Of a stretch of DNA of 64,000 nucleotides, positions 1 to 64,000 are shown piece after piece (within the stretch, counting starts at the first letter, position 1; each line of letters begins with the position of its first letter). Location of the stretch: positions 39,071-103,070 of the forward strand of contig CALUWE010000006.1 of NCBI GenBank assembly GCA_944324425.1. The letters are read 5' to 3'. Below the pieces are notes generated by a model. It searched no databases. It was not told the DNA's origin and was given only the letters and a program-made list of their open reading frames with translations. The DNA is from Candidatus Gastranaerophilales bacterium (GTDB lineage Bacteria > Cyanobacteriota > Vampirovibrionia > Gastranaerophilales > Gastranaerophilaceae). The position numbers and the translations under genes were made by a program.

Positions 1-839
1 TGGGGTCGGATTATGACTTTACAACATTAACAATGACAAACGAAGGCGATAATGGCGACATTACATATAACGTAAAAGATAAAGACGGAAATGATGCTTG
101 GGTAAGATTGGATAAATTCGGAAACGAAACCGCAAGAACAATTGAAACACAAGAAAATCAATTCTACTCAATTTACAATGAAAATGACGTTAACCAAGGC
201 GAAGACGGCGCAACTAGAATTGTAATGAGAACTTTTGATGAAAACGGCGAAAAAATTGTTGATGAAGCAAAAGCGGACGCAGATAAAATTTCTTACGATA
301 ATATTGCAGGCCTGCAAACCATTTTAGCCCAATTGAGCAGTGTTATGAGCGGCGAATACGACGCTGAAGACATTCCTCAAGACATTATTGAGACCGCTGA
401 AGTAATTAAAGGAATGTACGCTGACGGCGCAACCGCAGAAGATGTTAAATCAACTGTTGTAAGCTTTATTGCAAACGCACTGAATCTTGATCCCGAAGAA
501 GTTGCAAACACAAAAACATTAAGCGAAGAAATTGACAAAGGAATAAACAACAAAACAGACTGGTTTGTTACGGCGGCAGAACCCGAAGAAAAAGATGCAT
601 GGGGCGGCTTTAGTGTTGATGGCGACTTAGTTTCGGATGAAATTAAAGAACAAATCAAAAAAGATTTTGACGGCAAAGCTAATTTAGACAGCATATGGGT
701 GCAAAAATCCGACAACAATTTGGTTACATACGGCTTTAAAGACGAAAACGGTAACAATGTTTGGATTCGCTATGAAATAGGCGAAGACGGAACCCCAAAA
801 GCTGTTAAACAAACAATTGCCGCAAAAGAAGACGAATAA
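1..839 (+). CDS. hypothetical acidic protein, 5'-truncated by window edge
   Basis: The frame is open from nt 3 to the TAA at 837-839, with no stop upstream of the Met at 33, and a strong terminator follows. The protein is D/E/N-rich with three KD..GN..W(V/I)R-like motifs. No family recognised. Confidence 0.6.
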   Translation, partial: GSDYDFTTLTMTNEGDNGDITYNVKDKDGNDAWVRLDKFGNETARTIETQENQFYSIYNENDVNQGEDGATRIVMRTFDENGEKIVDEAKADADKISYDNIAGLQTILAQLSSVMSGEYDAEDIPQDIIETAEVIKGMYADGATAEDVKSTVVSFIANALNLDPEEVANTKTLSEEIDKGINNKTDWFVTAAEPEEKDAWGGFSVDGDLVSDEIKEQIKKDFDGKANLDSIWVQKSDNNLVTYGFKDENGNNVWIRYEIGEDGTPKAVKQTIAAKEDE

Positions 840-880
840 GACAATTTTACCCTTTCGCTCATTATAAGCAAAACAAAAAA

Positions 881-907
881 GAACCCTAACCTAGGGTTCT
901 TTTTTTA
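881..907. terminator. rho-independent terminator (bidirectional-looking)
   Basis: gaaccctaacctagggttc hairpin with an A-run on the 5' side and a T-run on the 3' side. It sits between the first CDS (+) and tRNA-Asp (-). Confidence 0.8.
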
Positions 908-923
908 ATTTAATTTTATTTAG

Positions 924-1001
924 TGGCGGGGACGACGGGGATCGAACCCGCGACCTCATGCGTGACAGGCATGCGCTCTAACCAATCTGAGCTACGCCCC
1001 C
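924..1001 (-). tRNA. tRNA-Asp (anticodon GTC), CCA encoded
   Basis: Reverse complement is GGGGGCGTAGCTCAGATTGGTTAGAGCGCATGCCTGTCACGCATGAGGTCGCGGGTTCGATCCCCGTCGTCCCCGCCA. It has a 7-bp acceptor stem (one G-U), a GCTC/GAGC D-stem, a CATGC/GCATG anticodon stem with loop CTGTCAC, a GGTTCGATCC T-arm and discriminator G73. Confidence 0.93.
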
Positions 1002-1123
1002 AACTACTAAATTATTCAATTTTCAATTTCTACAAGTTATAGTTTATTTGAGTTGGTACACTTACCGCAAGGCTTGTTCCCAACACATTTAATCATATTA
1101 TAAAAATTTTAATTTGCAATAAA

Positions 1124-1378
1124 CTATTTAGCGTATACACTAACTTGTTTTCTGTTTCTTCTGTGAGGTTCAAATTTAACCACACCGTCAATAAGTGCAA
1201 ATAATGTGTCATCTGAACCAATGCCTACATTATTTCCGGGGTGAACTTTTGTTCCTCTTTGTCTTACTAAAATATTACCTGCAAGAACTTCTTCGCCGCC
1301 GAATTTTTTAACACCAAGACGCTTGCTTTCGGAATCTCTACCGTTTTTGGTTGAACCTAGTCCCTTCTTATGTGCCAT
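1124..1378 (-). CDS. rpmA: 50S ribosomal protein L27
   Basis: [24 protein letters not shown]...[11 protein letters not shown] is a canonical L27. There is no Firmicute-type N-terminal propeptide. Confidence 0.97.
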
Positions 1379-1740
1379 TATTCTTCTCCTGCTTCATTTG
1401 TTGTATCACTTGCAGCTTTTTTAGAAGCTTTTGAGTTAATTTTATTAATCATAACTCTTGTAAATTGTTGTCTGTGGCCTTGTTTTTTTCTGTAACCTTT
1501 TTTAGGGCGTTGTTTGAAAACAATGATTTTTTTAGCTTTATCATGTTTAACAATTGTGCCTTCAACAGTTGCAGCTTCAACATAAGGTGTGCCAACTTTT
1601 GATTTTTTACCGTTTACAAGCATAACAACCTTATCGAAAACAACTTTTTCATCTACATCGTTATGTAATAATTCGATGTCAACGTATCTGCCTTCTTCGA
1701 GTTTGTATTGTTTGCCGCCGGTTTCTACGATAGCATACAT
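1378..1740 (-). CDS. rplU: 50S ribosomal protein L21
   Basis: [17 protein letters not shown] is a canonical L21 N-terminus. Its stop overlaps the rpmA start. Confidence 0.97.
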
Positions 1741-1764
1741 TTTATATTGTCCTTTCTGTTAAGG

Positions 1765-1798
1765 GACCGTAGCATTAAATCTGCATTTAGACACGGTC
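1765..1798 (-). promoter_or_regulatory. structured 5' leader hairpin of rplU-rpmA
   Basis: gaccgt...acggtc closing stem with further internal pairing, lying between the predicted -10 box and the rplU RBS (gaaaggac). Confidence 0.45.
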
Positions 1799-1818
1799 AG
1801 CCTCTCTTACGATTTATA

Positions 1819-1847
1819 ACTATAAAATGAACAAGGGCCATTGTCAA
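1819..1847 (-). promoter_or_regulatory. sigma70-type promoter of rplU-rpmA
   Basis: On the minus strand: TTGACA (1847-1842), a 17-nt spacer, then TATAGT (1824-1819). Confidence 0.6.
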
Positions 1848-1866
1848 CCGATTTTATAGTTTTTTG

Positions 1867-3246
1867 TTAAAAAAGGTATTTTGACAAAGCATTTTTATCA
1901 AAAAATTCAATTTCGTCTTTGTTATGAATAAATAAAAGGCAGGTTATAACAGATTTAAACATTGAAAATTCAGGGTATGAAAACTTTCTTCTTAATTCAT
2001 CCATATTATCTGCTAAAAATTCCGTTATAAGAGTTTTATTCTTCAAAGTTAAGGATGTGAAAAAATCCAGCCCTTCTTTGGTTGCAATACCCTCAAAATA
2101 AACAATATCCGGCGATTGAAATTCAATATATCTCATGGCCTTATCTAAATTAAAACCGACAGATTCATTTAATTCAGACTGAATAACGTTTTTCAATTTA
2201 TATTTTGCAATACTCTCTAATGTCATTGCTGTTTTATTTTTGGGTATTAATTCATCCAAAATTGAGTAAACAAGATGCGTTTTACCTGAAAGTGAGCTTC
2301 CGCAAACAAGAACAACTCCGGGGGTTAAAAGTGCATTTTTTAATTTTGAAATCGTGTCTTCATCCTTAATTAATTCCATTAATTTTTTTGGCGGATGATA
2401 AATTTTTAATAAAATCCTCTCGCCTGAAATTGTTGGGTATGCTGAAATGCTTGCGGTTAAACTGATATTATCGACATTAAAAGTTAATTTCCCAAGCTGC
2501 GGAATTTCAGATATTGTTGGGTCAAGTGCGCATAATGACTTCAGCATTTGAATAAAAGGGCTTATTAAAAGCGAAGGGATTGAGCCTGTTGAATAAGCTT
2601 CATCCTGCTTTTTAAAATATACCGTTAGAGAATCTGTCAGGTGTTCAAAATATAATTCATGGATATTTTCTTTTATTGCCTGCTTTAAAATACCCCTGAA
2701 TAAATTTTGAAGATGCTCTTCAGATAAATCTTCATTATGAAGTTCATCAATCCACCTGAAATTATCCTCTTTTTCAGTTACAATATCTTGAACCTTGCCT
2801 TTAAGATCATAATATTCATTGATTTTTTTCAAAATTGTATTTAAAGACCCCAAAACAGGTTCAATTGTTTTTCCCGTTCTTTCAATAATTTTATCTATTG
2901 CAAACAAATCCAAAGGGTCTGCCATAATAACGGTTAAAGTATCTTCAATTTGAAATAGAGGCAGCATTTTATAGGTTATTGCCTCTTTATAGCTGATAAA
3001 TTGAAGACATTTTTTATCAATTTCATAATCATCCAAATTAACGTACGGAATATGAAGCTTTTCTTCCAAAAATTTTAAAAGTTCAGCTTCCGTGATTAAT
3101 GAAGAATTAATTAAAACCTGCCCCAGATTTGTGTTTTGGGCATTTGCAATTTCTTGGGCACGTTCAATATCTTCAAAAGTTATGATATTATTTCGAACCA
3201 AGTCATATTTTAACTTATCTATGGTTTTATTTGTAACTAAATCCAT
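1867..3246 (-). CDS. GspE/PilB-family-derived P-loop protein with a T2SS-E N-terminal (MshEN-like) domain and degenerate ATPase signature motifs
   Basis: The N-terminus (NLGQVLINSSLITEAELLKFLEEK...YKMLPLFQIEDTLTVIMADPLDLFAIDKI) matches the GSPII_E N-domain. Walker A is GSSLSGKT and the SPDIVYFEG segment is Walker-B-like. Asp-box and His-box residues are not recognisable. Confidence 0.7.
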   Translation of the reverse strand: MDLVTNKTIDKLKYDLVRNNIITFEDIERAQEIANAQNTNLGQVLINSSLITEAELLKFLEEKLHIPYVNLDDYEIDKKCLQFISYKEAITYKMLPLFQIEDTLTVIMADPLDLFAIDKIIERTGKTIEPVLGSLNTILKKINEYYDLKGKVQDIVTEKEDNFRWIDELHNEDLSEEHLQNLFRGILKQAIKENIHELYFEHLTDSLTVYFKKQDEAYSTGSIPSLLISPFIQMLKSLCALDPTISEIPQLGKLTFNVDNISLTASISAYPTISGERILLKIYHPPKKLMELIKDEDTISKLKNALLTPGVVLVCGSSLSGKTHLVYSILDELIPKNKTAMTLESIAKYKLKNVIQSELNESVGFNLDKAMRYIEFQSPDIVYFEGIATKEGLDFFTSLTLKNKTLITEFLADNMDELRRKFSYPEFSMFKSVITCLLFIHNKDEIEFFDKNALSKYLF

Positions 3247-3249
3247 AAT

Positions 3250-3618
3250 TTATGCCTCAAGATATTTACGAACGCTTTTCAAAACTTCTTCAAATTCAAA
3301 AGGTTTTGTAATATATTCATTTGCGCCCGTTTCTTCACCTATTAATTTATCAGAATCTTGTCCGCGCGCAGTTACCATAACAATCGGAATGTGCTTATAT
3401 TTGTTGTCATACTTTAAAAGACGGGCAATTTTATAGCCGTTAATTTTTGGCATCATAACATCCAAAATAATTAAGTCGGGATTTTCTTCCTTTGCACATT
3501 TTAAACCCTCTTCTCCGTCATTTGCCGTCAAAACATCATAGCCTGTTGCCTTCAGCATAAAAGAAAGGGTCTCTGTTATATCTTTTTCATCATCTACGAC
3601 AAGAATTTTTTTCTGCAT
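3250..3618 (-). CDS. single-domain CheY-like response regulator
   Basis: Receiver residues are canonical: VVDDE, DLIILDVMMP, VMVTA and YITKPF. It lies 3 nt upstream of the GspE-like gene. Confidence 0.9.
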   Translation of the reverse strand: MQKKILVVDDEKDITETLSFMLKATGYDVLTANDGEEGLKCAKEENPDLIILDVMMPKINGYKIARLLKYDNKYKHIPIVMVTARGQDSDKLIGEETGANEYITKPFEFEEVLKSVRKYLEA

Positions 3619-3648
3619 AAATCACTTCCTAACTATAAACGGCAATAT

Positions 3649-5604
3649 TCAGGCATCTTTTTTATAAAATGCCTTTGATAATACTATATCACAACTTTTA
3701 AGGTTTATTTCATCTTCAATTTTTGAAACCATAAAATCAAATGCGCTTCTGTCTAACCCTTGCATATAAACCTGAGTTACATATTTATCGTTCTTTCGTT
3801 CCAAAAATTCTTTTGAAGTTTTTGTAAGCTTGATTATATTTGAATTTTTAAGATGGTTATAAAATTCAAAATCACTGTTTTCAATGATTTTTAAATATCC
3901 GGTAGATTCCGCTTCGTTTCTGATTTTTAAATTTAGTTCAGCCCTGAAAGCCTTTTCATCACTATAAGCCGGTATTATGAAATTAAAAGTTGAACCTTCA
4001 TTTTTAACGGAATCAACCCAGATTCCGCCCAAATGAGCATCAATAAAATGTTTTGTAATTGTAAGCCCAAGGCCTATGCCGCCCGTGTTTCTTGATAGAG
4101 TATTTTCAATTTGAGAAAATTTATCAAATATTTTTGGTATATCTTCTTTTTCAATGCCAACCCCCGTATCTTGAACGGAAATTTTAACGTATGCACCTGA
4201 ATACTCACCGTCTGAAGGTGTTATCAAAAGGCTCTTATCAGGGTTTTCAATTATGCCTGTTGAAATTCTTATTTTGCCGCCATCAGGGGTAAATTTAATC
4301 GCATTTGTTATAAGATTTGATATAATCTGATCAATTCTGTGCTGGTCAATATAAACATCAGGCAGATTTACATTGTTTTCCAAATTAAATTCAATATTTT
4401 TTTGTGCGGCCTGATTTTTAAAAGTATTATATGCAAGTTCAATTGAAGGCAAAAGCGAAGCTTTTGTAAATTTAAAATCAAACTTTCCTGTCTGCATTCT
4501 TGATAAATCCAACAAATCTTCAATAATGCCTGATAGCCTTGAAACATTTCTTTTTGCAATATTAGCAAAATTTTTGTTGACATCGCCGATAGCCCCGCCC
4601 TGTTCCGATAAAATTATACTTAAAGCATTATTAATAGGGGTCAATGGCGTTCTTAATTCATGAGATACAATTGAAACAAATTCAGATTTCATTCTTTCTA
4701 ATTTTTTCAATTGAATATTAGCATTTATTATATCCTCATATAAAATAGCGCTTCTTAACGGTGCCAAAATTTGATGAATTATGGATTGAAAACAGGTTAC
4801 ATCTTCTTTTGTAAATTTGTTTTTTCTGAATATTTCAATAACGCCTTCAAACTTATCTTTAATAACAATAGGTGCAATTAAAGAATCGTATTCATTAAAA
4901 GAATCGTCAAAATATTCATTTTTATATGAAGGCTTAACATTTTGAATTGTTTCAACCTCAAACCTCGATAATTTAAGGCTTGTAATCCCCACATCTTTTG
5001 CACCCAAAGAAAGCCTTTTAATCAAATTGGAATTAAATTCTTCCGTTGTTTTTTTAAGGGAATTTATATAAAACTTTAACTTATCCTCTTTAAGGTTATC
5101 CCAAAAAAGGGCTGTTGCCGTATCATAGCTTAAAATTCTCTCCAAGCTTTCAAAAGCGACTTCATAAAGTTTTTCTTTTTCCAAAGTGCCTGCAAATTTT
5201 GAACTTGCGTTATAGAATGCATCTATTTGGTACAAATTCTTTTTTAATTCCATATTTTCTTTATAAAGATTAATGAAATTTTGTTTATTTAAAACCGCCA
5301 AATTTATTTCATTTTTCAAAATTTCCGAATTAACCGGCTTTAAAAAAGTTTTAACAGGGGTTTTAATTTCATCTTTATTGTAAGTTTCCGTTATGTAAAA
5401 AATTTCAAATGTTTTATTTGTATTTTTAGCTAAAAGCTCAATTAAAATTGAGGCTGAATTTTCAATCGAAGAATCCAAAATAACGATATCCGACTCAAAA
5501 TTCAAAATATCGTCATACAAAGCTTCATAAAAACCGTTCGCTGTTTTTAAGCTGTATTCCTCTAAATTATATTTTTCGTTTGAAATTACAAATATATTTG
5601 TCAT
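3649..5604 (-). CDS. sensor histidine kinase (pseudo-receiver, coiled coil, GAF-like, HisKA, HATPase, plus a ~105-aa C-terminal extension)
   Basis: H-box SHELRTPLTPI, N-box ISNLITNAIKFT, G-boxes QDTGVGI and GGIGLGL. The N-terminal receiver-like fold lacks the acidic DD pair (VISNE). I place the start at ATG 5604; the in-frame TTG at 5613 is the alternative. Confidence 0.85.
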   Translation of the reverse strand: MTNIFVISNEKYNLEEYSLKTANGFYEALYDDILNFESDIVILDSSIENSASILIELLAKNTNKTFEIFYITETYNKDEIKTPVKTFLKPVNSEILKNEINLAVLNKQNFINLYKENMELKKNLYQIDAFYNASSKFAGTLEKEKLYEVAFESLERILSYDTATALFWDNLKEDKLKFYINSLKKTTEEFNSNLIKRLSLGAKDVGITSLKLSRFEVETIQNVKPSYKNEYFDDSFNEYDSLIAPIVIKDKFEGVIEIFRKNKFTKEDVTCFQSIIHQILAPLRSAILYEDIINANIQLKKLERMKSEFVSIVSHELRTPLTPINNALSIILSEQGGAIGDVNKNFANIAKRNVSRLSGIIEDLLDLSRMQTGKFDFKFTKASLLPSIELAYNTFKNQAAQKNIEFNLENNVNLPDVYIDQHRIDQIISNLITNAIKFTPDGGKIRISTGIIENPDKSLLITPSDGEYSGAYVKISVQDTGVGIEKEDIPKIFDKFSQIENTLSRNTGGIGLGLTITKHFIDAHLGGIWVDSVKNEGSTFNFIIPAYSDEKAFRAELNLKIRNEAESTGYLKIIENSDFEFYNHLKNSNIIKLTKTSKEFLERKNDKYVTQVYMQGLDRSAFDFMVSKIEDEINLKSCDIVLSKAFYKKDA

Positions 5605-5728
5605 AACAGGCAATATGATAGCAAATTAAAGGAAATGTGTCATAAATTTAACAAATATACAAGTTTTTTAAAGTTTTTAACCTTATCGTCGATATAAATT
5701 TTAAGGAAGGCAAGTTTTTGTATTAAAA

Positions 5729-8700
5729 ATGGAAATTAAAGGCAGCTACATTAATTTTAACAACGATGACAATTCAAGGGTAAGAAAAAACCCCGAACCT
5801 TCACCTGCGCCAAAACAAGATGAGAAAAAAACTCCCGAAAAAGAAACTCCCGTTAATCCCGAATATTGGCAAAACAGAGTAGGAATTTCGTTTGGAAACA
5901 AAAAAGAAGCTTCTGAAGAAAAAAATTATACAGATGCTCTTGAAGAACTTTTTGACAAAACACCTTTAGACAGCAGCTTTTCCTACCGGCTGTCAAATGC
6001 TGGCGCAAAAAAGCTTTATGAACTCATTCAAAAAGGAACATTTACACCCGAAGGAATAGCTGCACTCTCAAACAAGCTGAGTATATATACTGCCGAAGAC
6101 AGGGACGCCATCGAACCTCTTGTTGCCGCAGTATATGATATTTGCGCAAAAGAAAACAATGAAGCTGAAAACAATGCAAATGCCGAATATATTACAAATT
6201 TAGCTTCGCCGTTTTTATCGGTACGAAGAATAACGCCCAAAAATTTTATAGCCGCAATAAAAGATTTTACCCCGTTTGAAAGAACAGCAGCGGAATTTTT
6301 TGCGCAAAAAGGCAAAGAAGCTAATGAGTCCGCATTTGCCGAATTGGGCGATTTTAAAAAAACTGTTGCAAGTTTGGATGAAAATAATTTTGAAAGTTAC
6401 AAAACATCATTTGCTAAAAGAGGTGAAGGTTCAAGCCTTTGTGATGCAACATATATGATGAGTTGTTTCGTAAACCCGAAAACCAAAAAATATGATTCTT
6501 TAATAGAAGAAAAGACAAAAGAATTTGAAGCAAAAAGGCAAAGCCTTGATTATATGAACCGCTTCTTCGGACACTCAGAAGTTAAAACAGCTAAAATTGT
6601 AAGAGCCATGGTCGATTTACAAACCGGACAAATAAGCGAAAAAGCCGTTAATTTTACAAACGACTATTTATTTGGCGATAAAGTTGAAACGGAAGATAAC
6701 AAGTTTGTTGCATTTATAAAAAATCTGCGCTCCAAAAGATACATTTTTGCACCGCCATATTATAAAGACTCGTACTCAATGCGTGAAAACTTTGCAGATT
6801 TACTTGACGACATTAAAGATAACACAGGCGCTTTTAACGATACAAACATAAAATATATGTCCAAGTTCCTTGAATCTAAATCAGGCTGGGGCGGCTTCAG
6901 CGATGAATTAAACTTTTTTAAATTCCTTAAAGACGAAAACGGCGTAGCTGAAAGAGGCAAATTTGCTTTTGCACAAAAAATTCTTGATGAAACAAACGAC
7001 ATGAAAAAAACAGGCGAAATTGTGCAAATTTATGCAACCATCGGAAAGAAAAACTTTGACAGCATCTATAAATTCCTAAGAAAAATGTACGACAAAGAAG
7101 ATAGAAACATTTATCAAAATCTTGCCGTAATTGCAAAAAATTGTTTTGATGACAAAGGGAAACCGATAGAAGACAAAATTGAGCTTATCAGAGAATTAAC
7201 AAACGATTTTTCATATGCCGTTAATTTTACCGATCCAATGTTTGAAGCAATGGAAAATGAATATTGCAAAAAAATACTTTTATCCATTAAAGACAGACCG
7301 GGATTTTCCGGATATGATATTTTGGGGCTTTCAAACTTAAAACAAGAGCATTGCGATAAAAACGGCGAAATTACACCCCATGCAAAAGAAAAACTTGAAG
7401 AGTTCCTAAAAACCGGAATTACTCTCGGCAGGCTTCCTTTATTGTATAATTCCTGCTTTAGCAAAAACGAAAACGGCGAGCAAGAATTTGATGAAAAGGG
7501 TTTTCAAAATATATTGGATTTAATTTCATTCAAAACAGACGAATGCAAAAGATTCGGAAAAGTGCTCCTGTCAAGAATGAATAGCGAAGTTTTTATTGAC
7601 ATTGCAAAAAACAGTTTAAATGTTAATACAATGAAATTCAAAAGCAAAATAACTTTGTACGAAGAGCTTAAAAAACTCAATTTTGATAATATAGGTGAAA
7701 ACGATCCGATTGCGGCAAATTTGAAAAAATTATTCTATGAAATTGATGCAAGCTTAACTGCAGATTCGCATTCTCTGCCTGTCGACAGAAAATATATCGA
7801 ACAATTTGCACACAACATTTTCTCTATCGCTAAAAACGGAGAATACAGTGATTTTGAAGCAACCTTAAAAGATTCCATATCAAAATTGGAAAAAATGGAA
7901 AACGGTCTTCCATTAAGCTACTCAAGAGAAGATTTTCTTTCTGATTTGTCTCAGCTTTTAGATAGCGAAGAAAAAATTAAAGCTGTTGAAAACAAAACAG
8001 AGGTAAGTTTTAACTATGAAAAAAACGGCAGCGAAATAAACATTTTAGGATACGAAGGTATTTTAACACCGGATAAATTAGACAGAAGTGATAAATTTGA
8101 AAATGAAATCTACGGCCTTTGCCACAATTTTATGTATAACAACAGCGTAAATACAGGTGATAAAAAACTGGACGAACAGCTGAATTCAATAATAAAAGCG
8201 GCGCCCGAATTTATAAATACAATAGGAAAAAAACAGCATGGAACCCACAAACACACCTTGGATATTCACCAGCTGCTTGTACTTGCCAGATCAATAGACA
8301 ATCCCGACTATTTGAAATTAGATGACTTAGATAAGGCAATGCTCAAAATAACCGCTCTGTTTCACGATATAGCAAAACAGGAAGGAGTTGTTGATAAAGG
8401 CCACCAAGAACCCTCCGCACTATATTCAAGGGGTATTGTCAGGAAATTCATAAAAAATCCTGAAACAGTCGAAAGAATTTATGAATTAATAAAAAATCAC
8501 CATTGGACAGAAGAATATGCCAATGCGGCGGACAGAGAAGAAGCCGCAAAAGCCATAGCGTTTAAATTTCGCCGTCCGAACGACTTTGAAATTGCAAAAA
8601 TAATCGCAAGGTCAGATTTAATGTCTGTTAATGACGAATTTTACGAGCCGCGCAAAGACATCTTAACAGAAGACAAATTGCTGCCCATTGAAGAAAAATT

Positions 8701-26408: not shown

Positions 26409-26813
26409 TTATCTTTTTGAGAATTGGAATCTTTTTCTTGCTCTTTTTCTGCCGTATTTTTTACGTTCTTTAATTCTTGCATCACGTGTTAATAAACCTT
26501 CTTGTTTTAAAACGGGTTTATATTCTTCATTCATTGCAAGAAGTGCTCTTGAAATAGCGTGTTTAATAGCATCAGCTTGTGCCGAAACGCCGCCGCCAAC
26601 TGCTTTAACTCTGATATCAAGTTTATCTTGGTTATCTGTTAAAACGAGGGGTCTATATATTAACATTTCAAGAGAAGGACGGTTTCCAAAATAGCCTTTT
26701 AATGTTTTACCGTTAACAAATATTCTGCCTTTGCCTGATACGACTTTAGCAACGGCAATTGAACATTTTCTTCTTCCGGTTTTAACAATTTCGTTTTTAT
26801 TTTCAACTGCCAT
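26409..26813 (-). CDS. rpsI: 30S ribosomal protein S9
   Basis: C-terminal KERKKYGRKRARKRFQFSKR. Confidence 0.97.
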   Translation of the reverse strand: MAVENKNEIVKTGRRKCSIAVAKVVSGKGRIFVNGKTLKGYFGNRPSLEMLIYRPLVLTDNQDKLDIRVKAVGGGVSAQADAIKHAISRALLAMNEEYKPVLKQEGLLTRDARIKERKKYGRKRARKRFQFSKR

Positions 26814-27256
26814 TATTTGTTTTCTCCTTTAAATTCATATTTAACAGGTTTTTGAGCTTCGTGGTTGTGGTTTGGACCTGTGTAAATTTTCAATTTTGTA
26901 AATTGTTGTGCGCCCAATGTGTTGTGCGGGAGCATACCTTTAACAGCTTTTTCTAAAGGAAGTCTTGCGTCTTTTTCCATTAATTCTTTGAAAGAAGCTG
27001 AACGAAGGCCGCCGGGGTAGCCTGTGTGATGGTAATAAATTTTGTCTGTTTCTTTGTTGCCTGTAACTTTAATTTTGTCGGCATTAACAACAATGACAAA
27101 ATCGCCCGTATCAACGTTTGGTGTATATTGGGGCTTATTTTTACCGCGAAGAAGGTTTGCAATAACAACGGCTAATCTGCCCAATGTTTGACCATCAGCA
27201 TCGATTAAGTGCCATTTTCTTTCAACTTCAAGCGGTTTTGCGCTATAAGTTTTCAT
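26813..27256 (-). CDS. rplM: 50S ribosomal protein L13
   Basis: MKTYSAKP...[17 protein letters not shown]. Confidence 0.97.
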
Positions 27257-28032
27257 TATTTATTTGCCTTTCTTATGTTATTTACATATAAAATGGGGTC
27301 ATCATACCCCGTTTTAATTAATGTGAGCCCTTTGGCATCAACATTTGCGCCTGCCTGTTTTCTTTCTTTTGAATTAAGAACATCTTTCATAAAACTTGGG
27401 TTAAGGTTCTTTGATTCAATCAAAAGCAAGGTTCCCACGATTGCTCTTACCATATTGTATAAAAACCTGTTTCCTACAATATCGATAAGAATATACTCCA
27501 TATCACGCCTAACGTTTGCATAATAAATTGTACAAATTTTGGCAGGGTTATCTGATATGGATTTAAAAGAACTAAAGTCATATTCGCCAACAATGTGGTT
27601 AATCGCTTCATTCATTCTTTTTTCATCAAGCTTTAACCTTGTGTGCAAGACACATTCATCAAACACAGACTTCTTGAAGAGCGAGTTATTTATTTTAAAT
27701 TGATAATGCCTGTATGTTGCCTGTTTTTGAGCATGAAATGAAGCAACAACGGGTTCAATTTCAAAAACACGGATTTTTTCAGGCAAAATCGAGTTTAATT
27801 TTATCAGGAATTTATTTTTATCAGATATTTCATCAGAATCAAAGTGTGCCGTTTGGCATTTTGCGCTGACATTCGTATCTGTTCTTCCCGACATATAGAC
27901 TTTAGTATTCTTTTTTGTCAATGTACTGATTGCTTTTTCAAGCTCTCCTTGAATAGTTGGTTCTTTTTTTTGAATTTGTGAACCCAAAAAGCCGATTCCT
28001 AAATATTCAAAAGAGATTTTATAGCGTTTCAA
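27256..28032 (-). CDS. truA: tRNA pseudouridine(38-40) synthase
   Basis: [12 protein letters not shown], the GRTDTNVSA catalytic Asp motif, and FLYNMVR. Confidence 0.93.
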
Positions 28033-28034
28033 TT

Positions 28035-28463
28035 TTATACCAACTGAATTAACGCCATTTCAGCTGCATCGCCTCTTCTTGGCACAAGTCTCATAATTCT
28101 TGTATAGCCGCCGTTTCTTGAAGCATATTTTTTGCCGATTACAACAAATAATTGTCTTAAAACAGATTGTTTCGGAAGTTTTTCGCCTTCAGCTAAAGCG
28201 TCTTTAACTTCGCCTGTTTCAAGGTTAATGTATTTGTCTGTTTCTTTATCGAAAATGAATTTAAGAGCTTGTCTTCTTGCAGCCAAATCGCCTTTTTTAG
28301 CAAAAGTAATAATGTTTTCTGCATAAGGTTTTAAGGCTTTTGCTCTTGCCATTGTCGTTGTTATTTCACCGTTTAAGAAAAGTTCTGTAGCCAAAGATCT
28401 CATTAAAGCTTTTCTTTGGTCAGCAGCCTTTGATAAGTGGTGTTTTTTGCATTGGTGTCTCAT
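28035..28463 (-). CDS. rplQ: 50S ribosomal protein L17
   Basis: MRHQCKKHHLSKAADQRKALMRSLA and GGYTRI motifs. It carries an internal insertion relative to typical L17. Confidence 0.93.
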   Translation of the reverse strand: MRHQCKKHHLSKAADQRKALMRSLATELFLNGEITTTMARAKALKPYAENIITFAKKGDLAARRQALKFIFDKETDKYINLETGEVKDALAEGEKLPKQSVLRQLFVVIGKKYASRNGGYTRIMRLVPRRGDAAEMALIQLV

Positions 28464-28487
28464 TTTTATTTACCTTTTTACTTTTAA

Positions 28488-29468
28488 CTAAATTAATTCT
28501 AAATCATCAACGCCTTCAGGGTTTGGTTGAAGGTCGAGGCCCAATTCGTGCAATTTTTCAATAACTTCGTCTGAAGATTTTTTGCCGAAGTTTTTGATGT
28601 TCAATAAATCATGTTCTGATTTTTTCAATAATTCAGCCATTGAATTAATGCTTGCACGTTTTAAGCAGTTATATGCACGAACTGAAAGTTCCAAATCTTC
28701 GATTGTATAGTTTGAAGTTTGTTCTTCAGGTTCTTTTTCTTCAATTTCTTCCGCAATAATTTGTGATGTTGCAGGTTGACCTGTAATTGCGGCAATTTGT
28801 TTGAAGTGATCAATCAAAAGGTTAGCGGCTTTTGCCAAAGCTTGCGTAACTTCAACAGAACCGTTTGACCAAATTTCAATTGTCAATTTATCATAATCAA
28901 GAACTTCACCGACTCTGGCAGGCTCAACGATGTAGCTTACACGTTTAATTGGCATAAATGCCGCATCAATCGGAAGCATATCGATTGGCATACCGTTCTT
29001 TTGTTCTTTAAGAGGGTCGATGTTTACATAACCCTTGCCTGTGCTTACAACTATATCAGCGTGGAATGAGCCGCCTTCTGCAATTGTACAGATGAGGCAA
29101 TCAGGGTTAACAATTTTAACACCTGAAGGAAGCTGAATATCAGAAGCTAAAACAGGCCCGGGGGTTGTAGCATCGATTCTTAAATGTTGAACTTCGTCGG
29201 TTTCGCATTTCAATACAAGAGATTTCAAATTGAGCATAATGTCAATTACGTCTTCAACAATACCGGGGATTGAAGTGTATTCGTGAGTAATACCTTCGAT
29301 TCTGACAGCTGTAACTGCGGCACCTTCTAAGCTTGATAGTAAAACTCTTCTTAAAGAGTTACCGATAGTTGCGCCATAACCTCTTTCAAGGGGTTCAATA
29401 CAGAATTTACCGTATTGTGAACCATCTGAACTTGTAGTTGTATTTACGTTTTTAATCTTAAGTTCCAT
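28488..29468 (-). CDS. rpoA: DNA-directed RNA polymerase alpha subunit
   Basis: PLERGYG.T.GN.LRR.LLSS..G and the C-terminal IEDLELSVRAYNCLKRA.I. Confidence 0.97.
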   Translation of the reverse strand: MELKIKNVNTTTSSDGSQYGKFCIEPLERGYGATIGNSLRRVLLSSLEGAAVTAVRIEGITHEYTSIPGIVEDVIDIMLNLKSLVLKCETDEVQHLRIDATTPGPVLASDIQLPSGVKIVNPDCLICTIAEGGSFHADIVVSTGKGYVNIDPLKEQKNGMPIDMLPIDAAFMPIKRVSYIVEPARVGEVLDYDKLTIEIWSNGSVEVTQALAKAANLLIDHFKQIAAITGQPATSQIIAEEIEEKEPEEQTSNYTIEDLELSVRAYNCLKRASINSMAELLKKSEHDLLNIKNFGKKSSDEVIEKLHELGLDLQPNPEGVDDLELI

Positions 29469-29487
29469 TAATTTTTTCTCCTAATCA

Positions 29488-30090
29488 TTATTTAGAGTAG
29501 TATTCAATAACGAGCTGTTCTTTAAATTCAGGGTCCATTTCTTCTCTGTTGGGGACTCTGTCGAATGTGATTTGGAAGCTGTTATAATCAACTGTTAACC
29601 AAGCATAATTTAAAGCCATATCGATTGATTCTTTAATAGCTTTAATAAATTCTTTGCTTGATTCCTTAACGGTAACAACGTCGCCTGCTTTTAACAAATA
29701 AGAAGGAACGTCTACCTTTTTGCCGTTCACAAGGATGTGAGCGTGGTTTACGATTTGTCTTGCTTGTTTTCTTGTGATGGCAAATCCGGCTCTAAATATA
29801 ACGTTATCAAGACGGCTTTCAAGCATTTGAAGCATTAATGTACCTGTAACGCCTGTTTTTCTTGATGCGTTTTCATAGTATTTTGCAAATTGTTTTTCTG
29901 AAACAAGATATGTAAGACGGATTTTTTGTTTTTCTTTTAATTGAAGCGCATAATCAGATGGTTTCTTTCTCATTGCGCCGTGTTGACCTGAGGGGTTAGT
30001 CCTCATTGATGACGTTAATTTACGGTTGGACAAATCCTTAACGCCAAAGTTTCTATATAATTTATTAGAGGGTCCAGTATATCTAGCCAA
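29488..30090 (-). CDS. rpsD: 30S ribosomal protein S4
   Basis: MARYTGP and the LESRLDNV.FR.GFA.TR.QARQ.V.H S4 domain. Confidence 0.96.
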   Translation of the reverse strand: MARYTGPSNKLYRNFGVKDLSNRKLTSSMRTNPSGQHGAMRKKPSDYALQLKEKQKIRLTYLVSEKQFAKYYENASRKTGVTGTLMLQMLESRLDNVIFRAGFAITRKQARQIVNHAHILVNGKKVDVPSYLLKAGDVVTVKESSKEFIKAIKESIDMALNYAWLTVDYNSFQITFDRVPNREEMDPEFKEQLVIEYYSK

Positions 30091-30108
30091 TTTTATTGCT
30101 CCTTATGT

Positions 30109-30495
30109 TTATACTCTACGTTTTTTAGGAGGACGGCATCCGTTGTGTGGGATAGGCGTTACATCCTTAATTAATGTAATTTCAAGACCGGCAGCTTGGA
30201 TAGCTCTGATTGCTGTTTCTCTGCCTGAACCCGGCCCTTTAATAAATACTTCAACTTTTTTCATGCCTTGATCGATTGATTTTTTAGCAACCAATTCAGC
30301 GGCAGATTGTGCTGCAAAAGGAGTTCCTTTTCTAGCGCCTTTGAAACCGCAAGCACCGGCAGAAGCCCATGCAACAGCATTACCTTGAGTATCTGTTGAA
30401 GTTACAATGGTGTTATTGAATGTACTTTGAATATGTACAACACCTTGTAAGATATTCTTTCTTTCTTTCTTTTTGGTTTTTATCGGTTTAGCCAT
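30109..30495 (-). CDS. rpsK: 30S ribosomal protein S11
   Basis: [16 protein letters not shown] and the C-terminal [18 protein letters not shown]. Confidence 0.97.
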
Positions 30496-30532
30496 TTTAT
30501 ATTATTCCTTTTTAGTATTTCTTTTTAATTAA

Positions 30533-30901
30533 CTACTTTTTCTTACCTGCGATTGGGCCTGTTTTTTTACCGCGTCTTGTTCTGGCGTTTGTTTTTGTTC
30601 TTTGACCCCTTACAGGAAGTTTCTTTTTGTGACGGTAGCCTCTGTAGGAACCGATTTCTTGTAATCTTTTGATGTTTAATGATTCATTTCTCTTTAAGTC
30701 ACCTTCGATTGTGTAGTGAGAAATTTCATTTCTTAATTTTTTAATATCTTCATCTGTTAAATCGTCGGTTCTTAAGTCTTCTGAAATGTTGCAAGCTGCC
30801 AATATATTTCTTGAAGCGGTAGGCCCGATTCCGTATATATAGGTCAATGCTATAACCATTCTTTTGTTACGGGGTAAATCAACCCCAACGAGTCTTGCCA
30901 T
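30533..30901 (-). CDS. rpsM: 30S ribosomal protein S13
   Basis: [24 protein letters not shown]. Confidence 0.97.
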
Positions 30902-30947
30902 AATTAATTTATTCTCCTATGATTGTTTTCTTTTAACTTACTCTAAA

Positions 30948-31064
30948 CTAACCTTGTCTTTGTTTGTGTTTAGGGTATTTTTTACATACGACAGTTACTC
31001 TGCCTCTTCTTTTGATAACTTTGCAATCTTTGCAAATTGGTTTTACTGATGCTCTGACTTTCAT
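30948..31064 (-). CDS. rpmJ: 50S ribosomal protein L36 (38 aa; below the ORF-track size cutoff)
   Basis: My own translation of the minus strand gives [38 protein letters not shown] then a stop. It sits in the conserved infA-rpmJ-rpsM position. Confidence 0.93.
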
Positions 31065-31077
31065 TATTTTTTCCTTT

Positions 31078-31293
31078 TTATTTAAGTCTGTAAGTAATTC
31101 TGCCTCTTGTGAGGTCGTATGGTGTCATTTCTACTTTTACTTTGTCTCCGGGAAGTATTCTTATGAAATTTTTTCTTATTTTTCCTGAGATGTGAGCCAA
31201 AATTTCATGTCCGTTTTCAAGTTCAACTCTAAACATAGCATTCGGCATAGCTTCCAAGATTGTGCCTTCAAATTCTATTACGTCTTTTGACAT
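31078..31293 (-). CDS. infA: translation initiation factor IF-1
   Basis: [40 protein letters not shown]. Confidence 0.97.
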
Positions 31294-31581
31294 TAGTTTC
31301 CTTTATATTTTTGTTAACTTCGGCTTATTATAATATTAAGCATAATCAATCATACATGTTGAAATCTTAAAATCAAGCAAAATAAAGCAAAAAAAAGAGA
31401 TTTTTTATCAAATTTTATCAATTGTTTTTTTAAATATAAATCTTATTAAGGTTTAATCGCATCTGATTTTATTGATTAAAACGGCATTTTTTAGGTTTTA
31501 TGTTAATTTTTGTAAATATTTTAAAATGATAAATGTTTAAAAAAACAATTTATATGTTTGGTATTTTAAAATATTTCGCCA

Positions 31582-31590
31582 TGATATAAT
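31582..31590 (+). promoter_or_regulatory. extended -10 element (TGATATAAT) upstream of the prenyltransferase gene
   Basis: TGnTATAAT match located 28 nt before the ATG, with an AAGAAGGA SD following. Confidence 0.45.
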
Positions 31591-31617
31591 CAAAGCAAAA
31601 TACAGCTAAAAAGAAGG

Positions 31618-32676
31618 ATGGATATGAATAAAAATTTAAAAGAACTTTTAAGAACATACAGTCTGCCAATGTCTGTGGCGCCTTTTATATTGGCACTGGC
31701 CTGCGGAATTAAAACCCCTATGGCATTCGGAATTTTGGATGCCGGTTTTTTTATAAACGCAATACTGCTATTGACGGGAATTGTATTAATTCATTTGGCA
31801 GGCAACCTATTTGACGATTACTTTGATGTAAAATCAGCGCTTGATGACGGTTTTACATTAAACCAAATCAATTTCAGAAATCCTAAAAAAGCAAGACTTA
31901 TATTAAATAAAACTTATTCAATCAAGTCGATAGAAAAAATTCTTATAATTATGGTTGCCGTTGCTTTTGTAATAGGTGTTTACTTTATATCTCAAAGAGG
32001 CTTAACAATTCTTTCTTATATGGTAATAGCCTTTATTTTATGCTCATTCTATCCCGTTTCTTCAAGATACGGGCTTTCCGAGCTTACATTGGGCGCAATT
32101 TTTGGGCCATTGTTAATTAATGCTTCTTATTTTGCACTAACGGGACAATTTGACCCTAAAGTTTTCTTTTTTTCAATAGCATCAGGCTTTATAACTTCAA
32201 TTCTGCTTATAGCTCACAGTTTAATGGACTATGAATATGATGTTGAAATCGGCAAAAATACAATTCCCGTGATGTTAAAAAATAAAAATTTGACAGTCAA
32301 TTTTATATCGTTTTTAATTTTGGCCTCATATTTCCTGATTGCTTTAACATCATACAGATATGATATTTCAAGGCTTGTTTATATAATCCCCGTATTATTT
32401 ACAATTCCTGTCAGCATTAAATTAATTTTGTCTCTGTACGATTACATAGAAATTAAAAATGTTGAATTTATTCCGAAATGGTACTTTGGCATTATGGAAA
32501 ATTGGGAAGAGATTAAAAAATCGGGCTTTGATTATTTTATGTTCAGGTTCTACCTTGCAAGAAATTTAGGAATAATATTTAATCTGACTCTTGCAATTGT
32601 TTGTTTATTTACATTTTGGCCGGTTCAAAAGTATAATTATATTCAGTATGGTTTTATAAATCAGTTTTCATTTTAA
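31618..32676 (+). CDS. UbiA-family prenyltransferase (MenA-like), polytopic membrane protein
   Basis: First Asp-rich motif NLFDDYFDV, second motif MDYEYDVEIGKNTIPV, and multiple hydrophobic helices. Confidence 0.65.
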   Translation: MDMNKNLKELLRTYSLPMSVAPFILALACGIKTPMAFGILDAGFFINAILLLTGIVLIHLAGNLFDDYFDVKSALDDGFTLNQINFRNPKKARLILNKTYSIKSIEKILIIMVAVAFVIGVYFISQRGLTILSYMVIAFILCSFYPVSSRYGLSELTLGAIFGPLLINASYFALTGQFDPKVFFFSIASGFITSILLIAHSLMDYEYDVEIGKNTIPVMLKNKNLTVNFISFLILASYFLIALTSYRYDISRLVYIIPVLFTIPVSIKLILSLYDYIEIKNVEFIPKWYFGIMENWEEIKKSGFDYFMFRFYLARNLGIIFNLTLAIVCLFTFWPVQKYNYIQYGFINQFSF

Positions 32677-32687
32677 AAAGGAGTTTT

Positions 32688-33164
32688 ATGTTGGATTTTA
32701 CAATTTCTACAACCTCGTTTAATGATATGGATACACTTCCCGTTGAACAAATTTATAAAGGTCATGGGTGCACCGGCGGAAATATTTCACCCGATCTGAA
32801 ATGGGAAAATATTCCCGAAGGCACAAAAAGTTTTGCCCTAATTGTCCATGACCCTGATGCCCCTGTTCAAAACGGTTGGTATCATTGGATTGTTTTAAAC
32901 ATTCCGGTTGATGTTACAAGCTTTGAAAAAGGTGTTAAAGTTAAACCTCCGATGATTGAACCTTTGACAAGTTTTAATGAAGCCGGATACGGCGGGGCAT
33001 GCCCCCCAATTGGCCACGGAGTTCACCATTATAATTTTGTAATTTACGCTCTGGATACCGTTTTAGACCCTTCAATAAGAGTAAAAAAGCCTGTTGAAAT
33101 AGAAAAAGAGGTTCAGGCGCACTCAATTCAATGTGCAAAAGTAACTGCTTTATATCAAAGGTAA
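32688..33164 (+). CDS. YbhB/YbcL-family PEBP (Raf kinase inhibitor-like) protein
   Basis: SPDLKWENIPEGTKSFALIVHDPDAP, GWYHW and HGVHHYNFVIYALD motifs. Confidence 0.88.
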   Translation: MLDFTISTTSFNDMDTLPVEQIYKGHGCTGGNISPDLKWENIPEGTKSFALIVHDPDAPVQNGWYHWIVLNIPVDVTSFEKGVKVKPPMIEPLTSFNEAGYGGACPPIGHGVHHYNFVIYALDTVLDPSIRVKKPVEIEKEVQAHSIQCAKVTALYQR

Positions 33165-33186
33165 AAGCCCGAATTTAAAGGGCTTT
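33164..33186 (+). terminator. weak terminator after the PEBP gene
   Basis: aaagccc-gaatttaaa-gggcttt with only a short T tract. Confidence 0.4.
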
Positions 33187-33316
33187 TACCTATATGGTTA
33201 ATTTTTGTAAATATTTTGATATTTATGATTCAAAATATGTACAAAAGCATGGTCATTGGTGTTAAAACAAAAAATGTGTGCGATTTTTAGCACGAATACT
33301 TTGAGGCAGGGAAATT

Positions 33317-35215
33317 TTGAGCACAACCGAAGGCACATACCAAGGGGTAGTTGAAGAAATAAAAAATCGTCTTGATATAGCGGATGTTATATCAAAATAT
33401 GTTGTTCTCAAAAAATCAGGACATAATTATATAGGCTTATGCCCTTTTCATAATGAAAAAACTCCAAGTTTTACGGTAACTCCCTCAAGACAAATTTTTA
33501 AATGCTTCGGTTGCGGCGAAGGGGGCGATGTTATTTCATTTTTAATGAAAATAACAAATCAAAATTTTATTGATGTTATAAAAGAACAAGCCCAAATTTT
33601 GGGGATAGAACTTCCCGATAACTACGGAAGCCGCTCAAAAGAAAACAAAGAAGAAACAGAAAGACTGAAAGATGCGGTCAATGAAGCTGTCATTTTTTAT
33701 CACAATAATTTATTAAACAATGAAAAAGCCCTCGAATATCTTGAAAAAAGAGGGGTAAAAGAAGTCGCAATAGGAAAATTTTTCCTCGGTTTATCCCCAA
33801 ATTCCAATTTTGAACTTAAAAATTATTTAAAAGACAAAGGTTATACAAACGACGAGCTGTATAAAGCAGGGCTTTTATTTGAAAGAAACGGGGAATATAT
33901 TGACCGCTTTAAAAACAGAATAATGATTCCCATTTTTGACGTTAATTCAAAAGCGGTTGGCTTTGGCGCAAGAGCAATTACAGACGGTCAAAACCCGAAA
34001 TATTTAAATTCCCCTGAAAGCGCCATATATAATAAAAGCTCAATTTTATTCGGGCTTAATTCCGCAAAAGATGCGATTAAAGAAGAAGACTCGGTTATTA
34101 TCATGGAAGGTTATTTTGATGTAATATCAGCCCAAATCTCAGGCGTTAAAAACGTTGTTGCATCTTGCGGAACTGCCTTAACTCCGCAGCATATTAAGTT
34201 ATTATCAAGATATACCCTATCAAGAAGAATTTATCTTGCATTTGATACCGATTCCGCGGGCAGAAAAGCTACAAAATCAGGTGCAACGGTAATTAAAGAA
34301 ATTTTTAAAGGTTTAGGCGACATTAAACAAACAGATGTTTCTTATGCAAAATCAAACGAAGGAAATGTTTGTGAAATAAGAGTTGTAGAGCAAAAAGGCG
34401 GCAAAGACCCTGATGAATATATAAGAGAATTCGGCGCCGAAAGCTATAAAGAACACGTTAAAACAGCCCCCTTGCTTTTGGATTACGAGCTCAGCGAATT
34501 AACAAAACAATATTCACCGGATATAACTCCGCAGGATAAAAGTATTCTTGTACAGCAAATAGTCGATATTTTAAAAGAAATTCAAAATCAAGTCATTTTA
34601 TCCGATTATATTAGAAATACCGCATTTAAAATTGATGTGGATGAGATGATTTTAAAAAGAGCAGTTTTAAGCCGGCAGGCAACAGAAGACGTATATAGCA
34701 ATTCCAATGTTGTTCCTTTTATAAAAAAGAACAGAGCAAGAATTTCAAGTTTGGAAAGATACAAGATGACAGAATCCAGACTTGTGGAATTGGCATTTGC
34801 AATTAATACAAATGAAAAAAAGAATTCTTACCTTGAGTTTCTTGAAAACTATGAACCTGTGGGCGAGTTAAATGCAGTTGCAATAAAAGAAATAAAGGAA
34901 ATTTTACAAAACGATACAGAAAACCTTGATGTGGCAAAAAAACTTTTTTTGAAGTTTTATAATGACAACGAAATTCGGAAGCAATTAACCGATATGGTTT
35001 TCACTTCCGGTGAATACGAAAAATTCACCTCAGAAGATTTCGCCTGTTCATTAGTTGAAATTTTCTCAAGGCTTAAAGAGCTTGAAAAGAAAATTGAAAT
35101 AGAGAAACTGAAAAATAAGTACAATGACAAAAACACCACTGAAGAAGAGAAAATCAGGGTTTCCAGAGAGATTATAGAACAGGTAAAAAATATTAAGAAT
35201 GGAGAAAATCTATAA
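33317..35215 (+). CDS. dnaG: DNA primase
   Basis: Zinc finger CPFHNEKTPSFTV...FKCFGCGEGGD and the TOPRIM motif EGYFDVIS. TTG start preceded by GAGGCAGGG. Confidence 0.95.
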   Translation: MSTTEGTYQGVVEEIKNRLDIADVISKYVVLKKSGHNYIGLCPFHNEKTPSFTVTPSRQIFKCFGCGEGGDVISFLMKITNQNFIDVIKEQAQILGIELPDNYGSRSKENKEETERLKDAVNEAVIFYHNNLLNNEKALEYLEKRGVKEVAIGKFFLGLSPNSNFELKNYLKDKGYTNDELYKAGLLFERNGEYIDRFKNRIMIPIFDVNSKAVGFGARAITDGQNPKYLNSPESAIYNKSSILFGLNSAKDAIKEEDSVIIMEGYFDVISAQISGVKNVVASCGTALTPQHIKLLSRYTLSRRIYLAFDTDSAGRKATKSGATVIKEIFKGLGDIKQTDVSYAKSNEGNVCEIRVVEQKGGKDPDEYIREFGAESYKEHVKTAPLLLDYELSELTKQYSPDITPQDKSILVQQIVDILKEIQNQVILSDYIRNTAFKIDVDEMILKRAVLSRQATEDVYSNSNVVPFIKKNRARISSLERYKMTESRLVELAFAINTNEKKNSYLEFLENYEPVGELNAVAIKEIKEILQNDTENLDVAKKLFLKFYNDNEIRKQLTDMVFTSGEYEKFTSEDFACSLVEIFSRLKELEKKIEIEKLKNKYNDKNTTEEEKIRVSREIIEQVKNIKNGENL

Positions 35216-36280
35216 ATGACAAGAAAGAAAAATCAAGATTCTTCAATAGCAATTATTGATAAAGCGACGGATTCTTTAGATGATACCTTTTTTGAATCTA
35301 ACGCACTTGAAACAGATAATATTTCAAATATTATAAGAAACCATGGCGTAATCGGAATTGATTCCGCCCTGACTACATCCGTATACGAAAAAACGGATGA
35401 AGACGAATCAGAAGACGATCTTCAAGCGCCAAAAGGCATTTCTATTGATGACCCTGTAAGAATGTATTTAAGAGAAATCGGCAGAATTAAACTTTTAACA
35501 GCCGATGAAGAAATTGATTTGGCAAGAAAAATTGTTGCAGGCGGAAATCAAGGCGCAGTTGCAAAAAGAAAACTGGTTCAGGCAAACTTAAGGCTCGTTG
35601 TTTCAATTGCAAAAAAATATGTCGGCCGCGGAATGTTATTCTTAGATTTAATTCAAGAAGGCAATTTGGGCCTAATCAGAGCTGCAGAAAAATTTGACCA
35701 CGAAAGAGGTTATAAATTCTCAACCTATGCAACATGGTGGATTAGACAAGCAATTACAAGAGCAATTGCCGATCAAGCAAGAACAATAAGAATTCCTGTT
35801 CATATGGTTGAAACAATCAACAAACTTAAAAAAGTTACAAGAAAATTGGCTCAAGAACTTGCAAGAAAACCTTCAGAAGAAGAACTTTCAGCTGAAATGG
35901 GCATTTCAATTAATAAATTAAGAGAAATTATTAAAGTTGCGCAAGAGCCTTTATCGCTTGAAACTCCGATAGGTAAAGAAGAAGATTCGCGCCTCGGCGA
36001 TTTTATTGAAGATAAAGATGCGGATGCCCCTGTTAAAACCGTTGCCCATGAACTTTTAAGAGAAGACTTGGCGGAAGTTTTATCAAGCTTATCTCCAAGA
36101 GAAAGAGACGTTTTAAGATTAAGATTCGGCATGGATGACGGCAGACAAAGAACATTGGAAGAAGTTGGTCAATTGTTTGGCGTTACAAGAGAACGTATCA
36201 GACAAATTGAAGCAAAAGCTTTGAGAAAATTAAGACATCCCAATCGTTCAAAACGTTTAAAAGAATATATCGAAGTATAA
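35216..36280 (+). CDS. rpoD: primary-type RNA polymerase sigma-70 factor
   Basis: Region 1.2 [11 protein letters not shown], region 2 [21 protein letters not shown]...[15 protein letters not shown], and region 4 [18 protein letters not shown]. Confidence 0.95.
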
Positions 36281-36288
36281 AATATAAA

Positions 36289-36312
36289 GCGGCTTAAAAT
36301 AGCCGCTTTTTT
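36289..36312 (+). terminator. terminator of dnaG-rpoD
   Basis: gcggct-taaaat-agccgc followed by tttttt. Confidence 0.8.
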
Positions 36313-36427
36313 AATCTCAAATTATCATATTAATGTATTATTTTTTATTGTTTTCTGATAGTTTTTACTATTTTAATTATCATTTTAATTTTTTTTAAAA
36401 AGCCCCAAATATAAGATTTAACCTACG

Positions 36428-36446
36428 TTTTGGCAATTTGCCAAAA
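36428..36446. promoter_or_regulatory. perfect 8-3-8 palindrome TTTTGGCA-att-TGCCAAAA upstream of the LuxR-type HTH gene
   Basis: Read directly from the sequence. It lies about 110 nt upstream of the ATG at 36558. Confidence 0.4.
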
Positions 36447-36557
36447 ATAAAATTTGAAACAAGGTTTGTAAAAATTGAATAACGGTAATTTATGTTACCC
36501 ATATTTAATATAAAGTCGTGGTATAAAGAAAATAGAAAATAAAAACGGAGAATATAT

Positions 36558-36770
36558 ATGGAATTAAGAAAAGAAAACTTTAATCTGACACCAAAAGAAA
36601 TTGAGGTTTTGAAATTAATTGTAAAAGGCTTAAATAACAACGAAATCGCAAATAAACTTGTTTTGAGCTTAAGCACAGTAAAATTTCACATTGAAAACAT
36701 TTTTGCCAAATTAAACACAAATAACAGAACAAGAGCTGCTGTTATCGCAGTTAAAATGGGTATAGAATAA
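36558..36770 (+). CDS. stand-alone LuxR/GerE-type HTH protein (70 aa)
   Basis: LTPKEIEVLKLIVKGLNNNEIANKLVLSLSTVKFHIENIFAKL. No receiver or ligand-binding domain is present. Confidence 0.85.
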   Translation: MELRKENFNLTPKEIEVLKLIVKGLNNNEIANKLVLSLSTVKFHIENIFAKLNTNNRTRAAVIAVKMGIE

Positions 36771-36772
36771 AT

Positions 36773-37750
36773 TTATTTTACAAAAAATGATTTTATAATT
36801 CTTTTAATCGTGTTTCTGTCAAATGAAAAAATTACCCTGAATATCATTTTTCGAACATTTAGTGGGTTAAATTGTGAACAAAAATAAGAATAATTTCCAA
36901 AAATAAACCTTAAAACATCCTGCCTTATTCTTTTATTGTACCCCACATAAAGCTTAATGGTTTCGGGTTTTAAGTATCTGAAATTCCCCAAAACGGGGTT
37001 TGCCGACGAAAGATTTGTATTATGCCTTCTATATGCCATTAAAGGCGCTGAAATTGTTGCAGAACCCCCTATTAAATGTAAAAATGAAAAAACTATTTTA
37101 TCAGCCCCTTTTCTCCAATCTTGTGGGGTTTTATATCTTAAAAGATACTCTAAGGGCGCTCTTCTCATTAAAGCAGAACTTGTGGGGTTCCAATTCCAGC
37201 TCCCGAAAGGGTATTTTTTTATATCAAGAACTTTTACTTCATAATTTTCGCCCAACCTTGATAAATCAAAAATTTCATCCAAGGTTTTTATCTTATCTTC
37301 AAATCCCTTGTTTTTAAACATCGGGCTTGCGTTTGAATTAAGCGACATTATTGTTGAATTTTCATCTATTTCAAATTGAGAAGAACTTGTAAAAGCAACT
37401 GATGTTTTCATATGAACATCAAGAGAAACAGAGAGAAAATCGGGCAACAAAATATCGTCTGCATCAAGCATGACAACAAACTGTCCGGATGATACTTTTA
37501 AACCTTCCAGAAATGCGCCGAACTGCCCTGAATTTTTTTCAAGATAAATTATTTTTAAATTTTCTTTATCTTGAATATTTTCTAAAACTTCTTTTGTATT
37601 GTCAGATGAACAATCATCTACAACAATAATTTCAAAATTTTTATAGGTTTGGCGCCTAACACTTTGAATGGCTTCAGCTAAAAATCTGCCTAAGTTATAA
37701 CAGGTTATAATAACGCTTACTTTTGGTTCTTTGAAAGGTTCTTGTATCAT
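36773..37750 (-). CDS. family 2 glycosyltransferase
   Basis: VSVIITCYN....L.EAI.SV..QTY.NFEIIVVDDCSSDNT and an LDADD motif. Confidence 0.88.
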   Translation of the reverse strand: MIQEPFKEPKVSVIITCYNLGRFLAEAIQSVRRQTYKNFEIIVVDDCSSDNTKEVLENIQDKENLKIIYLEKNSGQFGAFLEGLKVSSGQFVVMLDADDILLPDFLSVSLDVHMKTSVAFTSSSQFEIDENSTIMSLNSNASPMFKNKGFEDKIKTLDEIFDLSRLGENYEVKVLDIKKYPFGSWNWNPTSSALMRRAPLEYLLRYKTPQDWRKGADKIVFSFLHLIGGSATISAPLMAYRRHNTNLSSANPVLGNFRYLKPETIKLYVGYNKRIRQDVLRFIFGNYSYFCSQFNPLNVRKMIFRVIFSFDRNTIKRIIKSFFVK

Positions 37751-37772
37751 AAACCAATTTTACCATATATTT

Positions 37773-38669
37773 TTATTTTGCCCCGTTTATTTCTTTTAAT
37801 TTCTGATAAATCTTTTTTTCTTCATCCGTGATTTTATCCGGAAAAACGGCTTTAATTTGTGCAAAATAATTCCCTTTATAACCGTTTTGTATATTAAGCT
37901 TTATTTTGGTCTCGGGCTTTGTAAGAGGAGGAATTACAACTGAAACAAGCCCTAAGTCTTTCACGCTTATTTCTTTTTTAACCCCCAAAATGCATTCAAA
38001 ATAAGGAATATCGACATAAACTATAATATCATCACCTTCAAAATAAAGCTTTTTATCAGGCTCTATTATAATTTTTAAAAACAGTTTTTTATCATACAGT
38101 GCGCTTGAATTAACCTTGCCCACATAAATAAATTCACCCGCCTGAACATTTTTTTTGATTTCAATATCAAATTGCCTTAATTCTTTCTTTTCGCCTTCTC
38201 CAAGACAAAAAGCACACTTTGAACCGTTTATAAATTTTTTGCCCATGCATTTTGGGCACAATTGCTTGTTTAAAATATTAACAGTTCTGATGGCACCCGA
38301 TTTTGCTTCGGCTTCGGTTATTTTAACTTCTTTTATAATTGAATTGTTGTCAGGATAAATTTCTTCTTTTTTATAAACCGTTTTTTCTTCTTTTCTAAAA
38401 TATTCTTTTTTCGGCGCCAAAATCTCGTTTTTTTTAAAATCGGAAACTTTTATATTTAAAAGAGAATCATAATTTTTTCTTTTAATTTCATCAGATAAAA
38501 TTTCATACGCATTATTTAAAAGTTTAAATTTAATTTCCGCATCTTTTGATTTGTTAACGTCAGGGTGATAAATTCTCACAAGCCTTTTATAAGCAAGTTT
38601 AATTTCCTCTTTTGTTGCATTATAACCAATATCTAAAATTTCATATAAATTTTTAGTACAATCGCCCAT
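37773..38669 (-). CDS. J-domain protein (DnaJ-like, reduced zinc-finger region)
   Basis: NLYEILDI...AYKRLVRIYHPDVN with the HPD motif. Only two CxxC motifs are present (CPKC, CAFC) instead of four. Confidence 0.85.
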   Translation of the reverse strand: MGDCTKNLYEILDIGYNATKEEIKLAYKRLVRIYHPDVNKSKDAEIKFKLLNNAYEILSDEIKRKNYDSLLNIKVSDFKKNEILAPKKEYFRKEEKTVYKKEEIYPDNNSIIKEVKITEAEAKSGAIRTVNILNKQLCPKCMGKKFINGSKCAFCLGEGEKKELRQFDIEIKKNVQAGEFIYVGKVNSSALYDKKLFLKIIIEPDKKLYFEGDDIIVYVDIPYFECILGVKKEISVKDLGLVSVVIPPLTKPETKIKLNIQNGYKGNYFAQIKAVFPDKITDEEKKIYQKLKEINGAK

Positions 38670-38831
38670 AATAACTTAAAATTTAATAATTTTTTTAAAA
38701 AAAACAATGTTTATTTTTTAACTTTTATTAAGAAAGAAAGAAAAAAATATTGTAAATTTCTTGCATGTTGATTTTGTACATGCAAAAATGTTCATACTAA
38801 AGTATTGAAAAAGATTTTTTAATGGGGAAAT

Positions 38832-38867
38832 GGGGGTTTTTAATAAACTCCCCTTTTTTTAATCAAA
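38832..38867 (+). terminator. orphan terminator-like hairpin with no upstream plus-strand ORF
   Basis: gggggttt...aaactcccc followed by ttttttt. No plus-strand CDS lies upstream of it. Confidence 0.4.
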
Positions 38868-39081
38868 AGTTCAAAGCAAGCACAAATGCCGCTTTTCAGC
38901 TTTTTGTCTTTTATATAAAATTCCTTTCTTTTGCTGTTATCAAAATATAAATATTAAAATTTAAAAATAGCCGATTTGGGTAATTATTCAGCACATAAAA
39001 ATTTTTAAGAAATTTGAACCAAAAAAAGAATTTATATGTGGAATTATGCCGTCTTTTATAGTATCTTTTAGTTAAGGTTAG

Positions 39082-40053
39082 TTGTTATTGGTTTTATTGA
39101 TGGAAGAAAAAAGGCTGTCTCTTGAATCAAAAACAGAATTTCAAACTATATTGAAACAGGCGGAATTTGACCCTGATAAATTTTTCGACCAAATAAAAAA
39201 CAAATATGATAAAAACGAATTATCCGCACTGTTAAGAAGCATTTTATTTGAGTCAAACAACATTAAACTTTTAAAAAACACAATTCAAGAAATTGCAACA
39301 TTAAAATTTGAAGAAAATCTGGATGATCTCATTGACTTTTTAATGAGCAAAAATTTTAACCAAGAAATTGATAATAACGAAATAATTAACCTTAAGACTT
39401 TTTGCATAAAAGCAATTTCATATTATAAAGATAAAAAATGCATTCCTGTGCTTTTGTATTGCCTGAATGACAAATCAGCAAATTATAAAATGCGCTTTCA
39501 GGCAGCCGAAGCCCTGGGTAAAATCGGGGATAAAATTGCTGTTGAATCTTTAATAAACGTTGTATCGGATGAAGATGAAAAATCTGTTTATGTAAGAGAA
39601 TCCGCAGCCGTTGCCTTGGGTATGATTGGGGATATGAGAGCGATTGACCCGTTTTTAACCATATTAGAAGCAAAGAAAAATTTCTTGGATAAATTCACCT
39701 TCTTAAAAGAAAGAGTAATGGAAGCCATCAGTAAAATTAATTTTCAAAGCAACAAAAGGGTAATAACAGCTTTTAAAAACGCTCTTGAGGATGATTCCCC
39801 GAGAGTCCGAATTAATGCAATCGAATGCCTTATGAATTCTGAAGATGAAAATGCCTACGAAATTATAAAAACAAAGCTGCAAGATACCGATGAAGAAGTT
39901 ATAAAAAATGCGGTTGTCGCCCTTTATAACTTAAAAGGGAAAGAAGCTTTATTTGAAATTTTAAAAGACGATACTCTGCCAATTGCCGCCAAAGATGAAG
40001 CGGATGAAATTTACAGAGAATATGAAGACGAAAGACAAGAAAACAATGGATAA
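39082..40053 (+). CDS. HEAT-repeat (PBS-lyase HEAT-like) protein
   Basis: Repeated units such as RFQAAEALGKIGDKIAVESLI and VRESAAVALGMIGDMRAIDPFL. The start is either the TTG at 39082 (AAGG SD nearby) or the ATG at 39100. Confidence 0.75.
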   Translation: MLLVLLMEEKRLSLESKTEFQTILKQAEFDPDKFFDQIKNKYDKNELSALLRSILFESNNIKLLKNTIQEIATLKFEENLDDLIDFLMSKNFNQEIDNNEIINLKTFCIKAISYYKDKKCIPVLLYCLNDKSANYKMRFQAAEALGKIGDKIAVESLINVVSDEDEKSVYVRESAAVALGMIGDMRAIDPFLTILEAKKNFLDKFTFLKERVMEAISKINFQSNKRVITAFKNALEDDSPRVRINAIECLMNSEDENAYEIIKTKLQDTDEEVIKNAVVALYNLKGKEALFEILKDDTLPIAAKDEADEIYREYEDERQENNG

Positions 40054-40720
40054 AAAAGGAGTTATTCTTCTGTCTTCCGGTCTTGATTCTTTAGTTAGCC
40101 TTTATATGGCAAAAAAAGAATGCGATATTGTTTTGGCCCTGACATTTGATTACGGTCAAAAAGCCGCATGGGATGAAATCAATGCAGCTAAAAAAATAAC
40201 ATCAAAATTTAATATTGAACACAAAACAGTTGCTCTTCCCTTCTTAAAAGAAACGGTAAATAATGCCCTCACTGATGATTCCAAAACCCTTGAATTTGAT
40301 GAATTAGGTGTCAATTCCATGAAAGCCGTTTGGATTCCGAACAGAAACGGGCTATTTCTAAATATAGCTGCAATGTATTGCGACAGCCTTAATTTAGACT
40401 GCATTATCTTCGGCGCAAACAAAGAAGAGGCTGAAACCTTCAGCGATAATTCAGTTGAATTCAGCAAAGCGGCAGATGAATTTTTTAAATTTTCAACCTT
40501 AAAAAAACCAAAAATTTTAGCACCTTGTGTTAATTTGGAAAAATATGAAATTGTTCAAAAAGGGGTTAATTTAAATGTTGACTTTTCACTTCTAAAAAGC
40601 TGCTATAATTCAATTCAAAAAACAGGAAAAACTCATTGCGGCAAGTGCGAGTCATGTAAAAGATTATACGGTGCAATTGTAAAATCAAATAATAAAAACT
40701 TGCTAAATATCATATTTTAA
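40046..40720 (+). CDS. queC: 7-cyano-7-deazaguanine synthase
   Basis: MDKKGVILLSSGLDS PP-loop and the C-terminal zinc site CGKCESCKRL. I chose the ATG at 40046; the longer ORF from 39983 is only the overlap with the HEAT gene. Confidence 0.9.
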   Translation: MDKKGVILLSSGLDSLVSLYMAKKECDIVLALTFDYGQKAAWDEINAAKKITSKFNIEHKTVALPFLKETVNNALTDDSKTLEFDELGVNSMKAVWIPNRNGLFLNIAAMYCDSLNLDCIIFGANKEEAETFSDNSVEFSKAADEFFKFSTLKKPKILAPCVNLEKYEIVQKGVNLNVDFSLLKSCYNSIQKTGKTHCGKCESCKRLYGAIVKSNNKNLLNIIF

Positions 40721-40733
40721 ATAAACTTAAATT

Positions 40734-41285
40734 ATGGAAAAATTATTTATAGATAAAGAAATTAAATATACAGGCGCTGAACTTTCCCCTCATTGGATTT
40801 ATAAAAATTTCCATATAAAAGGCGATGCCATTGTTTGTTTCAAAGGCCCTGTCGATGTTCAATTAACAGAAATGGTTGATATTGAAGATGTCATAAACAA
40901 TGAACCCATTAAAAGCGACAAAATGGCAAACTTTATAATCGAAGTTTTTAATTCAAATTTAAGAGAAATGATTATAAGGCAAAGGCTTTTTATATCAATC
41001 ATTAAAGAAACCTTAGAGGATATGGGAATTGTTGTTAAAAGAAAAGGGGATGACCTTTTTTATAACGGCAAAAAACTTTCCGTTTCAATTGCAACAAAAT
41101 CAACCGTTTCAACTCTTATTCATACAGGGATAAACCTTGTTTCAACAGGAGCACCCATTGAAGTTTCTTCCATCAAAGATATGGAAATTATTAATGAGGA
41201 TTGCTTTATTGAAGAAATTATGAAAAGATTTTGTATAGAGATTGAAGATATAGAATTTGCCAAAGTAAAAGTAAGAGGCATATAA
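40734..41285 (+). CDS. hypothetical protein, possibly DUF366 family
   Basis: Size and the N-terminal pattern (LSPHWIYKNF.I.GDAIV.F.G...V....MVDIEDV) resemble DUF366 as I recall it. It is tightly linked to queC. Confidence 0.45.
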   Translation: MEKLFIDKEIKYTGAELSPHWIYKNFHIKGDAIVCFKGPVDVQLTEMVDIEDVINNEPIKSDKMANFIIEVFNSNLREMIIRQRLFISIIKETLEDMGIVVKRKGDDLFYNGKKLSVSIATKSTVSTLIHTGINLVSTGAPIEVSSIKDMEIINEDCFIEEIMKRFCIEIEDIEFAKVKVRGI

Positions 41286-41300
41286 ATTGGGGAATATTAT

Positions 41301-42122
41301 ATGGGCATGGAACCGTTTGATTATCTGACCTATAAAAGAAATAAAACTCTTTCAAAAACCGCTCAAATAAAACCGAAAGACAAAAAAATTATCGGTATAA
41401 TCTGTGCCGTTACCTTTGTTACAATATTTATTTTAGCCATGATTTTTATTGCTTCAAAGTCATCTAAAATTGACATTGAATACGGAAGATTGGGACAAGC
41501 TTCAAACGATACCGTTCAGGTTGAAGTTGAAAATAATACAGAACCCGAAGAAGATGAAAACCTTCATAAATTCACAATAGACAAAAGGCTTTTTTTAATC
41601 CAACAAGAAGAAAAAGGGCCGTCTGAAAGCAGGGTTGTAAAGAAAAGAGACCAAGCGGAAGTTATCTCGCAGGAAGAATTTAATAATTTAAAAACAAACA
41701 GCGAAGAGGTTATAAAAACTGCAGAAAAGCAGCTTGCACAAAATCCGCCCGCAGACAAACCGCAGGCTGAACAAAATAAAAAAACGGAAGAAACAGCGGC
41801 AAATTCTCAAACAGCGCAGCCGGACCAAAACAAGGTTGTAATGAAACCGAAATTACCTGTTAAACCTACTGTAACACCCTTGGGCGCACTTGAAACCCCT
41901 CAGATAACATCAAAAGTTTTAATCGGCAAATATTACTCGCTTGAAGATGCAAGAAAAATGAAAGATTCAATAACAGGGCTTCCTGAAGGGGTTACCCCGT
42001 TTGTCAGAAAAGTAAGCACTTATTATGCCGTTCAAATAGGTTCATACGACAGCTTTGATTATGCAAGAGCCATAGCTTCAAGATTAAAAGCGCAAGGCTA
42101 TGACGTTTGGATTCTTCAATAA
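41301..42122 (+). CDS. SPOR-domain protein with an N-terminal membrane anchor
   Basis: TM helix IIGIICAVTFVTIFILAMIFIA, a low-complexity linker, and a C-terminal SPOR-like YYAVQIGSYDSFDYARAIASRLKAQGYDVWI. Confidence 0.75.
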   Translation: MGMEPFDYLTYKRNKTLSKTAQIKPKDKKIIGIICAVTFVTIFILAMIFIASKSSKIDIEYGRLGQASNDTVQVEVENNTEPEEDENLHKFTIDKRLFLIQQEEKGPSESRVVKKRDQAEVISQEEFNNLKTNSEEVIKTAEKQLAQNPPADKPQAEQNKKTEETAANSQTAQPDQNKVVMKPKLPVKPTVTPLGALETPQITSKVLIGKYYSLEDARKMKDSITGLPEGVTPFVRKVSTYYAVQIGSYDSFDYARAIASRLKAQGYDVWILQ

Positions 42123-42206
42123 AACTTAACAAGAAGGTTTGACAACATTTTATGTTTGTTTTACTTTTAGATTAACGCACAAATTTTGTTGAAAGGACTA
42201 ACTAAA

Positions 42207-42401
42207 ATGTCAGTAGTTTGCGATATATGCGGTAAAACAGCAAAAAAAGCTTCAAAGCTTTCTTTTTCACATAAACACAACGTTTACAGACAAATGCCAA
42301 ACTTGCAACCTGTTAAAATTGTTCTTGCTAACGGCACCGTTAAAAGAGCAAAAGTTTGCACATCTTGCATCAGAAAAGGCAACTTTACAAAAGCTGTATA
42401 G
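42207..42401 (+). CDS. rpmB: 50S ribosomal protein L28 (Cys-containing form)
   Basis: MSVVCDICGK....SKLSFSHKHNVYRQMPNLQ and CTSC. I chose the ATG at 42207 over the TTG at 42186. Confidence 0.88.
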   Translation: MSVVCDICGKTAKKASKLSFSHKHNVYRQMPNLQPVKIVLANGTVKRAKVCTSCIRKGNFTKAV

Positions 42402-42421
42402 TTTTGTTTATTCAAAATTTT

Positions 42422-42456
42422 AAAAAAGCTTCAAAGTTATTCTTTGAAGCTTTTTT
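42422..42456. terminator. bidirectional terminator
   Basis: aaaaaa-gcttcaaag-ttatt-ctttgaagc-tttttt. Confidence 0.85.
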
Positions 42457-42461
42457 GACTG

Positions 42462-43769
42462 TTAAAAACGATTCAAAAACTTATCTATTGTATTAATTAA
42501 GGTTTTTATACTATACGGCTTCGGAAGATAAAAATCCGCACCTTTAGATAAAATGGTTTTTTTGTCTAAAATATTTGTTGAAAAAATAATTGTCGGCATT
42601 TTTTCTTTTCTTCTTCGATAAATTTCTTTCGCCGTATCAAGAGCCATCAGCCCTTCTTTTTCATTTTCCGTTCCCCAATCCAAAATAATTAAATCGGGTA
42701 AGTAGTCAACAAGACAATCGGTAAAATTTTCATATTTATCGCATATTTTAGTTGAATAGCCGTTTATTATGCAATTTGTTTCAATCAAAAGTCCCAAGGC
42801 TTCGTCTTTTTCCATAATTAAAATTTTGTTTTTTTGAATATCGTCAACCGAGCCGTATAACTTGGGCCTGTCTACTATATAAGTTGATTTTTCGGCATTT
42901 TTTAGAGGTTTTATTAAATTGAAAAGATTTTGAATTATTTCATACGAATTTTTATGCAGTATGGAATTATACTCAATAACAGCTTCTGAAATTTTCATTA
43001 AAGAAACCTTTTCTTCTTCTTTTGAATTCGATGAATTTATTGTAAATTTGTTCGAATAATCAAATTCCGTATAAAACCTGTTTAGAATATTATCAAACGC
43101 AAAAGCGAAAAATTCGGCCAATTTTTCAGCTTTAACAGGGCTTGTAACAACCAAAAACTCATTTTGACTCCAATGCCCGACCGTATCTTCTTTTGTAACC
43201 GCAGAAGATATTATTGCCCCTATTGTCTGCAAAACCTTTTCTGAAGCAATTTCACCGTATATTTCTCTGTAATTGTTAATACCGTCCAGTGAAACTAAGA
43301 TTGCGGAAAATGTTTTATTCCGCTTTATTATTCTGTTCAAATTTTTTCTTGTTAATTTTTCGTTCAAAAAACCTGTAAGCGGGTTAATCAAGCTTTCAAT
43401 ATGCCTTCTGATATGGGCATTTATTCTTGCTTGAAATTCCTTATTCGGCATTGATTCAGACAGGAAATCGTCGGCACCGGCATTTAAAAGCTCAAGCTTA
43501 TCCGATAATTCATCCGATTTTGAAACCGCAATAATAGAAGGTCTGAAATTATAGGTTAAAATTCGAACCTTTTTGATAAATTCTTTTATATTTTCTTCAA
43601 TTGTGTCTGAAATTATAATAAATTCAAACTCATTGTTTCTGATTTCGCCTATTGCATCCGATAAATTGTTAACAAGAACAACATCTGCCATTAATAATTT
43701 AAGAATTTTTTTATAACGAACCGCAAGCTCGCGTCTTTTGCTTATAATAAGCACGGAAGGATTATACAT
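42462..43769 (-). CDS. response-regulator-like protein: atypical REC, degenerate GGDEF domain, C-terminal REC
   Basis: The GGDEF-fold region begins PLTGFLN, but the active-site motif reads HWSQNEF instead of GGDEF/GGEEF. The C-terminal receiver has DLIILDW, IIFST and YLPKP. Confidence 0.75.
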   Translation of the reverse strand: MYNPSVLIISKRRELAVRYKKILKLLMADVVLVNNLSDAIGEIRNNEFEFIIISDTIEENIKEFIKKVRILTYNFRPSIIAVSKSDELSDKLELLNAGADDFLSESMPNKEFQARINAHIRRHIESLINPLTGFLNEKLTRKNLNRIIKRNKTFSAILVSLDGINNYREIYGEIASEKVLQTIGAIISSAVTKEDTVGHWSQNEFLVVTSPVKAEKLAEFFAFAFDNILNRFYTEFDYSNKFTINSSNSKEEEKVSLMKISEAVIEYNSILHKNSYEIIQNLFNLIKPLKNAEKSTYIVDRPKLYGSVDDIQKNKILIMEKDEALGLLIETNCIINGYSTKICDKYENFTDCLVDYLPDLIILDWGTENEKEGLMALDTAKEIYRRRKEKMPTIIFSTNILDKKTILSKGADFYLPKPYSIKTLINTIDKFLNRF

Positions 43770-44499
43770 TCTTCACCCCTTCCGTTTTTATGGCGCTTAA
43801 TTTTGTAAAATCTTCCAAAACAAAAACGGGAAAACCGATGAGAAATTCAACGCTTTTTTCTTTTTCATTGCACTTCACTTCAATTTCACCGTTCATTTTT
43901 AAAACCAAATTTTTAACAATAAAAAGCCCTAAGCCGGATCCTTGTGTTTTTGAAGTTAGGTAAGTTTGGGTTCTGTAAAATTTATCAAAAATTTTTTCTT
44001 TTTCACTCTCTTCTATAATTTCACCGTAATTTTTTACGGAAATATAATTCTTTCCGCCCTTAATATAGGTTTTAATTTCTGCAACATTTGAACCGTTTGA
44101 GTATTTACAGGCGTTATCCAAAATGTTTATAAAAATTTGCTCCAGAGCATCTTTATCCAAACTTGAAAATAAAGAAGGGGAAAGATTTTTTTTAAAAATA
44201 AAATCTTTGTAATTAACTTTAACAACATCAATTGACTTTAACAAAATTTCATTTATATCTGTTTTTTTAAACACCAAATTGTTATATTCAACGTCGCTGT
44301 CCGCAGCATTCAGCGCATTTTCAACAAGGTTTATAAGCCTTATTGACTGTTCTTTTATAATATTTAAAAATTTCTTTTTTTGTTCATCATTTAATTTATC
44401 ATAAGAACCCAAAATGGTTTCCGCAAACCCCTTTATGCTTGTTAAGGGGGTTCTTATCTCATGGTTTATTGTAGATAAAAATTCTTTTTTATTATCCAT
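43762..44499 (-). CDS. soluble histidine kinase core (HisKA and HATPase only)
   Basis: H-box INHEIRTPLTSIKGF, N-box ILDNACKYS and G2 box GSGLGL. There is no TM segment or sensor domain. It overlaps the downstream regulator gene by 8 nt. Confidence 0.85.
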   Translation of the reverse strand: MDNKKEFLSTINHEIRTPLTSIKGFAETILGSYDKLNDEQKKKFLNIIKEQSIRLINLVENALNAADSDVEYNNLVFKKTDINEILLKSIDVVKVNYKDFIFKKNLSPSLFSSLDKDALEQIFINILDNACKYSNGSNVAEIKTYIKGGKNYISVKNYGEIIEESEKEKIFDKFYRTQTYLTSKTQGSGLGLFIVKNLVLKMNGEIEVKCNEKEKSVEFLIGFPVFVLEDFTKLSAIKTEGVKNV

Positions 44500-44507
44500 A
44501 AAATTAA

Positions 44508-44867
44508 TTATAGCGCTTTTTCTTTGATTATTTCAAATATCCGGTTCAATCTGGCCTTGTCATTTAAGTAAAAATAACCGATTAAAACTTCAAATGCAGT
44601 TGCATATCTATGAGTTTGAGGATTGTGCTTTTTTGAAATCGTTAAGGATAAATTTCTGCCCCTTTTTAAAAGCTCTTTTTCATCCTCTGTTAATAAAGGC
44701 TCTAAAATCTCAATTAAAGAGCTTTGAAAATCAGCATTTACATATTTTACGGTGTTATTATGAATTGCTTTTTGTACATTGAATTTTTGAATTACGTATT
44801 CTCTGATAAAAAGTTCCCAAACCGCATCTCCGATATGAGCATAATGTTTTAAATTGTATTCGGCCAT
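44508..44867 (-). CDS. mrnC: Mini-ribonuclease 3
   Basis: YAHIGDAVWELFIREYV, RGRN and ATAFEVLIGYFYL motifs, typical of the Mini-III family. Confidence 0.85.
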   Translation of the reverse strand: MAEYNLKHYAHIGDAVWELFIREYVIQKFNVQKAIHNNTVKYVNADFQSSLIEILEPLLTEDEKELLKRGRNLSLTISKKHNPQTHRYATAFEVLIGYFYLNDKARLNRIFEIIKEKAL

Positions 44868-44985
44868 TTTTAAATTTTACCATGGATTTTTATTAACAAA
44901 AGTTAATATTTGACATAAAGCTGTCAATTCAAACATTAAAAATAACTTTATTTTTATATAGGGAAGTTTATTTTCGGAGTTTATT

Positions 44986-46338
44986 ATGAGCATTAACAAT
45001 GTTTCTAATGTATCAGATGCACTAAAGTACGTAAGCGGAATGGAAGTTTCGGAAACGGAAAGAAGTATTGTATCAGATGTTAAAGATTCTATTTTCAACC
45101 CGATAACTCTTGCCTTCGGTGCACTGGAAGTTAACTCGTCTTTAAAAAGCAACTTGGATGCAAAAAGCATAAAAGATGTTTTTGAAAAGATAAAAACCGT
45201 AGGCGAAGTTGAAAAAGGCAGCAAAATAGGAACAGCCATAAGAAGCACAAATATCGGCGAACAGTGGACAAACACCGTAAGCAACGTAATAAAAAAAGCA
45301 GACGACAAAATTGCAGAAAAAGCAGCAAAAGCCGCAGCTAAAAGCACGGCAAGCGAAGTTGCGGAAACCGCACTTACCACAACAACAAAAGAAGCTGCGG
45401 AAGGTGCTTCAAAAGGTATATTATCAACAATTAAATCAGGCTTCAGCAAAGTCGGAAGCGCAATATCAAGCGTTGTAAGCAAAATCCCCGGGGTAAGCAA
45501 ACTTAAAGAAGGCTTATCTTGGTTGAGCAAAACTAAAGTCGGCAAAATTGCAAAAGGTACAGGTGCTGTCGGTATGATGGCATTTGAAGGAATTATCGGT
45601 CTTGTAACCGAAGTAATTCCTGCATTTGCACAAGGCGGTTTTGACTCAGGTATGAAACAACTCGGTAAAACCGCAATTAAAACCGCATCAACAGGTATAG
45701 GTTGGGCGGCAGGTACAATGGGCGCAACAGCATTGGGTGCAGCAATCGGTTCAATATTCCCGGGTGTCGGCACGGTTATCGGCGGTGCAATCGGTACATT
45801 TATCGGCGGCATGTTGGGTTCAACCGTATGTAACGGCATTACAAGCAAAATTGTAGGAAAATCTGAAGTTGAAATCCTTCAAGATGAACAATTTGAAGAA
45901 GCAGCAAGCCAAGTGGCAAATGATACAAACGCAATGAATGAATTAAACCAAATGGTTGCAGCACAAGTTCAAGCAGACATTGCAAACGGCACTGTTGATG
46001 AAGACACGGAAAAAATGGCGGCACTTTTAAATTCCGGCGCTTTCACAACAACATCTGCCGCAACTAATCCTTATACGGTAACAAACCTCCAAACAACAAC
46101 ACCTGCAACAAATACAACAACGACAACAACAACTCAAACCAATACAAGTCCCGCAAATTCATCATATTGGACAGAAATGGCCAAAAAGGCAGCAAGCGGC
46201 GACACCAGCATATATAATATTTCGGATGAAAAACTTGATTCGGTATTTTCAAACCCCAATACCAACGGAATCTCAACCGATACATCCTTAAGCAAAGAAG
46301 CAACGAACGAAAACGTTAACTACTTCGCTGTCGGTTAA
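44986..46338 (+). CDS. hypothetical protein: amphipathic K/A/S/T-rich region, glycine-zipper hydrophobic core, Thr-rich tail
   Basis: GWAAGTMGATALGAAIGSIFPGVGTVIGGAIGTFIGGMLGS forms a GxxxG ladder, and the tail reads TTTPATNTTTTTTTQTNT. No signal peptide recognised. Confidence 0.7.
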   Translation: MSINNVSNVSDALKYVSGMEVSETERSIVSDVKDSIFNPITLAFGALEVNSSLKSNLDAKSIKDVFEKIKTVGEVEKGSKIGTAIRSTNIGEQWTNTVSNVIKKADDKIAEKAAKAAAKSTASEVAETALTTTTKEAAEGASKGILSTIKSGFSKVGSAISSVVSKIPGVSKLKEGLSWLSKTKVGKIAKGTGAVGMMAFEGIIGLVTEVIPAFAQGGFDSGMKQLGKTAIKTASTGIGWAAGTMGATALGAAIGSIFPGVGTVIGGAIGTFIGGMLGSTVCNGITSKIVGKSEVEILQDEQFEEAASQVANDTNAMNELNQMVAAQVQADIANGTVDEDTEKMAALLNSGAFTTTSAATNPYTVTNLQTTTPATNTTTTTTTQTNTSPANSSYWTEMAKKAASGDTSIYNISDEKLDSVFSNPNTNGISTDTSLSKEATNENVNYFAVG

Positions 46339-46361
46339 ACAAATATCCGATGAACAACACA

Positions 46362-46394
46362 AAAATAAAGCCTCTTATATAAGAGGCTTTTTTC
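46362..46394. terminator. bidirectional terminator
   Basis: aagcctctt-atat-aagaggctt followed by ttttt, with an A-run upstream. Confidence 0.85.
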
Positions 46395-46618
46395 TATTGC
46401 ATAATGCTTGACAAAGCAACAAGGTTCTCATAAGGAACTCCTGCTTCCGATAACTCCTCTGCCGATAAACCGAACAAGGTAATTAAACTTGATACGGTAT
46501 TTTGTTCTTTTATGATAGACCTTTTTATGATATCAGACACCTTTGATACGGCAGATTCTCTTGTCATATAAAGGTTTGAATTGGTCTTATGTAATATACG
46601 TTTTTTAGCCTTACCCAT
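46394..46618 (-). CDS. small hypothetical protein (74 aa)
   Basis: Intact ORF with a terminator directly downstream. No family recognised. Confidence 0.45.
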   Translation of the reverse strand: MGKAKKRILHKTNSNLYMTRESAVSKVSDIIKRSIIKEQNTVSSLITLFGLSAEELSEAGVPYENLVALSSIMQ

Positions 46619-46841
46619 TTCAAAATAAAGTATCTTTTAAAATCGTTTTTCTGTAAATGGTTTATATCCGTTTGTAAAAAATAGTTTTACCACTTGACTA
46701 ATCATTTTTGTTATCACAAATACCATGACTTTGACTTGTTTGGAATTTGTAAAGGGGATGTAAAATTTTATATAGCAAATTAACAATTTTTTATTTGTTT
46801 TAGCCTTTATTATAGTGTGAAGGTATATTTTTAGGCTTTTT

Positions 46842-47489
46842 ATGGAACTGAACTTACAAACTTCAAAAGTTTATGATAATCAACAACCTCAAAAAATTGA
46901 GGAAAAAAAGCCTGAAAAAAGAGTAAAAGAAAAAAAAGATATTTATAACGAAACACCGATAAGAAAATTGGGTTTCTTAGATGAAGTGGGAGAAGCCTTC
47001 AGGCCAATATTACAAACATCAAAAAACCCGATTGTAAGAGGGCTTCCAAATTATGCTTATATACCCTCAACCCTTTATATGGCAGCAGATGTTTATGATA
47101 AATACAAAAAAGGTTTAGACGGAACGGGCGAAAAACCAAGCGTTAAAATGGGTTTAAGACAAGCAGCTTATCAAGGTATTGTAAGTGTGGCAGCACCTAT
47201 TGCAATAATCAGAGGAACAAGCAAGGTTGCCCAAAAAATTGCAAGCAAACTGCCAAAACCCCCAAAAGAAGTAGGCGGCATCATTTCGAACGCTATGAAC
47301 GGCCTTAAAAACAATAAATATACAAAAAATATTATGACAAAAGCGGGAATGCCGGGGAAAATTATAGGTGCCATAGCTTCAATTTTTGTCTTATCAAAAT
47401 TATCAAAGCCTGTTGATAAAATTGTTTCAACCGTTTTTGAAAAAACAATTGACCCGATGATTGGCGTGAATAAAAATGAAAATAAATAA
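46842..47489 (+). CDS. membrane protein resembling the MTP18/MTFP1 (mitochondrial fission process protein 1) family
   Basis: IRKLGFLDEVGEAFRP, LYMAADVYDKYKKG and AYQGIVSVAAPIAIIRG are co-linear with the MTFP1 motifs RYLGYANEVGEAFRS, YVLADAIDKGKKAG and VWQALASVAIPGFTINR as I recall them. Confidence 0.55.
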   Translation: MELNLQTSKVYDNQQPQKIEEKKPEKRVKEKKDIYNETPIRKLGFLDEVGEAFRPILQTSKNPIVRGLPNYAYIPSTLYMAADVYDKYKKGLDGTGEKPSVKMGLRQAAYQGIVSVAAPIAIIRGTSKVAQKIASKLPKPPKEVGGIISNAMNGLKNNKYTKNIMTKAGMPGKIIGAIASIFVLSKLSKPVDKIVSTVFEKTIDPMIGVNKNENK

Positions 47490-47609
47490 AATTTGCTTTA
47501 TTAAATTTTATTAAGAGAGAAACTAAGCCAAAATTAAAGCATGTTTGACTTTAAAGTTTGTTTGTTGTCAAATGGTTAATGCTATTTACTAATAAAAAAG
47601 GAAAAAATA

Positions 47610-47996
47610 ATGCCAACTATAAACCAATTAGTTAAAAATGAAAGAAAAAGAATTTTAGATAAAACTAAATCTCCGGCTCTTACAAACTGCCCCCAAAGAA
47701 GAGGCGTTTGCACAAGAGTTTATACAACAACCCCTAAAAAACCTAACTCAGCTTTAAGAAAAGTTGCAAGGGTCAGATTAACAAACGGGTTTGAAGTAAC
47801 ATCATACATCCCCGGCATCGGCCATAACTTACAAGAACACTCTGTTGTTATGATTAGAGGCGGCAGGGTTAAAGACCTTCCCGGTGTCAGATACCACATT
47901 ATAAGAGGTACATTGGATACTGCTGGTGTTCAAAACAGAACACAATCAAGATCAAAATACGGCGCTAAAAAAGGCAAAGCAGCCGCTAAGAAATAA
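47610..47996 (+). CDS. rpsL: 30S ribosomal protein S12
   Basis: MPTINQLVK and [29 protein letters not shown]. Confidence 0.98.
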
Positions 47997-48074
47997 AAAT
48001 TAATCAGAGTTGCAATAAATTCGTGCTGAAAAAATTACAACGATAAAGATTAGATAAGAAAGGCAAACAAACAA

Positions 48075-48545
48075 ATGTCAAGACGTTCAAAACCGGCAAA
48101 AAGAATTCCCGCACCGGATCCTATATACAATAGCATTGATATTGCAAAATTTATCAACCGCCTTATGACAAGAGGCAAAAAATCAATCGCACAAAAAATC
48201 TTCTATTCTTCAATGGATAGAATTCAAGAAAAAACAAAAGAAAACCCGATTGATGTATTCAAAAAAGCATTAACGAATGCAACCCCTTTAATTGAAGTTA
48301 AAGCAAGAAGAATCGGCGGTTCAACATATCAAGTTCCCGTTGAAGTTAAACCCGACAGAGGCCAAGCTTTAGGTTCTTGCTGGTTAATTGAATCCGCAAG
48401 AAAAAGAAGCGGCAAATCAATGATTGAAAAATTAACAGCTGAAATTCTTGACGCTTCAAACGGCCAAGGTTCATCATGCAAAAAACGTGAAGACACCCAC
48501 AAAATGGCTGAAGCAAACAAAGCATTTGCTCATTACAGATACTAA
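48075..48545 (+). CDS. rpsG: 30S ribosomal protein S7
   Basis: MSRRSKPAKR..APDP.Y and the C-terminal HKMAEANKAFAHYRY. Confidence 0.98.
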   Translation: MSRRSKPAKRIPAPDPIYNSIDIAKFINRLMTRGKKSIAQKIFYSSMDRIQEKTKENPIDVFKKALTNATPLIEVKARRIGGSTYQVPVEVKPDRGQALGSCWLIESARKRSGKSMIEKLTAEILDASNGQGSSCKKREDTHKMAEANKAFAHYRY

Positions 48546-48558
48546 TTTTTTAATTCAT

Positions 48559-48595
48559 AAAAAAATACCTGCTAAGGTTAGCAGGTATTTTTTTT
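48559..48595. terminator. strong terminator immediately after rpsG
   Basis: aaaaaa-atacctgc-taaggtta-gcaggtat-ttttttt. The stop codon of the convergent GT2 gene lies inside the T tract. Confidence 0.85.
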
Positions 48596-49613
48596 ATTCA
48601 ATTACGGCATTTTTATATTTTTGATAAAAAACCTCTTCATCAAGTGTTAAAAAATCCCCGTAAATATTATTATCTCTCAACTGTGAAACAATTTCAGGCT
48701 TAATTGATGAATCAAAAGAATTCTTTAAGTCAATTTTTGCACTTACAAAAAACTTAGCTCTGTCATTTTTATTGGCCTGAAAATATAAAAAGGCGTATTG
48801 CCTGTATTTATGCTGCAAAAACGCATATTTATAATCTTCATACACTCCCGCCTCTTTAAGTTTATTCTCAATATTTCTGTTAACATCAAAAATTTCAAAT
48901 ATGTACGAATTATAGTTTTTAGTTAATGAATTATGACTGATTTTTCTGTAAGTATACAATCTTTCATTTGTCAAAAGTATTGATTTTGCACACAATAAGG
49001 CATAAAAAGCAAATTGAAAATCTTCAAAACATCTTCTGTCAGGAAAATATAAATTATTATCGACAAAAAAACTTCTTTTAAAAATCTTATTACAAGCGGA
49101 CAAATTTCCCGAAAAAGGTCTTTTGCAGTCGTCAAAAGTATGGATTGTGCTTTCATCTTTCCTGTTTTGCCAATCTCTTATACTGAAAGAACACCCCAAA
49201 CCGATATTTTCCAAATCCTTTTTTTCATAATAAAAAGCCAAGTTAAAACAAAAAATATCAGGGCTGACTTTTGCTTTATTTATGGCATTAACAAACTTTT
49301 GATACAAGGAAAGCGAGACATAATCATCCGAATCAATAAATGAAATATATTCACCTTTGGATAGTGCAATTCCTTTATTTCTTGTTTTTGAAACACCTTC
49401 ATTTTTTTGGGTCAAAACCTTAATTCTATTATCTTTTTTTTCATACTCTCTCAAAATTTTAAGAGAATTATCCTTTGAACCGTCATCAATTAAAATTATT
49501 TCCAAATTTGAATATGTTTGCAAAATTAATGAATCCAAACAACGCGCAACATATTTTTGAACATTGTAAACAGGAACAATAACGGAAATAAGGGGTTCTT
49601 GTCTAATTTCCAC
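48594..49613 (-). CDS. family 2 glycosyltransferase
   Basis: ISVIVPVYNVQKYVARCLDSLILQTYSNLEIILIDDGSKDNS and an IDSDD motif. Confidence 0.9.
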   Translation of the reverse strand: MEIRQEPLISVIVPVYNVQKYVARCLDSLILQTYSNLEIILIDDGSKDNSLKILREYEKKDNRIKVLTQKNEGVSKTRNKGIALSKGEYISFIDSDDYVSLSLYQKFVNAINKAKVSPDIFCFNLAFYYEKKDLENIGLGCSFSIRDWQNRKDESTIHTFDDCKRPFSGNLSACNKIFKRSFFVDNNLYFPDRRCFEDFQFAFYALLCAKSILLTNERLYTYRKISHNSLTKNYNSYIFEIFDVNRNIENKLKEAGVYEDYKYAFLQHKYRQYAFLYFQANKNDRAKFFVSAKIDLKNSFDSSIKPEIVSQLRDNNIYGDFLTLDEEVFYQKYKNAVIE

Positions 49614-50616
49614 GACAGCCCCCCTGTTTCATTTCTTTTTCATACTTTAAATAGTTTTCAAAATCCAGTTTAACTGCCCCATAAAGGAAATGAAAAACTT
49701 CCTTTGAATTTAAAAAATCATCATTAAAATTTTCAAGCTCTAAATTAGTAAACTCTTCTTTGTATTTTTTGAACATTTCTTCTTTTGTTTCATTCACTGA
49801 TTTAACCAGCCAAAGAGAGCAATCTCTTATTTTTTTGTACAAAAATTCATTCTTATATTTTTCAAACACGCCGTATTTTTTAAAAATTTCTTCAACCGAA
49901 TCATAAATCTTAAATACGTCCAAATATTTATCTTGCCTTGAATTTATAATTGAATCGCCTCTTGAAGTCCTGTAAAAATAGGTTTTTCTAAAATCAAAAG
50001 ATATTTTGTTTGCCTTCAAATAGCATTCCGTATAATGCGGTAAATCTTCAAAAATTAGCCCTTCTGGAAATTTTATATCTTCTACAAATTTTCTTTTATA
50101 CATTTTGCCCCAAGCGCAAACATTTATTTTTCCCCAAAAGAAAGACGGCACATCCTTTTCCTTAAAATATCTTTGGTTTGGATTTTTTAAAAAATTTTTC
50201 AATTCACCTTCTTTTATATAATCCCAAAGCGAAATAAAATCAGTTAAAGGGTTTATTTTAATTGATTCTCCAAAAACAAAATCCGCCCCCGTTTCTTCAA
50301 GGTTTTTATAAAAAATCTCGAGCATAACAGGTGAAATATAATCATCGGAATCAACAAAGGTGATGTATTTTCCTTTGCTTAAATAAACTCCGTAATTTCT
50401 TGCTTCTGATAACCCCTTGTTTTCCGTTGAAAAAACTTTAATTCTTTTATCGAACTTGGAATACCTCTCCAAAATATCAAGTGATGCATCATTTGAACCA
50501 TCATTTATACAAATGGCTTCAAAATCCTTAAAAGACTGGTTTATAAGACTGTCCAAACAAATGTCTATATAACTTTCTGTATTATAAACAGGTATTATCA
50601 CAGAAATTTTTGGCAT
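49603..50616 (-). CDS. family 2 glycosyltransferase (tandem paralogue)
   Basis: ISVIIPVYNTESYIDICLDSLINQSFKDFEAICINDGSNDAS and a VDSDD motif. It overlaps the downstream GT2 gene by 11 nt. Confidence 0.9.
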   Translation of the reverse strand: MPKISVIIPVYNTESYIDICLDSLINQSFKDFEAICINDGSNDASLDILERYSKFDKRIKVFSTENKGLSEARNYGVYLSKGKYITFVDSDDYISPVMLEIFYKNLEETGADFVFGESIKINPLTDFISLWDYIKEGELKNFLKNPNQRYFKEKDVPSFFWGKINVCAWGKMYKRKFVEDIKFPEGLIFEDLPHYTECYLKANKISFDFRKTYFYRTSRGDSIINSRQDKYLDVFKIYDSVEEIFKKYGVFEKYKNEFLYKKIRDCSLWLVKSVNETKEEMFKKYKEEFTNLELENFNDDFLNSKEVFHFLYGAVKLDFENYLKYEKEMKQGGCRGN

Positions 50617-50635
50617 ATTTATATTCTAGTCTTTA

Positions 50636-50661
50636 TTTTTGTCCGTTTCATCGGACAAAAA
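50636..50661. promoter_or_regulatory. perfect 10-bp inverted repeat TTTTTGTCCG-tttcat-CGGACAAAAA in a divergent intergenic region
   Basis: Read directly from the sequence. It lies 20 nt upstream of the GT2 start codon and about 120 nt upstream of the autotransporter gene. Confidence 0.4.
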
Positions 50662-50780
50662 ATGTATCAATTCTTTCTTAATTCAACTTAACAAATGGCA
50701 ACAATTAAGTTAAGTTTTTCAAACAAGCAGCCGTAATTATTTAACGGATAGAATAGTATTTTAGTGAATGGTTTACAAGT

Positions 50781-53732
50781 ATGAATAAGGTAGCAAAAAC
50801 ACTGCCTTTAATTATTTCTTTCGGCTGTTTTAACGTATTGCCGGCCGTTGCCGAAATAAACAAGGCATACAATCTTATTGAAGCGGAAAACAAAACGGAT
50901 GACACAATTACAAAGTACACCTACAATTGGGAAACAAACACTTTTGACCCAAAATATTACAATTTGGAGATAAATCCGACAGAATACGGGAATATTAATT
51001 CGTATGATGACATAAAATATTATACTTATGATTCATATGGCAAAATCACGGAAGGTAATAAAGAAAATGCTGTTTTTAAATATTATGTTGACAGCACGAG
51101 GCTTGCAGACTCTCAAATATATATAGATGAAAACAGCCTTATAAAAAATATTGATAAAGATTTCACAGGCTTTACAACAACTGCAATAGATTTTAGTAGC
51201 TTATATTTAGACAGCCTTGACAGTGTAACCGGAAATTTTTACAACAACACAACAACAAACGGCGAAGCAATCCTGAGCGACAGAGGCAGAATTACAAGCA
51301 TTTCAGGCAATTTTATAAACAATAGAAATAACTCAGGCTCAGGCGGCGCCCTGAAAGCATACGGTGCAGATTATATTGAAGGAACCTTTATTGGCAACAG
51401 TGCTTATCTGAGCGGGGGCGCTATATATGCAAATAATGCTTTTTTAAATACAATTGAAGCAAACTTTATTTCAAATAAAGCAGGTTACAATGGCGGTGCC
51501 ATATACAAAAAAGCGAATATGACAAGCATAAAAGGTGATTTCATAGGTAACTCCGCAGCGGTTTCGGGCGGGGCAATTTACAACATACCCTATGGAACCA
51601 GTCTCGAAAGGCTCGAGGGAGATTTCATAAAAAATACAGCGGGGACTTCAGGCGGAGCAATTTACAGTTCAGACCAAATACACAACATAAAAGGTGATTT
51701 TATAAGCAATTCTGCTGACGGCATAATGGACACAAAAGGCGGAGCTGTTTATCAAGCAGAAAATTCGGGCTATGGAATGTATTTTGTAAATTCATCATTC
51801 ATTGAAAACTATGCAAAAAGCTTAAATGGCGAAGCAAAAGGCGGCGCTATATATGCCCATGGCAAAGTAAATATTACTGCTCAAGATGGTCATACTTCAT
51901 TAATTAAAGGAAACTACACGGAATCAGGCGGCATAAAAGATGATAATGCAATATATATGGCTTTTGGCAAAAATATGGAATTACAAGATACAACATATTC
52001 AAACGATGGCAATACACAATATGCTACTTATGCTGCCGAACATCCAAGCTTAAATCTAAATGCTATTGACGGCGGCAATATTGTCATTGAAGATAAAATC
52101 AATGGCAACAAAGGCGGCGATATCATCACAATAACTTATGAATATGAAAACGGTAAATGGGTGGAAAAATCACAAACAAGCGTGAAAGACACGGGGTACA
52201 GTATTAACGTAAACGGCGATAAAACAGGTGCTGTTGTTTTTAACAACAGAGTTGATGGCGGTGCCGATATGAAATTGAGTGATACAAATCTTGTTTTAGG
52301 CAAAAACGATACCGTTTTATCAGGAAACGACATGACATTTACTTCCGGCAACTTTGTTATGACAAATAATTCCGTCGGAAATACAAATTTTAACAATTTC
52401 ACATTAACCGGAACTACAACAACATCAGCCGATGTTGACCTTTATAATGCCAAAATGGACAGAATTACCGCACAAAATTACAACATTATGGGTGATAGTT
52501 TTCTTGAAGTAAACGGATTAAACCTGCTAAATGATGCCAAAGAAGATAAAACGGTTATTTTATATGCTGACAAAGAGCTTGCAAACAATGTAAAATACAC
52601 AGGCGCAAACCCTGTTGCATATTCTCCTTTGTGGAAATATGACGTATCATATGCAACCCATGACGACGATTTGGGCTATTTTACATTTTCAAGAGGCTCA
52701 GACACAAACAACTATGAAAACTTTAACCCAAGCGCCCTTCCTGCAGTAATTTCAACAAACGCAGGCGGCTATACAACACAAATGCAAGTGTTTGAATATG
52801 CATTTAAACATTCAGACGCCTTTATGGCACTTCCTGCATTTGAAAGAATGGCAGTCATAAACGGCGACAAATATGCTTTGGCAAATTCCTCAGATACAAC
52901 CGATGTAGGGTATTTTTCACCCCTTATGACACAATATGACACAAGAGGAATTTGGTTAAAACCGTATTCTTCATTTGAAAATATTCCTTTAAAAAACGGC
53001 CCTAAAGTTTCTAACATAAGTTACGGTACTTTAGTTGGTTATGATACAAACTTAAAGCGTTTCAGAAACGGTTTTTCGGGCGTATTGACCGGATATTTGG
53101 GGTATAACGGCGCAAGCCAAAGATATTCAGGCATTGACACATATCAAAATGGCGGCCTTGTTGGCTTAACCGGTACTTTATATAAAGGTAACTTCTTCAA
53201 CGCAACAACAATATCGGCAGGCGCAACGGTCGGTTCATCAGACACAATGTATGGTCATGAAGATTACACAATGTTTATGTCCGGTATCGGTAACAAATTC
53301 GGTTATGACTTTGAATTTAAAGACGGCAAATTTATTTTCCAGCCTTCATTATTCTTAGCATATACATTTGTTAACACCTTTGACTATACAAACGCAGCAG
53401 GTTTAAAAATAGAGTCAGACCCATTGCATGCCATTCAAATTGCACCCGGTGTTAAATTCTTTATGAATACAAAAAACGGCTGGCAGCCTTATTTAAGAGC
53501 AGATATGGTTTGGAATCTGCTTGATAAAAATAAAGTAACCGCAGGTGATGTAAGACTTCCTGAAATGAGCATAAAGCCTTATGTTCAATATGGTGTCGGC
53601 GTTCAAAAAACATTCAAAAATGATACATTAACTTTCTTTGGCCAAACATTAATTCAAAATGGCGGCAGAAACGGCGTTTCACTGAATGCAGGCTTAAGAT
53701 GGGCAATCGGTAAAATAAAAAACAGAAGCTAA
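50781..53732 (+). CDS. Pmp-repeat (polymorphic outer membrane protein-type) autotransporter
   Basis: Signal peptide MNKVAKTLPLIISFGCFNVLPAVA. Seven consecutive FxxN...GGA(I/L/V) pairs between about nt 51231 and 51861. The C-terminal ~280 aa are rich in alternating aromatic beta-strand patterns, ending ...GVSLNAGLRW-AIGKIKNRS. Confidence 0.8.
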   Translation: MNKVAKTLPLIISFGCFNVLPAVAEINKAYNLIEAENKTDDTITKYTYNWETNTFDPKYYNLEINPTEYGNINSYDDIKYYTYDSYGKITEGNKENAVFKYYVDSTRLADSQIYIDENSLIKNIDKDFTGFTTTAIDFSSLYLDSLDSVTGNFYNNTTTNGEAILSDRGRITSISGNFINNRNNSGSGGALKAYGADYIEGTFIGNSAYLSGGAIYANNAFLNTIEANFISNKAGYNGGAIYKKANMTSIKGDFIGNSAAVSGGAIYNIPYGTSLERLEGDFIKNTAGTSGGAIYSSDQIHNIKGDFISNSADGIMDTKGGAVYQAENSGYGMYFVNSSFIENYAKSLNGEAKGGAIYAHGKVNITAQDGHTSLIKGNYTESGGIKDDNAIYMAFGKNMELQDTTYSNDGNTQYATYAAEHPSLNLNAIDGGNIVIEDKINGNKGGDIITITYEYENGKWVEKSQTSVKDTGYSINVNGDKTGAVVFNNRVDGGADMKLSDTNLVLGKNDTVLSGNDMTFTSGNFVMTNNSVGNTNFNNFTLTGTTTTSADVDLYNAKMDRITAQNYNIMGDSFLEVNGLNLLNDAKEDKTVILYADKELANNVKYTGANPVAYSPLWKYDVSYATHDDDLGYFTFSRGSDTNNYENFNPSALPAVISTNAGGYTTQMQVFEYAFKHSDAFMALPAFERMAVINGDKYALANSSDTTDVGYFSPLMTQYDTRGIWLKPYSSFENIPLKNGPKVSNISYGTLVGYDTNLKRFRNGFSGVLTGYLGYNGASQRYSGIDTYQNGGLVGLTGTLYKGNFFNATTISAGATVGSSDTMYGHEDYTMFMSGIGNKFGYDFEFKDGKFIFQPSLFLAYTFVNTFDYTNAAGLKIESDPLHAIQIAPGVKFFMNTKNGWQPYLRADMVWNLLDKNKVTAGDVRLPEMSIKPYVQYGVGVQKTFKNDTLTFFGQTLIQNGGRNGVSLNAGLRWAIGKIKNRS

Positions 53733-64000: not shown

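Follow-up and report, generated by a model that had tools for sequence, protein, structure and literature searches.

Secretion and pilus motor ATPases such as PilB, GspE and MshE (e.g. Geobacter PilB, 5tsh/6olj, and Vibrio GspE, 4pht) have a three-domain layout, N1-N2-CTD. Their N1 domain is thought to engage inner-membrane machinery components and is bound by PATAN-type regulators (10.1101/2021.06.11.447907; PMC11656802). The PatA-type (PATAN-REC) regulators PixE, PixG and LsiR bind the N-terminus of Synechocystis PilB1 (bioRxiv 10.1101/2021.06.11.447907), and PilZ-FimX in Xanthomonas is a further case of a regulator docking on the PilB N-terminus (PMC8389850). Two response regulators belong here as well: in X. 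campestris, DrdR controls the activity of PilB/PilT (PMC13507683), and in Xanthomonas oryzae the single-domain EmvR has an effect on cell motility, described in a paper with extensive discussion of PilB (PMC11973254). These are all signalling proteins acting on type IV pilus (T4P) function, in several cases via the N-terminal region of PilB; they target a real motor, without a pseudo-PilB intermediary, and the Synechocystis binding module is a PATAN domain, not a bare receiver (REC). Synechocystis represents the sister lineage of the Melainabacteria.

Two further systems are informative. PilB of M. xanthus is a nucleotide-state-dependent signalling protein for EPS (PMC5544727, PMC11656802), its output being set by the nucleotide-bound conformation. 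In Thermus PilF (PMC11731258, PMC12002112), GSPII-A exemplifies a non-binding GSPII domain: its fold is of MshEN type, but degeneration of one 24-residue motif has gone too far for c-di-GMP to bind.

Here we describe pseudo-PilB, a PilB/GspE homologue encoded in a 64-kb stretch of Gastranaerophilales DNA (the window). It has the same three-domain layout and keeps Walker A, the first Asp-box Glu and the signature of the N1 C-terminal subdomain, but lacks the Asp-box D-P-x-E, the GE pair (now EG), the His-box histidines, the arginine fingers and the zinc subdomain. Unlike PilB/GspE, its gene is accompanied by those of a kinase and a receiver rather than by pilC/pilM-type genes. Pseudo-PilB resembles a natural Walker-A-positive, hydrolysis-negative PilB; whereas the M. 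xanthus protein is a fully active motor with a second job, pseudo-PilB apparently has the non-motor job only, with its own two-component input. The degenerate motif recalls PilF, but there the motor is active and has functional copies of the domain next to the degenerate GSPII-A, whereas the corresponding face of pseudo-PilB carries invariant residues of its own. No described degenerate PilB paralogue or HK-REC-PilB operon was found in the open-access literature searched.

A conserved kinase-receiver-pseudo-PilB operon

Three genes make up the operon, with pseudo-PilB as the third cistron:

1867..3246, minus strand: pseudo-PilB gene, a 459-aa ATG-to-stop ORF with Pfam MshEN and T2SSE matches
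3250..3618, minus strand: CheY-like single-domain response regulator, 122 aa (Response_reg, 102 bits)
3649..5613, minus strand: soluble histidine kinase, 654 aa (HisKA 59.7 bits, HATPase_c 89.2 bits)

A first-pass annotation, made from the letters alone, had placed a GspE/PilB-type homologue at 1867-3246; the ORF has exactly these coordinates, every peptide quoted there lies at verified coordinates in pseudo-PilB, and we add the strand.

As input domains the kinase has a REC-like domain (residues 3-128), whose acidic pair is replaced by S-N, and a GAF domain (about residues 140-297). HisKA (residues 308-376) carries the H-box SHELRTP at 317, HATPase_c spans residues 423-549, and a C-terminal extension of ~100 aa lies beyond the assigned domains. 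The receiver has an intact phospho-acceptor pocket (D9, D10, D53, T83 and K105) and no output domain. A gap of 3 nt separates its stop codon from the ATG of pseudo-PilB, and a GAGG Shine-Dalgarno sequence lies inside its 3′ end; judged by this gap and internal ribosome-binding site, pseudo-PilB is translationally coupled to the receiver. A tRNA at 927-1001 was the only RNA element detected in the operon region, no terminator-like site was found between the pseudo-PilB gene and rplU, and promoter-like matches across the operon region were no commoner than in shuffled sequence. A known anti-phage defence system was considered and rejected: PADLOC gave no match for pseudo-PilB or the kinase and generic REC matches only for the receiver.

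The order HK, REC, pseudo-PilB was present in 81/81 assessable Gastranaerophilales species loci, with receiver homologues directly upstream of pseudo-PilB (67–94% identity). The flanks of the operon differ between species. HK-REC also precedes pseudo-PilB in loci L001-L003, and the same three-gene order recurs in six metagenome loci (L095-L099, L101). More divergent cases are L084 and L085, where HK-REC stands upstream of relatives only 34–36% identical to pseudo-PilB, and L086, which has a pair of REC and P0134, a full-length degenerate relative. A GGDEF gene directly follows P0134 in L086.

A divergent member of the PilB/GspE family

Pfam T2SSE matched pseudo-PilB at 66.8 bits (cutoff 24.9), covering profile positions 5-216 of 370 only, and Pfam MshEN (PF05157) matched residues 65-149 at 65.2 bits (cutoff 23.1). 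Neither NCBIfam equivalog cutoff was reached, with 153.1 bits against 675.65 for PilB (TIGR02538) and 102.2 bits against 630.25 for GspE (TIGR02533). A phmmer search of the PDB matched Geobacter PilB at E 8e-42, over residues 12-391 only, and MshE-N (5htl) at E 9e-10. Such scores fit a divergent PilB/GspE member.

An AF2 model built from a 98-sequence alignment was confident (pLDDT 90), and in N1 it predicts a four-helix bundle plus an alpha/beta subdomain (pLDDT 85–95). Its best Foldseek matches were GspE, PilB and PilF, with GspE 4pht at E 3e-25 and PilB 5tsh_E at TMq 0.50 (rmsd 3.4 Å, 269 columns); across PilB/GspE structures, E values ranged from 3e-25 to 1e-20 over ~270 columns at 3.4–4 Å. 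The predicted layout is N1 (MshEN/GSPII-type), N2 and a truncated P-loop CTD, and the model gives pseudo-PilB the N2 plus RecA-like CTD fold of the PilB/GspE (PilT-like ASCE) family.

Walker A is kept and the remaining catalytic motifs are replaced

Motifs were compared using the PDB phmmer alignment to Geobacter PilB and 26- and 98-sequence alignments (HMM, structure-anchored), and 67 PilB representatives served as the canonical reference for residue frequencies. The parts of pseudo-PilB are as follows, with the evidence for each in brackets:

3145..3216, minus strand: MshEN motif I remnant, residues 11-34, KLKYDLVRNNIITFEDIERAQEIA (KLKYDLVRNN...) (test against relaxed and extended consensus)
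3058..3129, minus strand: MshEN motif II, residues 40-63, NLGQVLINSSLITEAELLKFLEEK (consensus tests; NF053729 score)
2800..3054, minus strand: N1 C-terminal subdomain, Pfam MshEN, residues 65-149 (Pfam match and family conservation)
2752..2754, minus strand: W165, N1-N2 linker (family-specific invariant)
2377..2721, minus strand: N2 domain, residues 176-290 (alignments)
2482-2511, minus strand: arginine-finger segment, residues 246-255, SEIPQLGKLT replacing RRLPQDGRIR (alignments)
2278..2301, minus strand: intact Walker A, GSSLSGKT, residues 316-323 (alignments)
2200..2226, minus strand: Asp-box remnant, MTLESIAKY, residues 341-349 (alignments)
2080..2121, minus strand: Walker-B remnant, FQSPDIVYFEGIAT, residues 376-389 (alignments)
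2008..2049, minus strand: His-box remnant, TLKNKTLITEFLAD, residues 400-413 (alignments and AF2 model)
1870..2073, minus strand: family-specific C-terminal tail, residues 392-459 (alignments, dN/dS, AF2 model)

Walker A (GxxxxGK[ST]) is present, as the first-pass annotation had read it: GSSLSGKT aligns with canonical GPTGSGKT, and the motif takes the form GxxL(S/C)GKTH in 75/75 Gastranaerophilales orthologues. The same annotation had called the Asp box, the Walker-B/catalytic-Glu segment and the His box degenerate, and each indeed stands replaced opposite its canonical counterpart. Canonical T(L/I)EDPVEY aligns with TLESIAKY, so that the Asp box E-D-P-x-E reads E-S-I-A-K; only the first Glu survives (E344, invariant in all 98 aligned sequences), and the last is replaced by the family-invariant K348. 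In the Walker-B segment, canonical RQDPDIIMVGEIRD aligns with FQSPDIVYFEGIAT, and DPDxxxxGE reads SPDIVYFEG, the G-E being inverted to E385-G386. E385 lies one position before the canonical catalytic Glu and is invariant in the family, at a site that is G in 96% of the 67 canonical sequences. The His-box segment LTGHLVLSTLHTN aligns with LKNKTLITEFLAD; TGHxxxxTxH reads KNKTLITEFL, both histidines being replaced (K, L), although the His-box strand persists in the predicted fold. That the Asp and His boxes are present and merely offset was considered and rejected, since HMM, multiple-sequence and fold-anchored alignments all put the degenerate segments opposite the boxes.

Two losses had escaped the first-pass annotation. 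The N2 arginine fingers are gone, ERRLPQDGRIR having become ISEIPQLGKLT (RxPQDGR reads EIPQLGK), and ~110 C-terminal residues are deleted relative to canonical PilB, including the zinc subdomain; in alignment to canonical PilBs, pseudo-PilB has no CxxC..CxxC tetracysteine zinc motif. Its tail (residues 392-459) stands where the canonical C-terminus has ~170 residues. This deletion accounts for the length of 459 aa, which had been called short for a motor ATPase; it is so relative to PilB/GspE only, PilT-type motors being shorter. From these alignments we infer that catalysis has been lost and nucleotide binding retained.

The former c-di-GMP face of N1 carries family-specific invariants

Pseudo-PilB N1 keeps the scaffold of two 24-residue motifs separated by the canonical 5-residue spacer. 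The references for comparison were Wang et al. 2016 (PMC5013675), for the relaxed MshEN census motif, and PMC11731258, for the extended consensus. Neither fits (R/K/L)LGxxhhxxGhhxxxxLxxxLxxQ in strict or extended form. Motif I fails the relaxed motif at four key positions (G3→K, G10→N, h21→Q and Q24→A); motif II departs from the strict consensus at three (R1→N, G10→S and Q24→K) but matches the relaxed motif. The N, S and K of motif II, from which a degenerate c-di-GMP motif had been proposed, are thus real departures from the strict consensus, but the motif that truly fails is motif I. Among the 75 orthologues, none has two relaxed-motif matches and 32 have no match. Because 34/67 canonical PilB representatives also lack a match and motif II passes, MshEN degeneracy as a special feature of this protein had been overstated.

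What is special is a set of family-specific invariant residues on this former c-di-GMP face. Seven of the 11 invariants found in the pseudo-PilB family lie there (N6, T8, K13, Y14, D15, R18 and K63), with K13, Y14, D15 and R18 inside motif I and N6 and T8 just upstream. The set is completed by C80, W165 and two active-site residues that form a pair, K348/E385. W165 is also invariant in P0134 and occurs in 0% of the 67 canonical PilBs. Across the entire family, the best-conserved block is the N1 C-terminal subdomain (LHIPYVNLDDY, IPLFxIEDxLTVAMADPLDLF). A degenerate N1 face with invariants of its own suggests a new binding function.

Selection, relatives and origin

Pseudo-PilB is not a decaying gene. 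Its family comprises at least 120 clusters of 66–100% identity, all 457–473 aa long, and dN/dS is 0.02–0.11 in N1, N2, CTD and tail, indicating strong purifying selection. Almost no variation is seen in the altered motifs, either among 75 orthologues or across at least 80 Gastranaerophilales species. (Walker A and dN/dS counts refer to the 75 orthologues and the operon count to the 81 assessable species loci.) The view that the protein is a nucleotide-binding pseudo-motor repurposed for signalling, already put forward in the first-pass annotation, fits all the computed evidence, including the conserved HK-REC operon, purifying selection and Walker A in 75/75 orthologues.

Distant members have gone further: Walker A is lost in P0130, P0131, P0136, P0137, P0140-142, P0145 and P0146, yet the HK-REC-pseudo-PilB operon is kept in divergent relatives without it, so nucleotide binding was non-essential to the family's ancestral role. 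E385 is still invariant in the P-loop-less P0140-P0142, and its conservation is therefore not tied to catalysis.

Receivers are coupled to PilB elsewhere, and an association of REC with MshEN has been noted (PMC5013675). Locus L091 has the order PAS-HK-REC-PilB and L093 MCP-CheB-CheR-REC-PilB, both with fully canonical PilBs, and P0163 and P0148 are catalytically intact REC-MshEN-T2SSE fusions. In these cases, as in the window operon, a CheY-like receiver either directly precedes a PilB-type N-terminus or forms one protein with it, and L091 shares the HK-REC-PilB order itself. The receivers upstream of PilB in L091 and L093 are 52–56% identical to the window receiver, against 31–35% for other RECs of the same locus, and by this measure are apparently its orthologues. 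None of these four PilBs has lost a catalytic motif or the zinc domain, so that their receivers presumably adjust a motor that works, whereas the window pseudo-PilB keeps only the regulatory architecture, the motor chemistry being gone. Given orthologous receivers upstream of canonical PilBs and the REC-PilB fusions, the Melainabacteria pseudo-PilB is probably a receiver-controlled PilB that lost its motor. A distance phylogeny did not place the pseudo-family beside the REC-linked PilBs, at saturated distances of at least 1.2 substitutions/site, with the midpoint root on the long pseudo-family branch and unreliable bootstrap values. Motor loss would most likely have been stepwise, from a full-length degenerate form (P0134) through a truncated Walker-A-positive form (the window protein) to Walker-A-negative forms.

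Filament genes and canonical PilB in the lineage

T4P genes have been reported in Melainabacteria (PMC5877343, PMC4451040). No pilus gene, pilC, pilM and pilA included, was found in the 64-kb window or within 10 kb past its right end, nor any T2SSE paralogue of pseudo-PilB in the window. In ~920 kb of flanks from related loci we identified eight prepilin genes (TIGR02532-confirmed), and L085 has a PilD-like peptidase gene at its edge. Five of the eight directly follow pseudo-PilB, in 5 of ~83 loci (P ~2e-3, uncorrected for phylogeny). No canonical PilB was found in ~1.3 Mb of related loci; the best-scoring canonical relative, P0144, comes from Proteobacteria/Nitrospirota-type organisms, and the named top canonical representatives are from Firmicutes or KSB1. 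The window also encodes a REC/GGDEF-like protein, whose GGDEF-like part lacks GG[DE]EF, and a YajQ-family protein, and it is rich in glycosyltransferase and rhamnan-synthesis genes, none of which adjoins the operon.

Proposed function and alternatives

We favour, with a probability of roughly 55%, the reading that pseudo-PilB is a conserved PilB/GspE-family pseudo-enzyme that serves a cytoplasmic two-component pathway as its dedicated downstream protein, working in the following steps. Judging from its domains, the soluble REC-like/GAF kinase would sense an intracellular cue and autophosphorylate, and would then phosphorylate the adjacent CheY-like receiver, as the intact active-site residues and invariant operon suggest. 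The phosphorylated receiver would bind pseudo-PilB, probably on the remodelled N1 four-helix face or the N1-N2 linker; translational coupling, REC-PilB fusions, orthologous REC-PilB pairs and the published cases of regulators at the PilB N-terminus all point this way. In Gastranaerophilales, pseudo-PilB would bind ATP as a structural or allosteric cofactor, without a hydrolysis cycle. Most speculatively, it might engage a PilB partner, whether the filament platform (PilC/PilM-type), a real motor or a downstream signalling target, and through it gate filament assembly or a linked surface behaviour. Signal relay, not the powering of a pilus, is thus the most likely role of pseudo-PilB, which on this reading is a non-hydrolysing, phosphorylation-responsive adaptor that would probably act on type IV filament machinery. 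Counting against the adaptor reading, plain CheY-type response regulators did not bind Synechocystis PilB1 in yeast two-hybrid assays, where only PATAN-containing ones did (10.1101/2021.06.11.447907). Further points against it are the lack of pilus genes in and just beyond the window, the failure to find in the DNA examined a canonical PilB that it could regulate, and prepilin neighbours in only 5 of ~83 loci; invariant E344 and E385 and the kept Walker A would also suit a slow or atypical ATPase.

A bolder variant, which we regard as tentative and less likely, is that pseudo-PilB is an ATP-locked, hydrolysis-dead PilB paralogue acting as a ‘decoy motor’: the phosphorylated receiver would load it onto the type IV filament platform or into mixed rings with the real motor, switching filament assembly on or off, and the former c-di-GMP pocket (K13/Y14/D15/R18/K63) would be the receiver docking site or a site for another ligand. 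In its extreme version Gastranaerophilales would lack a canonical PilB altogether, and pseudo-PilB would be the adaptor through which a PilT-type ATPase powers extension as well as retraction.

The opposite proposal, that pseudo-PilB is still an ATPase, we consider rather unlikely. It would be a divergent, slow or switch-type motor acting through E344, the displaced E385 and the Walker A Lys/Thr, perhaps the working PilB of the lineage, activated by the phosphorylated receiver. Walker A in all 75 Gastranaerophilales orthologues, the invariance of E344 and E385, strong purifying selection on the CTD, the prepilin genes adjoining five loci and the lack of a canonical PilB in any DNA examined are compatible with it, and the TXSScan ‘pilB’ of Ca. 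Gastranaerophilus termiticola could be a pseudo-PilB gene (PMC5877343). However, the His-box histidines, N2 arginine fingers, Asp-box D and last E, and zinc subdomain have been lost together, and all these features are needed for the PilB/GspE hydrolysis cycle (PMC11656802); moreover, E385 stays invariant in P-loop-less relatives and the operon outlasts Walker A. Hydrolysis aside, it seems unlikely that pseudo-PilB works as a signalling scaffold with no connection to type IV filaments, e.g. a modulator of the HK/REC pair or an envelope/polysaccharide regulator, to whose target PilB ancestry would be irrelevant. Such a role would suit the lack of pilus machinery near the gene in the window, the variable operon flanks, the abundant though non-adjacent glycosyltransferase/rhamnan-synthesis genes and the pilus-independent EPS signalling of M. 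xanthus PilB (PMC5544727), but the most conserved part of the protein is N1, the domain thought to contact the inner-membrane machinery, and prepilin genes are enriched immediately downstream.

It is improbable that pseudo-PilB is mainly a cyclic-dinucleotide receptor whose N1 bundle binds c-di-GMP or a related messenger and integrates it with the two-component signal. The two-motif scaffold and spacer survive, motif II satisfies the relaxed census pattern (PMC5013675), the extended consensus accepts K at motif position 1 (PMC11731258), and pseudo-PilB falls a little short of the cutoff of NF053729, the NCBIfam c-di-GMP-motif model (33.1 bits against 38); the GGDEF gene after P0134 and the REC/GGDEF-like and YajQ-family proteins of the window could likewise be cited in its favour. 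Against this, c-di-GMP binding needs both MshEN motifs (PMC5013675, PMC11656802), and of the 75 orthologues none has two motif matches and 32 have no match. The four failures of motif I include G3, whose backbone contacts guanine (PMC11731258) and which is the invariant K13 here, and the GGDEF-like protein of the window lacks its signature motif. As for a decaying pseudogene or annotation artefact, the loss of several catalytic motifs and the truncated C-terminus might bring it to mind, but its probability is close to nil: at least 120 clusters, and at least 80 species, have the ORF intact at 457–473 aa, and this, dN/dS of 0.02–0.11, nearly invariant altered motifs and a model at pLDDT 90 rule it out.

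Significance

Pseudo-PilB would be a clear bacterial case of a secretion/pilus motor ATPase turned into a pseudo-enzyme kept for signalling, with evolutionary intermediates still visible as canonical REC-linked PilBs and as full-length degenerate, truncated Walker-A-positive and Walker-A-negative forms. Because N1 is the part that selection keeps in this family, it is also a natural experiment on the poorly understood role of N1 in PilB/GspE. If the decoy-motor variant is true, the operon would represent a previously undescribed signalling design, a two-component system with a decoy motor as its dedicated output.

There is a practical consequence for annotation. Source databases mislabel pseudo-PilB with the name of an active pilus ATPase, ‘Flp pilus assembly complex ATPase TadA’ or ‘ATPase, T2SS/T4P/T4SS family’. 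System finders that rely on profiles might score it as pilB, and where a working pilus extension motor has been inferred in gut Melainabacteria, the inference may therefore be wrong. Gastranaerophilales are widespread, uncultured gut bacteria, and this cytoplasmic signalling operon, conserved throughout them, offers a good handle on their surface behaviour.

Motor-family fold with altered catalytic boxes

The gene at 1867..3246 on the minus strand of the window reads from ATG to stop as a 459-aa protein, here called pseudo-PilB, which on sequence grounds appears to be a pseudo-ATPase of the PilB/GspE family that is wired directly into a two-component system. Pfam recognizes an MshEN domain (65.2 bits, residues 65–149) and a T2SSE match of 66.8 bits covering only profile positions 5–216 of 370. 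Two NCBIfam models fall below their cutoffs: the PilB equivalog reaches 153 of the 675.65 bits required (profile positions 2–391 of 564), and the dedicated c-di-GMP-motif model 33.1 of 38 bits. Geobacter PilB matches residues 12–391 (E = 8e-42, phmmer against PDB sequences), with the final 68 residues outside the alignment. In source databases it is annotated either as TadA or generically as a T2SS/T4P ATPase, and PADLOC returned no defence-system match for it.

Motif correspondences were drawn from a pairwise HMM alignment, a 26-sequence alignment and a 98-sequence alignment that includes 67 canonical PilBs, and all agree:

Residues 316–323: Walker A, GSSLSGKT (canonical GPTGSGKT)
Residues 341–349: Asp-box remnant, MTLESIAKY
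Residues 376–389: Walker-B remnant, FQSPDIVYFEGIAT
Residues 400–413: His-box remnant, TLKNKTLITEFLAD

The peptides quoted in the first-pass annotation are all present, with coordinates checked by translation. As it had proposed, Walker A is intact (GSSLSGKT lies opposite GPTGSGKT in all three alignments), and the Asp box, His box and Walker-B glutamate are degenerate, with substitutions in each alignment. The canonical Asp box T(L/I)EDPVEY has become TLESIAKY, in which the first glutamate, E344, is invariant across 98/98 aligned sequences and the last is replaced by K348, itself invariant among pseudo-PilB and its degenerate relatives (the pseudo-family). Walker B changes from RQDPDIIMVGEIRD to FQSPDIVYFEGIAT, with the catalytic G-E order flipped to E385-G386; the His box from LTGHLVLSTLHTN to LKNKTLITEFLAD; and the arginine fingers of the middle domain (N2) from ERRLPQDGRIR to ISEIPQLGKLT. 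The C-terminal CxxC..CxxC zinc subdomain is lacking and falls in ∼110 absent residues. Since the correspondences are the same in all alignments, the canonical boxes are replaced, not offset, which settles the refuting condition set in the first-pass annotation. Because five defining catalytic or structural features are absent, pseudo-PilB would not count as a PilB/GspE motor.

A confident AF2 model (pLDDT 90.0, pTM 0.66), computed from the 98-sequence alignment, has its best structural matches in GspE 4pht (E = 3e-25) and also in PilB/PilF; against 5tsh_E the query-normalised TM is 0.50, at 3.4 Å over 269 columns. In this model, the place of the zinc subdomain in the core appears to be taken by the former His-box strand and a short beta/alpha tail.

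Remodelled N-terminal domain

MshEN was first defined by two 24-residue motifs with five-residue spacing (PMC5013675), and its consensus was later widened to (R/K/L)LG... (PMC11731258). Pseudo-PilB keeps this scaffold at residues 11–34 and 40–63, with a 5-residue spacer. In motif II (NLGQVLINSSLITEAELLKFLEEK, residues 40–63) the annotated signature changes, R to N, G to S and Q to K, are borne out and the strict consensus is failed, though the relaxed census motif of PMC5013675 is still matched; the real failure sits in motif I (G3 to K13, G10 to N, h21 to Q, Q24 to A). Two motif matches occur in 0/75 orthologues, and 32/75 have no match. A match is likewise missing from 34/67 canonical PilB representatives; MshEN degeneracy is therefore common in the PilB family and unremarkable alone, so that the degenerate motif noted at first reading is present but not distinctive.

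Eleven positions are family-specific, defined as ≥93% conserved in the pseudo-family and present in ≤15% of canonical PilBs. Seven of these (N6, T8, K13, Y14, D15, R18 and K63) lie on the former ligand face of the N-terminal domain (N1); C80, the N1-N2 linker residue W165 and two active-site residues, K348 and E385, make up the rest. Such a pattern suggests selective remodelling rather than decay.

Conservation and constraint

Public data hold >120 pseudo-PilB protein clusters (66–100% identity), every one 457–473 aa long and labelled at source as Candidatus Galligastranaerophilus or Gastranaerophilales. A scan of species-representative genomes gave 574 relatives, the best 80 of which are all Gastranaerophilales/Melainabacteria records (59–97% identity). 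In an exhaustive representative search the short forms outrank every canonical PilB, and they make up a small family confined to the lineage. Some of the best-80 records bear plainly wrong organism labels: despite a Gastranaerophilales-type operon, at 60–88% identity, L007, L023, L025, L026 and L054 are labelled 'uncultured Gammaproteobacteria' and L062, L073 and L079 'uncultured Muribaculaceae'. These unrelated-phylum labels on MAG records are probably taxonomic mislabels.

Compared with six orthologues, the window gene has a dN/dS (Nei-Gojobori) of 0.02–0.11 in N1, N2, the P-loop C-terminal domain and the new C-terminal tail; saturation is lowest against L004, where dN is 0.017, dS 0.65 and omega 0.026. 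The degenerate motifs are near-invariant: GxxL(S/C)GKTH, M(T/S)(L/I)ES(I/V)xKY, FQSPDIxYFEGI and KN/DK(T/A)LITEFLA. A pseudogene is refuted by these ratios, the constant length across clusters and the near-invariance of the altered motifs.

A conserved kinase-receiver operon

Pseudo-PilB is the third cistron of an operon whose surroundings include:

3250–3618, minus: single-domain CheY-like receiver (REC), 122 aa, with D9, D10, D53, T83 and K105 intact, directly upstream of pseudo-PilB
3649–5613, minus: histidine kinase (HK), 654 aa, upstream of REC
1819–1847, minus: near-consensus promoter-like site, TTGACA-17-TATAGT, in the 126-bp gap from the pseudo-PilB stop to rplU
927–1001, minus: tRNA gene (Rfam, 66.6 bits), downstream of rpmA

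The REC stop and the pseudo-PilB ATG are 3 nt apart, with GAGG inside the REC 3' end. HK lacks a hydrophobic segment; its first 300 residues, as a profile, match PDB receiver domains (E = 4e-11, residues 3–128), with the acidic pair changed to S-N, and 10/15 orthologues match Pfam GAF over the region that follows. HK is therefore a soluble REC-like/GAF/HisKA/HATPase kinase. The 126-bp gap holds no terminator-like hairpin, and given the promoter-like site, rplU-rpmA may have their own promoter. A 1260-aa protein without a hydrophobic segment is encoded divergently from HK (5729–9511, plus); in Pfam it matches only an HD domain, just under threshold (21.9 bits vs 22), and in other species a GCS2-family gene takes its place beside the operon.

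By tblastn, HK-REC lies directly upstream of pseudo-PilB in 81/83 related loci; the other two begin at the pseudo-PilB gene, giving 81/81 assessable loci, while the flanks vary from locus to locus. The trio is also kept in six JGI metagenome loci and in relatives of merely 34–36% identity. The motif losses, low dN/dS and this conserved operon uphold the earlier idea of a pseudo-motor turned signalling output. Divergent loci are arranged as follows:

L084: HK-REC-P0140; P0140 has 411 aa, has lost Walker A and retains MshEN as its sole recognisable domain
L085: HK-REC-P0132
L086: REC-P0134, then a GGDEF gene; P0134 is full-length (564 aa)

P0134 has lost the Walker A lysine, Asp box, catalytic glutamate and His box and keeps the zinc domain. 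The gene directly after it on the same strand (L086:2372–3517) encodes a 381-aa GGDEF-domain protein, a possible c-di-GMP link in an intermediate form of the pseudo-family. A fliL-fliM-fliN cluster lies ∼2.7 kb downstream of the pseudo-PilB of the P0140 lineage on the opposite strand (L084:11953–14725), and one metagenome contig carries a gene for an LdpA-like iron-sulfur protein, a cyanobacterial clock-input component, ∼4.6 kb from the operon (L001:13996–14922).

Receiver-linked canonical PilBs

Two non-melainabacterial contigs (GC 0.43–0.44) carry an apparently orthologous REC, 52–56% identical to that of the window (other receivers of the same locus, 31–35%). The gene that directly follows it encodes a PilB whose catalytic motifs and zinc domain are all intact:

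L091, 3967–7710: PAS-HK, REC, PilB of 569 aa
L093, 19–6255: MCP, CheB, CheR, REC, PilB of 562 aa

A further canonical PilB, P0158, lies ∼9 kb upstream in L090/L091. Catalytically intact REC-MshEN-T2SSE fusions (P0163 and P0148) make up 2/18 sampled long relatives, and Wang et al. list REC as an MshEN partner (PMC5013675). From these pairs, fusions and listing, receiver control of PilB-type proteins is therefore a design already in use.

Possible link to type IV filaments

Neither the 64-kb window nor the 10 kb past its right end holds a pilus gene. Across ∼920 kb of operon flanks from several Gastranaerophilales species there are eight prepilin-type genes, none in the window:

L012:8169–9725, plus: prepilin-type gene
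L014:9469–10437, minus: prepilin-type gene
L025:9371–10024, minus: prepilin-type gene
L062:9731–10474, plus: prepilin-type gene
L068:8747–9415, plus: prepilin-type gene
L025:1777–2289: prepilin-type gene
L066:3–230: prepilin-type gene
L073:29–793: prepilin-type gene

All six scanned exceed the TIGR02532 cutoff, with N-termini such as ...KGFTLAEVLITL... Five of the eight directly adjoin pseudo-PilB on its downstream side, against ∼1.1 expected by chance (rough binomial P ∼2e-3, uncorrected for phylogeny). Both orientations occur among the five, and their clades have pseudo-PilBs 59–88% identical to the window protein. A full T4P gene set is reported for Vampirovibrio (PMC4451040) and pilA/B/C/T/D for Ca. 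Gastranaerophilus termiticola (PMC5877343); the TXSScan 'pilB' of the latter could be the pseudo-PilB gene itself.

Other genes in the window

A second two-component pair spans 42462–44499 (minus), and other products include:

43762–44499, minus: HisKA/HATPase kinase, 245 aa, without sensor domain
42462–43769, minus: 435-aa protein, partial match to a GGDEF domain, C-terminal REC
56135–56635, minus: YajQ-family protein, 166 aa (PF04461, precomputed annotation of L087/L088)
50781–53732, plus: 983-aa protein
16989–20468, plus: ORF of 1159 aa
44986–46338, plus: ORF of 450 aa
33–839, plus: ORF of 268 aa

The 435-aa protein lacks a GG[DE]EF motif and is therefore probably a degenerate cyclase. Members of the YajQ family reportedly bind c-di-GMP in Xanthomonas. 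The sole match of the 983-aa protein is a Chlamydia polymorphic-membrane-protein repeat, and the protein may be a surface adhesin or resemble an autotransporter. Pfam matches none of the three ORFs at E ≤ 1e-3, and the 268-aa product is absent from the assembly index.

Proposed role

A slow, atypical ATPase, for which the retained E344, E385 and Walker A would speak, is unlikely: E385 is invariant even in relatives without a P-loop, and four other catalytic elements are lost. That pseudo-PilB is a scaffold unrelated to filaments, or a cyclic-dinucleotide receptor, we regard as improbable; the receptor reading could draw on the GGDEF gene adjoining P0134 and on motif II, intact by the relaxed census motif, but motif I is broken.

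We favour a pseudo-ATPase serving as a two-component output, in which HK would pass a phosphoryl group to REC, REC~P would dock on the remodelled N1/linker, and pseudo-PilB, binding ATP without turnover, would act on a partner that interacts with PilB. Searches of an open-access library turned up no published account of either a degenerate PilB paralogue or an HK-REC-PilB operon. In Synechocystis, PatA-type regulators bind the PilB1 N-terminus (10.1101/2021.06.11.447907), and pseudo-PilB would work like such a regulator-bound N-terminus. In M. xanthus the nucleotide state of PilB sets the signal to EPS synthesis (PMC5544727, PMC11656802); DrdR, a tandem-receiver regulator, controls PilB/PilT activity in X. 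campestris (PMC13507683), and EmvR, a single-domain response regulator, affects Xanthomonas oryzae motility (PMC11973254).

Since divergent relatives keep the operon after Walker A loss, the core role of the pseudo-family cannot require nucleotide binding; the strictly conserved P-loop of Gastranaerophilales suggests that ATP is kept there as a structural or allosteric ligand. The Melainabacteria version would represent the receiver-controlled design minus the motor chemistry.

Follow-up and report, generated by a model that had tools for sequence, protein, structure and literature searches.

A kinase–receiver cassette conserved in Melainabacteria adjoins a PilB-derived protein that has lost canonical motor motifs

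Receiver proteins acting on PilB-type ATPases by direct contact have been described in two settings. DrdR of Xanthomonas campestris, a receiver protein without an output domain, binds both PilB and PilT (PMC13507683); it carries tandem REC domains, is an orphan lacking a kinase gene next to it, and targets active motors. In Synechocystis, the PatA-type regulators PixE, PixG and LsiR bind PilB1 and PilC and regulate the pilus extension motor through this contact (bioRxiv 10.1101/2021.06.11.447907; PMC11181946). This system uses the CheA-like kinase PixL with a photoreceptor and targets active PilB1, which is contacted by the PATAN domain, whereas CheY-type receivers did not bind (bioRxiv 10.1101/2021.06.11.447907). 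Two further relatives resemble single parts of the locus studied here. SgmT of Myxococcus xanthus is a cytoplasmic kinase with GAF, kinase core, receiver and degenerate GGDEF domains, its partner DigR binds DNA, and SgmT–DigR has been linked to type IV pilus-dependent behaviour (PMC3509222). The MshEN domains of MshE, PilF and PilB2 consist of an N-terminal four-helix bundle and an alpha/beta subdomain, and serve as the regulatory N1 domain of PilB-type proteins (PMC11731258).

The DNA analysed was a 64-kb window from a Gastranaerophilales bacterium, and all positions below refer to its minus strand. Three ORFs share that strand and one common reading frame: a kinase gene (3649..5604, 651 aa), a stand-alone receiver gene (3250..3618, 122 aa) and a PilB/GspE-derived gene (1867..3246, 459 aa), whose product is called the GspE-like protein here. 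The longest kinase ORF starts at TTG 5613; because homologues begin at the ATG ('MTNI...'), the start at ATG 5604 is the right one. The intergenic gaps were 30 nt between kinase and receiver and 3 nt between receiver and GspE-like gene, with RBS-like AGGAAG before the receiver start and GAGG before the GspE-like start. Between 900 and 5900, 0 terminator-like sites were found, compared with 2.9 expected by shuffling. The ORF and terminator scans therefore agree with the initial annotation, which had described a one-strand, three-gene layout with these gaps and no terminator. A promoter-like -35/-10 pair (ATGACA, 17 nt spacer, TG, TATCAT; 10/12 matches in a consensus scan) was located upstream of the kinase at 5615..5643, and a second promoter-like site before rplU at 1847..1819. 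The site upstream of the kinase is only suggestive, since as many such sites are expected after shuffling as were counted.

The initial annotation could not equate the arrangement with a characterised system, and likewise no characterised system with a kinase, a receiver and a motor-dead PilB was found in the literature searched. Since DrdR and PixE act on PilB-type ATPases and REC-PilB fusions exist, we regard the cassette as a variant and not as a new category. The cassette receiver and DrdR both have no output domain, and the direct contact by which DrdR acts is predicted for the cassette receiver. However, the cassette has a single REC domain, a dedicated kinase and a PilB paralogue that is probably motor-dead. 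The Synechocystis system belongs, broadly, to the same phylum (Cyanobacteria), but PATAN is absent from the cassette. REC–MshEN–T2SSE fusions pair the same domains that are encoded by the adjacent receiver and GspE-like genes. One such fusion, P0171, is an uncharacterised single protein with REC, MshEN and full T2SSE (5-369 of 370) and all motifs, and its receiver domain is 33% identical to the window receiver; the fusion ATPase is full-length, whereas the GspE-like protein is shortened.

All named members of the cassette were from Melainabacteria (Vampirovibrionia). Gene order (kinase, receiver, GspE-like gene) was identical at all 53 GTDB species loci. Synteny in relatives had been set beforehand as a test, and it held down to 32% identity: the receiver was directly upstream of the GspE-like gene at all 129 testable loci (of about 140), the kinase adjoined the receiver at 112 of 118, and the cassette was retained in members with only 32-43% protein identity. 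Between the receiver stop and the start of the GspE-like gene, the median gap was 6 nt. The flanking genes changed among relatives, with L21/L27 and the HD protein absent at other loci. Conservation decreased from the receiver to the GspE-like protein to the kinase, a ranking that would be expected if the first two interact and the kinase is a variable sensor. The best explanation is that the cassette is a self-contained, vertically inherited signalling unit. Adjacency could instead be historical only, with the kinase and receiver acting elsewhere, for example on a flagellar motor, and the GspE-like protein having an unrelated role. Single-domain receivers commonly have distant targets, some Gastranaerophilales encode flagellar and chemotaxis genes (PMC5877343), and an MCP gene lies right after the cassette at one locus (L144). 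We consider this improbable, because invariable receiver adjacency with so short a gap, kept at such low identity in rearranged surroundings, makes a shared function hard to avoid.

The receiver matched Pfam Response_reg (2e-29) over residues 5-116 of 122 and contained no other domain, which makes it a single-domain response regulator without an output domain. Its phospho-acceptor pocket, read from the sequence, was intact (D9/D10, D53, T83, Y102 and K105) and conserved across all orthologues aligned, so that the earlier description of a single-domain receiver with all canonical residues was confirmed. It was the most conserved of the three gene products, with 62-94% identity. The label 'CheY-like' holds only in the sense of 'single domain', because the closest NCBIfam similarities were to the PhoB, PleD and DivK receivers and the partner kinase is of the HisKA type and not CheA; no che genes were found in the window.

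By domains and boxes, the kinase is a HisKA-type sensor histidine kinase with a complete catalytic core. It contained HisKA (residues 305-373, 2.8e-16) and HATPase_c (residues 420-546, 3.2e-25), an H box SHELRTPL at 314, G1, F and G2 boxes at 479, 493 and 508, respectively, and an N box. Its maximum hydropathy was 1.39, indicating a soluble protein with no transmembrane helix, and all three cassette proteins are cytoplasmic. Alignment with distant orthologues placed a degenerate receiver-like domain at about residues 1-105 (5290..5604), in which SN stands in place of the acidic DD pair and the D, T and K positions are retained. The N-terminus of the distant orthologues matched Response_reg with E values from 1.7e-13 to 3.6e-05, while that of the window kinase itself had no Pfam match. 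A block conserved in all orthologues, at about residues 125-290 (4735..5232), forms a putative GAF-like sensor region. Pfam GAF (PF01590) is annotated, as a precomputed match, on the two homologues P0524 and P0529; the assignment is tentative because GAF was not detected in the window kinase.

The kinase tail (3652..3960) was modelled by AF2, as a fragment, as a ferredoxin-like domain (pLDDT 81) with an alpha-beta-alpha-beta-beta-alpha-beta order, and Foldseek returned generic ferredoxin folds only, with no GGDEF match. A profile built from distant-lineage kinase tails ('GIAxYPEDAxxSEELL') gave diguanylate cyclases as seven of its top eight PDB matches, at weak E values of 0.05-0.8. Pfam GGDEF did not match the kinase C-terminus at E ≤ 1, the GG[DE]EF signature was absent from the kinase tails, where these positions read QDNNM, ANENK and similar, and an RxxD I-site was present in two lineages only. 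The C-terminal domain may well be a degenerate GGDEF remnant. In its predicted parts, the cassette kinase resembles SgmT but differs in domain order, in its weak GGDEF relationship and in the mostly absent I-site, which in SgmT binds c-di-GMP.

The GspE-like protein has the N2 and RecA-like fold of PilB/GspE ATPases. Pfam MshEN matched at 5.3e-18 and T2SSE at 1.8e-18, the latter over profile positions 5-216 of 370 only. A phmmer search against the PDB found PilB (5tsg/6olj, 8e-42), with the alignment ending at residue 391. The AF2 model (pLDDT 84.4) contained a confidently modelled RecA-like core, and Foldseek matched it to GspE 4pht (3.5e-24) and PilB 5tsh (TM 0.48, rmsd 4.1 Å over 270 columns). 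The NCBIfam equivalog scores were far below their cut-offs, with 153.1 bits vs 675.65 for PilB (TIGR02538) and 102.2 bits vs 630.25 for GspE (TIGR02533).

Alignment with canonical PilBs showed a shortened RecA-like C-terminal domain (1870..2376), which stops about 100 residues short of the full-length PilB/GspE domain. The His box, the GE(I/M)RD motif and the Cys4 zinc subdomain were absent in all family members. Walker B reads DIVYFEGIAT in place of the canonical DIIMVGEIRD (DxxxxGE(I/M)RD), and an Asp box remnant, TLESIAK, stands in place of TxEDPVE. From these motifs, we conclude that the GspE-like protein is probably a hydrolysis-dead PilB paralogue. The initial annotation was therefore correct in calling it degenerate and GspE-like, and the lost motifs, the T2SSE coverage and the NCBIfam scores now quantify this. 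It seems quite unlikely that the protein is a working minimal ATPase motor of a pilus-like, competence or secretion system, tuned by the receiver as in the REC-PilB fusions. Walker A, the P-loop GSSLSGKT (residues 316-323, 2278..2301), follows GxxxxGK[ST] in 239 of the 251 family members; E344 of the Asp box remnant and E385 beside the Walker B strand were invariant (251/251); and dN/dS was 0.02-0.11 in every domain, indicating strong purifying selection that includes the C-terminal domain. These features, together with the modelled core, favour a motor, and the P-loop and both glutamates leave room for residual ATPase activity, which also weighs against a purely switching role. However, the motifs named above are gone in every member, T2SSE coverage is truncated, and the cassette persists in 12 members from several deep lineages that have lost the P-loop.

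Conservation within the protein was highest in the N1 or MshEN-like domain (residues 1-150, 2797..3246), which contains most of the invariant columns of the family alignment and carries the family-specific motif NKTxxKLKYDLVR. MshEN (PF05157) covered residues 65-149 with 65.2 bits vs a cut-off of 23.1, and MshE 5htl matched the protein at 8.7e-10. The c-di-GMP motif model NF053729 reached 33.1 bits, below its cut-off of 38. The consensus of this motif, taken from PMC11731258, is two 24-residue copies of (R/K/L)LGxx[LVI][LVI]xxG[LVI][LVI]xxxxLxxxLxxQ. Compared with the homologous domains of MshE, PilF and PilB2, motif I of the cassette N1 fails at G3, G10, L21 and Q24 and motif II at position 1, G10 and Q24, and KLKYDLVR stands where those proteins carry the c-di-GMP motif. 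Positions G3 and Q24 were never G or Q (0/251), and nearly all 251 members had K13 for G3, A34 and K63 for Q24, and N40 for position 1.

These data bear on the direction of signalling. The GspE-like protein could be an input or accessory third component, for example by informing the kinase of nucleotide, c-di-GMP or pilus-machine state, or by sequestering the receiver, which would then be a phosphate sink or act on another target. Its N1 domain descends from a c-di-GMP-binding module, the kinase tail is apparently GGDEF-derived, the cassette is immediately followed at one locus (L142) by a GGDEF protein that appears active, and SgmT, with GAF and degenerate GGDEF, takes c-di-GMP as input (PMC3509222). 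We judge this rather unlikely, because the key c-di-GMP positions are replaced throughout the family, the motif model scores below its cut-off, the I-site is so rare, and the gene order and tight receiver–GspE-like coupling suit an output better.

We infer that the receiver binds the GspE-like protein and that the latter is the output. In the preferred explanation, the kinase would sense an intracellular cue via its GAF-like region, degenerate receiver and GGDEF-derived tail and phosphorylate the receiver, and the phosphorylated receiver would bind the PilB-derived protein of the adjoining cistron, most likely at the highly conserved N1 domain; both steps are fairly likely. What follows is guesswork from ancestry: the PilB-derived protein, unable to power pilus extension, might be a nucleotide-binding adaptor or switch that docks on the partners of the real PilB, the PilM/PilC platform or the PilB hexamer, and so switches on or off the assembly of a type IV or competence pilus whose genes lie elsewhere in the genome. 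We give the explanation as a whole, from kinase through receiver to motor-dead PilB switch, a probability of roughly 0.5. Four loci with the receiver–GspE-like pair but no adjacent kinase count against it, as does the Synechocystis precedent, in which the REC domain is not the part that contacts PilB1.

The genomic context bears on its pilus part. In its favour, Gastranaerophilales genomes encode pilA, pilB, pilC, pilT and pilD (PMC5877343). The initial annotation had stated that no pilus genes were nearby, and this was true of the window, where no pilin, secretin, platform or second PilB/PilT gene was found anywhere, but not of some distant relatives, in which a prepilin-type gene (isolated, at two loci), a prepilin peptidase or an MCP gene lies beside the cassette, which favours a pilus link. 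No canonical PilB-type ATPase was found within ±8 kb across about 145 loci, and a canonical PilB/PilT/PilC cluster never adjoined the cassette there, which, like the lack of pilus genes in the window, argues against the pilus switch. In five deep lineages (L055, L056, L057, L061 and L145), the cassette is immediately preceded by smc-scpA-scpB in the same orientation, which also points away from pili; in L055 the gene run continues with dnaN-recF-dciA-dprA-topA, and in the window sepF is 7 kb from the cassette.

With pilus ATPase genes linked nowhere, these neighbours could mean that the cassette governs chromosome organisation, segregation or the cell cycle and that the PilB-derived protein is a pilus-independent effector. 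This is very doubtful, as the smc linkage was absent at all of about 118 gut Gastranaerophilales loci and also at L058 and L144, and gene order kept within a deep clade need not mean function; we know of no PilB-type protein that acts on SMC. That the PilB-derived pseudo-ATPase represents a new response-regulator output class for chromosome condensation, segregation or division is suggested by the ancestral position after smc-scpA-scpB and the lack of canonical pilus ATPase linkage, and is likewise unlikely.

Melainabacteria, uncultured and non-photosynthetic relatives of cyanobacteria, occur commonly in animal guts, and to our knowledge almost nothing is known of their signalling. The cassette is among their most stably conserved regulatory units and is a good candidate for a signalling pathway that ends in a protein–protein switch and not in gene regulation. 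Databases label the GspE-like family 'PilB', 'TadA', 'T2SS protein E' or 'hypothetical'; a canonical motor is impossible, so the family merits its own annotation, and reconstructions of metabolism or motility should not take the gene as a sign of a functional pilus ATPase. Should the receiver indeed switch a PilB paralogue that has no motor function, this would add a pseudo-enzyme layer to type IV pilus-type control and would provide a simple example of a two-component pathway with a purely protein–protein output.

Three genes were found on the minus strand of the window, encoding a histidine kinase (3649..5604), a receiver with a lone Response_reg domain (3250..3618) and a GspE-like protein with an MshEN domain and a partial T2SSE domain (1867..3246). 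The ORFs, their coordinates and the intergenic gaps of 30 and 3 nt were as described in the initial annotation. The longest kinase ORF begins with TTG at 5613, and the start was placed at the ATG at 5604 because the orthologues begin there. An RBS-like purine run preceded the start of both the receiver and the GspE-like gene. All three ORFs lie in one common reading frame, with 10 codons between the TGA stop of the kinase and the receiver ATG, and 1 codon between the TAA stop of the receiver and the GspE-like ATG. Two 784-aa database products with kinase and receiver (P0414 and P0419) correspond to read-through of the kinase TGA. They were not treated as real kinase–receiver fusions, the TGA stop probably having been taken as sense by gene calling under a TGA-sense genetic code.

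The earlier claim of no internal terminators also held, as no terminator-like hairpin was found in 900..5900, where shuffled sequence gave 2.9. A promoter-like site is located just upstream of the kinase. Another, close to consensus with 11 of 12 matches (TTGACA, 17 nt spacer, TATAGT), occupies 1819..1847 on the minus strand, within the 126 nt that separate the GspE-like gene from the downstream ribosomal genes rplU-rpmA on that strand; no terminator lies in between. Despite the missing terminator, rplU-rpmA are probably driven by their own promoter. The window is AT-rich (GC about 32%), and its best named relatives were Candidatus Galligastranaerophilus and other Gastranaerophilales (Melainabacteria/Vampirovibrionia). 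Housekeeping neighbours and even GC did not suggest a phage, plasmid or mobile origin.

Divergent from the cassette, a 1260-aa protein is encoded at 5729..9511 (+). Its sole Pfam match was a weak HD domain below the cut-off (residues 853-936), and it was limited to the closest relatives, loci L005 and L052, with 48-57% identity. Two very large ORFs, of 1159 aa (16989..20468, +) and 983 aa (50781..53732, +), had no Pfam match. A DUF520 gene (56135..56635, −) was located near an NAD kinase gene and the gene of a 543-aa SMC_N/AAA_23 protein (53729..55360, −), which is probably RecN. A second two-component pair was present at 42462..44499 (−), consisting of a minimal HisKA/HATPase_c kinase of 245 aa (43762..44499) and, after it, a 435-aa protein (42462..43769) that combines a partial GGDEF domain with a C-terminal receiver. 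Given this partial-GGDEF protein, the genome appears to have c-di-GMP-type signalling proteins.

The synteny in relatives that the initial annotation had named as a test was found down to 32% identity. In loci from a GTDB scan with a single genome for each species and from two contig look-ups, the order kinase, receiver, GspE-like gene on one strand was observed in 53 of 53 Gastranaerophilales loci, with identities of 32-86%, 62-94% and 53-98%, respectively, while the window flanks (L21/L27 and the 1260-aa HD protein) were not conserved among them. A further 80 metagenome loci added numbers and not depth, the relatives there all being at least 56% identical. The receiver was directly upstream of the GspE-like gene in all 129 testable loci, with a median gap of 6 nt from stop to start, and the kinase was adjacent in 112 of 118. 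The exceptions formed two groups. Four loci (L128, L131, L133 and L136) had no adjacent kinase, and in one small lineage (L095 and L108) two unknown minus-strand genes lie between kinase and receiver, encoding 293 and 269 aa without a Pfam match (5697..7477 in L095); the kinase of this lineage is missing its C-terminal domain, and the GspE-like gene is followed by the gene of a second kinase, of HAMP-PAS type. In a representative-level search, short family members were recovered down to 32% identity, below which ordinary full-length PilBs appeared, and every readable contig of the distant members (L055-L061, L142, L144 and L145) carried the same cassette. All named members among the database matches were Melainabacteria, under varying labels (PilB, TadA, T2SS protein E, hypothetical). 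This Melainabacteria-specific cassette was also found in public MAGs titled 'uncultured Gammaproteobacteria' or 'Muribaculaceae' (L009, L019-L021 and L043), and one protein was named 'Clostridium sp. CAG:967'; these names are probably taxonomic mislabels.

The GspE-like protein is a true homologue of PilB. It matched Geobacter PilB in a phmmer search of PDB sequences (8e-42, the alignment ending at residue 391), and its AF2 model (pLDDT 84.4) matched GspE at 3.5e-24 and PilB with an rmsd of about 4 Å. The T2SSE match was confined to profile positions 5-216 of 370. The label 'degenerate' in the initial annotation was apt: in an alignment with canonical PilBs, the P-loop GSSLSGKT and glutamates E344 and E385 were retained, while the Walker-B-type motif, the His box and the zinc-binding C-terminal subdomain of roughly 100 residues were gone, TxEDPVE was replaced by TLESIAK, and DIIMVGEIRD by DIVYFEGIAT. 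Among 251 family members both glutamates were invariant, and the P-loop consensus was kept by 239 and missing from 12, which belong to several deep lineages. The gene was rejected as a decaying pseudogene by dN/dS of 0.02-0.11 in N1 (the MshEN-like N-terminal domain), N2, the degenerate C-terminal domain and the tail; the least saturated pair gave ω = 0.028 at dS = 0.63. A rival reading takes this P-loop-bearing, selected protein as a residual minimal motor; an adaptor role is most plausible because the motor motifs are gone.

N1 was the best-conserved part of the protein and held most invariant columns. The NCBIfam c-di-GMP motif model scored 33.1 bits (cut-off 38), and required positions of the extended motif consensus (PMC11731258) were replaced across the family, G3 by K, Q24 by A or K, and position 1 of motif II by N. 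With the motif so degenerate, c-di-GMP binding is doubtful. A less likely reading would make the GspE-like protein an input or accessory of the pathway.

The receiver was canonical and single-domain, as claimed before, with D9/D10, D53, T83, Y102 and K105 present. The kinase contained HisKA and HATPase_c domains (Pfam, NCBIfam) with all of the H, N, G1, F and G2 boxes. None of the three proteins contained a hydrophobic stretch of membrane-spanning length. In distant kinase orthologues, Pfam detected a receiver domain at the N-terminus (E down to 1.7e-13); its acidic pair is lost in the window kinase, and the conserved middle block was annotated as GAF on two homologues. The C-terminal ~100 residues, modelled with AF2 from the window fragment plus database homologues, formed a small alpha-beta-alpha-beta-beta-alpha-beta domain (pLDDT 81). 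Three tests did not support a GGDEF domain in this tail: Foldseek returned only generic ferredoxin folds, Pfam GGDEF was not detected, and hhalign against one single GGDEF protein gave no match. The tails of deep lineages end in 'GIAxYPEDAxxSEELL', and a profile built from them and run against the PDB had diguanylate cyclases as 7 of the 8 top matches, all weak (E 0.05-0.8). A degenerate GGDEF origin of the tail is kept as a lead and considered likely.

The initial annotation had reported no pilin, secretin or platform genes nearby. Within the 64-kb window this was correct, and no second PilB/PilT-like gene was found there; however, prepilin-related genes accompany distant cassettes, namely a prepilin peptidase gene before smc in L055 and, in L145 (ACD20 genome), a convergent prepilin-type gene downstream of the cassette. 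Together with an MCP gene right after the cassette in L144, these are isolated hints of pili or taxis. No canonical PilB-type ATPase was found within ±8 kb of the cassette at about 145 loci; pilA, pilB, pilC, pilT and pilD have been reported in a Gastranaerophilus genome (PMC5877343). In L142, the GspE-like protein P0134 (564 aa) was full-length yet equally motif-degenerate, and its gene seems to stand midway in evolution between PilB and the short family; 4 nt after it lies a gene for a membrane-anchored protein with GGEEI at the GG[DE]EF position (L142:2372-3517, +). A chromosome or cell-cycle role is another, less likely reading. In five deep lineages (L055, L056, L057, L061 and L145) the cassette directly follows smc-scpA-scpB, contiguous on the same strand, with DUF2806 and GIY-YIG genes inserted between scpA and scpB in L145; this linkage was absent in all gut Gastranaerophilales loci.

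The best-supported reading is a pathway from kinase through receiver to PilB-derived protein. The cytoplasmic kinase would phosphorylate the output-less receiver, which would then act on the PilB-derived protein from the adjoining cistron, and the latter may be a nucleotide-binding adaptor that imitates or engages the real PilB at a pilus or competence machine. Phosphotransfer, receiver–GspE-like binding and the target are what we infer here. The adjacency of the genes could be merely historical; action of the receiver on the GspE-like protein is supported beyond synteny by a natural REC-MshEN-T2SSE fusion (P0171), by DrdR, an output-less receiver protein that binds both PilB and PilT (PMC13507683), and by PatA-type regulators, which bind PilB1 in Synechocystis (bioRxiv 10.1101/2021.06.11.447907). 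The cassette may resemble these receiver-to-PilB controls in its working, but it is not part of any characterised system, since the GspE-like protein fell below the PilB and GspE equivalog cut-offs, failed three catalytic or structural hallmarks of that family and failed the c-di-GMP motif, and the cassette has no PATAN domain, tandem REC or CheA. New here is the combination of a dedicated kinase with a stand-alone receiver and a pseudo-PilB, which form a conserved unit across Melainabacteria without linkage to genes of pilus ATPases.

What the first reader, a model, noticed from the sequence alone, without database searches (positions are those of the whole stretch)
46842..47489. Bacterial protein co-linear with eukaryotic MTP18/MTFP1 (mitochondrial fission process protein 1) motifs
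Three ordered blocks match the human MTFP1 sequence as I remember it. They are IRKLGFLDEVGEAFRP vs VRYLGYANEVGEAFRS, STLYMAADVYDKYKKG vs SSYVLADAIDKGKKAG, and AAYQGIVSVAAPIAIIRG vs FVWQALASVAIPGFTINR. The spacing is similar and hydrophobic helices follow. As far as I know the family is annotated essentially as a eukaryotic inner-membrane protein. A genuine bacterial homologue would matter for the origin of the family and would mark an uncharacterised bacterial membrane protein class. It carries a bacterial-specific lysine-rich N-terminal extension.
Basis: partly seen in the sequence, partly recalled or inferred. Interest (0 to 1): 0.6.

Follow-up and report, generated by a model that had tools for sequence, protein, structure and literature searches.

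The report
Bacterial relative of mitochondrial MTFP1
A gut bacterium from the non-photosynthetic cyanobacteria (Gastranaerophilales) carries a real but divergent relative of MTFP1/MTP18, a mitochondrial inner-membrane protein, and among bacteria the family was found only in this one class, so its origin and basic function can now be tested.

Summary

**Homology is real.**
- Pfam MTP18 scores just below its cut-off (22.1 against 25 bits, E 1.7e-4).
- phmmer with this protein alone reaches named animal MTFP1.
- Profile-profile comparison gives 99.5-100% probability over almost the whole length.
- An AlphaFold model (pLDDT 80.8) matches giant-virus MTP18 models best.

**The gene is resident.** It has native GC content, a single copy and conserved bacterial neighbours.

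**Distribution.** Relatives occur across the class Vampirovibrionia. Other families carry eukaryote-like forms that pass Pfam's cut-off. Gastranaerophilaceae carry a derived, duplicated subfamily, and this protein is a short form of it. No match was found in the rest of the phylum sample or in 14 control genomes.

**Origin.** Trees give three groupings: eukaryotes plus giant viruses (a supported clan), the Gastranaerophilaceae type (a supported clan), and several separate groups from other Vampirovibrionia families. They cannot be rooted, so the direction of transfer is open.

**Function (inferred).** A basic, all-helical protein held in the cell membrane by two short proline-containing hydrophobic helices.

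I found no publication describing bacterial MTFP1 relatives.

The parts
46842..47489 (+). CDS of 215 aa plus stop: a divergent bacterial MTP18/MTFP1-family protein, the short form of the Gastranaerophilaceae subfamily
   Evidence: ORF. M1 is invariant across 17 close homologues. PF10558 E 1.7e-4. hhalign 99.5-100%. AF2 pLDDT 80.8. Foldseek matches viral MTP18.
46842..46955 (+). Residues 1-38: poorly conserved, charged (Lys/Glu-rich) N-terminal tail, predicted disordered
   Evidence: pLDDT 51-56 over residues 1-30. Variable in alignment A1. 9 K/R and 8 D/E.
46956..47012 (+). Residues 39-57: helix 1, carrying the family's hallmark motif RxLG[YF]x[ND]ExGEAxRP (R41, F45, D47, E48, A52)
   Evidence: These positions are conserved in the Gastranaerophilaceae type, other Vampirovibrionia, eukaryotes and giant viruses. 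This is the stretch matched by Pfam.
47028..47111 (+). Residues 63-90: helix 2 with Y79 and D83 (shared by the whole family) and the DKYKKG box typical of the Gastranaerophilaceae type
47160..47213 (+). Residues 107-124: hydrophobic segment A, [FWY]Q..AS...P, with the near-invariant P119
   Evidence: Hydropathy peak conserved in all groups. Conservation. Part of the long helix 101-136.
47214..47348 (+). Residues 125-169: strongly basic linker (9 K/R, 1 D/E). Long-form paralogues in related genomes carry an extra insert of about 100-200 residues here.
   Evidence: The long-form model splits across this point when searched against the own genome. Long-form lengths of 300-430 aa.
47349..47417 (+). 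Residues 170-192: hydrophobic segment B followed by the KP[VI]D motif (P190, D192), shared with eukaryotic IPFIIKPID
46394..46618 (-). Conserved neighbour: a 74-aa protein of unknown function, 80-100% identical in relatives. No evidence of a functional link.
   Evidence: Synteny in L002-L010. No Pfam family.
44986..46338 (+). Conserved neighbour: a 450-aa protein with a Gly/Ala-rich hydrophobic stretch and a Thr-rich tail, and no known family. No evidence of a functional link.

Best explanation
The ORF encodes a genuine, divergent member of the MTP18/MTFP1 superfamily and is a resident gene of a Gastranaerophilaceae bacterium (class Vampirovibrionia, the non-photosynthetic cyanobacteria).

Shown:
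- Homology extends over nearly the whole length.
- The all-helical predicted fold is shared.
- The gene is conserved, with intact reading frames, in well over a hundred related genomes.
- The family is spread across the class.

Inferred: like MTFP1 in the mitochondrial inner membrane, the protein sits in the bacterium's own cytoplasmic membrane. It is held there by two short, proline-containing hydrophobic helices (residues 107-124 and 170-186). The conserved amphipathic N-terminal helices and the basic linker lie at the cytoplasmic face. There it acts as a small structural factor that organises or remodels membrane, for example by partitioning into membrane subdomains or acting during division. 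It has no enzymatic features.

The eukaryotic partners DRP1/FIS1, OPA1 and MISO are eukaryote-specific proteins. Any shared activity must therefore be the membrane-intrinsic one.
For: Homology:
- PF10558 is the top Pfam hit, E 1.7e-4.
- 43 of 89 bacterial relatives hit PF10558, best E 1.5e-9.
- phmmer over 1.84 billion representatives reaches Lingula and Xenopsylla MTFP1, Ancoracysta and Creolimax.
- hhalign gives 99.5% and 100%.
- Seventeen positions of the window protein meet my conservation filter in both bacterial groups and the eukaryotes (top residue at least 60% in each group, no more than two different residues).

Fold:
- The AF2 model has pLDDT 80.8 and pTM 0.66 and is all-helical.
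- The best structural matches are Tupanvirus, Terrestrivirus and Yasminevirus MTP18, probability 1.0, TM 0.51-0.60.

Resident gene:
- GC is 34.6% against 33.1% for the window.
- It lies among RNase III, a histidine kinase, rpsL and rpsG.
- Synteny holds in relatives down to 45% identity.
- The genome has one copy.

Class-wide family:
- 164 of 401 genomes in the class sample have a match, including families f46, f49, f50 and f51.
- 9 of 19 tested genomes from other Vampirovibrionia families pass Pfam's cut-off over profile positions 20-170.

Membrane association: two hydrophobic segments are conserved in position in bacteria and eukaryotes. MTFP1 is an inner-membrane protein enriched in prohibitin-marked subdomains (bioRxiv 10.1101/2025.01.05.631328; PMC7050145).
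Against: - The window protein itself scores below Pfam's gathering threshold.
- The hydrophobic segments are short and only moderately hydrophobic (Kyte-Doolittle peaks 1.4-1.7).
- The linker between them is strongly basic (+8 net). That does not fit a plain two-pass topology with a cytoplasmic N-terminus, so topology is unresolved.
- Gene neighbourhood gives no functional clue: contexts differ between subfamilies.
- The function of eukaryotic MTFP1 is itself only partly understood.
Confidence: 0.65

Rival explanations
1. Origin rival A. A eukaryote, or a giant virus carrying the gene, donated MTP18 to an early member of Vampirovibrionia. The gene then duplicated and diverged quickly. On this reading the bacterial family is a domesticated eukaryotic gene.
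For: MTP18 is pan-eukaryotic: animals, Creolimax, Ancoracysta and MMETSP protists and Andalucia (PMC7050145). Among the bacteria I could test, it was found in one class only. Giant viruses carry it and took it up at least twice, so the gene moves between lineages. Members of the class live with eukaryotes, as gut residents or as the alga-killing Vampirovibrio (my own knowledge and scan note e1-1445668).
Against: The eukaryotes plus viruses form one supported clan (99/95) with no bacterial sequence inside it. Mean pairwise identity is lower on the bacterial side (22-30%) than on the eukaryotic side (37%). Paralogue groups are shared between bacterial families.
Confidence: 0.5
2. Origin rival B. 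The family arose in Vampirovibrionia or their ancestors, and the eukaryotic stem lineage acquired it before the last eukaryotic common ancestor. MTFP1 would then be a mitochondrial inner-membrane protein that did not come from alphaproteobacteria.
For: The family is present in at least six family-level groups of the class, with deep paralogy and up to 4 copies per genome. In the unrooted tree the eukaryotic clan attaches among bacterial groups. A 95/82 branch places it with the Gastranaerophilaceae type and one f49 group, apart from 11 other bacterial rows. The midpoint root falls among bacterial sequences in both careful trees.
Against: Midpoint rooting is unreliable with branches this long. 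The alignment is short (186-193 columns). No outgroup exists. No match was found in the roughly 260 genomes of the phylum sample that lie outside the window's own family.
Confidence: 0.35
3. Function rival. The protein is exported and acts on the mitochondria or other membranes of a host or prey cell, by mimicking MTFP1.
For: It resembles a eukaryotic organelle protein, and its class includes a predator of algae (scan note e1-4649519). The family has expanded into variable paralogues.
Against: The N-terminus is hydrophilic and has no signal-peptide-like stretch. The gene sits among housekeeping genes, not next to secretion genes, in the window. It is conserved in gut fermenters as well. The tail carries as many acidic as basic residues, unlike a mitochondrial presequence.
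Confidence: 0.1
4. The similarity is due to chance or composition, or the gene is eukaryotic contamination in the assembly.
For: The Pfam score is below the cut-off and covers only 60 residues.
Against: Profile-profile E 4e-44 over 154 columns. The fold matches. Synteny with bacterial genes holds in many independent assemblies. GC content is native.
Confidence: 0.02

Closest known systems
Eukaryotic MTFP1 / MTP18 (Pfam PF10558), an inner mitochondrial membrane protein, e.g. Lingula anatina XP_013379647.1
   Same: The four blocks come in the same order: RxLGYxNExGEAFRP, Y...AD..DK, [WF]Q..AS...P and the hydrophobic helix followed by KPID. The core is a similar size. Two hydrophobic segments sit at matching positions. 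The predicted fold is all-helical.
   Different: Identity is only 23-29%. The window protein has a charged 38-residue tail and a DKYKKGxDGTGEKPS box, and the linker between its hydrophobic helices is longer and basic. It has no mitochondrion to reside in, and the known eukaryotic partners are eukaryote-specific. It scores below Pfam's cut-off.
Eukaryote-like MTP18 proteins of other Vampirovibrionia families (e.g. L035, 239 aa; P0104 on contig L030)
   Same: They belong to the same bacterial class and the same superfamily, and lie in ordinary chromosomal contexts.
   Different: They keep the eukaryotic-style DxYRDTxxRYLGY start. They score 1e-41 to 1e-10 against my eukaryotic profile and pass Pfam's cut-off. 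Their tails are Pro/Tyr/Gln-rich rather than Lys-rich.
Long-form paralogues in Gastranaerophilaceae (300-430 aa, e.g. P0066; a partial member of its cluster is named from Candidatus Spyradomonas excrementavium)
   Same: They fall in the same 100/100-supported clan and share the DKYK box and C-terminal KPID helix.
   Different: They carry a charged insert of about 100-200 residues between the two hydrophobic helices. They occur at 1-4 copies per genome. The window genome has only the short form.
Giant-virus MTP18 (Tupanvirus, Terrestrivirus, Yasminevirus; IMG/VR giant-virus contigs)
   Same: These are the best structural matches to the model.
   Different: They nest inside the eukaryotic clan as two separate acquisitions, not with the bacteria.

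Membership tests
MTP18 / MTFP1 (Pfam PF10558) | Score at or above Pfam's gathering cut-off (25 bits) for the whole protein | tested here: not met
   22.1 bits, E 1.7e-4, residues 40-99 only. Relatives do meet it: precomputed PF10558 on five close homologues and 9 of 19 genomes from other Vampirovibrionia families over the cut-off.
MTP18 / MTFP1 (Pfam PF10558) | Full-length colinear homology to bona fide eukaryotic members | tested here: met
   hhalign of the bacterial profiles against 22 eukaryote-like proteins, all of which hit PF10558: 99.5%, E 1.6e-22 and 100%, E 4.1e-44 over 154 columns.
MTP18 / MTFP1 (Pfam PF10558) | Family signature residues (R, Y/F, N/D-E, A in helix 1; Y and D in helix 2; aromatic-Q..AS...P; P.D after the last hydrophobic helix) | tested here: met
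   Seventeen positions of the window protein meet my conservation filter in both bacterial groups and the eukaryotes. The window has R41, F45, D47, E48, A52, Y79, D83, Y110, Q111, S115, P119, P190 and D192.
MTP18 / MTFP1 (Pfam PF10558) | The same three-dimensional fold | tested here: met
   Model of pLDDT 80.8. Foldseek probability 1.0 and TM 0.51-0.60 to giant-virus MTP18 models. No solved structure of the fold exists in the PDB copy. This compares predicted models with predicted models.
MTP18 / MTFP1 (Pfam PF10558) | Integral membrane protein of an energy-transducing inner membrane | tested here: inconclusive
   Two conserved but short and only moderately hydrophobic segments. The charge distribution does not fit a simple two-pass topology. 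Needs fractionation.
MTP18 / MTFP1 (Pfam PF10558) | Role in membrane fission or fusion control | not testable with these tools
   No genetic or cell-biological data. The gene neighbourhood is uninformative.

The most novel reading that the evidence does not exclude
MTFP1 is not a eukaryotic invention. It descends from an old membrane-protein family of Vampirovibrionia-like bacteria and entered the eukaryotic stem before the last common ancestor. That would make it a mitochondrial inner-membrane dynamics factor of non-alphaproteobacterial bacterial origin. Its ancestral, partner-independent activity could then be studied in bacteria.
Probability: 0.3. Interest if true: 0.8.

Novelty: new variant of a known kind. 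Interest (0 to 1): 0.6.

Why it matters
MTFP1 controls mitochondrial fission and fusion, inner-membrane integrity and mtDNA turnover, but its molecular activity is unknown and it is treated as a eukaryotic protein. A diverse bacterial family offers three things:
- A comparative set that shows which residues are truly essential. Seventeen positions of the window protein are conserved in both bacterial groups and the eukaryotes.
- A setting free of the eukaryote-specific partners DRP1, OPA1 and MISO, in which to ask what the protein does to a membrane on its own.
- A concrete test case for non-alphaproteobacterial contributions to the mitochondrial proteome, or alternatively for an ancient eukaryote-to-bacterium transfer into the sister lineage of the photosynthetic cyanobacteria.

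It also gives a name to a widespread "hypothetical protein" in gut Gastranaerophilales.

Tried and rejected
- NCBIfam gave no family.
- The search for related loci with the broad alignment A2 failed because no stretch was conserved enough. A1 worked but only reached close relatives.
- P0088 (5494 aa, six matched stretches) is a low-complexity YTYTYT repeat protein and a false positive.
- AF2 with the shallow 17-sequence alignment gave an unusable model, pLDDT 53. It became usable only with the 50-sequence alignment.
- The PDB fold search gave nothing at E <= 0.001.
- Searches with P0104 and with alignment A4 returned few proteins and no organism names.
- At first P0104 looked like a second bacterial lineage. 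Its contig's DnaN is 78% identical to that of a Vampirovibrionia genome (G460), so it belongs to the same class.
- Gene context showed no conserved operon beyond ordinary synteny among close relatives.
- I checked for possible partner families in the own genome. A Band_7/SPFH protein is present and the Dynamin_N matches are only weak. Both families are near-universal in the controls, so this is uninformative.
- Promoter and terminator scans around the gene were at chance level, apart from a hairpin after the upstream gene.
- Literature searches found no paper on bacterial MTFP1/MTP18 homologues.

Full report
**1. The observation**

The window has an ATG-started ORF at 46842..47489 on the + strand, 215 aa.

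I did not fetch human MTFP1. Instead I used a named animal MTFP1, Lingula anatina XP_013379647.1 (P0110). BLASTP of the window protein against it gives 29% identity over 148 residues, pairwise E 8e-17, with the blocks in the same order.

A fourth shared block lies at the C-terminus: a hydrophobic helix followed by KP[VI]D.

**2. Is the similarity more than chance?**

Pfam MTP18 (PF10558) is the best hit at E 1.7e-4. Its 22.1 bits are under the curated 25-bit cut-off, and it covers only residues 40-99. NCBIfam has nothing. Three stronger tests agree that the homology is real.

- **Single-sequence search.** phmmer of this protein against 1.84 billion representative proteins gave 121 hits at E <= 1e-3. 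The weaker ones are bona fide eukaryotic MTFP1: Lingula, the flea Xenopsylla, Ancoracysta and Creolimax. All 22 that I aligned hit PF10558.
- **Profile-profile comparison.** Seventeen close bacterial homologues against those 22 proteins give 99.5% probability, E 1.6e-22, over 153 columns. A broader 50-sequence bacterial profile gives 100%, E 4.1e-44.
- **Fold.** An AlphaFold2 model built on the 50-sequence alignment (pLDDT 80.8, pTM 0.66, all-helical) finds its best structural matches in giant-virus proteins. Those with a name in the table are annotated Mitochondrial 18 kDa protein or MTFP1, with probability 1.0 and TM 0.51-0.60 for the top two. The PDB holds no similar solved structure.

Seventeen positions of the window protein meet my conservation filter in both bacterial groups and the eukaryotes: the top residue reaches at least 60% in each group, with no more than two different residues. 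They include R41, E48, Y79, D83, Q111, S115, P119, P190 and D192.

**3. Is it a bacterial gene?**

Yes.
- Its GC content is 34.6% against 33.1% for the window.
- Nearby genes are a mini-RNase III, a histidine kinase, a response regulator with a GGDEF domain, rpsL, rpsG and glycosyltransferases.
- The order hyp450 (+), hyp74 (-), MTP18-like (+) is kept in nine independent assemblies, down to 45% identity of the protein. Eight of them are labelled Gastranaerophilales or Galligastranaerophilus. The ninth, L008, carries the label 'uncultured Gammaproteobacteria'.
- The genome (1.84 Mb, 98% complete) has one copy.

**4. How far does the family reach?**

- **Phylum sample.** With a profile of 89 bacterial relatives, 118 of 401 genomes matched, and all of them belong to the window's own family.
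- **Class sample.** 164 of 401 genomes matched, now including families f46, f47, f49, f50, f51 and f44.
- **Other families of the class.** Their proteins look eukaryote-like. For example, L035 has KDFYRDTGARYLGYANDIGEAFRS ... IPLIVKPVD. They score 1e-41 to 1e-10 against my eukaryotic profile. In 9 of 19 such genomes they pass Pfam's own cut-off over profile positions 20-170.
- **P0104.** This eukaryote-like copy sits on an unassigned bacterial contig whose DnaN is 78% identical to that of a genome of this class.
- **Negatives.** PF10558 and the bacterial profile found nothing in the roughly 260 genomes of the phylum sample outside the window's own family, and PF10558 found nothing in 14 control genomes.

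I could not search other phyla genome by genome. The only evidence there is the single-sequence scan of the representative library. In that scan, every bacterial-looking hit I inspected had the Gastranaerophilaceae signature or fell with the class.

Within Gastranaerophilaceae most genomes carry 1-4 long-form paralogues of 300-430 aa. These have a charged insert between the two hydrophobic helices. The window genus has only a 215-aa short form.

**5. Phylogeny and origin**

Two careful maximum-likelihood trees (LG+C20, 186-193 columns) give the same picture.
- One clan holds the eukaryotes plus giant viruses (98/96 and 99/95). The viruses nest inside it twice.
- One clan holds the Gastranaerophilaceae type (100/99 and 100/100). 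It contains the window protein.
- Several separate groups come from the other Vampirovibrionia families, and single genomes contribute to more than one group.

No bacterial sequence lies inside the eukaryotic clan. A 95/82 branch groups the eukaryotes with the Gastranaerophilaceae type and one f49 group, apart from 11 other bacterial rows. The tree has no outgroup, so it cannot say who gave the gene to whom.

- **For eukaryote or virus to bacterium:** the pan-eukaryotic distribution (PMC7050145), the restriction to a single class among the bacteria tested, and the mobility shown by giant viruses.
- **For bacterium to eukaryote:** the class-wide spread with deep paralogy, the lower mean identity among bacteria (22-30% against 37%), and midpoint roots that fall among bacteria.

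I put these at about 0.5 and 0.35.

**6. What it probably does**

Shown:
- The protein is all-helical (helices about 39-57, 63-90, 101-136, 142-167 and 171-207).
- It is basic (37 K/R against 20 D/E).
- It has two moderately hydrophobic segments, 107-124 and 170-186. An invariant proline lies within the first and just after the second. Their positions are conserved from bacteria to animals.

Inferred: it is a membrane protein of the bacterium's own cytoplasmic membrane, as MTFP1 is of the mitochondrial inner membrane. MTFP1 concentrates in prohibitin-marked subdomains and acts in fusion restraint and peripheral fission (bioRxiv 10.1101/2025.01.05.631328).

The eukaryotic partners are eukaryote-specific, so any shared activity should be intrinsic to the protein in the membrane, such as subdomain formation, curvature or remodelling.

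The topology is open. The linker between the hydrophobic segments is net +8. By the positive-inside rule it should face the cytoplasm. That fits either re-entrant helices or an unusual orientation with the N-terminus outside.

The neighbourhood gives no operon clue. An exported effector role is possible but unsupported.

**7. Known or new?**

Full-text searches found no paper on bacterial MTFP1/MTP18 relatives. Precomputed Pfam hits on some relatives show that databases already tag them implicitly.

Earlier notes of this scan report the same family in Vampirovibrio genomes. I treated these as leads. Their claims of class restriction and of giant-virus copies agree with my own results.

I rate this a new variant of a known kind: a sub-threshold, derived bacterial subfamily of MTP18.

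Noticed in passing
window 46394-46618 (-): A 74-aa ORF with no Pfam family is far better conserved than its neighbours: 80-100% identity in relatives whose MTP18-like protein is only 45-86% identical. It has a basic N-terminus and may be a small regulator or nucleic-acid binder.
   Followed up: partly
window 44986-46338 (+): A 450-aa protein with no known family. It has a Gly/Ala-rich hydrophobic stretch resembling a glycine zipper and a Thr-rich C-terminal tail. It lies upstream of the MTP18-like gene in all nine close relatives checked (L002-L010).
   Followed up: partly
window 46367-46390: A perfect 10-bp hairpin (AAAGCCTCTT ATAT AAGAGGCTTT) flanked by T-runs on both strands. It looks like a bidirectional terminator between the 450-aa gene and the 74-aa gene.
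   Followed up: no
window 50781-53732 (+): A 983-aa protein with a weak match to the Chlamydia polymorphic membrane protein repeat. It may be a large surface or autotransporter-like protein.
   Followed up: no
IMG/VR loci L066-L145: Ninety-nine viral contigs, several with giant-virus (GVMAG) names, encode eukaryote-type MTP18. In the tree they form two separate groups inside the eukaryotic clan. One of them sits next to two unnamed eukaryote-like environmental proteins (P0082, P0109).
   Followed up: partly
L045 1336-2064 and 2167-2832 (-), genome G487: Two MTP18-family genes lie in tandem in a genome of another Vampirovibrionia family, and the same genome has a third copy elsewhere.
   Followed up: no
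L032 (genome G430, family f46): A genome assigned to a different family carries a Gastranaerophilaceae-type copy that sits next to P0035 on very short branches. This suggests transfer within the class or a binning or taxonomy problem.
   Followed up: no
The genome search rows for G054, G057, G066, G209, G297, G367, G395, G018: Several long-form paralogues contain one or two in-frame TAA or TAG stops inside otherwise strong matches. They may be recent pseudogenes in a family that gains and loses copies.
   Followed up: no
L008: The record is labelled 'uncultured Gammaproteobacteria bacterium', yet it keeps the window's gene order and 48-92% identical proteins. The label is probably wrong and the genome is a Gastranaerophilales member.
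   Followed up: partly
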